64,000 nt of DNA, taken from a virus. This document shows positions 1-64,000 of the stretch, one piece after another; position 1 is the stretch's first letter, and each line of letters starts with the position of its first letter. The notes under the pieces were generated by a model, which saw nothing but the letters and a program-made list of their open reading frames with translations, had not been told where the DNA came from and made no database searches. The position numbers and the translations under genes were made by a program. Location of the stretch: positions 1 to 64,000 of the IMG/VR virus record IMGVR_UViG_3300037225_000466; one strand, 5' to 3'.

Positions 1-763
1 ACTCCTTGCTCGGAAGTAACTGAGACTCCTGAGCCAATTTAGTTTGATAACGATTATTAATTGTCTTGTTCATGTAAATTATTTCCTGATTGACTACTTC
101 TTTTGCGACTTCGGCGTTGATATTTTCCAGACAAAGAAGAATGGCGTTTAAAACCACCGCTTCTTCGAGTTCGACTGGTATGCTTACTTCGATGTCCGCC
201 AAGGTCAAATCTGCAACCGTCGAGTTTTCTATGCTTGGTAACGCCGCAGTATACCAAACTTCTGCCGTGATTCCCGTTGCTTCTGTGAATAATGAGACCT
301 TGTTTTTTAAACCTGCAAGAATTAATCTGTAAGTATTCCCAGTTTTATCAACCGAATATAAGGGTTCCGAAGCCGTTCCTGAACTCCAAGCCCCCATATT
401 TGACTGATAAACTTCTTTCTTTTCCATTTTCCTTGCTTCGTTCCTATAAGTCACACCATCTAAAATATACCTCAAAAACACCATGTGCACGTCAATCGTA
501 TCATTTGGCAAGTCCGCTTGAATTAGACCTATGTCGATTCCCGAATAAGAACCTTCAATCTTAAAATAAGGGTCTTCCGTGTCAGTTAACGTTATATCCT
601 GAATCTTGCCATACCTTTCAGGGTAAAGAGGCAGACTCATTCTTTGCACCTCTTCTCTCGCCCTATTCACATAGGAGAGTATCATTGGGTCGCTTAAATC
701 CATTGCTACGGAATTTCGGTCAATCCTTAATTTTACTTCGTCTATGTAATTCTGTGCTGTCAT
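1..763 (-). CDS. Head-tail ring/adaptor protein paralog 4 (runs off window edge; absent from ORF track)
   Basis: Manual translation from ATG 763: MTAQNYIDEVKLRIDRNSVAMDLSDPMILSYVNRAREEVQR...ADLPND...EVWYTAALP...VSIPVELEEAVV, open to base 1; same motif layout as the three ring genes upstream. Confidence 0.7.
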   Translation of the reverse strand, partial: MTAQNYIDEVKLRIDRNSVAMDLSDPMILSYVNRAREEVQRMSLPLYPERYGKIQDITLTDTEDPYFKIEGSYSGIDIGLIQADLPNDTIDVHMVFLRYILDGVTYRNEARKMEKKEVYQSNMGAWSSGTASEPLYSVDKTGNTYRLILAGLKNKVSLFTEATGITAEVWYTAALPSIENSTVADLTLADIEVSIPVELEEAVVLNAILLCLENINAEVAKEVVNQEIIYMNKTINNRYQTKLAQESQLLPSKE

Positions 764-948
764 CCCATGTTATATCGATATGTTAGTTTCCTTAAATATC
801 TTTCACATTCGGATTTCAAAAGCACGTCGCCTCCCGTTGTGTCTATATAAGACCAAGAAGTCGGTCTAACTTTTCCCGCCGCTGTTAATTTTATTAACTT
901 TTTGTAGTTAATACCTTCAAATTTACAATATTCTTTTAAAGTTCTCAT
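760..948 (-). CDS. Small hypothetical protein (possible HTH)
   Basis: 62 aa, AGGAG RBS, stop overlaps next start. Confidence 0.5.
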   Translation of the reverse strand: MRTLKEYCKFEGINYKKLIKLTAAGKVRPTSWSYIDTTGGDVLLKSECERYLRKLTYRYNMG

Positions 949-965
949 TTTATCTCCTAAATAGT

Positions 966-1154
966 TTATCTGACGTAAATATGGTTAATACTGCCTATCG
1001 CTCTAAACGCTTGGAGTAACCAGAGAATAGTTGTGATGACTACGACAATGTTTATAATTGTCTTTATTTTCTTGTCCATAGGAAGATAGGTGTTGATTAA
1101 CCAGAGTATAAATCCTACGACACACAATACAATGATAATTGTTATTAGAGACAT
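966..1154 (-). CDS. Small two-TM membrane protein (Thivi_2564-like)
   Basis: Two hydrophobic helices around LWLINTYLPMDKKIKTIINIVVVI. Confidence 0.7.
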   Translation of the reverse strand: MSLITIIIVLCVVGFILWLINTYLPMDKKIKTIINIVVVITTILWLLQAFRAIGSINHIYVR

Positions 1155-1156
1155 TA

Positions 1157-1918
1157 TTAACTCCTTTTAAATGGTTTAAATGATTTATAGGGTATTACTT
1201 CTTCAGTAAAGTTATCAAGAACTCTTTTCTCCGAAGTCCTTAAACCTAAAAATCTGTTTTCTAAGTTCACTGAATATGCCTGCGTTTCTTTTTGAATCGC
1301 CGCAATCATTATCGGCTCACTTTGGTAAAGATAAATTCTTCTCATAACTCCCAAAATCAGAAGCTCCCAGTATTCAAAAGGTATTTCTACCGCACCATCG
1401 TTATTCACAAGGTCTGCTGGCATATAATAATATTCGAGAATTCCGCTCATGTCATGCAAATTATAGACGTAACCGTCTGGGCAAGTGCCTGTCTGATAAG
1501 TAGTATTAGGGCTTATCATTATAAATTGCTGTAAATTATCTCCCCAGAAACTGTAAATAGGATTACTCGGACTCGAAGAATTCCAGTAAACGTTTTTCTT
1601 CCAATAATGAAGATTGTTGAACTCTTCCGCCTGTACGTGTCTCGCCTCATTAAAAGGAGGATGCCCTGTCTTAGAAACCAAACATCTTATTTGCCTGATA
1701 AAATCTCTTGGAATCGATGTTCCATGTGAAACAACACAAGTTTTATAATAACTCCATTGTTTATAAGCCAAAGTATTAATCATAGTCTCCTGAATTGCCC
1801 TATTAATCATAATTACAATAGTCGTCCAGTCAATATTCTCGACTTTACGATTCTTCCCCATCCGCATTATTACTTCCTGAAAGACATCGTTTAACGTTAT
1901 CGTAATATAATTAACCAC
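1157..1918 (-). CDS. Head-tail ring/adaptor protein paralog 3
   Basis: INRAIQE...IPRDF...EYYYMP...EIPFEYWE motifs; position after capsid genes. Confidence 0.65.
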   Translation of the reverse strand: MVNYITITLNDVFQEVIMRMGKNRKVENIDWTTIVIMINRAIQETMINTLAYKQWSYYKTCVVSHGTSIPRDFIRQIRCLVSKTGHPPFNEARHVQAEEFNNLHYWKKNVYWNSSSPSNPIYSFWGDNLQQFIMISPNTTYQTGTCPDGYVYNLHDMSGILEYYYMPADLVNNDGAVEIPFEYWELLILGVMRRIYLYQSEPIMIAAIQKETQAYSVNLENRFLGLRTSEKRVLDNFTEEVIPYKSFKPFKRS

Positions 1919-2141
1919 CCTTTTGTCTCCTCGCTCTAAACATTGCTCTTATAGGTAATGGCAATTTAACAACTTCAAATTTTCCATTTGCTCTTGTTCT
2001 TTTCTCCACAAATGTCTTAAATTGAACTTCGTGGACTAATCCACAATCACAACATTTTAGCAAATAATTTTTTGTTGGGTGTGGATAAATCCACTCGCTC
2101 CAACCGCCTCTACCTGCTTTATGGTTTTTAAATCTAACCAC
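1911..2141 (-). CDS. Small Zn-binding phage protein
   Basis: GWSEW...CCDCGLVH motif. Confidence 0.6.
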   Translation of the reverse strand: MVRFKNHKAGRGGWSEWIYPHPTKNYLLKCCDCGLVHEVQFKTFVEKRTRANGKFEVVKLPLPIRAMFRARRQKGG

Positions 2142-2814
2142 CTATATTCCCCACTTTGTCTAATTGAATTTGCTCGTTCTGGAATTGAGGCTGAGACCTT
2201 TCGTTCTCGCCTATATCCAAATCATTAATCATCTCAGCCGCCAAAGTACAGACTTCTATGTGATATTCAGAAGCTATCTGCAACGGAGTCCCTAACTTTG
2301 TGGTTACGTCCCAACTGAATCTTAAAGGTTCACAAATGAACCATACGTCCGCATGGGTAGTGCCAGTTAAATCATTGAATCTTATTATTGGGTATTCTTC
2401 ATTTGCCGCCGTTACTGCCTGTACCGTGAAATATGCCTGCCTTGGAAATCTCCCGCCTGCGGCAAAACCGTTAATAGCTAAGAAGTTCATATACATATTA
2501 TTTTGAAGATAAGCCGCTGTTATCCCTTCGTCAATAGGGACGTCGTCAGAAGAATAAAGCCTTACTCCTCTCGTAAAAAGAAGTTTCTCACCTGCATTTG
2601 TATTCACGATATCGGAGTCAAGAAGCCCTTGCCTGAATCTATAAAGTGGTCTCAAAGCCCGTTCTTCGTTCTTTAAAACATACTCCCGAATCTTAAACAT
2701 CTGTGCTTCATTAATCACCCTTACGATTTCAAGTTCTCCCTGTGAAAGCGGAAATTCTTGTTTCGCTTCGTCAATTAACATCTGCACCATATTTATAGTT
2801 TCGTTACTCGTCAT
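2134..2814 (-). CDS. Head-tail ring/adaptor protein paralog 2
   Basis: MVQMLIDE...INEAQ...WFICEP...IASEYHIEV motifs. Confidence 0.65.
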   Translation of the reverse strand: MTSNETINMVQMLIDEAKQEFPLSQGELEIVRVINEAQMFKIREYVLKNEERALRPLYRFRQGLLDSDIVNTNAGEKLLFTRGVRLYSSDDVPIDEGITAAYLQNNMYMNFLAINGFAAGGRFPRQAYFTVQAVTAANEEYPIIRFNDLTGTTHADVWFICEPLRFSWDVTTKLGTPLQIASEYHIEVCTLAAEMINDLDIGENERSQPQFQNEQIQLDKVGNIGG

Positions 2815-3034
2815 CTTGGTCTCTGGTTAATATAAAATACCTGTCCTCCTCGGCAATGTCGAGTAGCGTCCCAATTTCCATGGGATTAGTTGCAAAGTAA
2901 TGGGCAATAATTTTATCCTCGGTCCTTGTAAGCGTCATCGCAAAGCCCGAAATACATTCGTCTTCAAACAGTTTCTCAATAAAGGCATTGAGCACCCTGT
3001 CTTTTTTATTGCTGATTTTTAGGCTGTTGGACAT
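2804..3034 (-). CDS. Small hypothetical protein
   Basis: ORF (likely start MSNSLK) overlapping both neighbouring ring genes. Confidence 0.45.
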   Translation of the reverse strand: MSNSLKISNKKDRVLNAFIEKLFEDECISGFAMTLTRTEDKIIAHYFATNPMEIGTLLDIAEEDRYFILTRDQDDE

Positions 3035-3692
3035 TCGGAAACTCCACAGTTGGTTCAAAATCATTCTTCTTTACATCTGTAATGTAATTGTCAATCCTCT
3101 TAGGATACAGAACAATTTGTTGAATCTGCCGTCGGGTCTTTTTAAACTCCCTTGAAGTTTGAGTTTCTTTCATACCTAACATTATACTGGCATGGTTTGC
3201 TAAGATGTCGTAATATACATAGTCTGGAAATACGGAATCAAAAGTTTCCGCTACTATGTCTGTGGGTCTGCAAAAGTAAAAAAGGATACCCTTAGAGTCG
3301 TCGCCACCTTGTTTAAAATAAATACTGTCCCCTAAAATTATAACCGCATCGTGATTAACATACATATACGTATAACCAATTCCACCGAGATATACCCTCG
3401 CCATTCTTAAAAGCGAAAAATCCTTAACCGCTCCTGCTACCGCACTTATGTAATGAAGGTAGTCCGCTGGTAAATCGTTCTCCCCCGCAGCAGTAAAAAA
3501 GTCCGCACTTGTAATTAGTCCATTTAAAAAGTAGTATTGCTTCAATCTTATGCAGGCATTAATAAAAATATCCTGAGACAAGTTTAAGGACTGGAGTATT
3601 TCTACCTCAGACCAAAACGTGCCCTTCTTGTAAGATGTCTCTACATCCCCCAAAATAGTGCGGACTCTATCGATTAATTTATCGCCGTCCAT
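3006..3692 (-). CDS. Head-tail ring/adaptor protein paralog 1 (P22 gp4-like position)
   Basis: LIDRVRTILGD...FWSEVEILQSLNLSQ...DLPADYL...YFCRP, typical of podovirus adaptor proteins. Confidence 0.7.
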   Translation of the reverse strand: MDGDKLIDRVRTILGDVETSYKKGTFWSEVEILQSLNLSQDIFINACIRLKQYYFLNGLITSADFFTAAGENDLPADYLHYISAVAGAVKDFSLLRMARVYLGGIGYTYMYVNHDAVIILGDSIYFKQGGDDSKGILFYFCRPTDIVAETFDSVFPDYVYYDILANHASIMLGMKETQTSREFKKTRRQIQQIVLYPKRIDNYITDVKKNDFEPTVEFPNVQQPKNQQ

Positions 3693-4201
3693 TACTGACC
3701 CTGATACTGTGGCTGACCTTGCGGCATACCTTGAGACATATCTGGCAATCCACCACCTTGACTCATGTCAGGCTGTCCTTGCGACATCCCGCCACCAGTA
3801 TCGTCACCCTGTGGCAATGGTGGAAATCCGCCACCCCCACTCGGCAAAGGAGGAAATTGATTCGCCTGTTGTGTCTCTAACATCTTTTGGTTCAAAACCG
3901 TGCTCATAAGCACATTCTGAATCTGAGATTTTAGTTGTTCCAGCATTATATGCTGAACCAATAAGGCACTATTAGCGTGTTCAATATCCTGTCTTTTCTG
4001 GTCTAAGGCGGCACTCGTTCTTCCCATAACGTAAAACGTCTTCGCCGTTTCTGACGAAGTTTTAGGGTTTAGTTTGGGCTGTCCGTTAACCAAGGCACTA
4101 TCCGAACTCTTATTCGGGATGTAGTCTTCGGTCTGAGTCAACCCTTTCTGGTAACTATACGACTCACCTTTGTACGGGTCGCCTTGTGCTATTTTTATCA
4201 T
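3692..4201 (-). CDS. Hypothetical virion-associated protein, Gln/Gly/Pro-rich tail
   Basis: 169 aa in structural operon; FPPLP and MSQG repeats. Confidence 0.6.
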   Translation of the reverse strand: MIKIAQGDPYKGESYSYQKGLTQTEDYIPNKSSDSALVNGQPKLNPKTSSETAKTFYVMGRTSAALDQKRQDIEHANSALLVQHIMLEQLKSQIQNVLMSTVLNQKMLETQQANQFPPLPSGGGGFPPLPQGDDTGGGMSQGQPDMSQGGGLPDMSQGMPQGQPQYQGQ

Positions 4202-4209
4202 CTTTACTC

Positions 4210-4776
4210 CTAATAATCAATATCAGGACTAACTTTCATCTCTGCAATATTAGTAAGCTCGTCTTTGTCTTTTTTTGCTTTTTTAATCACGTCATCGGGA
4301 AATTTCCCTTCCCAAAACTGACCTGCCGCTGTTTTCCCGTTTCCAAATGCTGGGTGTTTTCTCAGGAAGCTAATGTCAGCATCATTATCGGTAAAATAAT
4401 GATTATTTGAAAATTCGATAAACGTAGTCTCGTTTATAAACAACTGCAAGTTTTTAATATCGGAAAAGAATTTCGTAGCCGTGCTTTCGTCCGTCATTCC
4501 AGGCTCTCTTCCCACTTTCTTAATAGTAGCCTTTTTAGGCATTATCAAGTTTTCGAGATTAATCAAAACCTGTTCCTGTTTGGGCGGAGTCTGAGGTTCT
4601 ACTACTTTCGCCGCCTGTTTGGGCGGTTCTGGCAGAGGCTTCACGACTTCTTGCTTCACGACTTCCTGCTTGACGATTTTCTTGTGCGATTTCTTCGCTG
4701 GTCTTACTCTTTGTATCACAGGTATAGACTGCTTTGGTGCGGTCGCATTTCCAGTCTCTTCAAAAACATCATCCAT
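4210..4776 (-). CDS. Hypothetical protein downstream of capsid genes
   Basis: 188 aa; low-complexity N-term, C-term IEFSNNHYFTDN...FLRKHPAF. Confidence 0.6.
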   Translation of the reverse strand: MDDVFEETGNATAPKQSIPVIQRVRPAKKSHKKIVKQEVVKQEVVKPLPEPPKQAAKVVEPQTPPKQEQVLINLENLIMPKKATIKKVGREPGMTDESTATKFFSDIKNLQLFINETTFIEFSNNHYFTDNDADISFLRKHPAFGNGKTAAGQFWEGKFPDDVIKKAKKDKDELTNIAEMKVSPDIDY

Positions 4777-4796
4777 TTTTAGTCCTTAAATTATTT

Positions 4797-4820
4797 AAAA
4801 ATAGGGCGGCGAACCGCCCT
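4797..4820 (-). terminator. Rho-independent terminator after capsid genes
   Basis: Minus strand AGGGCGG-TTCG-CCGCCCT followed by ATTTT. Confidence 0.75.
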
Positions 4821-4823
4821 TTA

Positions 4824-5465
4824 TTATAAGTGTCCGAAATAATCCGCTGTCACGGAAGAATCTATGCCCGCTCTGCCTGTATAGCCAGTGACGTTGTTGT
4901 AAGCACCAGTTACCTCTGAACCGTCGTTCAGATGACCGATAATAAACCTGTAAAGGTCTTGACGGTCGGCTGCCTTCAATAACTCTGGCGGGAACCAAAG
5001 TGCGATAGTTCCACCGTCGGTAGAAGTAAATTCATCAACTGAACCTGCGGTTACAAAAGTTTGACCCTTTGTATAAAGTGTTCCGTTGTAAGTCACACTA
5101 CCAGTGAGAACAATGTAGTAAATCCCCGCTACTTCTGGAATTGAAGCCTCGGAAGTTGCAACTGTGATAACGGGTGCTGGGAAGAAAATTCCCCTGTATC
5201 CGTCTCTTAATGCTAACGAAGTTCCACCTGCGGAATCTTTTTTATTCAACGAACCCTGACCGCAAAGTTCTACCGAATTAGTAGTCGCCCCGTTAAGGTC
5301 GGTTGCGTAAAGTTCTTGTAAATCCCAGTCCGAATCTGTCGAAGAGGCCACTTCGACAGTAACGCCAGAGCCTAAATCCAAAATGCCGAATGGTCCAAAT
5401 CTGTATTTAGTCCCATTGCCTTTAGAGAATAGTTCCAGCGTATCATACAATGTTATATATCTCAT
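4824..5465 (-). CDS. Putative auxiliary capsid/decoration protein
   Basis: Beta-rich Gly/Thr/Ser protein directly after MCP and before the terminator. Confidence 0.55.
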   Translation of the reverse strand: MRYITLYDTLELFSKGNGTKYRFGPFGILDLGSGVTVEVASSTDSDWDLQELYATDLNGATTNSVELCGQGSLNKKDSAGGTSLALRDGYRGIFFPAPVITVATSEASIPEVAGIYYIVLTGSVTYNGTLYTKGQTFVTAGSVDEFTSTDGGTIALWFPPELLKAADRQDLYRFIIGHLNDGSEVTGAYNNVTGYTGRAGIDSSVTADYFGHL

Positions 5466-5477
5466 TTCCTTCTCCTA

Positions 5478-6785
5478 TTAAGTTGTACGTAAAAGTGCGT
5501 GTTGCTGTTCTAACTCCCAGGCAATAGTTCCTTGCCATTCGACCATTACTTTGCTAACCCTTTCGTTTGCAAGCTGATAGTATCTTGATGTGTAATCAAG
5601 AACTGTTCTGGCTTTCATAAAGTCTGGGTTGATAATAAATGCCCAGTTCTCGTGATTGGTGTTCTGTCGTAAAGCCTCACTTCTCATCATTGTAACAGTG
5701 AAACCGCCTGGCAGCATATATGTATCCATATTCAAACCAGCAGTTGTTCCGATTTGAGAAGGTGCTACTCCAGCAGTATGACGATAGTCTTTGAACGCCA
5801 TGTTGAAGTTATACAGAAATCTTCCGCCGCAAATACAGAGTTTATTCTTTTTCCCAGCATCGTTATACCTGAATCCTTGCTCAAATAAGAAATTCGAGAA
5901 CATTTTCTCGAAATCATTGGTTGAATCTGGATTGTAATAAGCTACATTTGTTTTGATTGAATGCAACAGCCCTCTCATGTGAGTCTTAGGTTGCCCTGCA
6001 ACTGCATCATCATAAGCCCTTTCATCGAAGAGATAAGAGTAATCTATTTCAACTTTGAATTCTTTCATCATTTGTTTCTGATTCCAGTCCCAAAGAGGAA
6101 GGTCGAGTCTATTCTTTATCCAGTTCTTCTGGTCGTCGGTCATCTGGAAAACTTTTTCCTTATGCTCAACGTAGTTGTAATCGTAAACAAAACTTCTTTG
6201 CTGACTCTCGGCTTCAATCGGCTGTCCTTCATAGATAGTCCTGCCAAGATAGATTATATCCGAAGCAGTGAAACTGAGTATCGGATATGGTTCTATGTTT
6301 CTTACTACGACTGTTCCGTTGGAACTGCGGGTAGTTGAATTGCCAGTTAAAGTATCGTTCGGAAATTCCCAGAAAGTCCCATCTCCCAAAGAGATAGAAG
6401 CTCTCGGAGTCACTACAACCTCGACCACCTGACCTGTTTTCTGAATGTAAAACTTATCTTGTGGCTGATAGTACATAACGTTGTTTGTGTCTGGTCTCGA
6501 TAACTGGTCGATTGTCATGTTTGCGAACCTTGTATCCGCTCCAGTACCCAACGTTATTGCTGAGCAGTAGTCATAATTGTCGAATTGATGATACTGCATT
6601 ACCTGTATTTTGTTGCTTGTCGGAACCGCTCCCCTGCCCATATAGTTTGCCAAACTCTGTATGGGTGTAGCATTGGGTTCTAATTCACGAATAGTCTTAT
6701 CCAAATCTTCTAATAGAAGATGCGGATCGGTACTCGTTGAAGTAGCAACGCCAGGGCGATTCATATTTTGATAATTATTTGCCAT
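5478..6785 (-). CDS. Major capsid protein (SU10/DUF5309-like)
   Basis: 435 aa after portal and scaffold; LEPNATP, MKEFKVEIDYSYLF, MRGLL, C-terminal ELEQQHALL. Confidence 0.8.
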   Translation of the reverse strand: MANNYQNMNRPGVATSTSTDPHLLLEDLDKTIRELEPNATPIQSLANYMGRGAVPTSNKIQVMQYHQFDNYDYCSAITLGTGADTRFANMTIDQLSRPDTNNVMYYQPQDKFYIQKTGQVVEVVVTPRASISLGDGTFWEFPNDTLTGNSTTRSSNGTVVVRNIEPYPILSFTASDIIYLGRTIYEGQPIEAESQQRSFVYDYNYVEHKEKVFQMTDDQKNWIKNRLDLPLWDWNQKQMMKEFKVEIDYSYLFDERAYDDAVAGQPKTHMRGLLHSIKTNVAYYNPDSTNDFEKMFSNFLFEQGFRYNDAGKKNKLCICGGRFLYNFNMAFKDYRHTAGVAPSQIGTTAGLNMDTYMLPGGFTVTMMRSEALRQNTNHENWAFIINPDFMKARTVLDYTSRYYQLANERVSKVMVEWQGTIAWELEQQHALLRTT

Positions 6786-6794
6786 TTTTAATCC

Positions 6795-7718
6795 TTATTT
6801 TTGTCCAAAAACTAATTCATCCCATCTTTTTGAACGCTCCTCCCTTGGCACATTATCGATAGTTTTCGGAGGCTGTTTGCCGCCTTTTTCGCCAGCAATT
6901 TGGCTCGGAACCTGAATCGGTAATCCGTTAACCTTTGTTTGCTGTTGGGCAATTTGCTGGGTTTTAACCTGTCTTTTCCTGCCAAGTGCGTCCTTTACTA
7001 TAATATTAGCCTGTGCGGGTGAAAGAACCACATCGTTTACTGGGGTATTCCCGAACCAAACGCTGAAAGATTTAGTCAGCCTTTTCCTGCCTTCGTCATC
7101 AACATCGGTTATCGTTAATCCCAGATTCGAGAGTGCTTTTTCAAGTACCCTGTCGTTATTCTCCCTGTTCAGAGTTTGGGTTCTTTCCCTGAGGATATTT
7201 TGTTCCAGATTCTCCACAGACTTATATTTTTCGGCGAGTTTCTTCTCTACGATTTGATTCGCCCGCCATTCGATTTCATCTGCCACTGTCGCAAACTGAG
7301 GTATTGGTTCTTCGGCTTTCTTCGGCTCGGCTTTCGGCTTCCATAACTCTGGAAGTCCCCTCATTAATTCTTCGTCAGTTTTACCTTCGTTGATATATTG
7401 AAGGATTTGTTGAGCCACTTTGCTATTTGTGATATTCTTCATTATTGGTGCAACCGACATTAATATCTGGTCTTTGTCGGACATCTTTGAAAGTTTCACA
7501 AATGCCGCAAGTTCCTGTTTAGTATACTTTTCCTTAACAGGCTCTCCGCCGTCGTCTTCGTATTCTACCTCTATTGCGTCGCTTGCCGCCTCATCCCCTG
7601 TGGGCTCGCCTTCTGGCAGTTCGTCTTCGGACTCACTTTCACCAGCTTCTTCTGGTGCTTCTGTTGGTGCATTTTCGACCTGTTGATTTTTGTCGAACTC
7701 TGCAAATACGTCATCCAT
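6795..7718 (-). CDS. Capsid scaffolding protein
   Basis: Acidic N-term, coiled coil, between portal and MCP. Confidence 0.7.
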   Translation of the reverse strand: MDDVFAEFDKNQQVENAPTEAPEEAGESESEDELPEGEPTGDEAASDAIEVEYEDDGGEPVKEKYTKQELAAFVKLSKMSDKDQILMSVAPIMKNITNSKVAQQILQYINEGKTDEELMRGLPELWKPKAEPKKAEEPIPQFATVADEIEWRANQIVEKKLAEKYKSVENLEQNILRERTQTLNRENNDRVLEKALSNLGLTITDVDDEGRKRLTKSFSVWFGNTPVNDVVLSPAQANIIVKDALGRKRQVKTQQIAQQQTKVNGLPIQVPSQIAGEKGGKQPPKTIDNVPREERSKRWDELVFGQK

Positions 7719-7733
7719 AATATCCCCTAAAAA

Positions 7734-9830
7734 TTAAACATTAGAAATTATATTGTTACCTTGTAAATCAGCCATTTTTTGCTGCGTTTGTAATTGCGCC
7801 TGCTCCTCTGGAGTTCCCGCCGCATTCTGTGCATCCACCTGTGCTTGTGCGGCATCCTCGCCAGCTTTCTCCAATTCCCTTAACTTCCTGTCAAGTTCAC
7901 GCCTTTTAGTTTCAACTTCCTCTAAACCTGCATCAATGTTTTCCTGTTGCATTAATTGGTCTTTTATCCTTCTTTTGTAAAGGGAATCCTGTACGTCCTG
8001 CTGGAGTTTTTGTTCGTGATTTTGCTGTAATTTTTGCTTCTCATATTCCTGATAAAATTGCATCATCTTTAGCATTTCGTCCTTTTTGGACTGCGGAATC
8101 GAAGAATACGTTATTATCATCGGCATCCAGACTTCGTCAGGTAAATTGGGACAGGTTTGTTTTAATTTAATTAATTGCTCAAAGTTTCTTTCTCTCGAAG
8201 AATCGGACTTCGAGGCTTCATCTATTGTAATATCAACTTTAATTTCCCTTAAAGAGTCAAGCAGCTCGTCGTCGAGATTCACGTAACTTACATCTTCGTC
8301 ATTCCCTAAAACTCTCAAGATTTGCCCAGGGGTCATAATATTTTTAATGAACCAAACCACTCTTAACATGACATTCGCCTGCCATTTTCTTAGATTATCA
8401 TAAAGCGGGAGCCTCGATAAACCTCCTTGTGCCACCCTGACTTCTACCGCTTTGCCTGATTCTGCGGCGTTTTCTTGAAGCCCAAGTGCGTTTTTACCTC
8501 CAGAAAGTTCGCTCATAAACAATCTACTGAAAGTAATGCCTTCAAATAATGCTGGATTGATTGGTGTATTAGGAATCGGATTTATAGCTTGGTGGTTCAT
8601 AACTGGAATAACCGCCGCACCTTGAGAAAGGTCTTGCCTTAAAGTCTCTATATCGTAACCTTTTGCAAGAAGAGCCTGCATTACACTTATCGCACCTTTT
8701 GTCCCCGTTCCGATTTCCCATTCCCATTGGGAGAAAAACTCGTTCTCTAATTGCTGAGGGCTTATTAACCCGTCGCAGAAAGCCCATAATTTGCCGTCTA
8801 TGAAATTCGAGAAAAATACTACATAAGGAAAAGCATTTAAGGCAGTAGTGAAGTGCTCGACTACCTGGTCGCCAATTATCACTGTTTCCTGTATCGCATC
8901 GGTGGAAGTAGTAACTTTCATTACCATTTGACTGCCATCGGGATTGAAAATATTTGTACCATCAGAAGCATATTGGTCTACTTTGCCTTGATAAAAATCT
9001 TCGGCATCCTTAGAGTCCATAAAAGGATATTCTTTTCCTTCAATATCGTCAATTACTATGGTTTTATAGATTTTTATTCTTTCGTAATATTCTATTACGC
9101 TTACTTTTTGTCTACCTTTGTCCCAAAGATTTGTACTTTTTAGCCAGTTCTCACGGTTTAAAAACGAAAGATAGGCAATTCCGAAAGAAGCTGCATTTAT
9201 TTCCTGTAAATGGTCTGGAAAAATCTCGATAGCGTCCATTCTTGTCATTAAAAGGCATCTTGCCATCCACCTCGCATCGGTTAAATCCGACTTCTTTGCA
9301 TTCGTATCCCAAACTATTTGCTCTGGCGGAATTCTCTCGATTTTAGGATAACCGTGGACTATATCACTGGTATCCCACTTCACAGTAGCTACTCCATATC
9401 CTAAAAGTCCGTCTGTGAAAACCTCGCTCTTAGTAAATTCAAAATTATTAACCTGCTCAACCCATTTGATAATAAATGTAAGAAGTTCTGCGGCAGCTTC
9501 ATCCCCTTTTTCCCGTGCCTGACATTTTGCGTCAAGTCGAGTTTGGGTTTCCGTCCCTCTTAAATGGTCTATTTTACTCTGGACATCATTGAAAACCCTC
9601 GCTTTACGATTTTCAAGAGTGTGTTTGTTTATTTCGTCTGGAGTCCATTGGTCATTGGAATAGAAATTGAGATTTTGTTTTTGGGCTATATATTGTGCCT
9701 CGAAATAAGGATTCACAGTTTTTAAGTCCGACTGTATGCGGGCGTAAATATCGAATTTGTTCTCCTGTCCTTTGACGTACTCAAAAGCTGGAGACTCAAT
9801 TACCATCACATCTTCTATTACTTCACTCAT
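7734..9830 (-). CDS. Portal protein, P22-like
   Basis: FYSNDQWT, WDTNAKKSDLTDARW, FPYVVF, ESGKAV, long C-terminal coiled-coil barrel. Confidence 0.9.
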   Translation of the reverse strand: MSEVIEDVMVIESPAFEYVKGQENKFDIYARIQSDLKTVNPYFEAQYIAQKQNLNFYSNDQWTPDEINKHTLENRKARVFNDVQSKIDHLRGTETQTRLDAKCQAREKGDEAAAELLTFIIKWVEQVNNFEFTKSEVFTDGLLGYGVATVKWDTSDIVHGYPKIERIPPEQIVWDTNAKKSDLTDARWMARCLLMTRMDAIEIFPDHLQEINAASFGIAYLSFLNRENWLKSTNLWDKGRQKVSVIEYYERIKIYKTIVIDDIEGKEYPFMDSKDAEDFYQGKVDQYASDGTNIFNPDGSQMVMKVTTSTDAIQETVIIGDQVVEHFTTALNAFPYVVFFSNFIDGKLWAFCDGLISPQQLENEFFSQWEWEIGTGTKGAISVMQALLAKGYDIETLRQDLSQGAAVIPVMNHQAINPIPNTPINPALFEGITFSRLFMSELSGGKNALGLQENAAESGKAVEVRVAQGGLSRLPLYDNLRKWQANVMLRVVWFIKNIMTPGQILRVLGNDEDVSYVNLDDELLDSLREIKVDITIDEASKSDSSRERNFEQLIKLKQTCPNLPDEVWMPMIITYSSIPQSKKDEMLKMMQFYQEYEKQKLQQNHEQKLQQDVQDSLYKRRIKDQLMQQENIDAGLEEVETKRRELDRKLRELEKAGEDAAQAQVDAQNAAGTPEEQAQLQTQQKMADLQGNNIISNV

Positions 9831-11308
9831 GCGACCGCCCTAAATCTATCCATTTTCCGTTGTCTTTCTTTTTCTTCGTCTTCGACTATATGTTCGACTT
9901 CGATTTCAACCGTTCCGCCGTCAAGTTGATAAATCGGTTCGTCGTCTGGTTCGGTTATAGGATAATTAAACCCATTAACTATCAAATACCTCAAGGCATC
10001 CCCAAAGTCATCGTATTTTTGTCTCGTATCCATGTCTTCCATGTTCTTCAAACTATTCTCATTATATTTGAGAGTAGGAAGCGTCTCAATTAAAGCGGCA
10101 CAACTATCCATGATTCTTAATTTCGGCGGTCTCCTTGTAGTCCAGTGAAGCCACTGTTTTAATACTCTCCACCCGTTTATTCTTTTATTCTGTGCCTGCA
10201 TAAGAGGAAGTCCGTAATTCAGAAATAATGACGCTGGAGTTTCGGTGGAATAGTCCTCTTTTGACTGTAAGTACCACATCGAAGGGTCAGCCCATCTCAT
10301 AGAAACAGTCTCTCCTTTTTCGTAATACTCGACTTGCTTCATGTAAACATTCAAGGTAGCGGAGGCGTAGTATTCTCTGTAAACGTAAATAGTATTATCC
10401 TTCGGGTCTTGTGCCCCCCACAAAACGACGCAGGGATGCTCGTCCGTATATCCCATATCCATTCCACTTTGTCTTACCCAGTGCTCGGGAATCTCAAAAG
10501 TCGGGACTACGTGCACATCGATATTGAACTCATCGAAGAATTGCCCCTGAAATGTATCCCAGTTACCGTCAAGCCAAGCCGCCCTTAATTTATCTGGGAG
10601 ACCTTCAAGCCAAGAAATGTAACTGTCGTCTATATCAGGGTTGTCTTCAACTTTTGCAGGAATAAATATATATTTTTCTTTTTGCAGAATCTCTTGCTTA
10701 CGCCACTTGTTGATATCGGGTCTTACGAAATGTGACTTGAAGTATAAATCGGAGATCCCACCAGGGTTCCCCGTGGTAATCAAGGTCGGCGTGAATCCAC
10801 GATGTACCTTTGTCGCTCTTAATGAACCCGATAATAAGTCTATTATTTTTGGTGAATATTGATTGGCTTCGTCGATTATCATTAACTGGTATTCCTGACC
10901 TTGTATTTTCTCGGCGTCTTTGGCATTTTCGCACTCTTGAAAACTTATGGTCGCTCCATTCTCAAAATAAGCCATCCCGTCTTTTTCTCGATAATTGTAA
11001 CCAAATATTTCGTCTGGATAAAAATGTTGGAGAGGATTGATGAATCTTTTCAGAAGTTCTTTGTGCGTCTTCCTTACGACTACTATTTCAATATTAGGAA
11101 TTTGTAAGGCAACGGAAACAGAAGCGTCAAGGCAAAATCTGGACTTGCCTCCGCCACGGGCTCCGCCGTAATAAATGTAATAACCAAAAGGAATTTCCCG
11201 ACCTCTTTTTGCATTGAAATAACTGCCCGCTTTTTTCCCCACGTACTTATAAGCCTCTTTTTGGCGAGGGTGCATATTCATATAGTCCGACAATACGAGG
11301 TCACTCAT
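9827..11308 (-). CDS. terL: Terminase large subunit
   Basis: Walker A YGGARGGGKS, Walker B IIDEAN, TGNPGG, nuclease GMDMG...DDFGDALRY. Confidence 0.95.
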   Translation of the reverse strand: MSDLVLSDYMNMHPRQKEAYKYVGKKAGSYFNAKRGREIPFGYYIYYGGARGGGKSRFCLDASVSVALQIPNIEIVVVRKTHKELLKRFINPLQHFYPDEIFGYNYREKDGMAYFENGATISFQECENAKDAEKIQGQEYQLMIIDEANQYSPKIIDLLSGSLRATKVHRGFTPTLITTGNPGGISDLYFKSHFVRPDINKWRKQEILQKEKYIFIPAKVEDNPDIDDSYISWLEGLPDKLRAAWLDGNWDTFQGQFFDEFNIDVHVVPTFEIPEHWVRQSGMDMGYTDEHPCVVLWGAQDPKDNTIYVYREYYASATLNVYMKQVEYYEKGETVSMRWADPSMWYLQSKEDYSTETPASLFLNYGLPLMQAQNKRINGWRVLKQWLHWTTRRPPKLRIMDSCAALIETLPTLKYNENSLKNMEDMDTRQKYDDFGDALRYLIVNGFNYPITEPDDEPIYQLDGGTVEIEVEHIVEDEEKERQRKMDRFRAVA

Positions 11309-11684
11309 CGGAATCCTCCTGTATTATCCTCATTTCGTCGGATATTACAACTTCCCTTTTCTTTCCTTTTTCGGCGTTTTGTTTTCTCGTATCGAGATAC
11401 GATGCAAATTTAACAGCCGTATTCATTGCCTGTATTTTCTCTTTCGCTGGAACTTTATCGACTTCGGTTTGTATGTCTTCGGTGATGTAAAGTGTGGTTT
11501 TTTCTTCATTGGTGATGATTTTAGCGAGTTGTTTAAGTCCTTCGTGCATAAGAATATCGCTGGCTTCCTCAAACATTTCTACGGTGGGTCTTGAAAATCC
11601 GATTATGGAAGAGTCGTCCTCCCTCTGGGTTAATTCCTTCGGTTCTGAAAGTTTGCCATTTTCATCCACATCTAAATCCATCAA
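11301..11684 (-). CDS. Putative terminase small subunit
   Basis: 127-aa helical protein immediately upstream of and overlapping terL. Confidence 0.5.
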   Translation of the reverse strand: MMDLDVDENGKLSEPKELTQREDDSSIIGFSRPTVEMFEEASDILMHEGLKQLAKIITNEEKTTLYITEDIQTEVDKVPAKEKIQAMNTAVKFASYLDTRKQNAEKGKKREVVISDEMRIIQEDSDE

Positions 11685-11788
11685 ATCATCACTAATGATT
11701 CTACAAATTACCCAAAACTATTTCAAATCTAAGAAATATTTAGATAAAAAGCAAGGATTTTTTTGTCCGATTTAACGTACTTTATAAA

Positions 11789-11826
11789 CTAAAAAAGGTA
11801 ACCCCTTTATTTAAAAGAGTTACCTA
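11789..11826 (-). terminator. Terminator separating replication operon from packaging/structural operon
   Basis: Minus strand AGGTAACTCTTT...AAAGGGGTTACCT followed by T run. Confidence 0.6.
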
Positions 11827-11847
11827 TATAAAAAATTTTGGAATAAA

Positions 11848-12036
11848 TTAGTTAGGAGTTATTATATCAGACTTCGGTCGATTTTGTTGCTCCAAACCCC
11901 TTAATGAATATTCAAGTTTTATTTGTTCCAAAAGTCCGACGATAATCGTATTGTCCCCGAAAGGATTTTTGATTATTTCAAATCCTGTTTTTGTTAAAAC
12001 TATTGCACAGATGATATTTTGCTCGTTAAGTTCCAT
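11848..12036 (-). CDS. Hypothetical protein
   Basis: 62 aa with AAGGAG RBS. Confidence 0.5.
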   Translation of the reverse strand: MELNEQNIICAIVLTKTGFEIIKNPFGDNTIIVGLLEQIKLEYSLRGLEQQNRPKSDIITPN

Positions 12037-12044
12037 TTTTCTCC

Positions 12045-12482
12045 TTATAGTTTGTCTAATTGTGAGTCAATGGTTTTTAGTATCTTTTTGTACTTTTTAA
12101 CAGTGAGCTTTTTGCCCATGAACTTGCCTCTCGCTAAAAGTTTTATATTCAATATTGCTACAGTTTTTAATAGAGATTGTCTTGTTTCCTCTGTGTTCGC
12201 AATTTTGTCTGGATCTATATAAGCCCCAGTGCCCGTTGGCTTTGGCGGCAAATTACCAGAAGCCCTTTGTTTGTTTTCGTCCTCCTTCATGCCTGACATA
12301 AAAGTCGCATCTGAAAACACCGAGAAATCTATAACTTTGAATTTCTCGCCTACTTCTTCTTTAAGCCCTGCAACTATTTTGTCGTAAATCTCTTGGATAG
12401 TGTCGCCTTCTGCGGTTCTCATAAGACTTAAAATCACATCGTTTGGTGATGTTATGTACCGCATATTGAATGATAATTTCAT
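12045..12482 (-). CDS. Hypothetical protein
   Basis: Likely start MKLSF, coupled to upstream stop. Confidence 0.5.
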   Translation of the reverse strand: MKLSFNMRYITSPNDVILSLMRTAEGDTIQEIYDKIVAGLKEEVGEKFKVIDFSVFSDATFMSGMKEDENKQRASGNLPPKPTGTGAYIDPDKIANTEETRQSLLKTVAILNIKLLARGKFMGKKLTVKKYKKILKTIDSQLDKL

Positions 12483-13117
12483 AATTTCTCCTTTTCTTCC
12501 TCGAGCAACTTGTCGATCACTTCGATTTTGAACTCGTTTTTGTTTTTCTGCAATAACCAAGACATAAAAATTTGCTGACCATCTGCGGTTAAAATATCGC
12601 AGTCGTTAGTAATCCCCAGTTTTCTGAAACTTTTTTCAGGCTCGCTGGTAAATAAATTCGAGAAATTTTTGAGTAAATTCATAATAAACCCTTTCTTTTG
12701 TTTCATAAATCGTTTTAAACTATGTTGCTTGTCTAATAAAATCCCAAATATTTCACTTATAATTACTACTTTTCCATTTAGATTGAAAGCCACAGAATAC
12801 TTCTCGGCAACCCCATTGATTATGTGTACCATGCTCCTCCCAGTCACCTTGCCTCTTGTCTTTTCTGGGACAAAAATATTATTCATACCGTCGTTTTTCA
12901 TTAATAAACTATTTGCGAGGACTATTTCATCGAGTTCAAACTTGTATTCTGGAAAATTAAAAGTCTCTTCCATCGGTTCTAATCCTAAATACCTTCGCTC
13001 AAAATCCCTGTCATACGCATCTCTCGCTTCTTCATACGTAAAGATTGCCCCTATATGTTTTGACCTATATCCTGAACCACCACTCCCCAATGAAAAACCT
13101 GTCCCTAAACTTGGCAT
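12479..13117 (-). CDS. Hypothetical protein
   Basis: 212 aa, GGAGGAG RBS. Confidence 0.55.
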   Translation of the reverse strand: MPSLGTGFSLGSGGSGYRSKHIGAIFTYEEARDAYDRDFERRYLGLEPMEETFNFPEYKFELDEIVLANSLLMKNDGMNNIFVPEKTRGKVTGRSMVHIINGVAEKYSVAFNLNGKVVIISEIFGILLDKQHSLKRFMKQKKGFIMNLLKNFSNLFTSEPEKSFRKLGITNDCDILTADGQQIFMSWLLQKNKNEFKIEVIDKLLEEEKEKL

Positions 13118-13125
13118 ATCTCCTC

Positions 13126-13692
13126 CTATATTTTCACATTTAAAAAACTTCCTGCTCCGCAGTTTGCGGAAATCAGGCTGGAATATGCTCGACTCTGGTC
13201 GATTTTCTGCATTTTTTGTGCGAGACTTAATACGTTTTGGGCATATTTATTGCCGTGAAAATCCACTCTCGCCAAATACCAGCGTGTCTCTTTGTAGATA
13301 TTCTGGAATTTTGGCGGTTTCTCTTTATGCCCGTATTGGCGTTTTACCATGTTCCGCAAATATCCTATCCCACCTGAATAAGCGGTGAGAATTGCGAGTT
13401 GACTGCCTCTGTATTCACGATTAAACCTTGCTAAATAGTTCTTCACTCCGCAACGCAAACTTGCCCGTGTCTCTTTCGGACCCCCTTTGACCTGCATTGT
13501 ATTTGCTCCCCAGTTACATTCCCAACTCGCTACTGCATAGACTAAATATATCTTGACAGGATAAGTCTTGACAAGACTCTCAACATAATCCCCGTACTTT
13601 GCCCGTGCTTTGAAATAACGAGACCAGTTGATGTCACGGGCGGATAGACTTGTCGTAAACAAAAGAAATATTATTAATAATTTTTTAATCAT
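13126..13692 (-). CDS. Secreted lytic transglycosylase (SLT-like)
   Basis: Signal peptide MIKKLLIIFLLFTTSLSA; SLT-like motifs AVASWECNW, TMQV, AYSGG. Confidence 0.6.
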   Translation of the reverse strand: MIKKLLIIFLLFTTSLSARDINWSRYFKARAKYGDYVESLVKTYPVKIYLVYAVASWECNWGANTMQVKGGPKETRASLRCGVKNYLARFNREYRGSQLAILTAYSGGIGYLRNMVKRQYGHKEKPPKFQNIYKETRWYLARVDFHGNKYAQNVLSLAQKMQKIDQSRAYSSLISANCGAGSFLNVKI

Positions 13693-14994
13693 TTTTCACC
13701 TCTTTTTAATGGAAAAATTTCAAGCGATTCTTTATCGCCATCTGTGAATGGGTGTGGCAAATTCCTCGCTAATAACGATGGGAGATTGTCGAGATACTCC
13801 AATTCATCCCCGTCCCACCAAGCATTTTTCTCACCTGTCGGATTCCCGCCACCAAAATAGTCAATACTGAGATGTTTTTGAGTCCCCTCAATTACAAATG
13901 CTATTGCTCCTTCGGGCGTTCGGACAAAATCCAAAGGCTGTATTTTACTCATCTTCCTCTCCATACATTTTTTCAAAATCTTCTGGCTTGAATATACTGA
14001 TGAAATAGTAGTCTCTGCCCATATCTCTTGGGTCTTTTACCACATAGTTGTCTTTGCGTAATGCGAAAGCCTGCCAAGGTGTCGCAATATACATATACTT
14101 TCCTTTTGAATCTTCTTTTTCCTCGTATTCAGTCAATGCCATAAATTCGGAAATATCCTTAATGTTTCCTCCAGTGAATTGAACCGCCTCAATTTCATAG
14201 GGCTTCGCCTTGTATTTTTTAATCATTGTCTTTCTCTCCAATTACTTCAACAACACCAAGTCCGTCGCAGAAATCGCATTTCTGTAATGTTTCGACAATT
14301 ACATTCGGTTCCATCTGTGAAGGGATATAGGCTTTCACATATTTCTCTCCCCTACATTTCGGACATTGCACGAATCTTTCGAGTTCCTCTTTACGGTAGG
14401 ATTTCATTCTTCCTCCAAAAATTTATGATACAATTTTTTCATTCCATTCACAGCAGCTCCGACATTGTCGTCTTCATGCCGCAATTCGTTAATCTCTCGG
14501 ATAATATTCCGAACTCGGATTTCACTACGATTAAAGTAATCTCCAATCCACTTCTGAGGCATCCCAGCCTCCATGTGTAAAACGTAAAATAAGATTTTGC
14601 AGGCTAATCCGTTTTCCTTCGTTCGGCGTTTCTTGGAATTTATGTCAATCTTATTTTCAAGAATGACTTGTTTGATAAATTTTTCAATAGCCATTTTTGC
14701 CCTCTTTTAAGCCCGTAGTTAAACTTTTGAATTTACCCGTCACTTTGTATGAGTCGGGTCGTTATTTCTTTCCTGACGTTCCGCCTGTGCCTCTGGCGGG
14801 GTATTTTCTTCTGGGAAGTAAAGTTGCTTATAATATTCTTTGGCTTTTCCCCGCCAATAACTGGCTTCGTTTCGCATAGCGTCCAACATATCCGCTGTCG
14901 CACTCAACATTTTTTCTAAGCACCCATTGGTTTGCTCGCTCTGGCTTAGTTCTTCTTCTAAAAATTTGTCTTGCTTTGCCATATTTCCTCCTGT
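13689..14994 (-). CDS. Run of small hypothetical genes (13689-13951, 13945-14226, 14219-14407 Zn finger, 14404-14694 DnaA-C-like HTH, 14740-14982)
   Basis: Overlapping start/stop codons; CPKC..CDFC; GMPQKWIGDYFNRS HTH. Confidence 0.55.
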
Positions 14995-16796
14995 TAGAAC
15001 GGGGGTTTATCGTCATCATCCTCTTGGTTATACCAAAATTCCTGTTCCCGACTTAGCCCTAAATAGTTTTTATCTAAAAATGAACCTTCGTATCTTGTGA
15101 CTCCTTGTTCGTAAAATCTCTGAGACTTAACATCAAAATCAAATTTGACAGTCCCTGTCTCGCCCATGTAATTGTGCTTGACTTTATTGATAAACACTGC
15201 GGAATACTTGGTTTGGTTTAACTCTCTGTCAAATTCTCGCCAAATAGTCATGCCTATTTCCGCCTTATTATAGAACTGTGCCGACCCTGAGCAGTCGTAA
15301 AGTGTAGGTATCTCGTACTGAGAAGAGCTTGCCTTCCGCCTCATTTTCGCTGGGTGAACCACAAGGAATAAATGTAGCCCATGCTCACGCTCAAAATAAA
15401 TTAGTTTATTCAAGGTCTTTTTCGTGTATTCGGTTTCTGTGTCTTGCCCGTAGTTGTGTTCTAAACAATTCCAAGGATCAATCACCAAACTCTTAATTCC
15501 CTCTTTTAAAGTTAAATAAGCCGCCGCATCGAGAATATTTTGGACTGTATAATTCTCATTTTCAGGCAAAATCCAGAAAAAGTGTTTGTTTATAAACTCC
15601 ATAGCCTCGTCTTTTTCTTCGCAACTCATTCGGTTATTATAGAACGGAGTAAGGTTTTTCCCGATTAAAATTCTACAAAGCCTCTCTAAATGAATTTCAA
15701 TTTTAGCGTTCTCAGGTGAGAAGACACCAAACTTCCAACCATTCATAACCGCCAAAAAAACCATTAAGTTATCCATGAAATTGCTTTTGCCGTGACTTGG
15801 CACGCCAACAATTACCGTGAAACAACTATCAAAAAATTTTAGCTTTTTGTTAAAATTATTCCACCCCACCACTGCTCCGCTCGGATACCCGTTCTCATAG
15901 ATATTCATTAGTTCGTCACTGCGTTCGTGTGCGTAGTGTATGCCCTCAACTGGGTACATTTCCGCCCTGTCCACACAATTCTGTAATTCTTCTTTGCCGA
16001 ATTTTACCAAAACTTCATTTGCGTCCTTACAACCGTCAGGGAATCTGACAATCCAACATCTACGTTTTCCTAATCTTCTTGCAAGTTCTTCCCGAAGTTT
16101 AATTCCAGGATTATCCGTATCGGTCGCCAAATAGATTTTTTGCATATCGACAAAATACTCGGCACAGTTATCGAGATAAGATAATTTTGAAATAAGATTT
16201 TTTGCGTTTGGATTAATTGCTCCATCTGGAACGCTAATTGCATTTTCAAATCCAGCAACCTCGAAAGAAAGGCTATCGATTTCACCTTCGCAAATCAGAC
16301 ACTCGCTTTCATTTTCGATATCGTTCAATTTGTAAAATATCTTCGCCGCATCTTTTACTTGAGAGAAATGTTTATCTTTATCCCGATATTTGATATTAAT
16401 CAAATCTTCACCGACAAAATAATTAAAACAAATACATTCCGCTTCTTTTCCAATCTCAGCAATATAAACTTTATCCTTCGTAATTCGATTCCGCTCGATT
16501 ACAGATTTGGTGATCCCCCGTTTCTCGAACCATTCAAAAGTTTTGTCCGTAGGTGGGACTAATTCTTTTTTTATTGGCACAAAAACTGGTCTCTCTACTT
16601 TTCTTTTTTCGTGGAGCGAACCTGTCCACCCACAATTACTTGAAAAGCACTGCCAAGTCTGGAGCTGAGTATTAACCGCTAAATCCTTAGAGGTTACACG
16701 TCCACCTTTACGCCTCAAGCACTTAGGGCAATAAGTCCTTTGCTCTTCGTCGCCAGTAAGTCGAATTCCCTCTATCCCAAAGTCTTCATAAGTCAT
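14994..16796 (-). CDS. Twinkle/T7 gp4-like primase-helicase
   Basis: Zn finger CPKC..C..C, TOPRIM ICEGEIDSLS and DTDNPG, CKDANE, Walker A GVPSHGKS, VIDPWN, VVHP. Confidence 0.92.
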   Translation of the reverse strand: MTYEDFGIEGIRLTGDEEQRTYCPKCLRRKGGRVTSKDLAVNTQLQTWQCFSSNCGWTGSLHEKRKVERPVFVPIKKELVPPTDKTFEWFEKRGITKSVIERNRITKDKVYIAEIGKEAECICFNYFVGEDLINIKYRDKDKHFSQVKDAAKIFYKLNDIENESECLICEGEIDSLSFEVAGFENAISVPDGAINPNAKNLISKLSYLDNCAEYFVDMQKIYLATDTDNPGIKLREELARRLGKRRCWIVRFPDGCKDANEVLVKFGKEELQNCVDRAEMYPVEGIHYAHERSDELMNIYENGYPSGAVVGWNNFNKKLKFFDSCFTVIVGVPSHGKSNFMDNLMVFLAVMNGWKFGVFSPENAKIEIHLERLCRILIGKNLTPFYNNRMSCEEKDEAMEFINKHFFWILPENENYTVQNILDAAAYLTLKEGIKSLVIDPWNCLEHNYGQDTETEYTKKTLNKLIYFEREHGLHLFLVVHPAKMRRKASSSQYEIPTLYDCSGSAQFYNKAEIGMTIWREFDRELNQTKYSAVFINKVKHNYMGETGTVKFDFDVKSQRFYEQGVTRYEGSFLDKNYLGLSREQEFWYNQEDDDDKPPF

Positions 16797-17095
16797 AAGT
16801 AAACTGATTTCATGTGATAAATATTCTCAAATTCTTCTAAAAAATCTGCTGGCATCCAAAATGCTTTATGCCATTTTTCGACAAAATCTTTCATAGTATG
16901 TTGAAATTGCTCCAATTTCCATCCATTTTTAATGAAAATATTAAAAGTATATTTCGCTTTTTTATAAGCCTTTCCCTCTGTTTTTGAATAATCTTCTGGA
17001 AAAACTGTGTCTAAAATAGAGAGAAATTCCTCAAAATGCTCAATAGACAATAGGTTCTTTGAGCTGCACTCTTGATAATAAGTCAGTTCCGCCAT
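16793..17095 (-). CDS. Hypothetical replication-associated protein (helicase-loader-like position)
   Basis: Between initiator and helicase; FWMPADF. Confidence 0.45.
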   Translation of the reverse strand: MAELTYYQECSSKNLLSIEHFEEFLSILDTVFPEDYSKTEGKAYKKAKYTFNIFIKNGWKLEQFQHTMKDFVEKWHKAFWMPADFLEEFENIYHMKSVYL

Positions 17096-17816
17096 TATTC
17101 CTCCCATTATTTTGTGCTCGTGAAAGCCAACTGTTAATAAATCTCAAGACACCGCTTGGTGTTTTTGTGTTTTTAGGATTGGATAGACACCAAGCCTTCA
17201 TTTCTTTCATCGCTTGTAAAACATCAACAGCAGGATAGGTTTCTTTAAACATCTCAAATTCCCTTTTACAAATCGGACACTCACCTCCTATAACAGGCAT
17301 TGAGAAAATAATTTCTTTTTCTTCTTGCTCAAAGGGAATTTGGTTTTCCAAATTCAGCTTTGAGCTATTTATTCTTTCTTTATTTCTTCTCTTCTTAATT
17401 TCTTCTATAATGATAGGGGTTTGCCCTTTGCTTGCCCTTTGCTTGCCCTCCACTTGCCCATCTGCTTGCCCTACGACAATATCAGAGTCTTGGTATGTTT
17501 CCCAATTTAAAATGGTTATGAGATGCCCGCAGTTTGCCGTTTCCATTGCCAAAAAATCGTGTTTCCTTAATTTTTCTAAAGAACATCTAATTTTTTTAGT
17601 GCTGGAGCCACTTCCCGAAGCCTCCTTTATTTCTTTTAAGGAAAGTATTTTTTGCCCTGGATTTAGGGTAATTTCTTCCCCTTTCCATTCCCCTTTGGTA
17701 GTTTCCCATTCCACCAAAAGAAGCAATGTTATTAAAACAACCTTTTGTGATGGAGTGGAACTATACCAAATAGGACTATTTTTTAGTTTCCTATGAAGTT
17801 TTATCCAGCCTGCCAT
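17040..17816 (-). CDS. Phage replication initiator (lambda O/DnaD-like)
   Basis: MAGWIKLHRKL wHTH, ITILNWETYQ, C-term YPAVDV...AWCLSNP...FINSWLSRAQ. Confidence 0.85.
   Translation of the reverse strand: MAGWIKLHRKLKNSPIWYSSTPSQKVVLITLLLLVEWETTKGEWKGEEITLNPGQKILSLKEIKEASGSGSSTKKIRCSLEKLRKHDFLAMETANCGHLITILNWETYQDSDIVVGQADGQVEGKQRASKGQTPIIIEEIKKRRNKERINSSKLNLENQIPFEQEEKEIIFSMPVIGGECPICKREFEMFKETYPAVDVLQAMKEMKAWCLSNPKNTKTPSGVLRFINSWLSRAQNNGRNNGGTDLLSRVQLKEPIVY
17371..17471. repeat. Iteron-like repeats: probable replication origin inside initiator gene
   Basis: TTGCCC at 17421, 17432, 17443, 17454, 17466 (11-12 bp phase) beside an AT-rich tract. Confidence 0.65.
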
Positions 17817-17828
17817 TGATTTTTTGGT

Positions 17829-18026
17829 TTAAATGTTGTAAGGATTTATTAAAGGTAAATCATCTGTATCGAGTTCTATATCCTCGATAAAATCGTATTT
17901 TTTTCCATCTTCGTATTCTCCTTTTCTTGAGATACTAAGCCATACCATGTTGTCTATGCTTGAAATTTCAAATACAGATTCCGTAGCATGACCATTCTCT
18001 CCGTGAAAATAAATTCTTATACCCAT
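17829..18026 (-). CDS. Hypothetical protein, first gene of replication operon
   Basis: 65 aa with GAGG RBS. Confidence 0.5.
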   Translation of the reverse strand: MGIRIYFHGENGHATESVFEISSIDNMVWLSISRKGEYEDGKKYDFIEDIELDTDDLPLINPYNI

Positions 18027-18039
18027 ATAAACACCTCAA

Positions 18040-18190
18040 AAATAAACGGACTTACGGCGTGAAACAAGCATATAAACATGGGATAGCCAAGTCGATAGGT
18101 TGAACCGTAAGTCCGAAATAAATAATATATTTAATTGTTTTCATAGATAACCATCCTATTTTTTATACTTGTTTCACGGGTACAAAAATA
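18040..18190 (-). promoter_or_regulatory. Bacteroidota-type promoter plus structured leader/attenuator
   Basis: TATTTTTG (-7 box) at 18190-18183; two interleaved 11-bp stems; U-rich tract before RBS. Confidence 0.6.
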
Positions 18191-18242
18191 CGAAAAGAAA
18201 ATTCAGTTTCCTAATTAATTTTTATTTATTGTTTAGGTCGGT

Positions 18243-18747
18243 TTAAAAACTTTTTTCGATATACTTATTAACAGCGTAATTAACTAATTTCTTTGATTGA
18301 TGTAAGTAGATACTCTTATCATCATTACTCAATTCATTCCAATCATTTATCGAGGGTCTCTTTATTAACGAATTGAGATGTTGCTCAATTTGCAAAATCA
18401 CAAAAGCAATATCCAGATAAATCATACCCAGGTCAATCTCTGCGTAATCTTCAAGATGGTCGGGATTTTTAATATTGGCAATCCCCTGCAAATCGAAATT
18501 CTGGAGCATAGCACGGTCTTGTTTATTCAACGCAAATTTTACCGCTTCACTTAACTCTTTGGTCATTTAGCCCTCCATATTTATTCACACTGTTAACCTT
18601 GCCAGTTCCATGACAGTTACTGCATTGAATTAACATCTGTTGTCCTTTATAATCTACAACTCCCTTATTTCCGTGTCCCTTACATTCAGGACAACGGTAC
18701 TTCGGGTTGTATGTCTTGTGCACTAAGTCTAATATATTCTGCTTCAT
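18243..18747 (-). CDS. Two small hypothetical genes (18243-18566; 18547-18747 DnaJ-type Zn finger)
   Basis: CPECKGHG...CSNCHGTG. Confidence 0.55.
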
Positions 18748-19480
18748 AGTCGATTTGTTTAAGATATAATATCACTTCACTTAAGTATCTCTCTCGTAAT
18801 TCACCACTTGCTAATGCCATACGCCAGCAGGTGTCGCCTTGTTCGTTGCGATTAAGTCTGAAATAAGTCCTGCCTAAATGATACCACGCAAAACCCACAT
18901 CTTCTTTATCCTCAATCATTTGCTTCAATATGTTAATATTTCTTTTACATTTTTGTTCTATCTCATTGTCAGGCATATTATAACCACTATGAGTAATATA
19001 CAAAAGGCTCCTTGGGATCGTGTAAACCTGACCACCTTTTTCTATAATATCGTCTCCGATATTTTCGTGAATTCGATGACGAAATCGGTATCCTTGATGA
19101 AGTTTGAATAATCTCAACATTGCAGTAGTGGTATCTACGACTTTATCGGTTTGATAAATCTTGAATTTTGACTTAATTGTTACAAGGAATCCACAAGGTT
19201 CGGAAATTAAATCGAGCCAATTTTTTAGATTAGAAGAAATAATTGCTTCTTCATCCGAGTCGATACAGAGTCCCCAATCGTATACAATATCTTCATGGGG
19301 TTCTTTGTGCGGTGCCTCAGCAGTCATAATTAATGAGTTTCTTGCTTTTGCAAAATCAGATATATCTTCAAAAGTTGCATTAACATAAGCATTTAAAATG
19401 CCTGATTTCCCTCCTCCGAACTTACTTTGATTTACCTCCCAACTTACATCATGTTGGTTTATAGTCATTCCTACTATCAT
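18686..19480 (-). CDS. GT2 glycosyltransferase with TPR (SunS/SgtA-like protein glycosyltransferase type), atypical N-terminus
   Basis: DFAKARN, CIDSDE (DxD), RLF...RIHE, ITHSGY, RNINIL, WYHLGRTY TPR. Confidence 0.8.
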   Translation of the reverse strand: MIVGMTINQHDVSWEVNQSKFGGGKSGILNAYVNATFEDISDFAKARNSLIMTAEAPHKEPHEDIVYDWGLCIDSDEEAIISSNLKNWLDLISEPCGFLVTIKSKFKIYQTDKVVDTTTAMLRLFKLHQGYRFRHRIHENIGDDIIEKGGQVYTIPRSLLYITHSGYNMPDNEIEQKCKRNINILKQMIEDKEDVGFAWYHLGRTYFRLNRNEQGDTCWRMALASGELRERYLSEVILYLKQIDYEAEYIRLSAQDIQPEVPLS

Positions 19481-19523
19481 TTTCCTCTCCTTAATTTTAG
19501 GGATATATAAATTTTACTTGCAA

Positions 19524-20003
19524 TCAAACCACACCCCTCATATAATCTATTACAATATTAATTATTTCTTCTGGCTTTAGCCACATTTCTAAGTTATAAT
19601 CCTTGGCGTACCACACATCGTACTGATTGGGTTTGAGATACTTCCTGTCCTTCAAGATATTGATATTAGTCTCATGCCCGAATATCAGTGGGTCTGAAAT
19701 TCCCCAAAGTACAACGCCTTTAATTCCGAGACTGTGGCAAAGGTGCGGGAAAAAATTATCAATTCCTATCCACTTCTCGCCACACTCTTTGATAAATTCT
19801 CCTAACTTTTTGATACTCGGAATAAAGCTATACCTGTTCGCACCAATTAACGCCTCGCCATAAAGTCCTATTTGTATAGTCTCGACCTCCAGAAACCGCA
19901 GTTCTTTGACGAGTTCCTTCCAATAAGGGTAATTCTTCGGGCACTCACCACCGTCTTTATTTAGAGGGTGGAGACGGCTCCAAGGACTGATAATTAGCTT
20001 CAT
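19524..20003 (-). CDS. GT9 (heptosyltransferase-like) C-terminal domain
   Basis: PKNYPYWKELV, IQIG, IGIDNFFPHL...GVVLWG. Confidence 0.75.
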   Translation of the reverse strand: MKLIISPWSRLHPLNKDGGECPKNYPYWKELVKELRFLEVETIQIGLYGEALIGANRYSFIPSIKKLGEFIKECGEKWIGIDNFFPHLCHSLGIKGVVLWGISDPLIFGHETNINILKDRKYLKPNQYDVWYAKDYNLEMWLKPEEIINIVIDYMRGVV

Positions 20004-20203
20004 ATCGTATCGTATAAGTGACTATTTTTATAATCTTTAACTAAATCCGTTATTTTACTTGCATTCATCTCGGAGACAATGCTATATCCACCAAAGAAAT
20101 TATGCTTTTCAATTTTGGCTTCCCTAAGAGTTCTGGAAACAATAGTATTCACAAGATATAAAACCTTAGCGTCAGTCCACTCAAATTTATTCTCTTTGCT
20201 CAT
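20000..20203 (-). CDS. Small hypothetical protein inserted in GT cluster
   Basis: 67 aa, ATGA-coupled on both sides. Confidence 0.55.
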   Translation of the reverse strand: MSKENKFEWTDAKVLYLVNTIVSRTLREAKIEKHNFFGGYSIVSEMNASKITDLVKDYKNSHLYDTI

Positions 20204-22908
20204 AAGTACATCCTCCTAAAAGCGTCCTCCATATTTCCCTTCCAGCCAATCGCCGTATTCTGAGCGTAAATATCATATTGTATCATTCGCTGTTTATTCC
20301 AACCGAGTTCTGCGAGTGAGATTATCGTGCAATCTTTGTCATCCTCGAAGACCTCTGAAAAGCAGCAGGCAATTATAATATTATGAGTTTCTCCATACTT
20401 TGCCCTGATTTCAGGCAGGATTAATCTGAAAGTGAGATGGTCGCCCTGACCATTATTCAAAACTATAAATTTATCTTTTTTCAATTCGTACCCACAGCTT
20501 TGTAAATATTCGATTGCCTTTAAATCATCATGCTCCCAGAGCCACGAATCCTTGAAACTCCTAATTCCTCCGCCAGTCATTTCCCTGAAATGCCAGACCG
20601 TTGTTTTATTTGTGACTTTCAGTTTCCAGCCTAAGCGGAAAATCTTGTGAGAGAAAATCGGCTCTTCCTGATGCCCAACTGGACTTAAATTCATAGGGTA
20701 GCCACCCGCCTTAATCCCAATCCATCTACGGTAGATAAAAGTCGAGTAGAGATGCTCAAACTCCCTGTCCTCTCCTGTCCAATGATACCATTCAGGGCAA
20801 ACATCAAAGAAGTTCATCCTATAATTGCAAGACCTTGTGTAAGACGGCAAAGGCATGATTGGTTGATTGGAATGCCAGACGTTCTGTCCTTGAGCTCCAG
20901 TCTGCCAGTCCATGTGGTCTAAAAGAATTTTTAAGGTGTCTGGTTCTGGAATATTATCGTCGTCCAGTCTCCAGATAATATCGCAGTTCGAATCATACAA
21001 CATTCTTTGATGATTCTGGACTTGTCCCTTCATATTGCCCTTGGTCACGAAAACTTGGATTCCCTTATTAAAGAGAAGTCCGAAGATATAAGCGTAAAGT
21101 GGCGGCATATTTTTCTCGAAGTCAATCGCCTCTTCTGAATCGTCATAGATTATAAGTTTCTGCGGCGGTCTGGTCTGCATACAAATTCCGATGATTGCCT
21201 TGTCTAAGGTTTTATAATACCTATACTTAGTCGAAATTTCCGCCCAGACTATCGCTTCTTTGGTGTCGTACCACTTACAGAAAAGCAGGTCCGTCGGTTC
21301 TCCAGTAGGATAAGGCATGAGTTGCCCATTATTCCATAAGTAAAGAATCTCAAACTCAGGTAAGTCCTTTTCCTGAATCCCATGACGGACATGGTGCGGT
21401 TCCCAGAAGCCCACGGGCTCGTTGAAAGGCATAGTGATAATTAGCTTCTTGCAGTATTTCTTTAACTCTTGAGCAATCTGCAAGCCGTTCTCCAAGTGCT
21501 CTAAAACCTCTAAGGCTATAATTGTATCAATAGGTTCAAAGTCTTCTTCTTTTGAAAACTTTTCCATTGCAGCGAGTTGCTCTTCGATGGTATGGCACTC
21601 GAACTTTATATTCTCGGTCCCGTATTCTTTCTCTGCGAGTTTTATAACTTCGGGGTCTTTGTCCACTCCAAGGTATTGTAGGTTAGGGATGTCCTTTAAG
21701 AAGCGGGTTCCGTAACCATTAGAACAGCCGAGTTCAAGGATTCGATTACCTGTAAGACTTCTGCGAGTCCATTCGTAGCGGGACTGTTCCCGAACATAGA
21801 GAGGGTTGTCTTTCAAGAAAATAGCTCTCTCGCAGTTATTGCCGTATTGTTCCTGTGCGTTTTTGGGGAGTTGATTCAAAACTTTTCGCCCTGTTTCTTC
21901 TGCTTGTTTTATAAGATTAGGTGGTGCGATTTTGACAGCTTCTTCGACAGGAATAGTTTTTGCATCTTTCTCAAACCTGCAAACTTCCATAGATATTTGC
22001 ACCGATTTAATTATCTGACCATTCTCAACTTCGTTCCAAAACAAAGGACTTGACTTGGTTTGGGTGAAACCTGCTTCTTTAAGTTTATTCTTAATCAAGT
22101 CGAAGCCTTTGAATTTTGGATTTAGTTCGGCGTGGATTTCCATATAAATATGAGAGAACTTTCTTAAAGTCTGTAAGTCCGAATTAAGGATTATCTCGTA
22201 TTCTGAGCCTTCGACATCGAGTTTTAAGGCAAGGTTTTCTTGACCTTTGACCAAATCCTTTAAAGTAATTGTCTTGGCTTTTTGACCTTTATCGCTGACC
22301 ACAAAAATCTCGCCCTGTTGCTCCAAGAATAAATCGATCTTTCCTACTCCCCAGACAGCCTTATTGACCAAGGTTACTTTGTCCGAAGCCCCGCAATGCT
22401 CAATATTTAATTTAAGCAAAGCAAGATTCTCTTTCGCTGGCTCAACCGCAATAACTTTTTCCGCACCCATCTTTAACGCTAAGAGAGTAACAAACCCTCT
22501 GTTCGCACCGACATCAATTAAGGTCTTGCCTTTAATTTCTTCGCCGAGACCATAGCCATTATTAATAATAACTTCTTTATAAATTCCTTCATGCTGTTTT
22601 TCGAGAAAAGACAAATCCATATTTTGTATGTCTACTGAAACAGGAGCCTCTGTCAGAATTTTTACTCCTTCAACTGCGACTTCGAATATATCTTGTTTTT
22701 GCAGTTCGTCGAATACGTCTCCTGTTTTAATCATTGATTGGACACCGCCCATTTTATAGGGGGGCTTACGTTCTTTTGCTGTTTCAGCAAAATCGTTTTC
22801 TTTTTTGATTGTCATTATCTTTTCCCACCCTCTCCTCGCCGCATCCCTTACGTCCTGCGGAAAATTCTTATTGTTTGCTATGTCTAATAAAGACGGTTCT
22901 TTCTTCAC
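20200..22908 (-). CDS. Multidomain FkbM methyltransferase + class I methyltransferase + GT2 + GT9 N-terminal half
   Basis: IDVGANRG..AVEP..LKLDVEGSE; LELGCSNG..LEVLEHL; IIYDDS..RLDDD; NGQGDHL. Confidence 0.85.
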   Translation of the reverse strand: MKKEPSLLDIANNKNFPQDVRDAARRGWEKIMTIKKENDFAETAKERKPPYKMGGVQSMIKTGDVFDELQKQDIFEVAVEGVKILTEAPVSVDIQNMDLSFLEKQHEGIYKEVIINNGYGLGEEIKGKTLIDVGANRGFVTLLALKMGAEKVIAVEPAKENLALLKLNIEHCGASDKVTLVNKAVWGVGKIDLFLEQQGEIFVVSDKGQKAKTITLKDLVKGQENLALKLDVEGSEYEIILNSDLQTLRKFSHIYMEIHAELNPKFKGFDLIKNKLKEAGFTQTKSSPLFWNEVENGQIIKSVQISMEVCRFEKDAKTIPVEEAVKIAPPNLIKQAEETGRKVLNQLPKNAQEQYGNNCERAIFLKDNPLYVREQSRYEWTRRSLTGNRILELGCSNGYGTRFLKDIPNLQYLGVDKDPEVIKLAEKEYGTENIKFECHTIEEQLAAMEKFSKEEDFEPIDTIIALEVLEHLENGLQIAQELKKYCKKLIITMPFNEPVGFWEPHHVRHGIQEKDLPEFEILYLWNNGQLMPYPTGEPTDLLFCKWYDTKEAIVWAEISTKYRYYKTLDKAIIGICMQTRPPQKLIIYDDSEEAIDFEKNMPPLYAYIFGLLFNKGIQVFVTKGNMKGQVQNHQRMLYDSNCDIIWRLDDDNIPEPDTLKILLDHMDWQTGAQGQNVWHSNQPIMPLPSYTRSCNYRMNFFDVCPEWYHWTGEDREFEHLYSTFIYRRWIGIKAGGYPMNLSPVGHQEEPIFSHKIFRLGWKLKVTNKTTVWHFREMTGGGIRSFKDSWLWEHDDLKAIEYLQSCGYELKKDKFIVLNNGQGDHLTFRLILPEIRAKYGETHNIIIACCFSEVFEDDKDCTIISLAELGWNKQRMIQYDIYAQNTAIGWKGNMEDAFRRMYL

Positions 22909-24722
22909 AGTATCTCCTTAAATGTATCTATAAGTGTTTGTTTTGAAAAATTATTGACTATATATTCTTGGAATGACTTTGTTAAAAATGACAATGAATC
23001 TGGATTGTTGTACACATTTATAATACTACCAGCAAAATGTTCAGGGTCATCGTTCCCAGAAACTATCGGCATCCCCTGCCATCCTATATTCGTTGAAATT
23101 ATCGGTACTCCATAATACATGGCTTCCACCACTTTCCCTTTAACTCCCGCACCATACCTCAAAGGCACTATACAGATTCTTGCGTTTTTATAATACTCGG
23201 CGAGTTCGGGGTCGGTTACAAAGTGGTCTGGGATAACTATGTTTTGTGAGTACTTAAAACTTGCTAAAGTTATATCCAAAGGTATATCTGAACCTATGAT
23301 TGTCAGCTTCATTTCGGGGATTTCTTTTAAAACCAAAGGAAAAATCTCATTAATAAACCATAGGATACCGTCTACGTTGGGGGAGTGTTTGAACCCTCCG
23401 ACAAAAATCAGACCATCACCTAATTGCTCCCTTTTTGGTGGGTCATCATAAACATAGGGCTGAATAACCCGACCTTTTTTAACTAAATCAATTTCTTCCT
23501 GACTCGGATAAAGAATCTCATCGGCTAATTCAAAGATTTCGGTCTCTAATTCATAATACTTTATAAAAGTATGGAAAAGATTCGTCTTCTTTTTAATCTC
23601 ATATTCTTTCCTTGCCCTTAAATAATGTAAGTCATGCCCATAATAAAGAATTTTAGCATGGGTTTTATCTTTTAAGAGTTTAGCCCAATTCAAACTTTCA
23701 GGTCGACAGCACAAAACATAGTCAAATTTACTTGAATTTTCTAAAATAAAGTCTTTTCCCTCAATTATTTCGATTCCATTTTGCTCAAGTTGAGAAGTGT
23801 AAGGTTCTGGAGTTTCTCCATTCAAAGGAAGGAATTTTATATTAAGATTCATTTCAATAAATATGTCCAAAAACGCCATTACAGTCTTATCTCCAGCTCC
23901 TTTGTCGTATTGAGGGATATAATCTATACACAAAATTGTTTTTTTGCCACGACTCCTATCTCTTCCGTGGAAAATATCCATGACTCTTGGACTATATTCG
24001 GATAAGTCCCATTTTTTTGCAAAGATTTTCTGGTGCTCTGTAACTTTAAACTCTTTTTTGCCATCAGCACTCCCTCCGCTTATGTGGACAATCTCACTTA
24101 GAGGTTGATAGACTACTTTTAGTCCAATTTTTCTTACTTTAAAGCAAAAATCCACATCTTCGGTGTATGCAGGATAGTAACGTTCGTCAAATCCGCCACA
24201 TAAATCCCATGTAGAGCGTTTGAACATCATACAGGCACCGCTGGCATAGTCCACTTCTTTGAAATAATTAAATCTCGGAGCGTTAGGATCCTCGCCTACT
24301 CCATAATTTATCGCACTGCCGTCATTAAAGATAATAGCAACGGCTTCTACAAGTGTCCCATCAGGATATACTTGCTTACCACCTACCAATCCAATATCGT
24401 CAGAATATTCAAATGTTCTTTTAAGCCAGTAAAGCCACTTAGACTTAACCATGGTGTCATTATTAAGGAGTACGATATAGTCGTCAGGGTTCATATCTAT
24501 TGCATTGAGAGTATTATTGCAGTTATTGAGATAACCTTGGTTAAAAGAATGGATATAGACAGTAATTCGAGGGTCATGTATATTAAAAAATGGTTGTCCT
24601 TCGGGCGATGCGTCCTCACTAACAATAATTTTATAGTCTCCTTCCGTATTTTTAAGAATTGAGTCTATGCAATTTGCAGTAAGAATCCATTTACCATAAG
24701 TAGGTATAATGATATATATCAA
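22905..24722 (-). CDS. GT2 + GT4 fusion glycosyltransferase
   Basis: IIIPTY, EDAS, LLNNDT, YTEDVDFC; HDLHYLR, GGFKHSPNVDG, PLRYGAGVKGKVVEAM. Confidence 0.9.
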   Translation of the reverse strand: MIYIIIPTYGKWILTANCIDSILKNTEGDYKIIVSEDASPEGQPFFNIHDPRITVYIHSFNQGYLNNCNNTLNAIDMNPDDYIVLLNNDTMVKSKWLYWLKRTFEYSDDIGLVGGKQVYPDGTLVEAVAIIFNDGSAINYGVGEDPNAPRFNYFKEVDYASGACMMFKRSTWDLCGGFDERYYPAYTEDVDFCFKVRKIGLKVVYQPLSEIVHISGGSADGKKEFKVTEHQKIFAKKWDLSEYSPRVMDIFHGRDRSRGKKTILCIDYIPQYDKGAGDKTVMAFLDIFIEMNLNIKFLPLNGETPEPYTSQLEQNGIEIIEGKDFILENSSKFDYVLCCRPESLNWAKLLKDKTHAKILYYGHDLHYLRARKEYEIKKKTNLFHTFIKYYELETEIFELADEILYPSQEEIDLVKKGRVIQPYVYDDPPKREQLGDGLIFVGGFKHSPNVDGILWFINEIFPLVLKEIPEMKLTIIGSDIPLDITLASFKYSQNIVIPDHFVTDPELAEYYKNARICIVPLRYGAGVKGKVVEAMYYGVPIISTNIGWQGMPIVSGNDDPEHFAGSIINVYNNPDSLSFLTKSFQEYIVNNFSKQTLIDTFKEIL

Positions 24723-25105
24723 AACATTTCTCCAGCTTTTTTCTGCAAAATCGTTGGGTCTATTTTTAAGGCTCTATTGCTTGCGGGTTCTTTTTTGACT
24801 AAGGACCCAGGGTTCAGGAGCTCTTGATGGAGTGTTCCGCCGTCGAACCAAACACAGCCGACGATCGGGTAAGTCTCAGGCGTTGGTCCGCATAAAGTCT
24901 TTACAGTCATTGCAGGACCTCCTGATTTCAGATAAACGATGTCTCCTATTTCAAAAGTTTCTATAAATTCAATCTCCTTAATTTTCCCGTACTGTATTCT
25001 AAAAATTGTGTTGCAGTTATAGCATAAATAAAATTGCATTGCATCATTTCTTAGGGGTTGTCCTAAATATTCCGTAGCCTCTGAACCGCATTTTGGACAG
25101 GTCAT
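24719..25105 (-). CDS. Zn ribbon fused to DUF2158/YodC domain
   Basis: CPKC..CYNC; FEIGDIVYLKSGGPAMTV...CVWFDG. Confidence 0.75.
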   Translation of the reverse strand: MTCPKCGSEATEYLGQPLRNDAMQFYLCYNCNTIFRIQYGKIKEIEFIETFEIGDIVYLKSGGPAMTVKTLCGPTPETYPIVGCVWFDGGTLHQELLNPGSLVKKEPASNRALKIDPTILQKKAGEMF

Positions 25106-25375
25106 TTATTCCTCCACCACTTTAAATCCTTCACGGATATTAATTAATTTGCCTTCCGCCCACTTTTTGACTGTTTCCCTGCACTTCTCAATAAAATAAT
25201 CGTCGTTACTTTTCTCTTCTAAGGCACGATGGGCATAGATAACATATTCACCTTCTCTTGCCTCATAAGGTTTACAGATACAATCTGGAGATAAGGTATG
25301 TAAATCCCTTTCCGAAGAAACTTCAAGATGTTTGAATTTCTCAGGATTTTCCTGCATTGCTTCTTCTTTTGTCAT
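25106..25375 (-). CDS. Hypothetical protein
   Basis: H..H..CIC.P..H motif, GGAGG RBS. Confidence 0.55.
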   Translation of the reverse strand: MTKEEAMQENPEKFKHLEVSSERDLHTLSPDCICKPYEAREGEYVIYAHRALEEKSNDDYFIEKCRETVKKWAEGKLINIREGFKVVEE

Positions 25376-25510
25376 TCCTCCACTATATAATAATCAGTTG
25401 CATCCAAAAGGTCTTCATTTAACGGCACTATTTTATCGAGGACGGCTCCGTCATACAATAAAGCCTTCATTCCTTTCCGCCACCAACTCGCCCGCAGTAA
25501 TTACCACCTA

Positions 25511-25550
25511 CAAAAATACCACCATGGACTTCTAATACACTACAAAAATA
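25511..25550 (-). promoter_or_regulatory. Tandem Bacteroidota-type promoters for left arm
   Basis: TATTTTTG on minus strand at 25550-25543 and 25518-25511. Confidence 0.55.
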
Positions 25551-25630
25551 CGAAACTCCCCGCCCAAAAGCAAGAGGTTTCAAACCTAATCCCTACCTAT
25601 TAAGAAAAGCATACTCATATAGGAACTATA

Positions 25631-26385
25631 TTATGTAAACTGACTTTAGGGTAATACTCATAAGTAACTTAAAAATAACAAAACGAGTTCTCTATATAGT
25701 ATGCTAATATACCCTGATTTCTGTAACCAAAGTAGATTTTTCTTAGCCCAAAGAATAAAAGTGTTTTCCCGAAGGTTTCTAAGACTACATTCCTCTAAGT
25801 AGTAATAATAATAAAATACTTGCTTAAGAGTCATAAAAGGCGAAAAAGAGCTATCTTAGCAACATATTTACATTACTAAGTAGTATCGCCAACTAAATCT
25901 GTCTCCAAAATCCGCTGTGGGGTGATTACTTCACTCTCTCATCCTTCAATGTGTCCCCATCCCCCCATCTGTTTTTGAGATTTCTAATCGCAAAAAATAT
26001 ATTTTAGGTTTCTCGATATTTAAATTAACATCCTCTAAGCAAGCAAGCAAACCAGGTATATATATTGATTAGTATATACTTTAAAAAAATAATAGTTAGG
26101 TATATATTTGTATGGTTATTAATGAGTAATCACCTACATGTATTACTTAAATAGAGTAAGTATAATATAGATACTAAGTAAGTGCATTGCAGATATGTGA
26201 TTATGTAAACTAACTTTGCGGGAATGTTGAGTAATCACCTACTTGTTTTAATTACTTTATAGTTATTGCCTGTTTTATGATATAGCTGTATTGTTATAGG
26301 TATATAGTGAAACATTAACGTTTGTTAATACTTAGTTATGTAAACTTACTGATTGTTTATATTGCTTTTTATTTAGTTTACATAA
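25631..26385. repeat. Four exact TTATGTAAACT 11-mers (XerD/RipX-arm-like)
   Basis: 25631, 26201, 26336 (+) and 26375-26385 (-). Confidence 0.75.
25921..26242. repeat. TGAGTAATCACCTAC direct repeats plus an inverted core copy
   Basis: 26123-26137, 26228-26242; GGTGATTACT at 25921-25930. Confidence 0.7.
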
Positions 26386-26530
26386 TATGTACTGTTGAAT
26401 ATTATACAGTTGGTTACTAATATTAGACAGTTGGTTTATATTGTACAGTGTCTTTATTTAGTACAGGTATTGCTATTAATTAAGTTATTGTATTATAAAG
26501 AAGTTATTTATTTTTTATTTATGGGAAATT

Positions 26531-26546
26531 TGGCATAACGTTTGCT
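26531..26546 (+). promoter_or_regulatory. Sigma54 (-24/-12) promoter for early region
   Basis: TGGCATAACGTTTGCT matches TGGCA-N6-TTGC(A/T) with exact GG/GC spacing, about 50 bp before first right-arm gene. Confidence 0.65.
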
Positions 26547-26598
26547 TATTACTATAGTAACTAATTATTTTGTTTAATATTTTTAAAAGGACTGAATT

Positions 26599-26817
26599 AT
26601 GAAAGAAGTTAAATTGTTAGAAAATTACGATATTTGTACTTTTGAAAATCAATCGCAATTTATACGTTATGATTGGGAAAATATGTTTATTAATGAGGTT
26701 ATCTTTATAGAAGACGACCAAAAGTCTGATTATAATCAAGTTGGATATTTTCATGTCATTGCCTTTGCTATTAATTCTATTACTGACAATGAAGTAATCC
26801 TAAGAATAGCAAATTAA
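26599..26817 (+). CDS. First early gene, acidic hypothetical protein
   Basis: 72 aa, AAAAGGA RBS. Confidence 0.6.
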   Translation: MKEVKLLENYDICTFENQSQFIRYDWENMFINEVIFIEDDQKSDYNQVGYFHVIAFAINSITDNEVILRIAN

Positions 26818-26823
26818 TTTTTC

Positions 26824-26894
26824 ACGTGGTTTAACTATTAGTAGTTAAGTAACTCATTATTACAAACCACGTCAAATAATAGCATTAAGCTATT
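26824..26894 (+). ncRNA. Three-way-junction RNA element plus GC-ATTAA-GC hairpin
   Basis: ACGTGGTTT/AAACCACGT stem enclosing two hairpins; AATAGC-ATTAA-GCTATT. Confidence 0.45.
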
Positions 26895-26924
26895 TTATGT
26901 ATAATTTATTTAAAAGGTCTCAAA

Positions 26925-27506
26925 ATGGAAAACTTAACAATTAACAAAAAGTCTGTTAAAGACGAAATTGCAGAATTAGAGGAATTACTATTATCTCCAT
27001 TAATGCAAAACGCAAAACAGGGCACATCATTATTTGTTCTCAAGGCAAGTTCAGAAAAAAGTCTCAATGCCTTAAAAGCTAAGGAACAAACGGAAATTTT
27101 AAACAATGGTTATTCTCAAAGTTTGTTTGAGTGTCTTTCTGTTTTCCATGAAGATTACCCAGAGCTTAAAATTACAGTAGAACAGATTAATAAAATGGTA
27201 GAGAAAGATAAAAATATTGCTCTTGGTGCAAAACAAATTTCTAATGGTACGAAAATTAATACACCTATTAATAGCATTGAGTTTCTTACAATTACTAATG
27301 AGAAACAAGTTTTTGCAGGCGGTTATAATGCTGTCTATAAGCAATTAGGCATTGATATTGAAAGTCTCAAGAGTGCAAACGGTAATTTTAAACCACAGGC
27401 AAGTGGCAATCCTAAGCTAAGGGAAGCACTTAGGGATTTAGGTTATACGGAAATGACCGTAAATTATGAAAACGGTACTAATATTGTTATTGACTTGACT
27501 AAGTAA
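26925..27506 (+). CDS. Early hypothetical protein
   Basis: 193 aa, AAAAGGTCTCAAAATG start context. Confidence 0.7.
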   Translation: MENLTINKKSVKDEIAELEELLLSPLMQNAKQGTSLFVLKASSEKSLNALKAKEQTEILNNGYSQSLFECLSVFHEDYPELKITVEQINKMVEKDKNIALGAKQISNGTKINTPINSIEFLTITNEKQVFAGGYNAVYKQLGIDIESLKSANGNFKPQASGNPKLREALRDLGYTEMTVNYENGTNIVIDLTK

Positions 27507-27513
27507 ATTTATT

Positions 27514-27550
27514 AGGTACGGTTTGCCCGTTGGTTTACCGTACCTTTTTT
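27514..27550 (+). terminator. Rho-independent terminator
   Basis: AGGTACGGT...ACCGTACCT followed by T run. Confidence 0.65.
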
Positions 27551-27664
27551 ATTCTCAAAATAACAAGTAATTAACTTTATTAGTCTTAACTAACAAATTT
27601 AGCCCTATACAAATGTATGGGTAAACAATTTTAAGAGCTTATAAGCTAAAAGGATTGGGTAAAA

Positions 27665-27934
27665 ATGAATGAAAATATAAAATTAATTGAACAATCTCCC
27701 TTTTATGTCATTAGGAATAAAAAGGGATTGTATCTTTTTAGAATGGATGCATCTCCAAAGAATCGTTGGACTAAATCCTGGTCTTATGGATGTTATAGTT
27801 CGATTAGTCTTAAAGAAGCAATTGGCGATAAAAATGAGTTAATTTGTCAAATGATGGATAAAAGCAAACCGTTTATTTGTACTGTTAATTACTCGATTAC
27901 AATTACTAAAACTAAATATCCGAAAAAGGATTAA
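27665..27934 (+). CDS. Early hypothetical protein
   Basis: 89 aa with RBS. Confidence 0.6.
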   Translation: MNENIKLIEQSPFYVIRNKKGLYLFRMDASPKNRWTKSWSYGCYSSISLKEAIGDKNELICQMMDKSKPFICTVNYSITITKTKYPKKD

Positions 27935-27966
27935 ACCTAATTAGGATTCAGGTGAAAGAGAATCCT

Positions 27967-28027
27967 GGCGGAGCAAATGGTTGATGAGAGTTCGATTCTC
28001 TCCGCTCCCCTAATCAGCATTAAGCTG
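27967..28027 (+). ncRNA. tRNA-minihelix mimic 1 plus downstream hairpin
   Basis: GGAGC/GCTCC stem, 11-nt linker, T-arm GAGAG-TTCGATT-CTCTC; then CTAAT CAGC-ATTAA-GCTG. Confidence 0.6.
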
Positions 28028-28058
28028 GATTTGGCAAATTTTATTAAAAGGTCTCAAA

Positions 28059-29117
28059 ATGAATAAAGAAACTGCAATTAACAATTTTAAAGAACAAAAG
28101 ATTAATCGTCGCTGGAAATCAGTGGATTGGAAATCCAATAGACTGTATTGCGAAGGCGATTATCTTTATTCCTATGGACATCACTTTTGCCTTGCTAAAA
28201 GGATGATTCGGGACGATAAACCGTTTTATTTGCTCAATGGTGATACGTATAGTTCGGAAACATCTAAACATCAATCCCATGTTTTAAGAGCTATGAAACC
28301 AAACGAACATACAATCGTATCGTTTACGGCTCTCCAGACAATCGGAGCAAACTATAAAGAAATTCAAGGCGATGATATTCTGGATTTCTCAGGAGCAAAA
28401 ACAATGTTAATCCATTGGAAAAATGATAGGTATTATTTAGGTCTCAAAGGCAATAAACCTTTTGGCTCCAATCAACAAGGAATGCCAATCTGGGAAAAAA
28501 TTGAAAAAGATTCCGAAGGAAAGATTATTCGTAAAGAAGGATACTGGTATATCCTGGGCGGGGTGCTTATCAATGCAAATCTTTCTACCTTAGCTAAAAT
28601 CGGTGATAGGGATTTTGAAAGACAAGTGAACTATAAAGCAAAAATCTATTGTGGGATGGACGAACGGCAATATTTTATTGCTGAACTTAATCCTGATGAA
28701 AACTATTATATCGGCACAACTAATGAGGCTGTCAAATCCTTAATGCCTTCACGTTTACGTAATGATACCGATTCTATTATCATTCGTCAAGGCGAATGGT
28801 TTTTTAGGAAAGTGGATTTTGACTTGGAAAAATTCAGAATCGAAAAGGGATTGAGTAAAACTAAACTTAATAAAGCTATAAAGTTTATTGAGTTACCACG
28901 TCGTAACGATAGAAGTTCAAGGCACGTTGTAAGAGCATTATATCCTGAGAATGGGATTAATGAAGGTTCTACACTTGTTACAGGAAAAGTGTATCATAAA
29001 AATTCATTCAATAATCTTGCAACAGGACAACACGCAATCGTAAATTTAGATGGCTGGTTTCAGTTTTATCATAATACAGAAGTAAGAAGTGTATCGTCTC
29101 AAGGGAAAGTTGATTAA
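28059..29117 (+). CDS. Early hypothetical phage protein
   Basis: 352 aa; LYSYGHHF, YSSETSKHQ, RQGEWFF motifs. Confidence 0.7.
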   Translation: MNKETAINNFKEQKINRRWKSVDWKSNRLYCEGDYLYSYGHHFCLAKRMIRDDKPFYLLNGDTYSSETSKHQSHVLRAMKPNEHTIVSFTALQTIGANYKEIQGDDILDFSGAKTMLIHWKNDRYYLGLKGNKPFGSNQQGMPIWEKIEKDSEGKIIRKEGYWYILGGVLINANLSTLAKIGDRDFERQVNYKAKIYCGMDERQYFIAELNPDENYYIGTTNEAVKSLMPSRLRNDTDSIIIRQGEWFFRKVDFDLEKFRIEKGLSKTKLNKAIKFIELPRRNDRSSRHVVRALYPENGINEGSTLVTGKVYHKNSFNNLATGQHAIVNLDGWFQFYHNTEVRSVSSQGKVD

Positions 29118-29163
29118 TCAGCAAAGGAATCAGGGGAGTTCGATTCTCCCCGCTGATTCTAAT
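29116..29163 (+). ncRNA. tRNA-minihelix mimic 2
   Basis: 7-bp AATCAGC/GCTGATT, 10-nt linker, GGGGAG-TTCGATT-CTCCCC, then CTAAT. Confidence 0.65.
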
Positions 29164-29191
29164 TATTTGTTTCAAATTTAAAAGGTCTACT

Positions 29192-29290
29192 ATGTATCCA
29201 ATTATTTATTTATTGTGCCTTGTGGCGATTATGTTCGGGCTTGGATGCCTCGCATATCCACAATGGACTAAGAAAGATGAGGGTATTTAA
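29192..29290 (+). CDS. 32-aa single-TM peptide (not in ORF track)
   Basis: MYPIIYLLCLVAIMFGLGCLAYPQWTKKDEGI, AAAAGGTCT RBS, stop abuts next ATG. Confidence 0.55.
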   Translation: MYPIIYLLCLVAIMFGLGCLAYPQWTKKDEGI

Positions 29291-29725
29291 ATGGGATGGG
29301 ATTTCTATACCGATAAGAAAATTACCAAAAAAATGGTAGTTAGAGAACTGTCAAACCAATCATTCAAATTAATGAATGGAACAAATTGCAAGGTGGTTGC
29401 ATCTCGACTTGTGTATGATTCGACCGATGATAATACCTGTAATCATTTATGGGTGGTTAAAGAAATTAGCGGGGTTAATGATAAGGGATTACGGATTGTT
29501 GATAACTATGTTATAGTCTTATATCTCCTTAAAAAAGAAAGTGGTTGTTGGGGATATAAAGGTATGGAGGAATCTTGCGAGCCGTTCTATTACGATTGCC
29601 CGTTAGAGTTTTTGGAATACGAACTAAATTATCATACTTGCCCAGATTGGCGTAAAGCTGTCAAGGCATATCATTTCCGCAAAAATCCATTAAGTGTGGT
29701 TTTAGAAGATAAGGAGGATTTATGA
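29291..29725 (+). CDS. DUF6927-like early protein
   Basis: MGW start and GYKGMEESCEPFYYDCP motif. Confidence 0.7.
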   Translation: MGWDFYTDKKITKKMVVRELSNQSFKLMNGTNCKVVASRLVYDSTDDNTCNHLWVVKEISGVNDKGLRIVDNYVIVLYLLKKESGCWGYKGMEESCEPFYYDCPLEFLEYELNYHTCPDWRKAVKAYHFRKNPLSVVLEDKEDL

Positions 29726-30804
29726 CACTCGCAGAACTAAAAACAAATAATCCCCATTGGTTCAATCCTGAAAATCGCAGGATATTCGGGGATTTGGGTT
29801 ACGGTCTCAAAACAGGTAAAAAATCAGGCAGTCAGTTTCTCGTACAGAAAACTAATAAATGGTCTGATATGTTCGAAAAAGATAAGAAACGGATTTTCTT
29901 TGTTCTCCATCCTATTGTAAACGGGAAAATAGAAAGTGCTATCGAAGAAGATTTTTTCTCAATTAAAGAAGTTAAACAATATTTGAGGGATAAATGATGC
30001 ACACTTATAATCTTACATTAATCGGCTCGGTGGTTTATGATAGAAATAATCATAAATGGATAGCTCAAAGAATCGGAAGAGTTATCAAATTTGAGTGCCT
30101 TGCCGATGCAAAAAGAGAAGCGGATTTACTGCTCAAGAAATTCCACTGTTTAACTTATGATTTGTATAAAATTATTTGAGGGATAAATAATGCTAACTAA
30201 AAAAGATTTTCAAGGGATGGCTGTTGAAATTAAATCTTTAATTGCCAAAAATGCTTCTCCTGATTTTGTAGATGGCTATATTCGGGCTTGTGTGGATATA
30301 GCTGTCGAAAACCCAAACTTTAATGCAAAACGGTTTTATGATGCCTGTGGTATTGACGGCTATCCAGAAATAAGATATACAGGAGAAAGATATGACTAAT
30401 CTCGACAAAGCCGTTGATCATGCCCGCACTCTTCTCAAATCCCTTGAGTTTGGCAGTGCCTGTTTTAAAGCAGGTAAAGAGTTTAATGTGGATTCGGCAG
30501 AAATTGCTCGTGTCTTAGCTTCACACTCTGCAATGAAACGGAAACGTACTTTTTCAGAGCAGGCGATTCTGGTTCGTGTAAAAAATGAAGTTGCAAACAA
30601 AGTAAAGGATTTAAGGTAATGAAAAAATTTATTTTTAGCCGTGAATATCTAAATGAATCCGAAGATGAGACTTGGGCGGATTTCGCCAAAGACCTTGAAC
30701 AAGGTATCGAAGCTAATAAAGACGATTTCGATTGTGTCGAAGAGCCAATGGAAGATTGGGAAAATGAAATGTGGCATCAGCAAAAAGAGATGTATGAGGA
30801 GTAA
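29722..30804 (+). CDS. Run of five small early genes (29722-29997, 29994-30179, 30190-30399, 30392-30619, 30619-30804 acidic)
   Basis: Translationally coupled ORFs; NPNFNAKRFYDAC; last one very acidic. Confidence 0.6.
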
Positions 30805-30811
30805 TCTCAAT

Positions 30812-30884
30812 GGTGATAATAGTTCAATTGGTAGAGCATCGGTCTGTGGAACCGAAGACGAGAGTTCAATCCTCTCTTATCACT
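30812..30884 (+). tRNA. tRNA-His (GTG), with G-1, no encoded CCA
   Basis: Cloverleaf: GTGATAA/TTATCAC acceptor, GTTC/GAGC D arm, TCGGT-CTGTGGA-ACCGA, GAGAG-TTCAATC-CTCTC. Confidence 0.85.
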
Positions 30885-30929
30885 CTAATCCGCAAAAAGC
30901 GGAATTGTTAAACTTTTAAGGGTCGAGTT

Positions 30930-31642
30930 ATGAAAACAGAGTCAATGCAAATCGTCGGAAAAGATATATATCCATTTTCCGAGAAAAGAACAGAATATAA
31001 TTATCAGGTGGATTTGTCTATCAAACCAGAGATGGTGGAAATATCGATTTACGATTCCAAGGGCAATTTGCTTCATGGCAATCTCCCTGCAATCGGACTT
31101 CGCAATGCAGAGCAAACCGCAGAACGATTACTTAATAAAATTAAGTTCAATCAAAAGTTCCTTCACTTCGATGATAAACTTATGAATGTGGAAAGTGCTT
31201 TCAGAATGGAAAGGGATTTCGTATATGGGATTTCGTTCGATTTTATCAAAAGGAGGTCTGCATGAAATCTCAAAAACAAAAAGCACTCGAAGCGATAGAC
31301 GAACTAATCAAAAGATATTCCACAGGTAAGACTTGGGTGAATTGGGGTGACGGGGCAAGCTGTCCACTGTGCCAAATCTATCTACTGAAAAATAAAGACA
31401 TGGATTCTTGCAGGGGTTGCCCAATGGCAAATAAGGAGGGCGGGCACGGCTGTATCATACATAAAACATGGATGGATTTACAGGATGCCTATGTGGGTAT
31501 TTGGGGAGAATTTGAAACTCCTTTAATTTTTACACGAGCTAAAGCATTAAAGAAATTTAAAAAGTTAATCGAAAATGAACCAGCTAAAAAATTCACGGTC
31601 AAAGGTTGGACGTTCTTTAAACAAAATAAAAAGTTTTATTAA
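30930..31642 (+). CDS. Two early hypothetical genes (30930-31265; 31262-31642 Cys-rich)
   Basis: CPLC..CRGCP..C motif; RBS present. Confidence 0.6.
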
Positions 31643-31647
31643 TAATC

Positions 31648-31730
31648 GGGTGGTCTTGGAGGATAATGTTACAGACCTTTCGTTATCAAATGGTTCAATT
31701 CCATTTGCCACCCCAATCCGCATTAAGCGG
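31648..31730 (+). ncRNA. tRNA-like element 3 (tmRNA-TLD-like topology) plus hairpin
   Basis: GGGTGGT/GCCACCC acceptor, unpaired CTTGGAG, GATAATG/CGTTATC helix, AAATGG-TTCAATT-CCATTT T-arm; CCGC-ATTAA-GCGG. Confidence 0.6.
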
Positions 31731-31758
31731 GCAAAAGGTCAAATTATAAGGAGAGATC

Positions 31759-33015
31759 ATGAAAGTCTATGCTTTAGAAAATGGAGACCCTTACGATCCT
31801 CAGGATACGCCATTATGGTCAGTGGTGCGAGATGAAGACGGCAAGACCTTTTCTATCCACACCTTCGGGGTGAATATAGAAAAAGGGGAAGAAATCGAAT
31901 GTGAATATGTTTGTGAACTCACTATGGATGAAATGATTGAATTTATCAGCAGGCTGAATAAGGTCTATTTCGGCGGGATAAATACGTATGACGACAGAAT
32001 GTTTAATCTTGTTGCGGTGATGGCGAGACCAGGAAACAATCCACCGCCAGAGGATTTCGGAGGGGTGCAGGTGAATGTATGAAACACTTTGAAATTATCA
32101 ATAACGGAACAATCGTGAATATTAAACCTCTCACTCCAGAAGCGAAACTTTGGTTTAATCAAAACGTAAATTTCGAATCATGGCAGTGTTGTGGAGACTA
32201 TGTCGCTATTGAACCAAGAATGGCGAATGATATTATTGACGGATTTAATGCAGAACAGGAGGAAACTTATTATGATTGACCTAATTATACAAGATGATGG
32301 TAATCTCTTAATAGAATTAAGCGGAGAACCTACCGATTACGAGAAACAGTTCTATTTGGATTTGAGCCCAATAAATGCGTTATGCGAGCTATTGGATACA
32401 AGCGGCTACATTGGAAACGGCTGGCAGTTTTTAAAGCCAGAGGATATCGGTGCGTTAATCAGCGATACTTGTCCGATAATTTCCAACGACGTGGACATCG
32501 AAGATGACGGCTCTATTTCTCATATTGGAGACATTTGGTATTATCCAGACTATGCCGTGAGTAACGAAATCGAGATTCTATTTGAAAAAGGCAGTGTAAT
32601 ATTTGAGAAGGTGCGGGAATGAGTGATACAGCCGCAGAACTTATCATGGCGGCAATGCGACAGGCGGATTCAAATAACTATCAAAAATTAAGCCGAGCAT
32701 TTCCACAGACTTTAGATGAATTAGAGCGAAGGTATCATAGTCCTGGCGGATTTCTGGAAGGAGAAGACCATGATAACTAAAAAACAAGTCCTTAATCAAA
32801 TCGAAACCGAACTCGAAGAGATAGATAATATCTTATTTGACCGAGTTGAAAAGCTCTTTAAGAATCCCGAACAGATTCCCGAAGTTCTCACAGGAGACAA
32901 TTTGCTCTTAACTAAAGCTATAATTATAGGCTATTTTCGGGAATACCATTATGATTTTCTGGAAACTTATAAAGAAGAATTTGAAACAATTTACCAATTA
33001 TTAAAGGGGATATAA
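31759..33015 (+). CDS. Run of small acidic early genes (31759-32082, 32079-32279, 32272-32622, 32619-32780, 32770-33015)
   Basis: Overlapping start/stop chain; 32619-32780 found manually (MSDTAAELIMAAMRQAD...RAFP...YHSPGG). Confidence 0.6.
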
Positions 33016-33485
33016 TGCGAACTGACCCGATTGACAACTCGGAACAAACAATAGATTCTCGTGATATTATTGCGAGAATCGAGGAGTTACAGGAATATAT
33101 TGAAGAATGTAAAACCGAGTTTGAAGAATCCCATACTGAATGGGAGACGAAAGAACCCGAAGACGATGAGGGGGCACATACCGAATGGCTTGCTTCGGAA
33201 CCAAAAGAAGACGATTATTCTGACGAACAGGAAGAACTCGATAAACTCCTTACGATCCAAGAAGAATGTAATTATGGAGATTGGGAATATGGGGTAACCC
33301 TTGTTAACGAATCGTATTGGGAAGATTATTGTCAAGAATTATGCGAAGATATAGGAGATTTCCCAAAAGATTTACCAAGTTATATTTCTTGTCATATTGA
33401 TTGGGAAGGAGTGAGTAGGGACATGGTTCAGGACTATACAACCGTTAATTTTGACGGAGTAGACTTCTATGTAAGGCTCGACTAA
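33015..33485 (+). CDS. Highly acidic ArdA-like antirestriction/DNA-mimic protein
   Basis: Extreme D/E content; C-term HIDWEGVSRDM...FDGVDFYVR. Confidence 0.6.
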   Translation: MRTDPIDNSEQTIDSRDIIARIEELQEYIEECKTEFEESHTEWETKEPEDDEGAHTEWLASEPKEDDYSDEQEELDKLLTIQEECNYGDWEYGVTLVNESYWEDYCQELCEDIGDFPKDLPSYISCHIDWEGVSRDMVQDYTTVNFDGVDFYVRLD

Positions 33486-35015
33486 TGGAAGAAACAATCG
33501 AGAAACTGGAAAAATGCCAACGCAAAATTATGAAGCAGGTCGAAAAGGCTTACTCAATCGCATGGCAGTCTGGAGATGTGGATGAATTTCATGATTTTAA
33601 AGAGTATCTCAACGGCTGGCGAGACCTTATGATAGAAGCCACAAACAAAGATAGGGTTGGCGAATTTAGCCTCGACCATATTATCGTAAAAATTGGGACA
33701 TTATGAAAACTAAATTCTTAAAAATCGCCGATATGAAATTAGAGGATAATTTTGAAAACATACATATCAAATTTACCCCTCTGTATTACAACCAAACTAA
33801 GGAAGTAAAACTTTTATTGGTTGAGAAGTATATAAAAATATTAAATGATGTGAAAACCATATATTTGGAGGACAAATGAGTCATTTTTTTATGGGTGTAA
33901 TTGTACCCAAGAACCTTAAGGGCGATGATATAATCAAAAATTATGTAATAGCTCAAATGGAAAATTTCAACGAGGATAATGAAGTTGATCCCTATATTAA
34001 ATATTCCGCCGATAAAAAAGAAGAATATTTGAAAGATAAAATTGCTAAATATGAAAGAATGTGTTTGCCGAAATATGCAGAGCAATACATTCAAGGATAT
34101 TGTAAAGAGCAATTTGAACTTTACTCGGCAATGCCTGCGGAAAAATTCTGGGAAGAATTAATAGAATACGAAACCCCCGATAAGGATGGGAATGTTGTTT
34201 GGACCTGTAATCCCAACTCTAAATGGGATTGGTGGTGTGTCGGCGGGCGTTACGACGGGAGTATAAAAGGTATAGAGGTCGAATCCACTGACAAAGGATT
34301 TAATTTCGATAATAAGCATGAGCTATTAGAAAATAATAAAACCACCATCGGAGAATTTCTGGCTTTAGTCGAAAAAGAAAAACAGGGCTGTTACGGGATA
34401 CTCGATACTAATGGTGTATGGACAGACAGGCATGACGGCGATTGGGACTCAGAAGAAGATTGGCAAAATAAATTCGTTGAAATTTTAAAACAATGCAATC
34501 TAGAAGACTCTTTGGTTGGAGTGGATTGTCATATTTAGGAGGGACTATGAACAAAAACTTTTATGACCTTGCTTCTCATGCACTCCAAGCTGTCCGAGAA
34601 CAAGAAGCTCCATCCGATGAAATCAGGGAAGCCCTGTATTCGTTAATGGAGGAAACCGCACAATTAATAGACTCGATAGATAACGAAGTTGATGAAGATT
34701 ATGAGGAGGAAGGAAATGGATAATTTTGAAGACAAACGACGGGTAATCGCCGAAGCTGATATACTCAGTAGTGAAGTTTTGGTGCTTGGCAATTATGTGA
34801 GGGATTTAGATGCACTGATAAATTCCGCACCAGAAGAAATTGAAATGCGGATAGATTGCTCTTTTGACCTCGCACCGAGCAAAACCCTATATCTGAATCT
34901 GGACTTAATCCCAGACTATAATAGTGTTTTATTAGTTTTGCAAAAAGCATACTCAAGAGAATTAGAGACAAAAAAGAAACTTTTTGACACGATCTCAATA
35001 AAGGTGGATGCATGA
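33485..35015 (+). CDS. Early hypothetical genes (33485-33706, 33876-34538, 34547-34723, 34716-35015)
   Basis: 33876-34538 has MSHF start, NPNSKWDWWCVGGRY and VDCHI end. Confidence 0.6.
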
Positions 35016-36118
35016 ATATAATTATACCAACGAGTTATAAACTTCGCCTAATCCATGATTTTTATAATATAGCCGATGACAAAAAGAAAGACTATCATAA
35101 TTACGCACAAATTCGTCTCGACGAAAAGTGCTTAGTCTTGACAAATGGCTATATTATACTTAAATTACCGATTCAGGTCAATGAACTTACAGGTCCTCCA
35201 CACGATTACGTGGTTTTGGTTGACAAACTCGCCGATATTTTGGAGCAAGAACCTGGCAAAGAAGCCGTCCTGAGTTATAACGAGCATAGCGGCTGTTGGA
35301 TGTACAAAGGTCAGGAATTGCTAATCGTTGATTACGCCTTTCCGCCTGTGGACTCAATCATCAAAGGCGTTATCGCAGAAAGAACCTTTGATTTATCAGA
35401 ATTTAGAAAGGCTTGGACAGCGACGGGAGAAACTCAGAATATGCTGATTGAGTATGTTGAAGGGTCGAGTATAAGAATGAAGGCGAATGAGCACGAAATA
35501 ATTATGAGGTCGAAATATGCTGTTAGTTGAAAAGGCCCAGTTAATTAACGAACTCGTCCCGATTATCGACGATGCAATCGATAGAACTAATACTATAAGA
35601 TTTTCGGGAACCAACAACGACAAGCTGTCTGACCTCGAATGGATTACCGACAGAGTGATTGAACATTTAGAAAAGGAAGGGAAATTAATATGAAAATTAA
35701 CTCATGTAGTCTAAAAACGTTTTTAAGCTCTTCTAAGAGGACTTTCCCCCATACTGATAATTGTATAGGGGTGTTCACAAAATACATTATAGCGGCTACG
35801 GACGCTATGCTTATCCGCTATTCGTACGCAGGTGCTTCGGGGAAATTGGGAAAAGTTGAGAACCCCAAAGTTCTTTATGATAGAAGTGATGCTGATATTC
35901 TCTATAAAAATGAAGATGTTATAGAAAATGATAAATTCCCAGAGATGGACTCGTTCTTCTCGCTTCCAGCTTTAGCCTCGACTAAGATTAACCCTCTCTT
36001 GCTTTTCCAGCTTTGTAAAATCGCTGGGATTTCAGAAGTAACGCTTGGGCTGACTGAGGGGAATCCTATTGTAAAAAGCGGAGAATTTTTAGGATTAGTA
36101 GCGGCGGTAAAACCATGA
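35012..36118 (+). CDS. Two proteins with weak beta-clamp-like motifs (35012-35530, 35690-36118)
   Basis: LVLTNGYII..FPPVDSII and IAATDAMLI..FPEMDSFF resemble the clamp ATDG..L / YP motifs. Confidence 0.4.
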
Positions 36119-36224
36119 ATCAAAACAGAATGCTGAAAATGAAGGCTCGACTGATTGCAGTAGGCTGGCTGATCGGGATAGTGCTTATTGGAATTTTGAT
36201 AAAATGTTTATAATTATGTTCATT

Positions 36225-36301
36225 AGTATCAGAGTAGTCCGCTACAAAGTAGGAAGTTAAGAATAGATTATCGAAGGATAGGCTCTTATTACTCTGATAC
36301 T
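36225..36301 (+). ncRNA. Intergenic structured RNA element
   Basis: Perfect 12-bp AGTATCAGAGTA/TACTCTGATACT enclosing two smaller hairpins. Confidence 0.5.
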
Positions 36302-36321
36302 TATATAAAGGAGAAATAATA

Positions 36322-36696
36322 ATGAATAGAAAGATTAAATTTCGGGGACAGCGAACCGATAATGGAGAATGGGTATATGGATATTATGTCCTGAATGAAG
36401 AATGGGGTAAATGCTATATATATCAAAAAGAATTTCACGAGCCGTTCTATAAGTTAATACAATATGAGGTCCTTCCTGAATCCGTCGGGCAATTTACAGG
36501 ATACTCTGGTAAAAATAATAGAGAGATATATGAGGGCGACTGTGTAGATATTGATGGTTTTATAGCTCGAATAGTTTGGAGTGACGGCGGATTTTGTTTT
36601 GAAAAGAGTACAGGCTGGCTTGATGAGTGGAATTTTGCCGATGATGTTCATAGAATGATAGTTATTACAAAGGAGAGCAAAGATGAGGAAAGATGA
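36322..36696 (+). CDS. yopX: YopX family protein
   Basis: RKIKFRG..GEWVYG..VGQFTG..EIYEGD. Confidence 0.85.
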   Translation: MNRKIKFRGQRTDNGEWVYGYYVLNEEWGKCYIYQKEFHEPFYKLIQYEVLPESVGQFTGYSGKNNREIYEGDCVDIDGFIARIVWSDGGFCFEKSTGWLDEWNFADDVHRMIVITKESKDEER

Positions 36697-38902
36697 ATTG
36701 TGGTATAAAGATAAATTGTCCCACAGACAAGCAAAAGACCCAGAAGTTATCTATTGGCATGAAAAAGCTATTCGATTAGACAAGGCTATTAAAGAGATAG
36801 AGAAATGGAAAAGTGATTTAATAAATAGAGAATATGTCCTACAATTACTTGAGGGAGAACCAAGATGAGGGATAAAGAAATTGAATATAAGTTAGTTCAA
36901 ATTTACAATAAAAATAAAGAAAAAGGCTCCAGACTTGACAATGCAATAGCAGAGATAAAAGAAGAATACAATGCAATGTATGATTCCGACATGCTTCATA
37001 TAGACGGATATTTAAGAGGTCTTAATTTTGCACTTACACAACTTGAAGGGAAAACAAAATGAAAGAAACAGAATACCTAAAAGGTAGATATTTATTTCAA
37101 GAAAGACATTACCCTAAAAATCTTGTTGAACTTTATATTTTAGAAGTATCAAAAACATCTATAAAATATCAGTATTTATCAGGATTTACAGAATGGAGGA
37201 GCAAAGAAAGTTTTAATAGCAAATATGAATTACTTGAAAGGTTATATTAAAATGACACAATATGAAACAGCCGATAACTCATTTGGAGTACCAAAGGGGA
37301 CGAAATTAGTTTATAATTCAAAAGAATATTTATTTATTTTGTATGATAAAAACGGACAATCTCTTATTATGATGTTTGACCCTTCAAAGTTTCCTAAATA
37401 TTTCCGTCCCTGTAACTCTTCCATTATAGAAGAGATAATAGAGAAAATAGTAGAAATATCAAATCCTGTTGGTGCAGAATACGGGTTTGAAAAATCTGAC
37501 AAACATAAAGAAGTATTAAGAACCATCCTACATTCCTACAAAGATAAACTATTTACGGAACAAGATATAGAAAATTTTGCAAGAACTTTTTATAAAAAGG
37601 CAGAGTCTGACTATGATAAATCGAGTCAATTTATATCTCATTATAGCGATACATTTGAACGCTCTTTAAAAAATTGTTTAGATAAATTCCTCTCTGAAAG
37701 AGGTAAGATATGATAGTGGTTTATTACAAAACACAAAAGACAGAGGGGTGGATTTATAGGTTTTCCAGAGTACCTTACGGCTGGCTTAAATTTACATTAG
37801 ATATAAACAAAAGCAAGAAATTTAAAGATAAAGAGGACTTTATAGCCCAATTCAAAGCACAATATCCACGTTCAAGAATTAATAAATACTTTCATTACTT
37901 TGAAATTAATGAGGCATTTGAAAAATACAAGGAACTAATTAATGAAAGGAACGGTAATGAGTAAGATGAAAATAATAGAACGGCTTGAACAACTTGAAGA
38001 TTACTTCTTTATGGAGAGGGAAGATAATTTAACAGAAAAACAATTTAGAGAAGAATATCTGCGAAACTTTAACGATTTTGATGTTATAGTTCAGCAATTA
38101 AAATTAGACCCAAACTCCCATAAACAATTTATACCTAATCCTAATAATCTTGTAAGAGGGGCAAAACATGAGTAAAAAGATATTAGAAATAAATAGTTGT
38201 ATAGATTGTTGCCACTCTGACCTTGAAAAGGAGGATTGGTGCTGTCTTGTCGAAGCCGATATTGAAGATATTACTACTATCCCCGAATGGTGTCCCTTAC
38301 CTTCCAACTATTGGACAGAGGAACGGATACTATTATTTACAGAATTTGTTTATAAGAATAGCAAATTATTTAATCCTTTAACGGATACTTTTGAAGAACT
38401 TATTAAAGAATTTAAAGAGAAAGTATTTAAATAATAATTATTGGAGGAACGGTCATGAGTAAGCAAGATGATTATTTTATTAAAATAAGATTAGAGCAAA
38501 TGGATAAGCATAGGTGGTGGTATAAAGTGTTTGACCGTGAGATTGAAGTAGAAGAAGGAATGAGGGATTCAAAGAAAAAAGCAATTAAACGTATAAATAA
38601 TATTATTGAGAAATTGTTTTGGGGGAACGGTCATGAGTAAGATAAACGATTATGATAGTGGTCTATTAAATGACTTTGGTGGTGGTAATATTAGTTGGTG
38701 GCAAGATTACATTAGGAGTGAAGTTGGTAGGTGTAACGACTATTGGAGAAGCCAACTACCTTCCAACTATTGGACAGATGAAAGGATTTGGAAGTTCCAC
38801 GACTTTGCAATTACTTATGATAGTCATACTATTCCTTTACTGTTTACAGAGGATGAAGCACGTCAAAGAATTATCAAAGAATTTAAGTCTAATAATTTAT
38901 GA
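36683..38902 (+). CDS. Array of nine small AT-rich hypothetical genes with shared junction and C-terminal repeats
   Basis: GGAACGGT(C/A)ATGAGTAAG x3; LPSNYWT.ERI x2; RLD.AI.EI..LEG x2. Confidence 0.6.
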
Positions 38903-38927
38903 TAACAATTAAGAGGGAGAGACGGCA

Positions 38928-39710
38928 ATGATTCGAGGCTATCTCACTAATTTTAGCGGACCATACCAAGCCTTCCTTAATCGGTATTGGGCTGAGTATT
39001 CCAATACTTATGAGGTCGGGACTCAGTCATTCAGGTACTACCTCCAGACGAAAATCCTTAGTCCTTCGAGTAAGAACGCTGTTGCGATTGGTTTGGGGAG
39101 GTTTCTGCTTTGCCAGGGAATTCTTGACCATGAGGAATACAAGGATATTGTGCGGAATTTTCCGCCAGCAAATAAAGTCCTCCCGCCTATTGACGACTGC
39201 TTCGCAGATATCCTGAAATATGTAAGGGTCGCAAATATCGGAGAACTTTCGAGGGAGAGGAATACAGCTTTGCTTCTTTTGATGAGCAGGTCGAGATTTA
39301 AGCTCAGGAATTTATTGGACTTGAATTTTGAAGATGTAGAAATTAACGGGAGCATGAGGTTTTTAGGTGAGTCTCACGACTTGGGTTACTGTTGCGGCGG
39401 GTTCAGACTTGGGGATTCTCTTGAGGCTTACCTTGCACTAAGAAAGGGAACGTCATTCTGGGTAAATGTGTTTCAGGAGAGATTAGGATCGAGGTACGTG
39501 GGGAGGATTCTAAATGAAGCGGGGAGCGAAGTCGGAATAAAAGTAAAGCCCTACTCAGTTTATAGCTACTCAATACGGAATAGCATTAAAACAAACGGAT
39601 TGCTTAGGACGAATAGATTGTTCGGGCATTCAAATATTAATTACACATCAAGATTTATGGAGGTTTTAACTGCTTATGAAAATCCAACAAAATCAAAAGA
39701 AATCGGTTAA
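38928..39710 (+). CDS. Degenerate tyrosine recombinase (XerD-like fold, catalytic residues missing)
   Basis: RNTALLLLMSRSRFKLRNLLDLNFEDV (box I), KPYSVY in place of PHxLR, LFGHSNINYTSRF in place of LGH..TT.IY. Confidence 0.7.
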   Translation: MIRGYLTNFSGPYQAFLNRYWAEYSNTYEVGTQSFRYYLQTKILSPSSKNAVAIGLGRFLLCQGILDHEEYKDIVRNFPPANKVLPPIDDCFADILKYVRVANIGELSRERNTALLLLMSRSRFKLRNLLDLNFEDVEINGSMRFLGESHDLGYCCGGFRLGDSLEAYLALRKGTSFWVNVFQERLGSRYVGRILNEAGSEVGIKVKPYSVYSYSIRNSIKTNGLLRTNRLFGHSNINYTSRFMEVLTAYENPTKSKEIG

Positions 39711-39758
39711 AATCACTTGCTTTTTAACCAGAAATGTAGTATATTTAAGGAGTGAGAT

Positions 39759-39917
39759 ATGAAAGTCATAAAGGTAACGAAAGAGTATTTTCAGACAGAG
39801 GACGAGAAGGTTTATTTCTTCGAGCCTTTGGAAAAAGAAATATCCGTTGAGGATATGCAGAAGATTGTGGATGCAAACGAGAAATTAGTTAAGGAGTTGA
39901 AAGATGCCAAAGATTGA
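39759..39917 (+). CDS. 52-aa hypothetical protein (not in ORF track)
   Basis: MKVIKVTKEYFQTEDEKVYFFEPL..., AAGGAG RBS. Confidence 0.55.
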   Translation: MKVIKVTKEYFQTEDEKVYFFEPLEKEISVEDMQKIVDANEKLVKELKDAKD

Positions 39918-40053
39918 ACTGATACAGGGCAATTGCTTGGAGAAAATGAAGGATATTCAAGATGGGAGTGTGCAGTTGGTTTTTACCTCACCACCTTATA
40001 ACATGAGAACAAGAATTAGAAATGGGAAATATACTACTAGAGAAAGGAGATAA
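39904..40053 (+). pseudogene. Truncated amino-DNA methyltransferase remnant
   Basis: MPKIELIQGNCLEKMKDIQDGSVQLVFTSPPYN then stop at codon 50. Confidence 0.75.
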
Positions 40054-40512
40054 ATTATATGCCGTTCTTGTTTCTGATTTGTCAGTAGCGAAAGTAACTG
40101 TAATATCTGAAAAATGGGGCTTAGGAATCAGGGTGAGATTTGAAAATGGTATGTCGTTTTTCCTTAACCCCTACCATTTATTCAAATTTAAAAAAGAGGC
40201 ACAAGAATATTTGAAAGGAATTAATCAATGTTAAAGTTTGAAGATGAATCCGCCTGCCGCCGTCTTGACGACAATGAGGGGTCGATGGGGCAGGACTTTC
40301 GCTGGCTCCTACGAGAAAAGAATTGTCGAGACAGAGTCTCAAACTATGAAATATCGGAAGCTCTCAAAGAATATTGCGAATGGAGCGACTGGCGGAATTT
40401 CGCCGAGCTTGCCCAAAAAGAAGACATTACAGAAGCCGAGCGAGTGGAATTGAACGAAATGCTGGCTACTTATAAGAAACGGTTTTCTTGGCGTAAGTTC
40501 CTTGACTTTTAA
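40022..40512 (+). CDS. Two hypothetical genes (40022-40234, 40228-40512)
   Basis: ORF track, coupled. Confidence 0.5.
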
Positions 40513-40559
40513 GGTGCTGATTAGAGGAAAAAATACTTGCATTATATTAGAATATTCCG

Positions 40560-40709
40560 TAATTTTGCAGTGTAACAATTATTAGAAACTAAAGAGAGTA
40601 TTCAAATGCAATTAAAAATTAATCAGACTGCCTGCAAATCCTGTCTCAATCGCTCTCTGCGTTGTTTCAATGATTGTTACAACAGGCAGTCTGAATATTT
40701 GAGGTGGAT
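40560..40709 (+). promoter_or_regulatory. Bacteroidota-type promoter plus structured leader
   Basis: TAATTTTG at 40560; TCAGACTGCCTG/CAGGCAGTCTGA stem; 5' end complementary to the loop. Confidence 0.6.
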
Positions 40710-41213
40710 ATGAGAACTCATAGAAAATGTGGCACAAAGATTTATGTACTCTGGAAATCAATTAAACAAAGATGCTACTGTCCGTCGGCTTCGCCGTATA
40801 AATTTTATGGTGGTCGTGGTATAACTATGTATGAAAAATGGATTCATTCTTTTGAAACATTTTACGAGTTTGTTTCTAAGTTGCCGAATTTTGACGAAAG
40901 TCGATTAGGTGCACACGGGTTATCTTTAGATAGAATTGACAATGAGAGAGGATATTTCCCCGACAACATCCGATGGGTTACAATGTCAATACAATCACGA
41001 AATATAAGACTATCAAAAAGAAATACTACTGGCTATATAGGAGTTTCTATTAATAAAAAATGCCCTATAAGACCATACAAGGCGGCTATCAATCTTAAAG
41101 GGTACGCTGCATTGGGTCAATTTAAAACGGCAAAAGAAGCCGCAATAGCCAGAGATAAATGTATTATTGATAATAATTTAGAAGGATTTAACTTACAAGT
41201 TTTAAAGAGGTAA
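40710..41213 (+). CDS. HNH homing endonuclease with AP2 domain
   Basis: WKSIKQRC, YGGRGI, SLDRIDNERGYFPDNIRW, NTTGYIGV..AAIARD. Confidence 0.9.
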   Translation: MRTHRKCGTKIYVLWKSIKQRCYCPSASPYKFYGGRGITMYEKWIHSFETFYEFVSKLPNFDESRLGAHGLSLDRIDNERGYFPDNIRWVTMSIQSRNIRLSKRNTTGYIGVSINKKCPIRPYKAAINLKGYAALGQFKTAKEAAIARDKCIIDNNLEGFNLQVLKR

Positions 41214-41214
41214 T

Positions 41215-42168
41215 ATGAAAGTTTTTGTAGGATTAGAGCGTATCACGTATCTTGATGAACGCTGGTATAAAAAAATTCTCAGTCGTCAAGAATATTTTGA
41301 GGCAATAAAGAATCCCTTAATTCAAGCGAATTTCAATCACGAGATTGAAGGTGGGCGAGCTTCTTTTTTAGCCGCTTTCGATGCCACTCTTGACAAAGAA
41401 TATGAAATACCTGAGTTCTTTGAGATTAATATGCAAAGCGTTACATCGTTTTTTGATGTTATCGCCAAAGGCAAACAATTTCTTGAATGGTATAGGAACA
41501 CAAAGGACCCGCTTGCAATATTTGAGGAAGCGGGGCAACTTGGCACAGATTTCCACGATATGATTTATCGTGTTTTTATGGGAGAAGAGGTTGAATTTAT
41601 TGAAGGCGAATCCAATAGCGAGTTATGGATGAGATTTATGTTTTGGTGTGAATGGTGGAAAGAATTCACTTCTACTCATAAAATCGAGACCCTTGAAGTT
41701 GAAAAAAAGATTTACGACCTTGGAGGTCTCTATGGTGGCACTTTAGACTGGGTAGGCATGGTTGATTCGGTACTCACTGTTTGTGACTGGAAGAGTGGGT
41801 CGTTTGTCAATTATACTGCTGAAATGCAAGTAGCTGCTTACGCTAAGACAGTGGGTGCACAACAAGGCTTTATTGTCCAATGTAATCCGAGTCTGACGAC
41901 GAAAAAGAAATATAAGGCAATCCCTCTTAGTCAATCAGACTTGGATATTCGATACGAACAATTCAAAGTAACGCAAAAAATGTTTTGGATTAATAGTTAC
42001 GAAGACATTAAAGGCGGCATAAAACCAAAATCTCCTAATTACCCTAAAAAGGTAAGTTTGGAAAGTATAAAAGAATGGGCTTATAGTGAACCGCCGCAAA
42101 AGAAAACAAAGAAAAAGCCTGCACCTATTGCAGGCCCAATTATTGAAGAAACTACTAATTTATTTTAA
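41215..42168 (+). CDS. PD-(D/E)XK exonuclease
   Basis: SVTS, GTDFH, VEKKI, YGGTLD, VCDWKSG, QVAAY. Confidence 0.8.
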   Translation: MKVFVGLERITYLDERWYKKILSRQEYFEAIKNPLIQANFNHEIEGGRASFLAAFDATLDKEYEIPEFFEINMQSVTSFFDVIAKGKQFLEWYRNTKDPLAIFEEAGQLGTDFHDMIYRVFMGEEVEFIEGESNSELWMRFMFWCEWWKEFTSTHKIETLEVEKKIYDLGGLYGGTLDWVGMVDSVLTVCDWKSGSFVNYTAEMQVAAYAKTVGAQQGFIVQCNPSLTTKKKYKAIPLSQSDLDIRYEQFKVTQKMFWINSYEDIKGGIKPKSPNYPKKVSLESIKEWAYSEPPQKKTKKKPAPIAGPIIEETTNLF

Positions 42169-42178
42169 GGAGGATACA

Positions 42179-42835
42179 ATGGGTTACTCAAACACGCAAA
42201 CTACCCGTAACTACTTCAAAATAAAATCAGGTTACGTGGTAACAACAATTAAAGAAACAGATAAGGATAAGCCGAAATACGCAAGTCTTATCGAAACAGC
42301 CGCCAATGTTGAAACTTATCTCAATAAGAACGGCGAGAAAGTTGTAGATATTTGTTACAGGCAATTTGAGGGTTATTTACAAAACATCTCTTTGAATACC
42401 GAAGGGAAATTTGGAATTACTTGGCTTGTAGAATTTTTAGACGCACCCGATATTTACACTTGGGAAATCCCCGTCGACAATATGACTTTTCAGTCTTTCG
42501 TTAACTGCCTCTTGTCTTGCGAGACGGATTTTGGCAAATTGAGATTGAAACCTTGGCTCAGTCCAAAAACAGAAAGAACCAGTCTTTATATTGACAATGG
42601 TTCGGAGCCATTAAACTGGGCGGTCAAATACGAAGACTTGCCGCCAGTTAAACCGATGCTCAATGCCAAAGGTGAAGAAATTAAAGACGCTAAAGGCAAT
42701 ACAATTTACGATACTTCGGCGAGAATGGAGTGGCTTAAAAGTTCGGTTGCTATAATTCAAGAGAAATTGAAGCAGCTACAGGCTGTCGAACCGAACAGGC
42801 TTGGCGAAACAGAAGACGATTCGGTGCCATTCTGA
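42179..42835 (+). CDS. Putative single-stranded DNA-binding protein
   Basis: Follows exonuclease; acidic EDDSVPF tail. Confidence 0.55.
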   Translation: MGYSNTQTTRNYFKIKSGYVVTTIKETDKDKPKYASLIETAANVETYLNKNGEKVVDICYRQFEGYLQNISLNTEGKFGITWLVEFLDAPDIYTWEIPVDNMTFQSFVNCLLSCETDFGKLRLKPWLSPKTERTSLYIDNGSEPLNWAVKYEDLPPVKPMLNAKGEEIKDAKGNTIYDTSARMEWLKSSVAIIQEKLKQLQAVEPNRLGETEDDSVPF

Positions 42836-43176
42836 TGCGTATAATTTATTTAGTCCACCCAATCAGCGGCGACCCTGCGAACATCGCCCACTTATTGGAA
42901 ATAGTAAAGTGTATCAACTTGAAATACAAGGATATAGTCCCGTTCGCCTCCTACGTTGCCGACTGCCTTGCCCTTGACGACACAGACCCTGAGCAAAGAG
43001 CAAGGGGTCTGTGGAACGACAGGGAGCTTTTCGGGCGGAAGTTCATTCAGGAAATCTGGGTACTTGGAGACACTATCACAAGTGGGATGAGTAGTGAAAT
43101 TGCAAGGGCGGAAGTATTAGGAATTCCAGTGACTTACTGGAGCGAGCAGGATATTGAAAATTTATTAACAATATAA
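42835..43176 (+). CDS. Nucleoside deoxyribosyltransferase-like (DUF4406-type) protein
   Basis: IYLVHPISG...EIWVLG..TSGMSSEI..A..LGIPV. Confidence 0.7.
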   Translation: MRIIYLVHPISGDPANIAHLLEIVKCINLKYKDIVPFASYVADCLALDDTDPEQRARGLWNDRELFGRKFIQEIWVLGDTITSGMSSEIARAEVLGIPVTYWSEQDIENLLTI

Positions 43177-43188
43177 AGGATTTTAAAA

Positions 43189-43560
43189 ATGGAACAATCG
43201 ATTAACGAACTATCAATTAATGGGAAAATCTATGTTCCCAAAGATTCAATCCAAAACAAGGTAACTGATACAAGCGGGTTGCCTTATGTTATGTGTAGGA
43301 CTCATACAGCCGGAGTTTTTGCAGGATATCTAAAAGAACGTAATGGTAAAGAAGGTATTTTGTTAAATGCCCGTAGGATATGGTATTGGGACGGAGCGGC
43401 TTCATTATCTCAATTGGCTACCGAAGGAACAACTAATCCTTCAAATTGTAAATTTCCATGTGAAGTAAGCGAAGTAACGTTAACAGAAATTATTGAAATT
43501 ATACCAATTACAGAGGTAGCTAAAAAGAGTTTAGATAAGGTGCCAATATGGAAACAATAA
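43189..43560 (+). CDS. DUF6948-like protein
   Basis: YVMCRTHTAGVFAG, NARRIWYWDGAASLSQLA, IEIIP. Confidence 0.75.
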   Translation: MEQSINELSINGKIYVPKDSIQNKVTDTSGLPYVMCRTHTAGVFAGYLKERNGKEGILLNARRIWYWDGAASLSQLATEGTTNPSNCKFPCEVSEVTLTEIIEIIPITEVAKKSLDKVPIWKQ

Positions 43561-43787
43561 AAGATGGCTCTGGCTCTGGCTCTGGCTCTGGCTATGGCTA
43601 TGGCGATGGCTATGGCTATGGCTCTGGCTCTGGCTCTGACTCTGGCTCTGGCTATGGCTATGGCGATGGCTCTGGCTTTGGCTCTGGCTATGGCTCTGGC
43701 TATGGCGATAGCTCTGGCTATGGCTCTGGCGATGGCTCTGGCGATGGCTATGGCTCTGGCGATGGCGATGGCTCTGGCTATGGCTAA
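43548..43787 (+). CDS. Gly-X (S/Y/D) repeat peptide, copy 1
   Basis: METIKD then GX dipeptides encoded by GGC+TCT/TAT/GAT. Confidence 0.7.
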   Translation: METIKDGSGSGSGSGYGYGDGYGYGSGSGSDSGSGYGYGDGSGFGSGYGSGYGDSSGYGSGDGSGDGYGSGDGDGSGYG

Positions 43788-43827
43788 TATTGATTAAAAA
43801 ATTTATTAACAATATAAAGGTGCCAAT

Positions 43828-44001
<174 letters not shown>

Positions 44002-44038
44002 TATTGATTAAAAAATTTATTAATATTATAGAGGAACT

Positions 44039-44601
44039 ATGAAAAAACTAATATTGTTTTTACTGTTAGGAGTGGTCGTAGGCGTGATGAGCACAATAAT
44101 AGCATTTGAAGTTTCTATGCCAAAATCATTCTCTATAAAAACAACTCCACGCCAAGAAAAATGGATTCTTCTTAGAAGTATGCCAGACGTTATACAACAA
44201 ATAAGTACAAATAAAACCACATTCAATGACTATGTGTTGACTTATGGTAATAAAGATTTAACTACTGAGCCTTCCATGCTTTCTTGGGGCGATACGATGG
44301 CTATAAATATTTATAGAGAGTATATTTCAGGGGACACAACTTATATCCGTAAAAGATATTTGCTGTGTGGGAAAAGCGACACAACTGAAATCATAGTGAG
44401 CACAAAATGAAAACAATACAAATTAAATTCACCGTTGAAGTCCCCAAAGAGACCACCGAAGAGGACTTGACCGCCTGGCTGAACTTCCACTTGGGGGTTA
44501 GCCCGAAAATACCTATGAAGAACACACTCTGGGAAAACGGCCTTAAAGTAATTAATTGGAAATATGAGAAAAAGAATATACAAGAAAACAACTTGGAATA
44601 A
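44039..44601 (+). CDS. Signal-anchored protein (44039-44410) and small hypothetical (44407-44601)
   Basis: MKKLILFLLLGVVVG N-terminus. Confidence 0.55.
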
Positions 44602-45094
44602 ACAACCAAAGAAAACAAGTGATCCTTTGGTTCGAGCTCTGGAAAAGCCAACTTGGGATATATTTTCCTTGGACATCCGACTGCGGGACTGTGATGAAGA
44701 CGGGAACGGTTTTTGTGCGACCTGCGGGAAGCCTCTCTGGTGGTTCCATGCTGACGCTGGTCATTACGAGAACCGTGCCTGTAAGGCTATTAAATACGAC
44801 AGATACAATGTAAATTTACAATGCAAATACGATAACGGTCTCCGTGAGGGCATGAAAGACCGCTACGCTAATTTTATAGAGAGGAAGTACGGGGTCGAGA
44901 AACGCCGTGAGCTTAATATGAAGGCTAAGTTACCACATAAGTTTACGACTGGAGAGCTCATGGCGATCTTTAACACTTCTTATCGAAATGTACGAGACTC
45001 TAAATTCCCAGAAGCCCAAAAGAAAATTAAAAAAATACTCGCCGACTATGCGAAATGTGGCGGGATTATCAACGAGGGATTAAGTATAAAATAG
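44564..45094 (+). CDS. ninG: NinG/Rap recombination endonuclease
   Basis: FSLDIRLRD, CATCG, DAGHY, NVNLQC..DN. Confidence 0.85.
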   Translation: MRKRIYKKTTWNKQPKKTSDPLVRALEKPTWDIFSLDIRLRDCDEDGNGFCATCGKPLWWFHADAGHYENRACKAIKYDRYNVNLQCKYDNGLREGMKDRYANFIERKYGVEKRRELNMKAKLPHKFTTGELMAIFNTSYRNVRDSKFPEAQKKIKKILADYAKCGGIINEGLSIK

Positions 45095-45101
45095 GAGAGG
45101 A

Positions 45102-45521
45102 ATGAATATTAAGGTTAGAATCTGGGATAGTCATAAAAAATGTTTTTTATTAAGAGAAAAATATTTTATATACGGGTTGTCTTTAGACGGAGAATTGATA
45201 AAATGCCATGCTTCTGGTGATGAAGCGGGATTTGACTATTATGACAACCCCAACATTGAAATTATGCAATGCACGGGTCTCGAAAGCCTCAACGGCAAAG
45301 GTAAAGAAATTTATAGACTGGACATACTCTCAAATAGTAGAAAGACTGCCAATTTTATCGTCGACTGGGACGACCGCAAGGCTATGTTCAACGGATTCTA
45401 CCTTAATGGCGACGGGACTTGGGACGATGCTTATGAAGGCAATTTATCAATGTTACAAGACCTTGAAGTAATTGGAAATTTTTTCGAAAACCCCGAACTT
45501 TTAAAGGATTCAGATGACTGA
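45102..45521 (+). CDS. yopX: YopX family protein
   Basis: KVRIWD, MQCTGL, GKEIY, EVIGNFFENPELL. Confidence 0.85.
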   Translation: MNIKVRIWDSHKKCFLLREKYFIYGLSLDGELIKCHASGDEAGFDYYDNPNIEIMQCTGLESLNGKGKEIYRLDILSNSRKTANFIVDWDDRKAMFNGFYLNGDGTWDDAYEGNLSMLQDLEVIGNFFENPELLKDSDD

Positions 45522-45765
45522 CCGCACCCAATATTACGCAGACTATTACAAAGGACATCAAGAAACAATCAAGCAAAAACGTCTCCAGCATAAAGACGAA
45601 TTGTTTGAGTACATTGGCAAACAGGACTTCTCCAAATTGCCTATTCGTAAAGCAATGTGGCTTGTTAAGGAATTTCGGAGAATCGCCGAAAAAGAAAGAA
45701 TTAAAAAATCCAGTATGAAAGCATGGAAAGAATATTTTGATAAGAATAAAAGGAAAAGAAAATGA
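45514..45765 (+). CDS. Basic hypothetical protein
   Basis: 83 aa, coupled. Confidence 0.5.
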   Translation: MTDRTQYYADYYKGHQETIKQKRLQHKDELFEYIGKQDFSKLPIRKAMWLVKEFRRIAEKERIKKSSMKAWKEYFDKNKRKRK

Positions 45766-46478
45766 ATTTCTTAGAAGAAAACATCGACAAGGTCTTATGT
45801 ATGGACGCAGTTGAATGTATGAGGCTAATCCCTGATAAAACGGTAGATTTGATTTGTACGGATCCTCCGTATAGTATAAGTGATAAGGGAGGTAGTAAAA
45901 AGGTAAAAAATTACTCCATATTTAGAAACGATTGGGACAAAGACTTCAATCCTCTTCCTTTCCTCGACGAGGCTTTTCGAATCATCAAGGACAACGGGCA
46001 GATAATTGTTATGTGCAATCGGAGTCTTTTGGGGACTTATCTCAGGTACAGAAAGGAACAGGACATTCTCCATTGGTATCATCCGACCAGAGTCCCAGCT
46101 TTTAGCAAAGTTTTTGCACCAACTATTGAATATGCAGTTTGGTGGACGAATCCTGATTATACGTTTAATAAAAAATATGCCAAAACTAATGTGTTTGATT
46201 ATTTGAGACCGTACCAACTTAATCAGAAATATCCTCATCCAAGTCAGAAACCTACTCATTTAATTAAAAAGTGGATTCAGGTTTTAACGAATCCAGGGGA
46301 TATGGTTATAGATTTTTTTGTCGGAAGTGGTACGACTGCTATTGCGGCTTTAGAGATGGACAGGCATTTTATAGTCAATGATATTAGTCCAGAGTATGCA
46401 GAAATGACAAAAAAAAGAGTTGCTTTACATCATAAAAAAATTTACTATTTCAGCCCCTGTAAAACCAGTGCTTTGTAA
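45762..46478 (+). CDS. Orphan DNA N6A/N4C methyltransferase (beta class)
   Basis: DPPY, HPSQKP, DFFVGSGTT. Confidence 0.9.
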   Translation: MNFLEENIDKVLCMDAVECMRLIPDKTVDLICTDPPYSISDKGGSKKVKNYSIFRNDWDKDFNPLPFLDEAFRIIKDNGQIIVMCNRSLLGTYLRYRKEQDILHWYHPTRVPAFSKVFAPTIEYAVWWTNPDYTFNKKYAKTNVFDYLRPYQLNQKYPHPSQKPTHLIKKWIQVLTNPGDMVIDFFVGSGTTAIAALEMDRHFIVNDISPEYAEMTKKRVALHHKKIYYFSPCKTSAL

Positions 46479-48382
46479 ATTATCAGCATAGTGAGAAAAG
46501 CCGTTCTGCTTGTGAAGTGGGAGCCGTGCTCTTTGTAGAGGTCGTTAAGTTGGACAAGTGCTTTGTAAGTAATATAAACATCTATAATTTCGGAAGCGGG
46601 GAGGCGATGATTGTTTTTCACGAATCCTTCATCTTTAGTCCAGTTGATTCCAGAACCGAGCCCCGTACTAAGTATTACATATTGGACAATTTCAGGCAGT
46701 TCGATTTCCATGCCATAATGCTTTAACCACCAATCGTGGATAATGGCAATGTATTTGTTTGCACCTGGGTTAACCTGTACTTGTTTTGTCCTAAGAGTAT
46801 CTGAATCTCTTTGAATATCTTTTTTCCATTTATTCCACCGTCCGTCCTTCTTTGGTTCTTGTTCTTTTGGGGGGCTCTTCTTTTTTGCTACTTTATATTC
46901 CTTGCCCTTATAAATACAGACTATCATTTCAACCCTTTGATTTTGAAAAAAGCGTATTCAGTGTTGACGGCGTAGTTCTGGTAAATCTCGGCTACTCTTT
47001 TATAATCTACTGGCATTTGTAATTCTCGGCAACTGTCACATATCGGGAAAAGCAGACCATCAACTTTTTCAAGCTCGAAACCGTCCGCGGGTGCGTCGAA
47101 AGAGCCGCAGCAGCAGCATTGATAATATTTTAAAAAGTTGTGGTCGAATATTGAGGAACTATAAGGCATGTGTCTTGCTATGAAATCACGAATTTCCGAT
47201 AGTCCGTCCGTCTCTTTCCTCACGATTAAGTTCCTGACTTGTGCCTTAAGGTCGCCCTGTGGGTTTTGCTGGGCTTTCATTAAGTATTCGGCGACTGAAT
47301 GAGCTTCGAATCTCCTAATGTCGTCCATAAGGAATTCCAACTCAACCTGTGAAATGGTTTGTAATTGATCGTATTCTTCGCCTGTGATTTTTAGATATTC
47401 GCAAATTTCTGGCTTACTCATTTTGAGTGTTGGGAGCATACGGGAAAGATAGTATTTCTGCGTGATTACAAGTTTCTCCTCTGCGAGAATTTGCTCGTGA
47501 AACTCTGTGATTTTGTCGTCAGATTTGTGGATTATCACAAGACTACCTTCATCAATCGTACACTTTTGTCGCTTGAGCCGCCGCAAATGCTTTTAATCCA
47601 TTTTTTTTTAGACTTATAAACCATCACTCTCCCGCAATGATTGCACTTATAAAGATTTACATCTTTACCTATTGTGCCTACTCGCATTGGAAATTTTTCT
47701 TTCTTCATATCAATCCCTCATTCTTGGTTTGAATTGGTCAGTAAATTTTATAGGTCTCGTTATCCATATTGGTTCTTTTTTAGGTTTTGGTCTATATTGA
47801 ATATCAAAATAACCTTTTTCTCCCTTATATCTCAATCCTATCCTATCGTATCCTATTTTTTGCTCAAGGTTGTGAGAATTTCTTACAGCATTTATATCCC
47901 TAAACGGAATCATATTTGTTGTTTTTAATTCTTCTTCTAAATTTACTTTTTCGATTTCTGTCTCTTCTGGTGTCATTTTAATTAAACTCGTGGATTCTAT
48001 TTAACTTAGCATTTTTAAGTAATTTTTCCTTTAAAGTAATATCATTCAAATATACGCACTTGCCTTCAAGATATAGTTTTGCTATATACTCTTTTAATCT
48101 AAATTTTGGTCTTGGATAAGGAAGTTTTGCAAAAGTTAAATACATCCTTATCATATCATTATGTTTATGTCCGTGTTTACTTTTTATAATGTGATTTTTT
48201 ATTAGACAATTTATGATTTTTAACATTATATAGTTATCATATATAGTCTGTTTGTAACTTATCGGTTCTTCTTTTGGAAGAAGCTCTGACTTTTCTTTTC
48301 TTTGCATTAGCCTACGATTTCTCATTTTGTAGACCTCTATTTTTGCAAAAACTTGTTTTTTTTCATTTTTACTTAATTGCAT
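46445..48382 (-). CDS. Hypothetical genes (46445-46927, 46924-47586 with Zn ribbon, 47710-47976, 47978-48382)
   Basis: ORF track; CCCCG..CDSC in 46924-47586. Confidence 0.55.
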
Positions 48383-48612
48383 AACATTTTCCTCTGCATC
48401 TTATATTAAGTAGCCGTTACCAAATACCAATAGATAGAATATCCTCTGCTAATATCTTGCAACATAGAATCTTAGTATTTTTCTGATTATGCAGTCTACC
48501 TGTCGTCATGTTGGGACGGAGCAGGATTCCAATTCTATGCCGTCTATCCTTGATTTACTTTTCATTTAAGGTTTCCCCTCGGCTGTTGAAATAAGTTATA
48601 AAGACCGTATAT

Positions 48613-48750
48613 AAAAAAATTCCGACGGAGTTGTATAGCAGAGGACCGTCGGAATTTTATCGGTAAAATTTCTTTTACCTACAAATTTATTTTTTATGTC
48701 AAAATTTTCTTTCATTTTCCTCTGCTTTATTTTTCCTATACGAAATTAAT
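48613..48750 (-). promoter_or_regulatory. Structured leader/terminator with alternative pairing
   Basis: 13-bp AAAATTCCGACGG stem; loop complementary to AGCAGAGGA upstream; promoter-like TAAATTTG at 48689-48682. Confidence 0.5.
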
Positions 48751-48796
48751 ACATTTTTATTTTATTTCCTAATGAAAATTTTTATAATCCGTACAA

Positions 48797-51700
48797 TTAC
48801 TTATTTTCCAAAAAATACTGCAAATTAATATTTGGCTTGTTCGACTTCCTATATCTTACCTGCACCCCGCTCTCAGACTGCTTTTCGTAAGCGGACTGGA
48901 CTGCCATTGCTTCATATTCTCTTCTCACCGCACTTTTTGCTCCCTCAATTACCTTCTTAAATTCAACGTCCGAGGTCCCTGGCGTTTGGTAATTTTCGCT
49001 GGGGTGGATTTTGGAATATAATTCCTGCCTGAATGTCGGGTCGTCTAATTTATCATCAATCTCCTTGATTTTTGCTTTGTATTCATCTTTGGTCTCTTTC
49101 CATGCGTCGATAATATCGTTCTTTAATTTATCAGCATTGAGGATTGGCTTTCCGCCCTCTTGTTCGTTTGCGAGAAGTTCTCTCTCGGCTGAGTCCTTAT
49201 TCCTCTTTACTCCGTCTACTATAATTTCTACCCCTCCAACTCCGAGAGTCTTCTTGATGTACCGTGCCTGTAAGGCTGGAGTGTTTGTGGGATTTTTGTC
49301 CTCTCTCATTAACTCGGCTTCCCATTTTTGGTGCAGTGGCTTCCCAAGCCCGACATCCTGCAAAGCGTTGTACCATTTATAGTCTCCTGTCGGAGCACCT
49401 TCCTTATCGAGTTTTTTGCCTCCCGAAAGATTAAAGTATGCTTCAATTCCTCTCTGTGCTACTGGCGGGACGATCCCTCCCTGTGTCAAAGCTCCCCACA
49501 GTTTCTGAGAAACACTCTTATTGCCGTCGGAAACTTCATTGATAATTTTTATAATAGAACTTAACATAAAAGGATTCCCGATTTGCCCTAAAACATCATG
49601 TAGGCTGAAATCCCTGTCCATTAACATTGAGAGTACATTGTATTCAGTTGCCTGCCTTAAGCTCTTTGCAAGGGTTCTGTCGATTCCGACTTTCTCTAAG
49701 CCGTTTTCTATATGTCTCCAGATTGCCTCGGTCCCTGTTTCTTTAGTCACACTCGGTTCATCTTTATTGTCTCCTCCTATTTGTCTCAGACCGTCATAAA
49801 GAATCCCTAATGCTGGCAAAGCCCTAACTCCGTGCATGAACATTCTTAGAAAAGACCTTGTTGTGAAATCTACAATGCCTCCAGCTTTTAACGGGTCAGC
49901 ATGAAGAGCTTTCTGTGCCTCAATTAAGTAATGCCTGAAATTATTAGCCGTCGGTAAAAAGAATTTGGTTATAGGAGCTAAGAGTTTTTGGTTTCTTATA
50001 CCCTGTACGATTTTAGTTGTGTTTGAAGGTGTGAAACTTCCTTGTGCTTCGGCAATCCCAGAAATAACCTTATTCTCAATTTCTCTAATATACTGTTCCT
50101 CTGTGAGCCCGCTTCCTTCAAATGGATACTTAGCCATTAAAGCCTTCCGCATGACTATCGCTCCGACCTCTCTGCCGTTTCTCCATGCCTGCTTGGGCAA
50201 CCAGAGCATTGCGTTCTGTACACCTCTTTGCAGGTTTGGGGTGTGCTCGCTTCTGAATAAGTTATCCGCTATTGTTTGACTCTGCATAACTCTACTGTCA
50301 ATTTCTTTCTCTAATGAGTTTTTAACATTAATATCAAATGTTGGAGCCTTTAATTTTCCGAGCATTGATTTTATTTGTGCGGGTACGCCTTCCCAAATCG
50401 GAACGAATGTCGGGAGACCGTTGGACTTTAATAAATCAATAGTATTCATTAGCACACCTTCAAGATGCCTTGCGTAGGTATTAGCATTGAAAGTTAAAGC
50501 CCCTGCACCTATCCAGTTAGAACCGCCTTGTACCCATCTGCCAGGGTCGTATACGCTACCGTCAGCCGTGGTAATTGTCCCCTGCCCTATTAATTGCCCA
50601 AAAGGGTTTACTCTTGGGGTTTGCTGGGCTTGCCTTGCCTGCTCTTCGAGCCACCTGTTATGCCTGTTTATTCCAGTCTCTTTATTGTTGATGGTCTCCA
50701 ATAACTGCTTCTGTGCGGTTTTTGAAGTTGCATTTCTTTGTAACTTATCGTACTGCCTTAAATTCTCGTGCTCCATGTTATTGTAATGAGCAACCACTGC
50801 CTTCTTGGGGCTCATTTCAGTATGAGTAAAGGCATAGTTTGGAGTGGGCTGTTCTATTGACTGTCTGCTTGAAAGCCTGTGGATTAAATTCGTGAACCTG
50901 TCGCTGTCGCCACTTTTTATAATCTCATTGACTTTGTCTATTTGCTCAGGTGTCATTCCTTCAAGTTTTTTAATGGTCGGTTCGTCGAGCTCAGACTTCC
51001 CGCCTCTGCTTACATATCCTAAAAGAACATTAGCATTTCTTTCGTTCTGGTTTAAACGATAAGGCATTTCCGTAGGGACGAAAGATTTGACTTCGACTTC
51101 GACCTTTCTCGGTTTCCCAGTTGCTGGGTCAATAGGAGTATCAACTATTTCGCCTCGGTGGTTGTACATTTTATCAACTGTACCCTTGGCGTTGATTAAC
51201 TTATCTTCGTTTCGGCTTCCCTCTGTTGGTTCAAATCCCAGTTTCTTTAATTCGGCTACATCGTTTTTTAGCATTTCTTTTCTGGTTTTATAGCCTTTGT
51301 GAACCCTTATTAAAGATTCTTCGGGTTTAACTCCAGCCTGCCTTATATCCATTTGCCACTGATTTCCGCCACTGTTTAATTGAGGTATATAGTGGTCTGC
51401 TTCGCTGGTTTTCTGGAATCTGTCGTAATCAGCAAGATAACTAACATCCTTTTTTAACTGAGCAATTTCTGATTTATAAGGACCAGCTTTGTCGGCAATC
51501 TGAGTCTTGATTTCTACATTTGCTTTCTTTAACTCCGCCATCCTTATTTTAATCTTAACGGGGCTCGCTTCGTTGTCGGTTGCAAGACGAATCTTTAACT
51601 TCTGCAACTCAGCATTATTCTTCTTGAAAGTTTTATTCTGGTCTGAGACCCACTTTTCTCTCTGAGACTTTACTTTCTCTAAAGCGGGCTTTGTCTCAGT

Positions 51701-54700
51701 GTCGATTTTCTTCTGGAGTTCGTCTCGACTAAGTAGTTTTTCTCCGAAAATAGAGTTATCAATTTGGAAGCGAGTGTTCTCGTTGTGGAGATTCCTCAAT
51801 GCCTGATAACCGCTATACGCTTTCTCTGGGTCGAGCCCTAAATGAGCAAGCTCTGCCTTGATATTCGCTTCGGAAGTTATCCCTGCTTTCACCGCCGCCA
51901 AACCTTCTATTGCATCTTTATAGCGAAGCGGAGAAAGATTGCCCGCCTTCCTTTGGTTTGCAAGGCTTCTCTCTGCGTTTTTGACTTCGTTTATTGCGTG
52001 GAAGATATTTTGGTTAGCCTGTATGATTTTGCCAAAATCCTCGTGGCTGTAATTTTTGCTTAATTCTCCGTATAATTCTGCGGTTTTTGCATTGTGTATC
52101 CCAAAGGTTTTTTCTGGATAAACAAAAGTGTTCCAAGAAAATTCGCTTTCTTTTCGATTCAAAAGGGTCTTGAAATTATCAGGATTATAATGATTATTTT
52201 TATTAAAATTTGAGAGCATGGAATATTTTGAATTTGTCCTATCAGGCTGTTGCTCTTGCATCCCTTTGTTAACTTCACCTGCTGGAGTATTTTTGAAATA
52301 CTCGTCTAAAGCACTGAGCTTTTTGCCTGTTTCGTGGGGCTTAGTCCCTCTGATTGATTTATAGACCTGTTTTATCCCTTCGGGGATATTGGCAGGGAAG
52401 GAATAAAGTAAACCCGAAAATGAGCCTTCGTTATTTTTTGCTATCTCTGAATTTTTTGTAGCTTTTTCTACGCCCAAAGCCTCGGAAGGTATATCTAATT
52501 TATTATTTTTATATAAATCATCCATCATTTTATATAATTCTGGATGAGCTTTAAACACCTCTTTCGCTATATTCAAAACGTTTTTATGCACTATGTTGGG
52601 ATTTTTTACTATATGATACATCGATATAGCATTAGCCAGTCTTTCTTCTGCCAATTTATATATATTAGCTTTCGGTGCGTTTATATCCAAACTAATATCA
52701 TTATATCCCTTTGGGAATACTTTTTGCAAGTACTTTATCCAGTCTTTCTTTATGTTTACATAGAGTCCATTTATCTTCCCACTTGAAATTTTATGTGAAA
52801 TAGCATGCCCAAATTCGTGCATTAAAACATCAGCATTAGGCGAGCTTACTATGTTGCCATCATAGTGGGGCCATTCATTGTTAGAGATTTTTATATTACC
52901 TACAAGACCCCCATATTTATCCAAACTTGGAATTATTTTTCCTATATCGGTACCCTTTATATTTTGCCCTACCTTTAATCCTGTCGGTCTATCGGGTTTA
53001 TTAGCCGCAAGTCTTGCTCGTTTTTCTTCTAATGCCTGCCCTTCTCGAATCTTCATTTCTTTTTTATATCGCTTTAACTCTTCGTCAGACATCGGCTCAC
53101 CTACCAAAATAGGCATATCTGGTTCACTTTTTTGTTTTAATGATTTTTCCTCTTTGGTGGTACCAATAGCTACTTCACTTTTTTTTTCAGTTTTATCTAT
53201 TATTCTCCCCGTTTCAGGCGGGTTCGCCGAACCTTTTTTAAGTTTTTCTTCTGTATAAGGTTTGATTAAACCCTTGCCAACTTTGTTGTTAAAGAAATTA
53301 GTTCTATCCCTTAAACTAACAACCCCATCTTTATCGATTGTGAGATACACATCTTTCGGGAGTAAGTTAGTCTGGATTACCGAAGCCCCGTCCCCTCTGG
53401 GTCGAATTGCATTTTGTATTTGCTCAATATCCTTTTGCAAATCTGGGTCAATTCTAACTTTATTCGCAATTATATTGGGATTCTCTTCTATTGCCTTTTT
53501 GTCAATATAAGTTTCTTTGGCTGAATCAAAAGGTTTTGTAGCCGTTTCGAGTTTTCTGGATTCGTTCTTTGCTAATAATTGAGGAGACTCTACTTTTGGA
53601 GGTTCGGTTTTTTGAGTCGCCACTTCTTGTTTAGAAGGCTTGCCTTCAATCGCACTCTCTTGTTCAAAAGATTTCTTATTCTCTGATGGAGGGTACACTT
53701 TCCTCCCTTGTTCATCTCTTTGGTATATATCTGTTGCTTCAGCCTGTGGCTCAGAAACGGCTTCTGCCTCTGGTTTGACCGTTTCTATTGGCTTTGGAGT
53801 TTCGACGGCTCCTACGGGCTGCAATTCCTTTAAATCTGGACTTGCCTCAATCATGGTTTTTATCTTCTGCATTTTTTGTGCGGAAGTCATGCCTTGCGTT
53901 TTTCCTAATAATGGTGATCGGGTTCCATCGATGTCTTTGTGATTCTGGAGACGCCTGATTACGGTTTCTGGGGTCTCATTGGTCATAAGGTTTGAATAAC
54001 GGGTGTTGACCGCTGCCTGCCTTAGAGCCTTTTCGTCGGGAGTCGTTTCTCCTTTTAAGTCTTTGGTGTTTATATCACTGATAGTTTCATTCACATTCTC
54101 ATCTGGCATTACAGGTTTGTTGTTCATCCAGTCAGAAACAAATTTGCCGAATTCTTCGGGAGTGTCTGGAAGCCTTTGATTGATTTTTTGAAACTGAGCT
54201 TCCATATATTTATGACCTTCGGGATTTGAAGTGTCTAAATAAGGCTTAATTTTATTCCCGTTTGCGTCTTTAGTTATCTTTTCTCCGTTTGGAGCGTCAA
54301 AATAATTTTTTATACCGTATTTTTCCACAACTTCTGGGTGGTCAGCTTTTACATTATTAAGGTCAGCTTTTGAAATATTATCAGAAACATCAAAAGCTAC
54401 ATTTTTCTTCTCCTCTGGAGTGTAGGAATCAACAGGTCTGCCTTTTTCTGTATAACTCTCATTCGGGACGTCGGAAATTGGTGCTGAAAGTGCGGGAGTT
54501 GTTGGCGGTGCTTCATAACTTGGATTCGGAACTTCCTGCCCCGCTTTTGCCTTTTGTGCGACCATCATGTTCAAACGGTCAATTGCATCAGGGTCGTTTT
54601 CTATGACTTTTTTGTAGCCTCGGAAGAAATTGTCCATTTTCTTAATTTTGCTTGCAGGCATTTCAGATATGTTAGTATAAGGCTTCCCGCTCTTGTAAGA

Positions 54701-56065
54701 ATTTTGGAAATCCGTATAAAGATTATCTTTGGCAGTTTGCCCAGCTTTATCACCGTTTGCCTTGGCTTCCGCCATCACGTCATATACTCTTGCCTTCCAT
54801 ACGTCGGCATCAGTCCCGAAATCTTTGCCCGCCGCAATCCTCGCTTTTACCATCGGCAAGTCCATAGCTGTAAACATTACCGTTTGCAAAGCTGTGCCTT
54901 TTATTACGTTTTGCCAGTAATCACTCCAGCCATTTGGTGTTTTCCCTTCAAGAACATTGAAAGTCTCTGTCGCCGCAGTTGAAGGTAGAGAGATTGCCGC
55001 TGACTTTAACGCCGATTTCCATATTGCCTTCGGAATAGTATTTGTAGGGTCAGCCCAGATATTATGAGCTCCCTTTATAAATAATGCGTTCGTCATATAA
55101 TCGACTGCGGTTTTAGCCAACGCCCCAGTTGCGGTAGATTTTTGGTCAAGAGCATCCTGTACATTCCCTATTGCCTGTGGGATAGTAAGTGCCGTGCTTG
55201 TGCCTATTGTGCCGAGTCCCGCCCCGCCTGTTGCCGCACCGATTGCTATTGCACCCGCTATATCGCTTGCCATCTGACCATATTGCCTGAGACTATTCTC
55301 GCCCGATGTCCCCTCTTTTAAAACTTCGGGTCTCACTACATTTTTTTGCTGAGTAATTAAATTCTGAATTTTATTGACTATATCCTCATAAGGATTCTGA
55401 ACCCCCGTGAAAGCACCAGTAGTTCCAAGCGGAGTCCGTGCTTTTTGAGTTAATTGTTCGTTGGTCTGCGGGGCAACCATATTAATAATAGCATTTAATC
55501 CCGCAGTTGTTGCCTGCATCCCTGGCGTGATATTATTGACCACATCCAATCCTGTAGTTGCCCAGTCTGGGAGTCCAAGGGTTTGAGTTATCCTATTTGA
55601 AATATCTTGCCCATATTTTATAGGTTTAGTATCACCATTATCGACTTGCATAAAAGGCAGTTTTTCTGTTTTTATACTCCCGTCTAAATCTTTGTAGGTT
55701 CTATAAACTTTACCTGAATTAACCCCATCTGGTTGATACTGCACCGCACCCTGATTCATCCATCTCATAATATTATCAGGAGTGTAGGCAACATTAAAAT
55801 TGATATTAGGGTCAGGTTGATATGCTGACGGTTTATATTGAGCTAAACTATTTATCTTTTGTTGCACCTGCGAAGTTGTAGGTGTTAAAGAACCTGTGAC
55901 CCAATCGGCAACGGGTTTGACCACCTGCGTTGCCATATTGGTCATATTATTGAAAGTCTTACCTAAATCATCAAACCAGCTTCCGCCGTTGGATTGGGCG
56001 GGAGTTTGCGGTTGCTGATTTTGCTGGGCTTGATATTCGTCGCCGCCCATCCATTTATTACCCAT
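48797..56065 (-). CDS. Large internal virion/ejection (polyvalent-type) protein with zincin metallopeptidase motif
   Basis: 2422 aa; Gly/Ala hydrophobic segments, coiled coils, LMHEFGH..EERLA. Confidence 0.7.
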   Translation of the reverse strand: MGNKWMGGDEYQAQQNQQPQTPAQSNGGSWFDDLGKTFNNMTNMATQVVKPVADWVTGSLTPTTSQVQQKINSLAQYKPSAYQPDPNINFNVAYTPDNIMRWMNQGAVQYQPDGVNSGKVYRTYKDLDGSIKTEKLPFMQVDNGDTKPIKYGQDISNRITQTLGLPDWATTGLDVVNNITPGMQATTAGLNAIINMVAPQTNEQLTQKARTPLGTTGAFTGVQNPYEDIVNKIQNLITQQKNVVRPEVLKEGTSGENSLRQYGQMASDIAGAIAIGAATGGAGLGTIGTSTALTIPQAIGNVQDALDQKSTATGALAKTAVDYMTNALFIKGAHNIWADPTNTIPKAIWKSALKSAAISLPSTAATETFNVLEGKTPNGWSDYWQNVIKGTALQTVMFTAMDLPMVKARIAAGKDFGTDADVWKARVYDVMAEAKANGDKAGQTAKDNLYTDFQNSYKSGKPYTNISEMPASKIKKMDNFFRGYKKVIENDPDAIDRLNMMVAQKAKAGQEVPNPSYEAPPTTPALSAPISDVPNESYTEKGRPVDSYTPEEKKNVAFDVSDNISKADLNNVKADHPEVVEKYGIKNYFDAPNGEKITKDANGNKIKPYLDTSNPEGHKYMEAQFQKINQRLPDTPEEFGKFVSDWMNNKPVMPDENVNETISDINTKDLKGETTPDEKALRQAAVNTRYSNLMTNETPETVIRRLQNHKDIDGTRSPLLGKTQGMTSAQKMQKIKTMIEASPDLKELQPVGAVETPKPIETVKPEAEAVSEPQAEATDIYQRDEQGRKVYPPSENKKSFEQESAIEGKPSKQEVATQKTEPPKVESPQLLAKNESRKLETATKPFDSAKETYIDKKAIEENPNIIANKVRIDPDLQKDIEQIQNAIRPRGDGASVIQTNLLPKDVYLTIDKDGVVSLRDRTNFFNNKVGKGLIKPYTEEKLKKGSANPPETGRIIDKTEKKSEVAIGTTKEEKSLKQKSEPDMPILVGEPMSDEELKRYKKEMKIREGQALEEKRARLAANKPDRPTGLKVGQNIKGTDIGKIIPSLDKYGGLVGNIKISNNEWPHYDGNIVSSPNADVLMHEFGHAISHKISSGKINGLYVNIKKDWIKYLQKVFPKGYNDISLDINAPKANIYKLAEERLANAISMYHIVKNPNIVHKNVLNIAKEVFKAHPELYKMMDDLYKNNKLDIPSEALGVEKATKNSEIAKNNEGSFSGLLYSFPANIPEGIKQVYKSIRGTKPHETGKKLSALDEYFKNTPAGEVNKGMQEQQPDRTNSKYSMLSNFNKNNHYNPDNFKTLLNRKESEFSWNTFVYPEKTFGIHNAKTAELYGELSKNYSHEDFGKIIQANQNIFHAINEVKNAERSLANQRKAGNLSPLRYKDAIEGLAAVKAGITSEANIKAELAHLGLDPEKAYSGYQALRNLHNENTRFQIDNSIFGEKLLSRDELQKKIDTETKPALEKVKSQREKWVSDQNKTFKKNNAELQKLKIRLATDNEASPVKIKIRMAELKKANVEIKTQIADKAGPYKSEIAQLKKDVSYLADYDRFQKTSEADHYIPQLNSGGNQWQMDIRQAGVKPEESLIRVHKGYKTRKEMLKNDVAELKKLGFEPTEGSRNEDKLINAKGTVDKMYNHRGEIVDTPIDPATGKPRKVEVEVKSFVPTEMPYRLNQNERNANVLLGYVSRGGKSELDEPTIKKLEGMTPEQIDKVNEIIKSGDSDRFTNLIHRLSSRQSIEQPTPNYAFTHTEMSPKKAVVAHYNNMEHENLRQYDKLQRNATSKTAQKQLLETINNKETGINRHNRWLEEQARQAQQTPRVNPFGQLIGQGTITTADGSVYDPGRWVQGGSNWIGAGALTFNANTYARHLEGVLMNTIDLLKSNGLPTFVPIWEGVPAQIKSMLGKLKAPTFDINVKNSLEKEIDSRVMQSQTIADNLFRSEHTPNLQRGVQNAMLWLPKQAWRNGREVGAIVMRKALMAKYPFEGSGLTEEQYIREIENKVISGIAEAQGSFTPSNTTKIVQGIRNQKLLAPITKFFLPTANNFRHYLIEAQKALHADPLKAGGIVDFTTRSFLRMFMHGVRALPALGILYDGLRQIGGDNKDEPSVTKETGTEAIWRHIENGLEKVGIDRTLAKSLRQATEYNVLSMLMDRDFSLHDVLGQIGNPFMLSSIIKIINEVSDGNKSVSQKLWGALTQGGIVPPVAQRGIEAYFNLSGGKKLDKEGAPTGDYKWYNALQDVGLGKPLHQKWEAELMREDKNPTNTPALQARYIKKTLGVGGVEIIVDGVKRNKDSAERELLANEQEGGKPILNADKLKNDIIDAWKETKDEYKAKIKEIDDKLDDPTFRQELYSKIHPSENYQTPGTSDVEFKKVIEGAKSAVRREYEAMAVQSAYEKQSESGVQVRYRKSNKPNINLQYFLENK

Positions 56066-56075
56066 ATTCTACCTT

Positions 56076-57425
56076 TTAATATTCAAAATGTCCTATACCC
56101 CACCTGTGAGCCGCCTGTAAAGCACCGAATGTTCTGCCGACCGTTCTTATAATATGTTCGCCTACTTGATGGGCGTCTATATATTTATCTTTCTGAAACG
56201 TATCATTATGCCCATGATAAATAGGAAGAATCTGCCCTGCATTTTGCTTGGCAAATTCCTCGCTTTGGTCGAGCACCCATGTTTTTATGGGCATCGCCTC
56301 TTTCCCTATTGTTATATTGCCATTATTCTCTTTCACTATATCCTTCCAAGTTTTGCCCTTGTCCTCAGACATACTTTTGTTCAATCCCCAAGGTTTTCCA
56401 TTTCTACTGGGAATTAAAGCAGCGGCTATTTTTTGAGAGGTCTCATCTGCATTCGGGTCGTTCGCTACCATATTTTTATAGTCTTGAATCCGCCTGTTCA
56501 TAAAATCGTCATATTTTTGGTAAAGTCCTGAATTTTTCCAGGCGTCCCCATAGCGTCCCCGAAACATATAAGAATTATTAGCCATCTCCCTATCAACATC
56601 ATGCTTTGTCGTTGTTCCGCCTCCTGGGTCTCCAAAAATTATAGTATCAGGAGCCGCTGGGTCAAACGGTTTATAATTTTGCCCTTCTTTATTAAAGTTA
56701 TATAACGCTCCAGAATCTGGCGGTTTTGTTTGTGCTGGCGGATGAGGATTGTGTTCCCTGCTTCTCAACTCCTGAAAATGAGAAATCTCATATTTCGGTT
56801 CAACCAACTCAAAGTTTTTAGGATTCATAACAGGCAACGGTTCTGGATTACCTGTAAATATTTCTCCACTGGCATCCCTTGACCGCCCTAATGCCTGTGC
56901 CTGCTCTGTATTTATTATTGAAGAAAGCGAGGAATTTGGACTCTTTCCAGTAACCAAATTATTCCAATCTTGGAGTCTTTGATTCGCCTGCTTCATTATA
57001 TTCCTATTCTCATCGAATTGTTGCATGGCTTGTCCAATCAGACTTCTCGACCAGTCAACTTGTTCCTGATTGACTTGATAGGGTTGAGTGGCACTTGCCT
57101 CAAAACGCTCCCCTGCATGGATATTTTTAGGGAATACGCCTTTTACCTCAGCTTCTGCGGGATTCTGAATTAGCCCCGAAGCCGATGTGTTCGGGACGCC
57201 GAATTTACTCGCATAGGATTGCCTCGCCCGTGCTTTCAAATCATCAAAGGATTCCTCCCCTCCAGAACCTGTTGGCGGGGTTTCGGAAGCACCCGCTGTT
57301 TGGTCTGGCGTTCTTGTATCATATTGCATTGGCAACGTGCCAAGTCTTAATATTCCTTCTGGATTAAACGGCATTCTGTTTAAAACTGTTCCTGGAATTC
57401 CATTCATTGATGTCATGTCAGCCAT
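56076..57425 (-). CDS. Putative ejection/internal virion protein
   Basis: 449 aa, in operon with large protein. Confidence 0.55.
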   Translation of the reverse strand: MADMTSMNGIPGTVLNRMPFNPEGILRLGTLPMQYDTRTPDQTAGASETPPTGSGGEESFDDLKARARQSYASKFGVPNTSASGLIQNPAEAEVKGVFPKNIHAGERFEASATQPYQVNQEQVDWSRSLIGQAMQQFDENRNIMKQANQRLQDWNNLVTGKSPNSSLSSIINTEQAQALGRSRDASGEIFTGNPEPLPVMNPKNFELVEPKYEISHFQELRSREHNPHPPAQTKPPDSGALYNFNKEGQNYKPFDPAAPDTIIFGDPGGGTTTKHDVDREMANNSYMFRGRYGDAWKNSGLYQKYDDFMNRRIQDYKNMVANDPNADETSQKIAAALIPSRNGKPWGLNKSMSEDKGKTWKDIVKENNGNITIGKEAMPIKTWVLDQSEEFAKQNAGQILPIYHGHNDTFQKDKYIDAHQVGEHIIRTVGRTFGALQAAHRWGIGHFEY

Positions 57426-57436
57426 TTTATATCTCC

Positions 57437-58237
57437 TTAGTCATAAGTTTGTTCCTTGTCATTAACTGGTGGCGGATTGTAATTACCTAAAAAATTCAAA
57501 GGTGTTTGCTGCAATAAATCAGAAGCCCTTTGTGCTATATATGGTGAAGTCTGATAATTCATTCGACCATAAGCAGGATTCCCTGGTCTTATTACAAATG
57601 CACTTGTTATAGCATTGAAATTCTCGTCTGGCATTTGAATTAACGATTGTTGATTGTCGAAATAATTATTTACGAATTTTTGAGAATTTAAATAATTTGG
57701 ATGTTTTTCCAATTTATTCGCCGTATCATTATCTCCAGCCGCTCTCGCTTGGGCTATAAGTGCTTGTGTCTCGTTCACATTTTGCTGATGTTTTATAAAA
57801 TCCGCCTTCGCACTATTTGCATAATTTACTTTCTTGTTCCAAACTAACTCTTTACCGAAAGCATCTTTCTCAGGCAAAGTCTGTTTGTACGCCTGGATAT
57901 TTTTCAAAGCCTCATTGAGCATATTGACTTTTTGAAACTGAGGGTTTATATAAGATGACACATTTGGGTTTCCTGTATATCCACTTACATCCCCCGAAGC
58001 ATCGTAAACATTTTGTATCCCATTATTATATTGGTCTGATTTGTGCAGCAACATATTGCTCTGAGGACTCCCTAAGGGATATTTTGCGGCTTCTTTTATT
58101 AAATCCGAAGCACCCTTCATCTTCTCGGCAAGTAGTCCATATCTATTTTGTTGGTCTTGAATCGCTACATTCTGCAAACCTTCAAAATTATCAGGTTTCG
58201 CTTCTGCTAATACTGGGTTTTCTAAATATCCTCTCAT
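57437..58237 (-). CDS. Putative ejection/internal virion protein
   Basis: 266 aa, Gln/Asn-rich. Confidence 0.55.
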   Translation of the reverse strand: MRGYLENPVLAEAKPDNFEGLQNVAIQDQQNRYGLLAEKMKGASDLIKEAAKYPLGSPQSNMLLHKSDQYNNGIQNVYDASGDVSGYTGNPNVSSYINPQFQKVNMLNEALKNIQAYKQTLPEKDAFGKELVWNKKVNYANSAKADFIKHQQNVNETQALIAQARAAGDNDTANKLEKHPNYLNSQKFVNNYFDNQQSLIQMPDENFNAITSAFVIRPGNPAYGRMNYQTSPYIAQRASDLLQQTPLNFLGNYNPPPVNDKEQTYD

Positions 58238-59184
58238 TATGATTTTCCTCCTAAAGATATACCATTTGGAAATAAATTAGGTAAAGAGCCGTTCTCTGTT
58301 GGCATTTCTGTATTCCCAGCATTCGGATTGTTTGAATAATACTTTTGCCACAACGGGCTCATTGAGTTCCAATAGTTTTGTGCTCCCTGATTGGAAATGG
58401 CGTTCATCCCTTGTTTACCCATTCCTGCCGCAAGTCCAGCAAGCGGGTTCTCAACGTTATCCGCAGTAGCCAAAGCCCCTTCTGTATTCATCCCGGCCAT
58501 TGCACCTATCGGTGCTTCCGCTCCATGTATCTTAGCGGCAAAAGGCTGTACATTCGTGGCGAATTGCTGTGCTTTATCTTGATTTAGCAATTCAGAGGCT
58601 CCATGTTGGAACGAGCCAGCCTGACCTAATGCTCCCTGCATTAACTTCCCAGACTCTCCGAGTGCCTGTGCATTGCTTCCACCAATCCCTTCTCCGAGTT
58701 TTGCAATCATTCCCATTCGTGCCGAGGCAGGTGTACCAGCACTATTCTTGAGAACGTCCCGCAATCCTCCGTATTGGCTTTGCTGAGCTTTCAAAGCCTG
58801 TTGTCCGCCGAGCAAAGCGTTAGAAACTCCTTCTCTGCCGTAAGCGTTCATAGCGTTAGCCGCAGATTTCGCTTGTGCGGTATTCCCCAAAGAAGCTAAT
58901 TTTTGCTGGAATGTATTCCCGACCGCTTGCCCTGTCTGACCTGCTTCGTTATACATCCCCGCCTGATTTAAGGCTCCTTGCTTTTGAATAGCCATATTAT
59001 AAGCGTTTTCCTGTGCGGTTTTAATCAACTTCTGCGTCTGGGCACTCCCTGAAAGAAATCCGCCAGTGAGCTCGTCGATTCCTCTGCCGAGAAGATTTCC
59101 AGCCGTACCAGCAATCCCTCCGCCAAGTAAAGACATAAGCCCATCTCCGCCGCCGCCAAATAATAAATCCATTAAACCTGCCAT
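58237..59184 (-). CDS. Pilot/ejection protein
   Basis: Gly/Ala/Gln-rich with hydrophobic N-terminus, typical of podovirus DNA-transfer proteins. Confidence 0.65.
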   Translation of the reverse strand: MAGLMDLLFGGGGDGLMSLLGGGIAGTAGNLLGRGIDELTGGFLSGSAQTQKLIKTAQENAYNMAIQKQGALNQAGMYNEAGQTGQAVGNTFQQKLASLGNTAQAKSAANAMNAYGREGVSNALLGGQQALKAQQSQYGGLRDVLKNSAGTPASARMGMIAKLGEGIGGSNAQALGESGKLMQGALGQAGSFQHGASELLNQDKAQQFATNVQPFAAKIHGAEAPIGAMAGMNTEGALATADNVENPLAGLAAGMGKQGMNAISNQGAQNYWNSMSPLWQKYYSNNPNAGNTEMPTENGSLPNLFPNGISLGGKS

Positions 59185-59195
59185 AATTTTTCCCT

Positions 59196-61148
59196 TTATA
59201 TTGCTCGAATTTCTGTTGTTCTAAAATGTATAACACAATTTATATCTGTGCCGCCTGCCCCTATCCCATAATTTAAATAAAACTCTATATAAGGTTTATC
59301 ATACTGTGGTATTCCACCCACTATATCCCATTTAATAGACATCCTTAGCTTCCAACTTTTTGCATTTTCTACATTCCAAAAATTTGGCATTTGGTCAGTG
59401 ATGACTGGCCACAACTGCGTGTCGGCTATGTCGGGCGGACTACTTGTATGTCTCACTATAACTCCAGTCCAGCCTAATCCTGAAAACCCTGAAAGCCCAT
59501 GATAAGAAGGACACCAGACCGCTGCTTGCATACTATTGGTTCTCTTTTTCGCAACAGCCAATATTTCCCAAGCGAAAGCAAAGTTATCTGGGATATAAAA
59601 TCTTCCAGTCGCTCCAGGTCCATTAAGTACCATTTCTTGTGGCCCGTCCCCACTACCCGTTGTCCCTAACAAATAATCGCTTCTCTGTGCCGTTCCATAT
59701 CTTGTATAATCGTTTGTTCCATGTGGATCGCCAATAAATGCAGCATGAGCCTCTTGCCCGAATACCCTTACTCTGCCATAGGCACCGCCAGAAATCGTAC
59801 CGACTTGGACATTATTATAAGATGAATTAAAAGAAGTATCTGGAGTAATAATATTATTGTATCCTCCACTTATTGCTCCCCAATCCGCTTCGCCAGAATA
59901 GCCATAAATATAATTTTCGCTGCCACCCCCTATGACTCCCCACGCTCCCTGTATAATATTTTCGCCGCCACCCCCTATCGAAGACTTACCGCCTGTGTCC
60001 CCTGCAACCTGTGGATATATCTGATTGTAATAGCCACCACTAACTACATTTTGCAACCCACACACAATATTTGCATAACCGCCGCCAATGACAGCGTAGT
60101 CGCTTCCCGCTGTGTTCGGTGCCATTATTCGATTGTCTTTACCCCCAGCAATTACGTTCCAGCTGCCCTCCGCAACCATATTCGCTGCTGTTCGGTTCAT
60201 CTGTAAATCTACCGACTGTGGTCCACGTTTATTCCCGCCTACTGCTGTTGCATCTGGGACTTGCAGCATAAAAGAACCTGCGCCAACTGGACTTATCACA
60301 GCATCCATGTGGTCGCCAGAAGTATTGTCTCTATAATGAGGATAAAATTGGCTTACCTTTATCGTTCGATTGTCGGCTACATTCCCAGAAACTCCGTGAT
60401 ACTGGTCATCTTTTGCTTCTTCCCAATAATTTAACTGTGCAGGATAGCCACTTATCCCAGACCATCCAGAAGTTCCAGAAAAGCCACTGTATCCAGAAAA
60501 GCTACTATATCCAGAGTATCCCGACCTGCCGCTGAATCCTGAAATTCCTGAGAATCCACTTGTCCCTGAATAGCCCGATTTCCCACTAAATCCACTTGTA
60601 CCAGAATAACCGCTATAACCGCTTATTCCAGAATATCCTGATATCCCCGAATAACCGCTTATACCACTAAATCCAGAGAACCCACTGAATCCACTTGCCG
60701 CCTCACCACCGTTTAATCCACTGAATCCACTTACGCCAGACCACCCGCTTATTCCTGAATACCCACTATACCCACTTCTGCCGCTATAACCTGAGATGCC
60801 ACTAAATCCACTCGCCGAAGCATCCCCATTTAATCCTGAATAGCCACTCACTCCAGAAAAACCTTGGTCTCCTTTATCTCCTTTGTCGCCTTTCCCTGAT
60901 TTGATGGGAGAAAGAGCAGGCGTATTGTCTACCGTCTGCCCTCCACCCATTGTTACTTGTTTTATTACTTCTGTCGTTTTCTCGGAAACTTTTGTAGTCA
61001 ATCTTCTTAACTCATCATTCGCCATCGCAGTCCCTTGTTTCGTGCTGAAATCAGGGATATCCACAAATGTATTTTTGTTCGGGTTCGGGTCTTTCGTCCC
61101 GCCGAATTTTACACTTGTAGTTTTTGGCGTTTGAACTATTTTCTTCAT
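59196..61148 (-). CDS. Tail/head fibre with collagen-like Ser-Gly-X repeat and beta-helix-like GG repeats
   Basis: Likely start MKKIVQ; GDKGDKGD then about 140 aa of SG(F/Y/I/T/W) triplets; IGGG..N repeats. Confidence 0.75.
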   Translation of the reverse strand: MKKIVQTPKTTSVKFGGTKDPNPNKNTFVDIPDFSTKQGTAMANDELRRLTTKVSEKTTEVIKQVTMGGGQTVDNTPALSPIKSGKGDKGDKGDQGFSGVSGYSGLNGDASASGFSGISGYSGRSGYSGYSGISGWSGVSGFSGLNGGEAASGFSGFSGFSGISGYSGISGYSGISGYSGYSGTSGFSGKSGYSGTSGFSGISGFSGRSGYSGYSSFSGYSGFSGTSGWSGISGYPAQLNYWEEAKDDQYHGVSGNVADNRTIKVSQFYPHYRDNTSGDHMDAVISPVGAGSFMLQVPDATAVGGNKRGPQSVDLQMNRTAANMVAEGSWNVIAGGKDNRIMAPNTAGSDYAVIGGGYANIVCGLQNVVSGGYYNQIYPQVAGDTGGKSSIGGGGENIIQGAWGVIGGGSENYIYGYSGEADWGAISGGYNNIITPDTSFNSSYNNVQVGTISGGAYGRVRVFGQEAHAAFIGDPHGTNDYTRYGTAQRSDYLLGTTGSGDGPQEMVLNGPGATGRFYIPDNFAFAWEILAVAKKRTNSMQAAVWCPSYHGLSGFSGLGWTGVIVRHTSSPPDIADTQLWPVITDQMPNFWNVENAKSWKLRMSIKWDIVGGIPQYDKPYIEFYLNYGIGAGGTDINCVIHFRTTEIRAI

Positions 61149-61726
61149 AACTCCATTAAAGAATAACTTAAACCTACAAAAACTCCGACACAATTGCCCC
61201 AACCGCTTCCTACCAATCCGCCTCCTGCTCCCAGACCAATAGTTATATGCCACTTCTTATGGATTATCATAGTGTCGACTCTTGATAAAGAAAGGATAGT
61301 ATCAGGTCTGAATCGAATTACCGTACTCAGGAGGTTTTCTGGAAAGGCGTAAGAGCTTCTGATACTATCCCCTCGTGCAATCGTGTCAATCTCACTCGTG
61401 AATGGCTTTGTCAGAATATAGTTCTGAACCTCGCCAAATTTTATTATTTTTCTTTCTAAAGATTTGTTACTATTAAAAATGTCCGCCGTATAATCCAAAG
61501 TGTCGCAAGGCGTTATTATCGTGTCATGCAATAGTTTGGTCCTGAAAGTCACCTGCCCCTCACCCTCAATTATCAATGGTGGCTGAGTAGTGATGATCCT
61601 CAACGTGTCTGTCTTGCCTTTCACATACTCCACAGTTCCCTTGGAATGGAATACTGTCAGCATCAGGGCGACACCTAATGCTATCCCGATACCTATTGAA
61701 AGTGCGTAATATTTTACATTACTCAT
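61145..61726 (-). CDS. Spanin-like membrane protein (Bacteroidota phage type)
   Basis: N-terminal TM, DT-rich middle, C-term KKWHITIGLGAGGG...VGLSYSL beta hairpin. Confidence 0.55.
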   Translation of the reverse strand: MSNVKYYALSIGIGIALGVALMLTVFHSKGTVEYVKGKTDTLRIITTQPPLIIEGEGQVTFRTKLLHDTIITPCDTLDYTADIFNSNKSLERKIIKFGEVQNYILTKPFTSEIDTIARGDSIRSSYAFPENLLSTVIRFRPDTILSLSRVDTMIIHKKWHITIGLGAGGGLVGSGWGNCVGVFVGLSYSLMEL

Positions 61727-61949
61727 TTTTTGCCCGTTGGTTTTTTAACAAGTTTCACAAACGACTTTGGTGTGGCTACCTTTATCATTGGAGACGGCAC
61801 TTTAGGTGCTGGTTTTGATTTTGCCATGTTACTTTCCTCCCTTTGGTTTTTTAACTTTTTTGCTTGGTCCTTTTTTAGTCTTTTTACCCACAATTCTTCC
61901 CTCCTTTTACTGGTTTTGGTTTGGGTTTTGGTGCTGGTTTCTTTGCCAT
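61723..61949 (-). CDS. Three tandem Lys/Pro-rich micropeptides (61949-61884, 61891-61829, 61827-61723)
   Basis: MAKKPAPKPKPKPVKGGKNCG; MGKKTKKGPSKKVKKPKGGK; MAKSKPAPKVPSPMIKVATPKSFVKLVKKPTGKK; each preceded by GGAG. Confidence 0.6.
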
Positions 61950-61965
61950 GTTTCTTCTCCTTAAA

Positions 61966-62610
61966 TTAATGAATAAACGGCAGTCTTATTACTGCCAGTA
62001 AAGTTATATAGTCTCTTGTTCTTTCCCGAACTCTGTCTCCATTACTTGAGCCTGCTTTGTTGGTATTGCCCTCGCAGGTTGCAGTGACTCTCATGCTTTG
62101 CATATATTCTATTAGCCCTGTGTGCCCTGACCAATCTTTGCCAATATCTGCTTCCACACTTTTCCCTTCCTTCATACAGAATATATCAGCAGGCTTTATA
62201 AGTTTATATGCTCCAATTTTCTTCATCGAAATTACCTGTAAACCAGAACCTATCTTTTTTGCATATCTTAATTGAGTCGCCACCCTTGCGGTTTTCATTA
62301 ACGGGTTCGGTCTACCTTCGGCTTTGAAAGTCTTATCTACCATATTGTAAACATAAATCATGCACCAATAAGGTCCTTCCTGAAAAGGATTTTTAGGGAT
62401 TGCTATTCCTACATTTAAAGCCCATACGTCTATTTCAGGACTACGATTGATAGGTTTACCATTATGATAGATTTCTCTTACATAAGTATAATGTCTCGCA
62501 GTGTCTATAAGAGCAGGAACCTTACAAAGACACGGCAAGGGCAACAGCAAGGATAAAGAAACCACTATCCAAACTGATTGCAATCGAATCCTGAGAGATT
62601 TTCTCATCAT
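61966..62610 (-). CDS. CHAP-domain endolysin with N-terminal signal
   Basis: PYWCMIYV (Cys), GHTGLIE (His), EGNTN. Confidence 0.8.
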   Translation of the reverse strand: MMRKSLRIRLQSVWIVVSLSLLLPLPCLCKVPALIDTARHYTYVREIYHNGKPINRSPEIDVWALNVGIAIPKNPFQEGPYWCMIYVYNMVDKTFKAEGRPNPLMKTARVATQLRYAKKIGSGLQVISMKKIGAYKLIKPADIFCMKEGKSVEADIGKDWSGHTGLIEYMQSMRVTATCEGNTNKAGSSNGDRVRERTRDYITLLAVIRLPFIH

Positions 62611-62854
62611 TTTTGAAATCCTTTCGGTGAAACAAAAACTTGTAAATCATAAACATCGCAAAAACGAGACCTACGTTTAGGATTTTATTCGCAATCGTAA
62701 CCAAATCAACCTGTGTTACGGTAATAAAAATTATCGTAAAAGCAATTCCCACCGCAAAAATGATAAGTGAGAAAAGCAAGTTGCTTGTTATGTGCCTGAA
62801 AAAGCCAACTGGTTTAGGTGTTGATTCAGGCGTATTAGTTGTTTCGTCAGCCAT
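62522..62854 (-). CDS. Putative holin (3 TM)
   Basis: Three hydrophobic helices, adjacent to endolysin. Confidence 0.6.
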   Translation of the reverse strand: MADETTNTPESTPKPVGFFRHITSNLLFSLIIFAVGIAFTIIFITVTQVDLVTIANKILNVGLVFAMFMIYKFLFHRKDFKNDEKISQDSIAISLDSGFFILAVALAVSL

Positions 62855-63246
62855 CAGTTCTTTTCCTCAATATGTTTAACAATCATTGCCTTAAGGTCGA
62901 TAAATTTATCGTCAAAATTATCGAACCTTGTATTCGTTAATTCTTTCATATCAGCAAAACCTTGTGTCAAAACCTTAACATCAGTGTTTCTCATACCTTT
63001 TACGAGATTTATGTCTTCCTGCATTGTCCCAAATCTTATTTCTGTCGCCAACTCTCTGTCCGACCTGCAAGAACGAAAAGCAGTTTCAAGGGCAGCGAGT
63101 CTGTCGAAATGCTCCTTGTCCTCTTTGTCGGTGTACTGTTTTTCTTCTTTTTTCGTGTTCCTATTCACAATCCTGTACATTAGAACACTCGTTACGAACA
63201 TCCCAGCCGTTGCTATCGATAATATTATATTTGCCATATTCACCAT
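62854..63246 (-). CDS. TM + coiled-coil protein (holin/antiholin-like)
   Basis: N-terminal TM in lysis cassette. Confidence 0.5.
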   Translation of the reverse strand: MVNMANIILSIATAGMFVTSVLMYRIVNRNTKKEEKQYTDKEDKEHFDRLAALETAFRSCRSDRELATEIRFGTMQEDINLVKGMRNTDVKVLTQGFADMKELTNTRFDNFDDKFIDLKAMIVKHIEEKN

Positions 63247-63254
63247 AAACTCCC

Positions 63255-63977
63255 TTAAATTATCATTTGTATTTTATTTAACCCTGGAATCGTATAAGTT
63301 ATTGTCAATTTTGGTTTATTCGTCGTATCGTCCGCCGTATTACATTGCAAAATATAATAATCTTGGAAATAATTGCCTGAATAACCATCCAAATCTAAGT
63401 TGCCCCTATACATAAAAGAAGTAATCCCCAACGTTGAAAGATGGGACAAACCCGCTGCATTTAACGCCATATCCTTATATTGATTCCATGTTGTTGTTTT
63501 ACAATTTATCCTCGTTACATACTCAATCGCACCAGTTATAGTAACACCAGCACTATAATCTCCAATCACTACGTTCGATGTCGACGCAGGTGTGCAAGAA
63601 CATACCCCCATAGTAAACGTTAGAGTCCCATAGGTAGCATTTGTAGGATATATTGATAAAGTACCAGCAGTTATATTCGCACCTACCAAACTCGTTAAAT
63701 CAAAATTGCTTATAGTCCTCATTATTTGATTATTACCGCCTCCATTGGAACTATTAACAGCCAATACTGTGAAATAATTTGCAATAGAAGCATAAGCAGA
63801 ATTTGCATTTGTATAATTTCTACGAGTATCCCAATCGATTGTAGTAATTGCATTTGAAACCAATAATCCATCGCAGGGACTAACTGCACCTGCCGCCGAA
63901 TAAAATGGAGTGCTGTCGTATCCCAAATTTAATGCAGGACAATATTTATTCGCAAAACCTATATCAAATCTGTGCAT
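63255..63977 (-). CDS. DNRLRE-like carbohydrate-binding virion protein (start may lie outside window)
   Basis: RTISNFDLTSL..ANITAGTLSIY..KPKLTITY. Confidence 0.6.
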   Translation of the reverse strand: MHRFDIGFANKYCPALNLGYDSTPFYSAAGAVSPCDGLLVSNAITTIDWDTRRNYTNANSAYASIANYFTVLAVNSSNGGGNNQIMRTISNFDLTSLVGANITAGTLSIYPTNATYGTLTFTMGVCSCTPASTSNVVIGDYSAGVTITGAIEYVTRINCKTTTWNQYKDMALNAAGLSHLSTLGITSFMYRGNLDLDGYSGNYFQDYYILQCNTADDTTNKPKLTITYTIPGLNKIQMII

Positions 63978-64000
63978 TAAATTCCATATTCCATGTAACC

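Follow-up and report, generated by a model that had tools for sequence, protein, structure and literature searches.

Pseudomonas phage YuA is transcribed from sigma-70-like as well as sigma-54-like promoters (Ceyssens et al. 2008, re-mapped in PMC10914365). In the same account, the sigma-54-like promoter is supported by a promoter trap and by capped 5' ends (PMC10914365). Sigma-54 promoters have also been validated in Flavobacterium, where they correspond to motif SM4 of F. psychrophilum (PMC9723704). A further F. psychrophilum promoter class, SM5, has TAnnTTGY at positions -12 to -5, the same place as TAnnTTTG; its sigma factor is not identified even in Flavobacterium (PMC9723704). One F. psychrophilum operon is served by SM4 and SM5 promoters that do not overlap (PMC9723704). 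Here, we describe a phage control region in which a sigma-54-like box and a candidate SM5-like promoter share sequence.

A putative divergent control region in a peat phage

The window, which is the whole 64-kb stretch of DNA analysed, is the first part of a 76,844-bp IMG/VR virus record, from an uncultured phage in peat metagenomes. The record has direct terminal repeats and is rated complete. Leftward genes end at 25375 and include glycosyl- and methyltransferases, a primase-helicase, terminase and portal. Rightward genes begin at 26599. This arm carries some 50 orphan genes, most of them small, as well as genes for a tRNA-His and an exonuclease. The two arms are separated by a gene-free control region, the features of which are listed in Table 1. 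A 58-aa open reading frame lies within it (25658-25834, minus strand). This has no ribosome site and an implausible sequence with a run of five tyrosines, and is probably not a gene. Hence, we took the control region to be a single non-coding stretch.

Table 1. Sequence features in and next to the control region (window coordinates)
Feature	Position	Strand	Description
Divergent control region	25376-26598		gene-free, 1.2 kb, 30% G+C
Leftward promoter	25543..25573	-	TTGC, 19 nt, TATTTTTG; serves opposite arm; other edge of control region
TTATGTAAACT	25631, 26201, 26336; 26385-26375	+; - (inverted)	four exact copies, confined to control region
P1	26103..26110	+	-7 box TATATTTG without -33 box; 105 nt upstream of P2
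TGAGTAATCACCTAC	26123-26137, 26228-26242	+	two copies, each just 3' of a -7 box
P2	26187..26218	+	TTGC, 20 nt, TAACTTTG; perfect canonical copy; predicted start ~26223
Palindrome ACTGT-TG-AATATT-AT-ACAGT	26391..26410	.	20 bp; left end of repeat array
Direct AATATTnnACAGT(TGGTT) units	26398..26449	+	three, spaced 21 and 18 nt
A+T-rich stretch	26453..26530	.	78 bp, 16.7% G+C, between array and promoter boxes
E. coli-type look-alike	26530..26558	+	TTGGCA, 17 nt, TATAGT; 10/12 match
Sigma-54-like -24/-12 box TGGCATAACGTTTGCT	26531..26546	+	predicted start ~26556-26558
P3	26542..26573	+	TTGC, 20 nt, TATTTTGT at 26566-73 (TAnnTTGY, SM5 class); predicted start ~26578
First rightward gene	26599..26817	+	72 aa, orphan; ribosome site AAAGGA at 26586-26591

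Three motif families are private to this region by a whole-genome check: the AATATTnnACAGT-type repeats, TTATGTAAACT and TGAGTAATCACCTAC. Such a density of private motifs looks like that expected of a phage control or origin region. One TTATGTAAACT copy sits within the P2 spacer. The copies at 26336 and 26375 make up an 11-bp inverted repeat with a 28-nt loop. As judged from these motifs, the TTATGTAAACT set looks like an operator for a second regulator. The gap between the plus-strand -7 boxes and TGAGTAATCACCTAC is 9-12 nt. Hence, TGAGTAATCACCTAC would fall at the transcript 5' end. A partial third copy is found on the minus strand (25931-25921). The motif includes ATCACCT, a sequence also present in the 16S rRNA 3' tail. 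An Rfam search of 25300-26900 returned no family matches.

The nearest cultured relatives of the primase-helicase are encoded by Tenacibaculum, Riemerella, Flavobacterium and Cellulophaga phages. Together with the TAnnTTTG promoters described below, this indicates that the host probably belongs to the Bacteroidota lineage. A GGAG, GAGG or AGGA ribosome site precedes 56 of the 102 phage genes, against a background of 9-15%. By the same measure, Tenacibaculum phage JQ has such sites at 6 of 73 genes. Such use points to a host outside classical Bacteroidia, in a branch of the Bacteroidota lineage that relies on Shine-Dalgarno sites. An rpoN-type sigma-54 and an activator are common in the probable host lineage, and were found in a Bacteroides control genome and in Bacteroidota genome bin G006, which is considered further below.

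Close relatives of the phage were sought in several collections. The portal protein had no relatives in species genomes, and the 605-aa glycosyltransferase and a 193-aa early protein had none in viral contigs. In a set of 5.8 billion proteins, genes 26599 and 26925 had no match but themselves. Neither the viral nor the metagenome collections contained an exact 32-mer from gene 1, a 34-nt piece of the tRNA-His had no exact match, and nothing was found when cultured phages were searched with DNA from 25500-27600. Phages related by their primase-helicase are 36-39% identical in that protein, with a fifth at 25%, and their gene order is different. Sigma-54 boxes in these relatives show no excess over a control pattern, and the sole exact box is inside the primase gene. 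Four peat DNA runs contain the identical sequence with no variants. Hence, they provide no population-level conservation signal. No RNA run is listed among those that contain the stretch.

Overlapping candidate promoter elements ahead of the early arm

The original prediction held that other operons of this phage use TAnnTTTG promoters, and the genome bears this out. The pattern TTG-N19-21-TAnnTTTG occurs 11 times, compared with 4.5 +/- 2.2 in shuffled sequence. Five of these are in intergenic DNA and directed toward the next gene: 11754(-), 18067(-), 25573(-), 26187(+) and 40537(+). The -33 box begins TTGC in four of the five. The phage promoter pattern is TTGC-N19/20-TAnnTTTG, which is of the Bacteroidota primary-sigma type. 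The copy at 26187, P2, lies 380 nt upstream of gene 1 and is directed into the early arm. No terminator is predicted between P2 and this gene. The RNA fold of the putative 379-nt P2 leader is unremarkable (z -1.1).

The -7 box of P3 is a variant that differs from the usual TAnnTTTG of the phage. Other parts of P3 recur elsewhere: TTGCTT is common to the promoters at 11754 and 25573, and TATTTT to those at 25573 and 18067. For the combined class, including TAnnTTGY, five copies were observed in oriented non-coding DNA where 0.32 were expected, and P3 is among the five. The SM5-like pattern alone is not enriched genome-wide (10 versus 6.8 expected), and P3 is its only intergenic instance. Beyond the window, TTGCTTATAATACGATTGTATTTATTTTGT at 66781-66752 (minus strand) closely resembles P3. 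It lies within a 68-aa gene, oriented as the genes are, and by its sequence may be an internal promoter of the P3 variant class.

The sigma-54-like box has precisely the -24/-12 spacing that had been claimed for it, GG-N10-GC, with GG at 26532-33 and GC at 26544-45. It is on the same strand as the first early gene and 53 nt ahead of it, with an implied leader of 42 nt. This is the sole full-score GG-N10-GC site in the 76,844-bp genome; all weaker sites are in coding DNA or wrongly oriented. Across the window, the box is not significant: TGGCA-N6-TTGCW is found once where 0.23 are expected, and at least one copy arose in 22 of 100 shuffles. We also restricted the shuffling to the 2.5 kb of non-coding DNA that precedes genes in the correct orientation. 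In this post hoc test, the strict box arose in 6 of 3000 shuffles (~0.2%). By this post hoc measure, pure chance is an unlikely explanation for the box at that location.

The TTGC at 26542-45 doubles as the sigma-54 "-12" element and the P3 -33 box. We used base-composition arithmetic to ask how often the two would coincide. Given the TTGC of P3, TGGCA is expected at the exact offset in ~4 of 10,000 promoters. Per phage, this is roughly 0.2%, in line with the shuffle result. Given a real sigma-54 box, a -7 box at the right spacing has a ~1% probability of arising by coincidence. Neither element is trivially a chance occurrence, and hence a dual promoter has to be considered. An imperfect dyad of 20 bp, TTATG..CATAA at 26519-26538, was weighed as an operator that would explain TGGCA. 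It was rejected because 8 of 10 pairs are expected by chance in such A+T-rich DNA.

As had been noted for the window, no sigma-54 activator is encoded, and this extends to the entire 76.8-kb genome, from which the Sigma54_activat domain is absent. The sigma-54 DNA-binding domain is likewise absent from the whole genome.

The repeat array and its search in species genomes

The palindrome ACTGT-N10-ACAGT and the tandem repeats of the original prediction are both present, and the repeats are confined to the control region. AATATTnnACAGT occurs four times, at 26398, 26419 and 26437 and, inverted, at 26403-26391. The tandem array has a period of 21 and 2.7 copies. There are no zero-mismatch copies elsewhere in the genome, where one-mismatch look-alikes are a few scattered singles. 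The centres of the array are ~156, 130 and 111 nt upstream, the usual range for enhancer sites. From this arrangement, the palindrome and direct repeats would be a genuine protein-binding array, be it enhancer, operator or iterons. Our interpretation is that of a phage operator or origin-type iterons, and not of a proven enhancer. The IHF-like 13-mer TATAAAGAAGTTA is indeed found at 26494-26506, inside the A+T-rich stretch. However, one-mismatch matches to WATCAANNNNTTR are at chance level (134 observed, 142 expected), and the site carries no weight as evidence.

We scanned one genome per species, 185,579 genomes in all, for similar arrays at sigma-54 promoters. For ACTGT-N10-ACAGT with a sigma-54 box 105-135 nt downstream, there were more than 120 matches, spread over all phyla. 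The chance expectation, estimated beforehand from the size of the collection, was ~135 matches, about as obtained. For AATATTnnACAGT with a box 75-105 nt downstream, there were 77 matches, again scattered, among which ~0.1 full palindromes are expected by chance. In one of these, from G006, the complete palindrome ACTGTATAATATTAAACAGT precedes TGGCATACTGCTTGCT by 96 nt. The site (L157:4196-4327, minus strand) is intergenic, just after a terminator and ahead of a gene for a Cache-HAMP methyl-accepting chemoreceptor. The G006 and phage palindromes agree at the same 16 symmetric positions. The bin has rpoN and flhF/flhG, Shine-Dalgarno sites at 17 of 38 genes and ~49% G+C. In the same bin (L214), a two-mismatch copy of the palindrome lies inside flhF, ahead of a sigma-54-like box before flhG.

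For a search of this size, the single G006 match is not compelling. Among 61 relatives of G006, the palindrome is found with at most one mismatch in five genomes, G006 included. In none of the other four is it beside a sigma-54 box. The complete module of palindrome plus box had no other exact match in 241 million metagenome records or viral contigs. The proposed comparison of the repeats with host sigma-54 operators hence gave scattered matches and one isolated case, which do not link the repeats to the regulon of a host activator.

The scan also returned several Bacillota genomes (L025, L037, L053, L077 and L101) with ACTGT-T(C/T)AAAAT(C/T)TG-ACAGT ~123-127 nt upstream of TGGCA(C/T)G(A/G)AA(A/C)TTGC(T/A). 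In all of them except L037, the next features are a strong ribosome site and a gene whose product begins MNFVYKFP or MSFVYKFP. The module has the look of a conserved site of a sigma-54 regulon that has no relation to the phage.

Competing readings and known systems

We favour, with moderate confidence, an ordinary divergent control region that would be run by primary-sigma promoters, the sigma-54-like box being incidental or accessory. This reading takes motifs, enrichment and positions as observed, and infers from them which sigma factor uses the motifs and what binds the array. The host would read Bacteroidota-style promoters (-33 TTG(C), -7 TAnnTTTG), and the rightward early arm would be started by P2 and the proximal variant P3. 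The sigma-54-like box is real as sequence, yet its "-12" TTGC would serve as the P3 -33 box. Most likely, it is not the driver of the arm and would at most be a conditional input. The enriched promoter class, a perfect P2 on the correct strand and the lone sigma-54 box argue for primary-sigma control, as do the lack of phage genes for sigma-54 or an activator, the chance-level IHF-like site, the Bacteroidota-phage relatives of the primase-helicase and the confinement of the three motif families to this region. Against it are the rarity of such a box by chance, the array at enhancer distance and the variant -7 box of P3. The distance of P2 from the gene, with a long leader of no notable fold, also counts against it. 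Since the sigma-54 box overlaps a promoter of the usual type and a textbook P2 is upstream, gating by a host activator is possible but unproven. Of the original prediction that sigma-54 drives the early arm, the box, its orientation and the position of the array fit, while P2 and P3 are a strong rival and the IHF element is noise. Nothing in the analysis points to a PspF- or RtcR-like activator, and the suggested link between sigma-54 gating and tRNA mimics found no support.

As a tentative alternative, the box would be a functional sigma-54 promoter, either by itself or in tandem with P3. A host enhancer-binding ATPase would occupy the ACTGTnnAATATTnnACAGT palindrome and half-site repeats, loop over the A+T-rich spacer and open the promoter. 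It would thereby add a condition-dependent early burst, which we regard as equally tentative. The near-consensus sequence, exact spacing, strand and genome-wide uniqueness of the box point this way, as do its low chance frequency in oriented non-coding DNA and the significant palindromic array 110-156 nt upstream. The palindrome in an rpoN-bearing Bacteroidota bin is consistent with it, and there is precedent in YuA for both promoter types (as described in PMC10914365) and in Flavobacterium for validated sigma-54 promoters (PMC9723704). However, the box is a single copy, its TTGC is already accounted for by P3 and the arm is already served by P2. Sigma-54 promoters also have a low base rate in phages. 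The module lacks another exact match in metagenome or viral collections, looser scans are at about chance level and the palindrome is never beside a sigma-54 box in the relatives of G006. The control region lacks TGTCA-N3-TGACA boxes, the IHF-like site is at noise level and mainly direct repeats fit iterons better than dimeric activator sites. A more specific version would stack an enhancer-dependent sigma-54 promoter on the primary-sigma promoter, with early genes boosted only when a host activator recognising ACTGTnnAATATTnnACAGT is on. We think this unlikely. It is similarly unlikely that the ACTGTnnAATATTnnACAGT of such an activator is the palindrome ahead of the sigma-54-type chemoreceptor promoter in G006, a flagellated, Shine-Dalgarno-using bin.

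The array and the adjoining 17% G+C stretch may instead be a replication origin, with iterons and an unwinding element activated by transcription from the promoters nearby, to which the sigma-54 resemblance is incidental. The lambda ori is an iteron-type origin, with four repeats beside an A+T-rich segment. In the phage, three direct ~20-bp units and an inverted unit are followed directly by the A+T-rich stretch. The array is at the switch point of gene orientation and GC skew, its repeats are found nowhere else in the genome and the phage encodes a primase-helicase. However, gene orientation is a confounder of the skew switch, none of the neighbouring genes was recognised as encoding an initiator and no DnaA boxes were found in the control region. 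We consider an origin possible but doubtful. Far less probable is that the E. coli-type pair is the promoter in use, recognised by a primary sigma of the conventional -35/-10 kind. The pair has an optimal spacer as well as its 10/12 match, and the phage makes heavy use of Shine-Dalgarno sites, unlike phages of classical Bacteroidia. Even so, the genome has ~48 such matches, random over both strands and not enriched ahead of genes; the -33/-7 class, by contrast, is enriched there. The look-alike does not belong to the promoter family of the phage and is probably irrelevant in a host of this type.

If the sigma-54 reading were true, this phage would join the very few with a demonstrated link between early expression and an enhancer-binding activator of the host, and the array would point to the operator of that activator. 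As it stands, the value of the locus is more modest: a mapped control region of an orphan peat phage, with three private motif families and three to four candidate promoters. The predicted starts, ~26223, ~26557 and ~26578, are distinct. A sigma-54 "-12" TTGC can fall on a Bacteroidota -33 TTGC, a general pitfall when promoters of such phages are called from motifs.

Iteron-type origins of phages and plasmids resemble the locus in its three to four ~20-bp repeats and the very A+T-rich non-coding stretch that follows, and differ in that no initiator gene was recognised in the phage. YuA, as far as the account in PMC10914365 goes, is similarly virulent, encodes neither sigma-54 nor an activator and has a sigma-54-like promoter beside primary-sigma promoters. 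The YuA promoter has experimental support, whereas the peat-phage box is a candidate from sequence, and the phages and their hosts are unrelated. With sigma-54 promoters (consensus TGGCACG-N4-TTGC), the locus shares the exact GG-N10-GC spacing, TGGCA and TTGC, the orientation and an upstream palindromic array. It differs in that the box overlaps a primary-sigma-type promoter and the array is mostly direct repeats. The host of the phage seems to use Shine-Dalgarno sites, unlike Flavobacteriia. P3 resembles Flavobacterium SM5 promoters in its TAnnTTGY, with the same -33 box and spacing as its sister phage promoters. Bacteroidota primary-sigma promoters (-33 TTTG, -7 TAnnTTTG; PMC9723704) are matched by P2 and by four other intergenic promoters of the phage.
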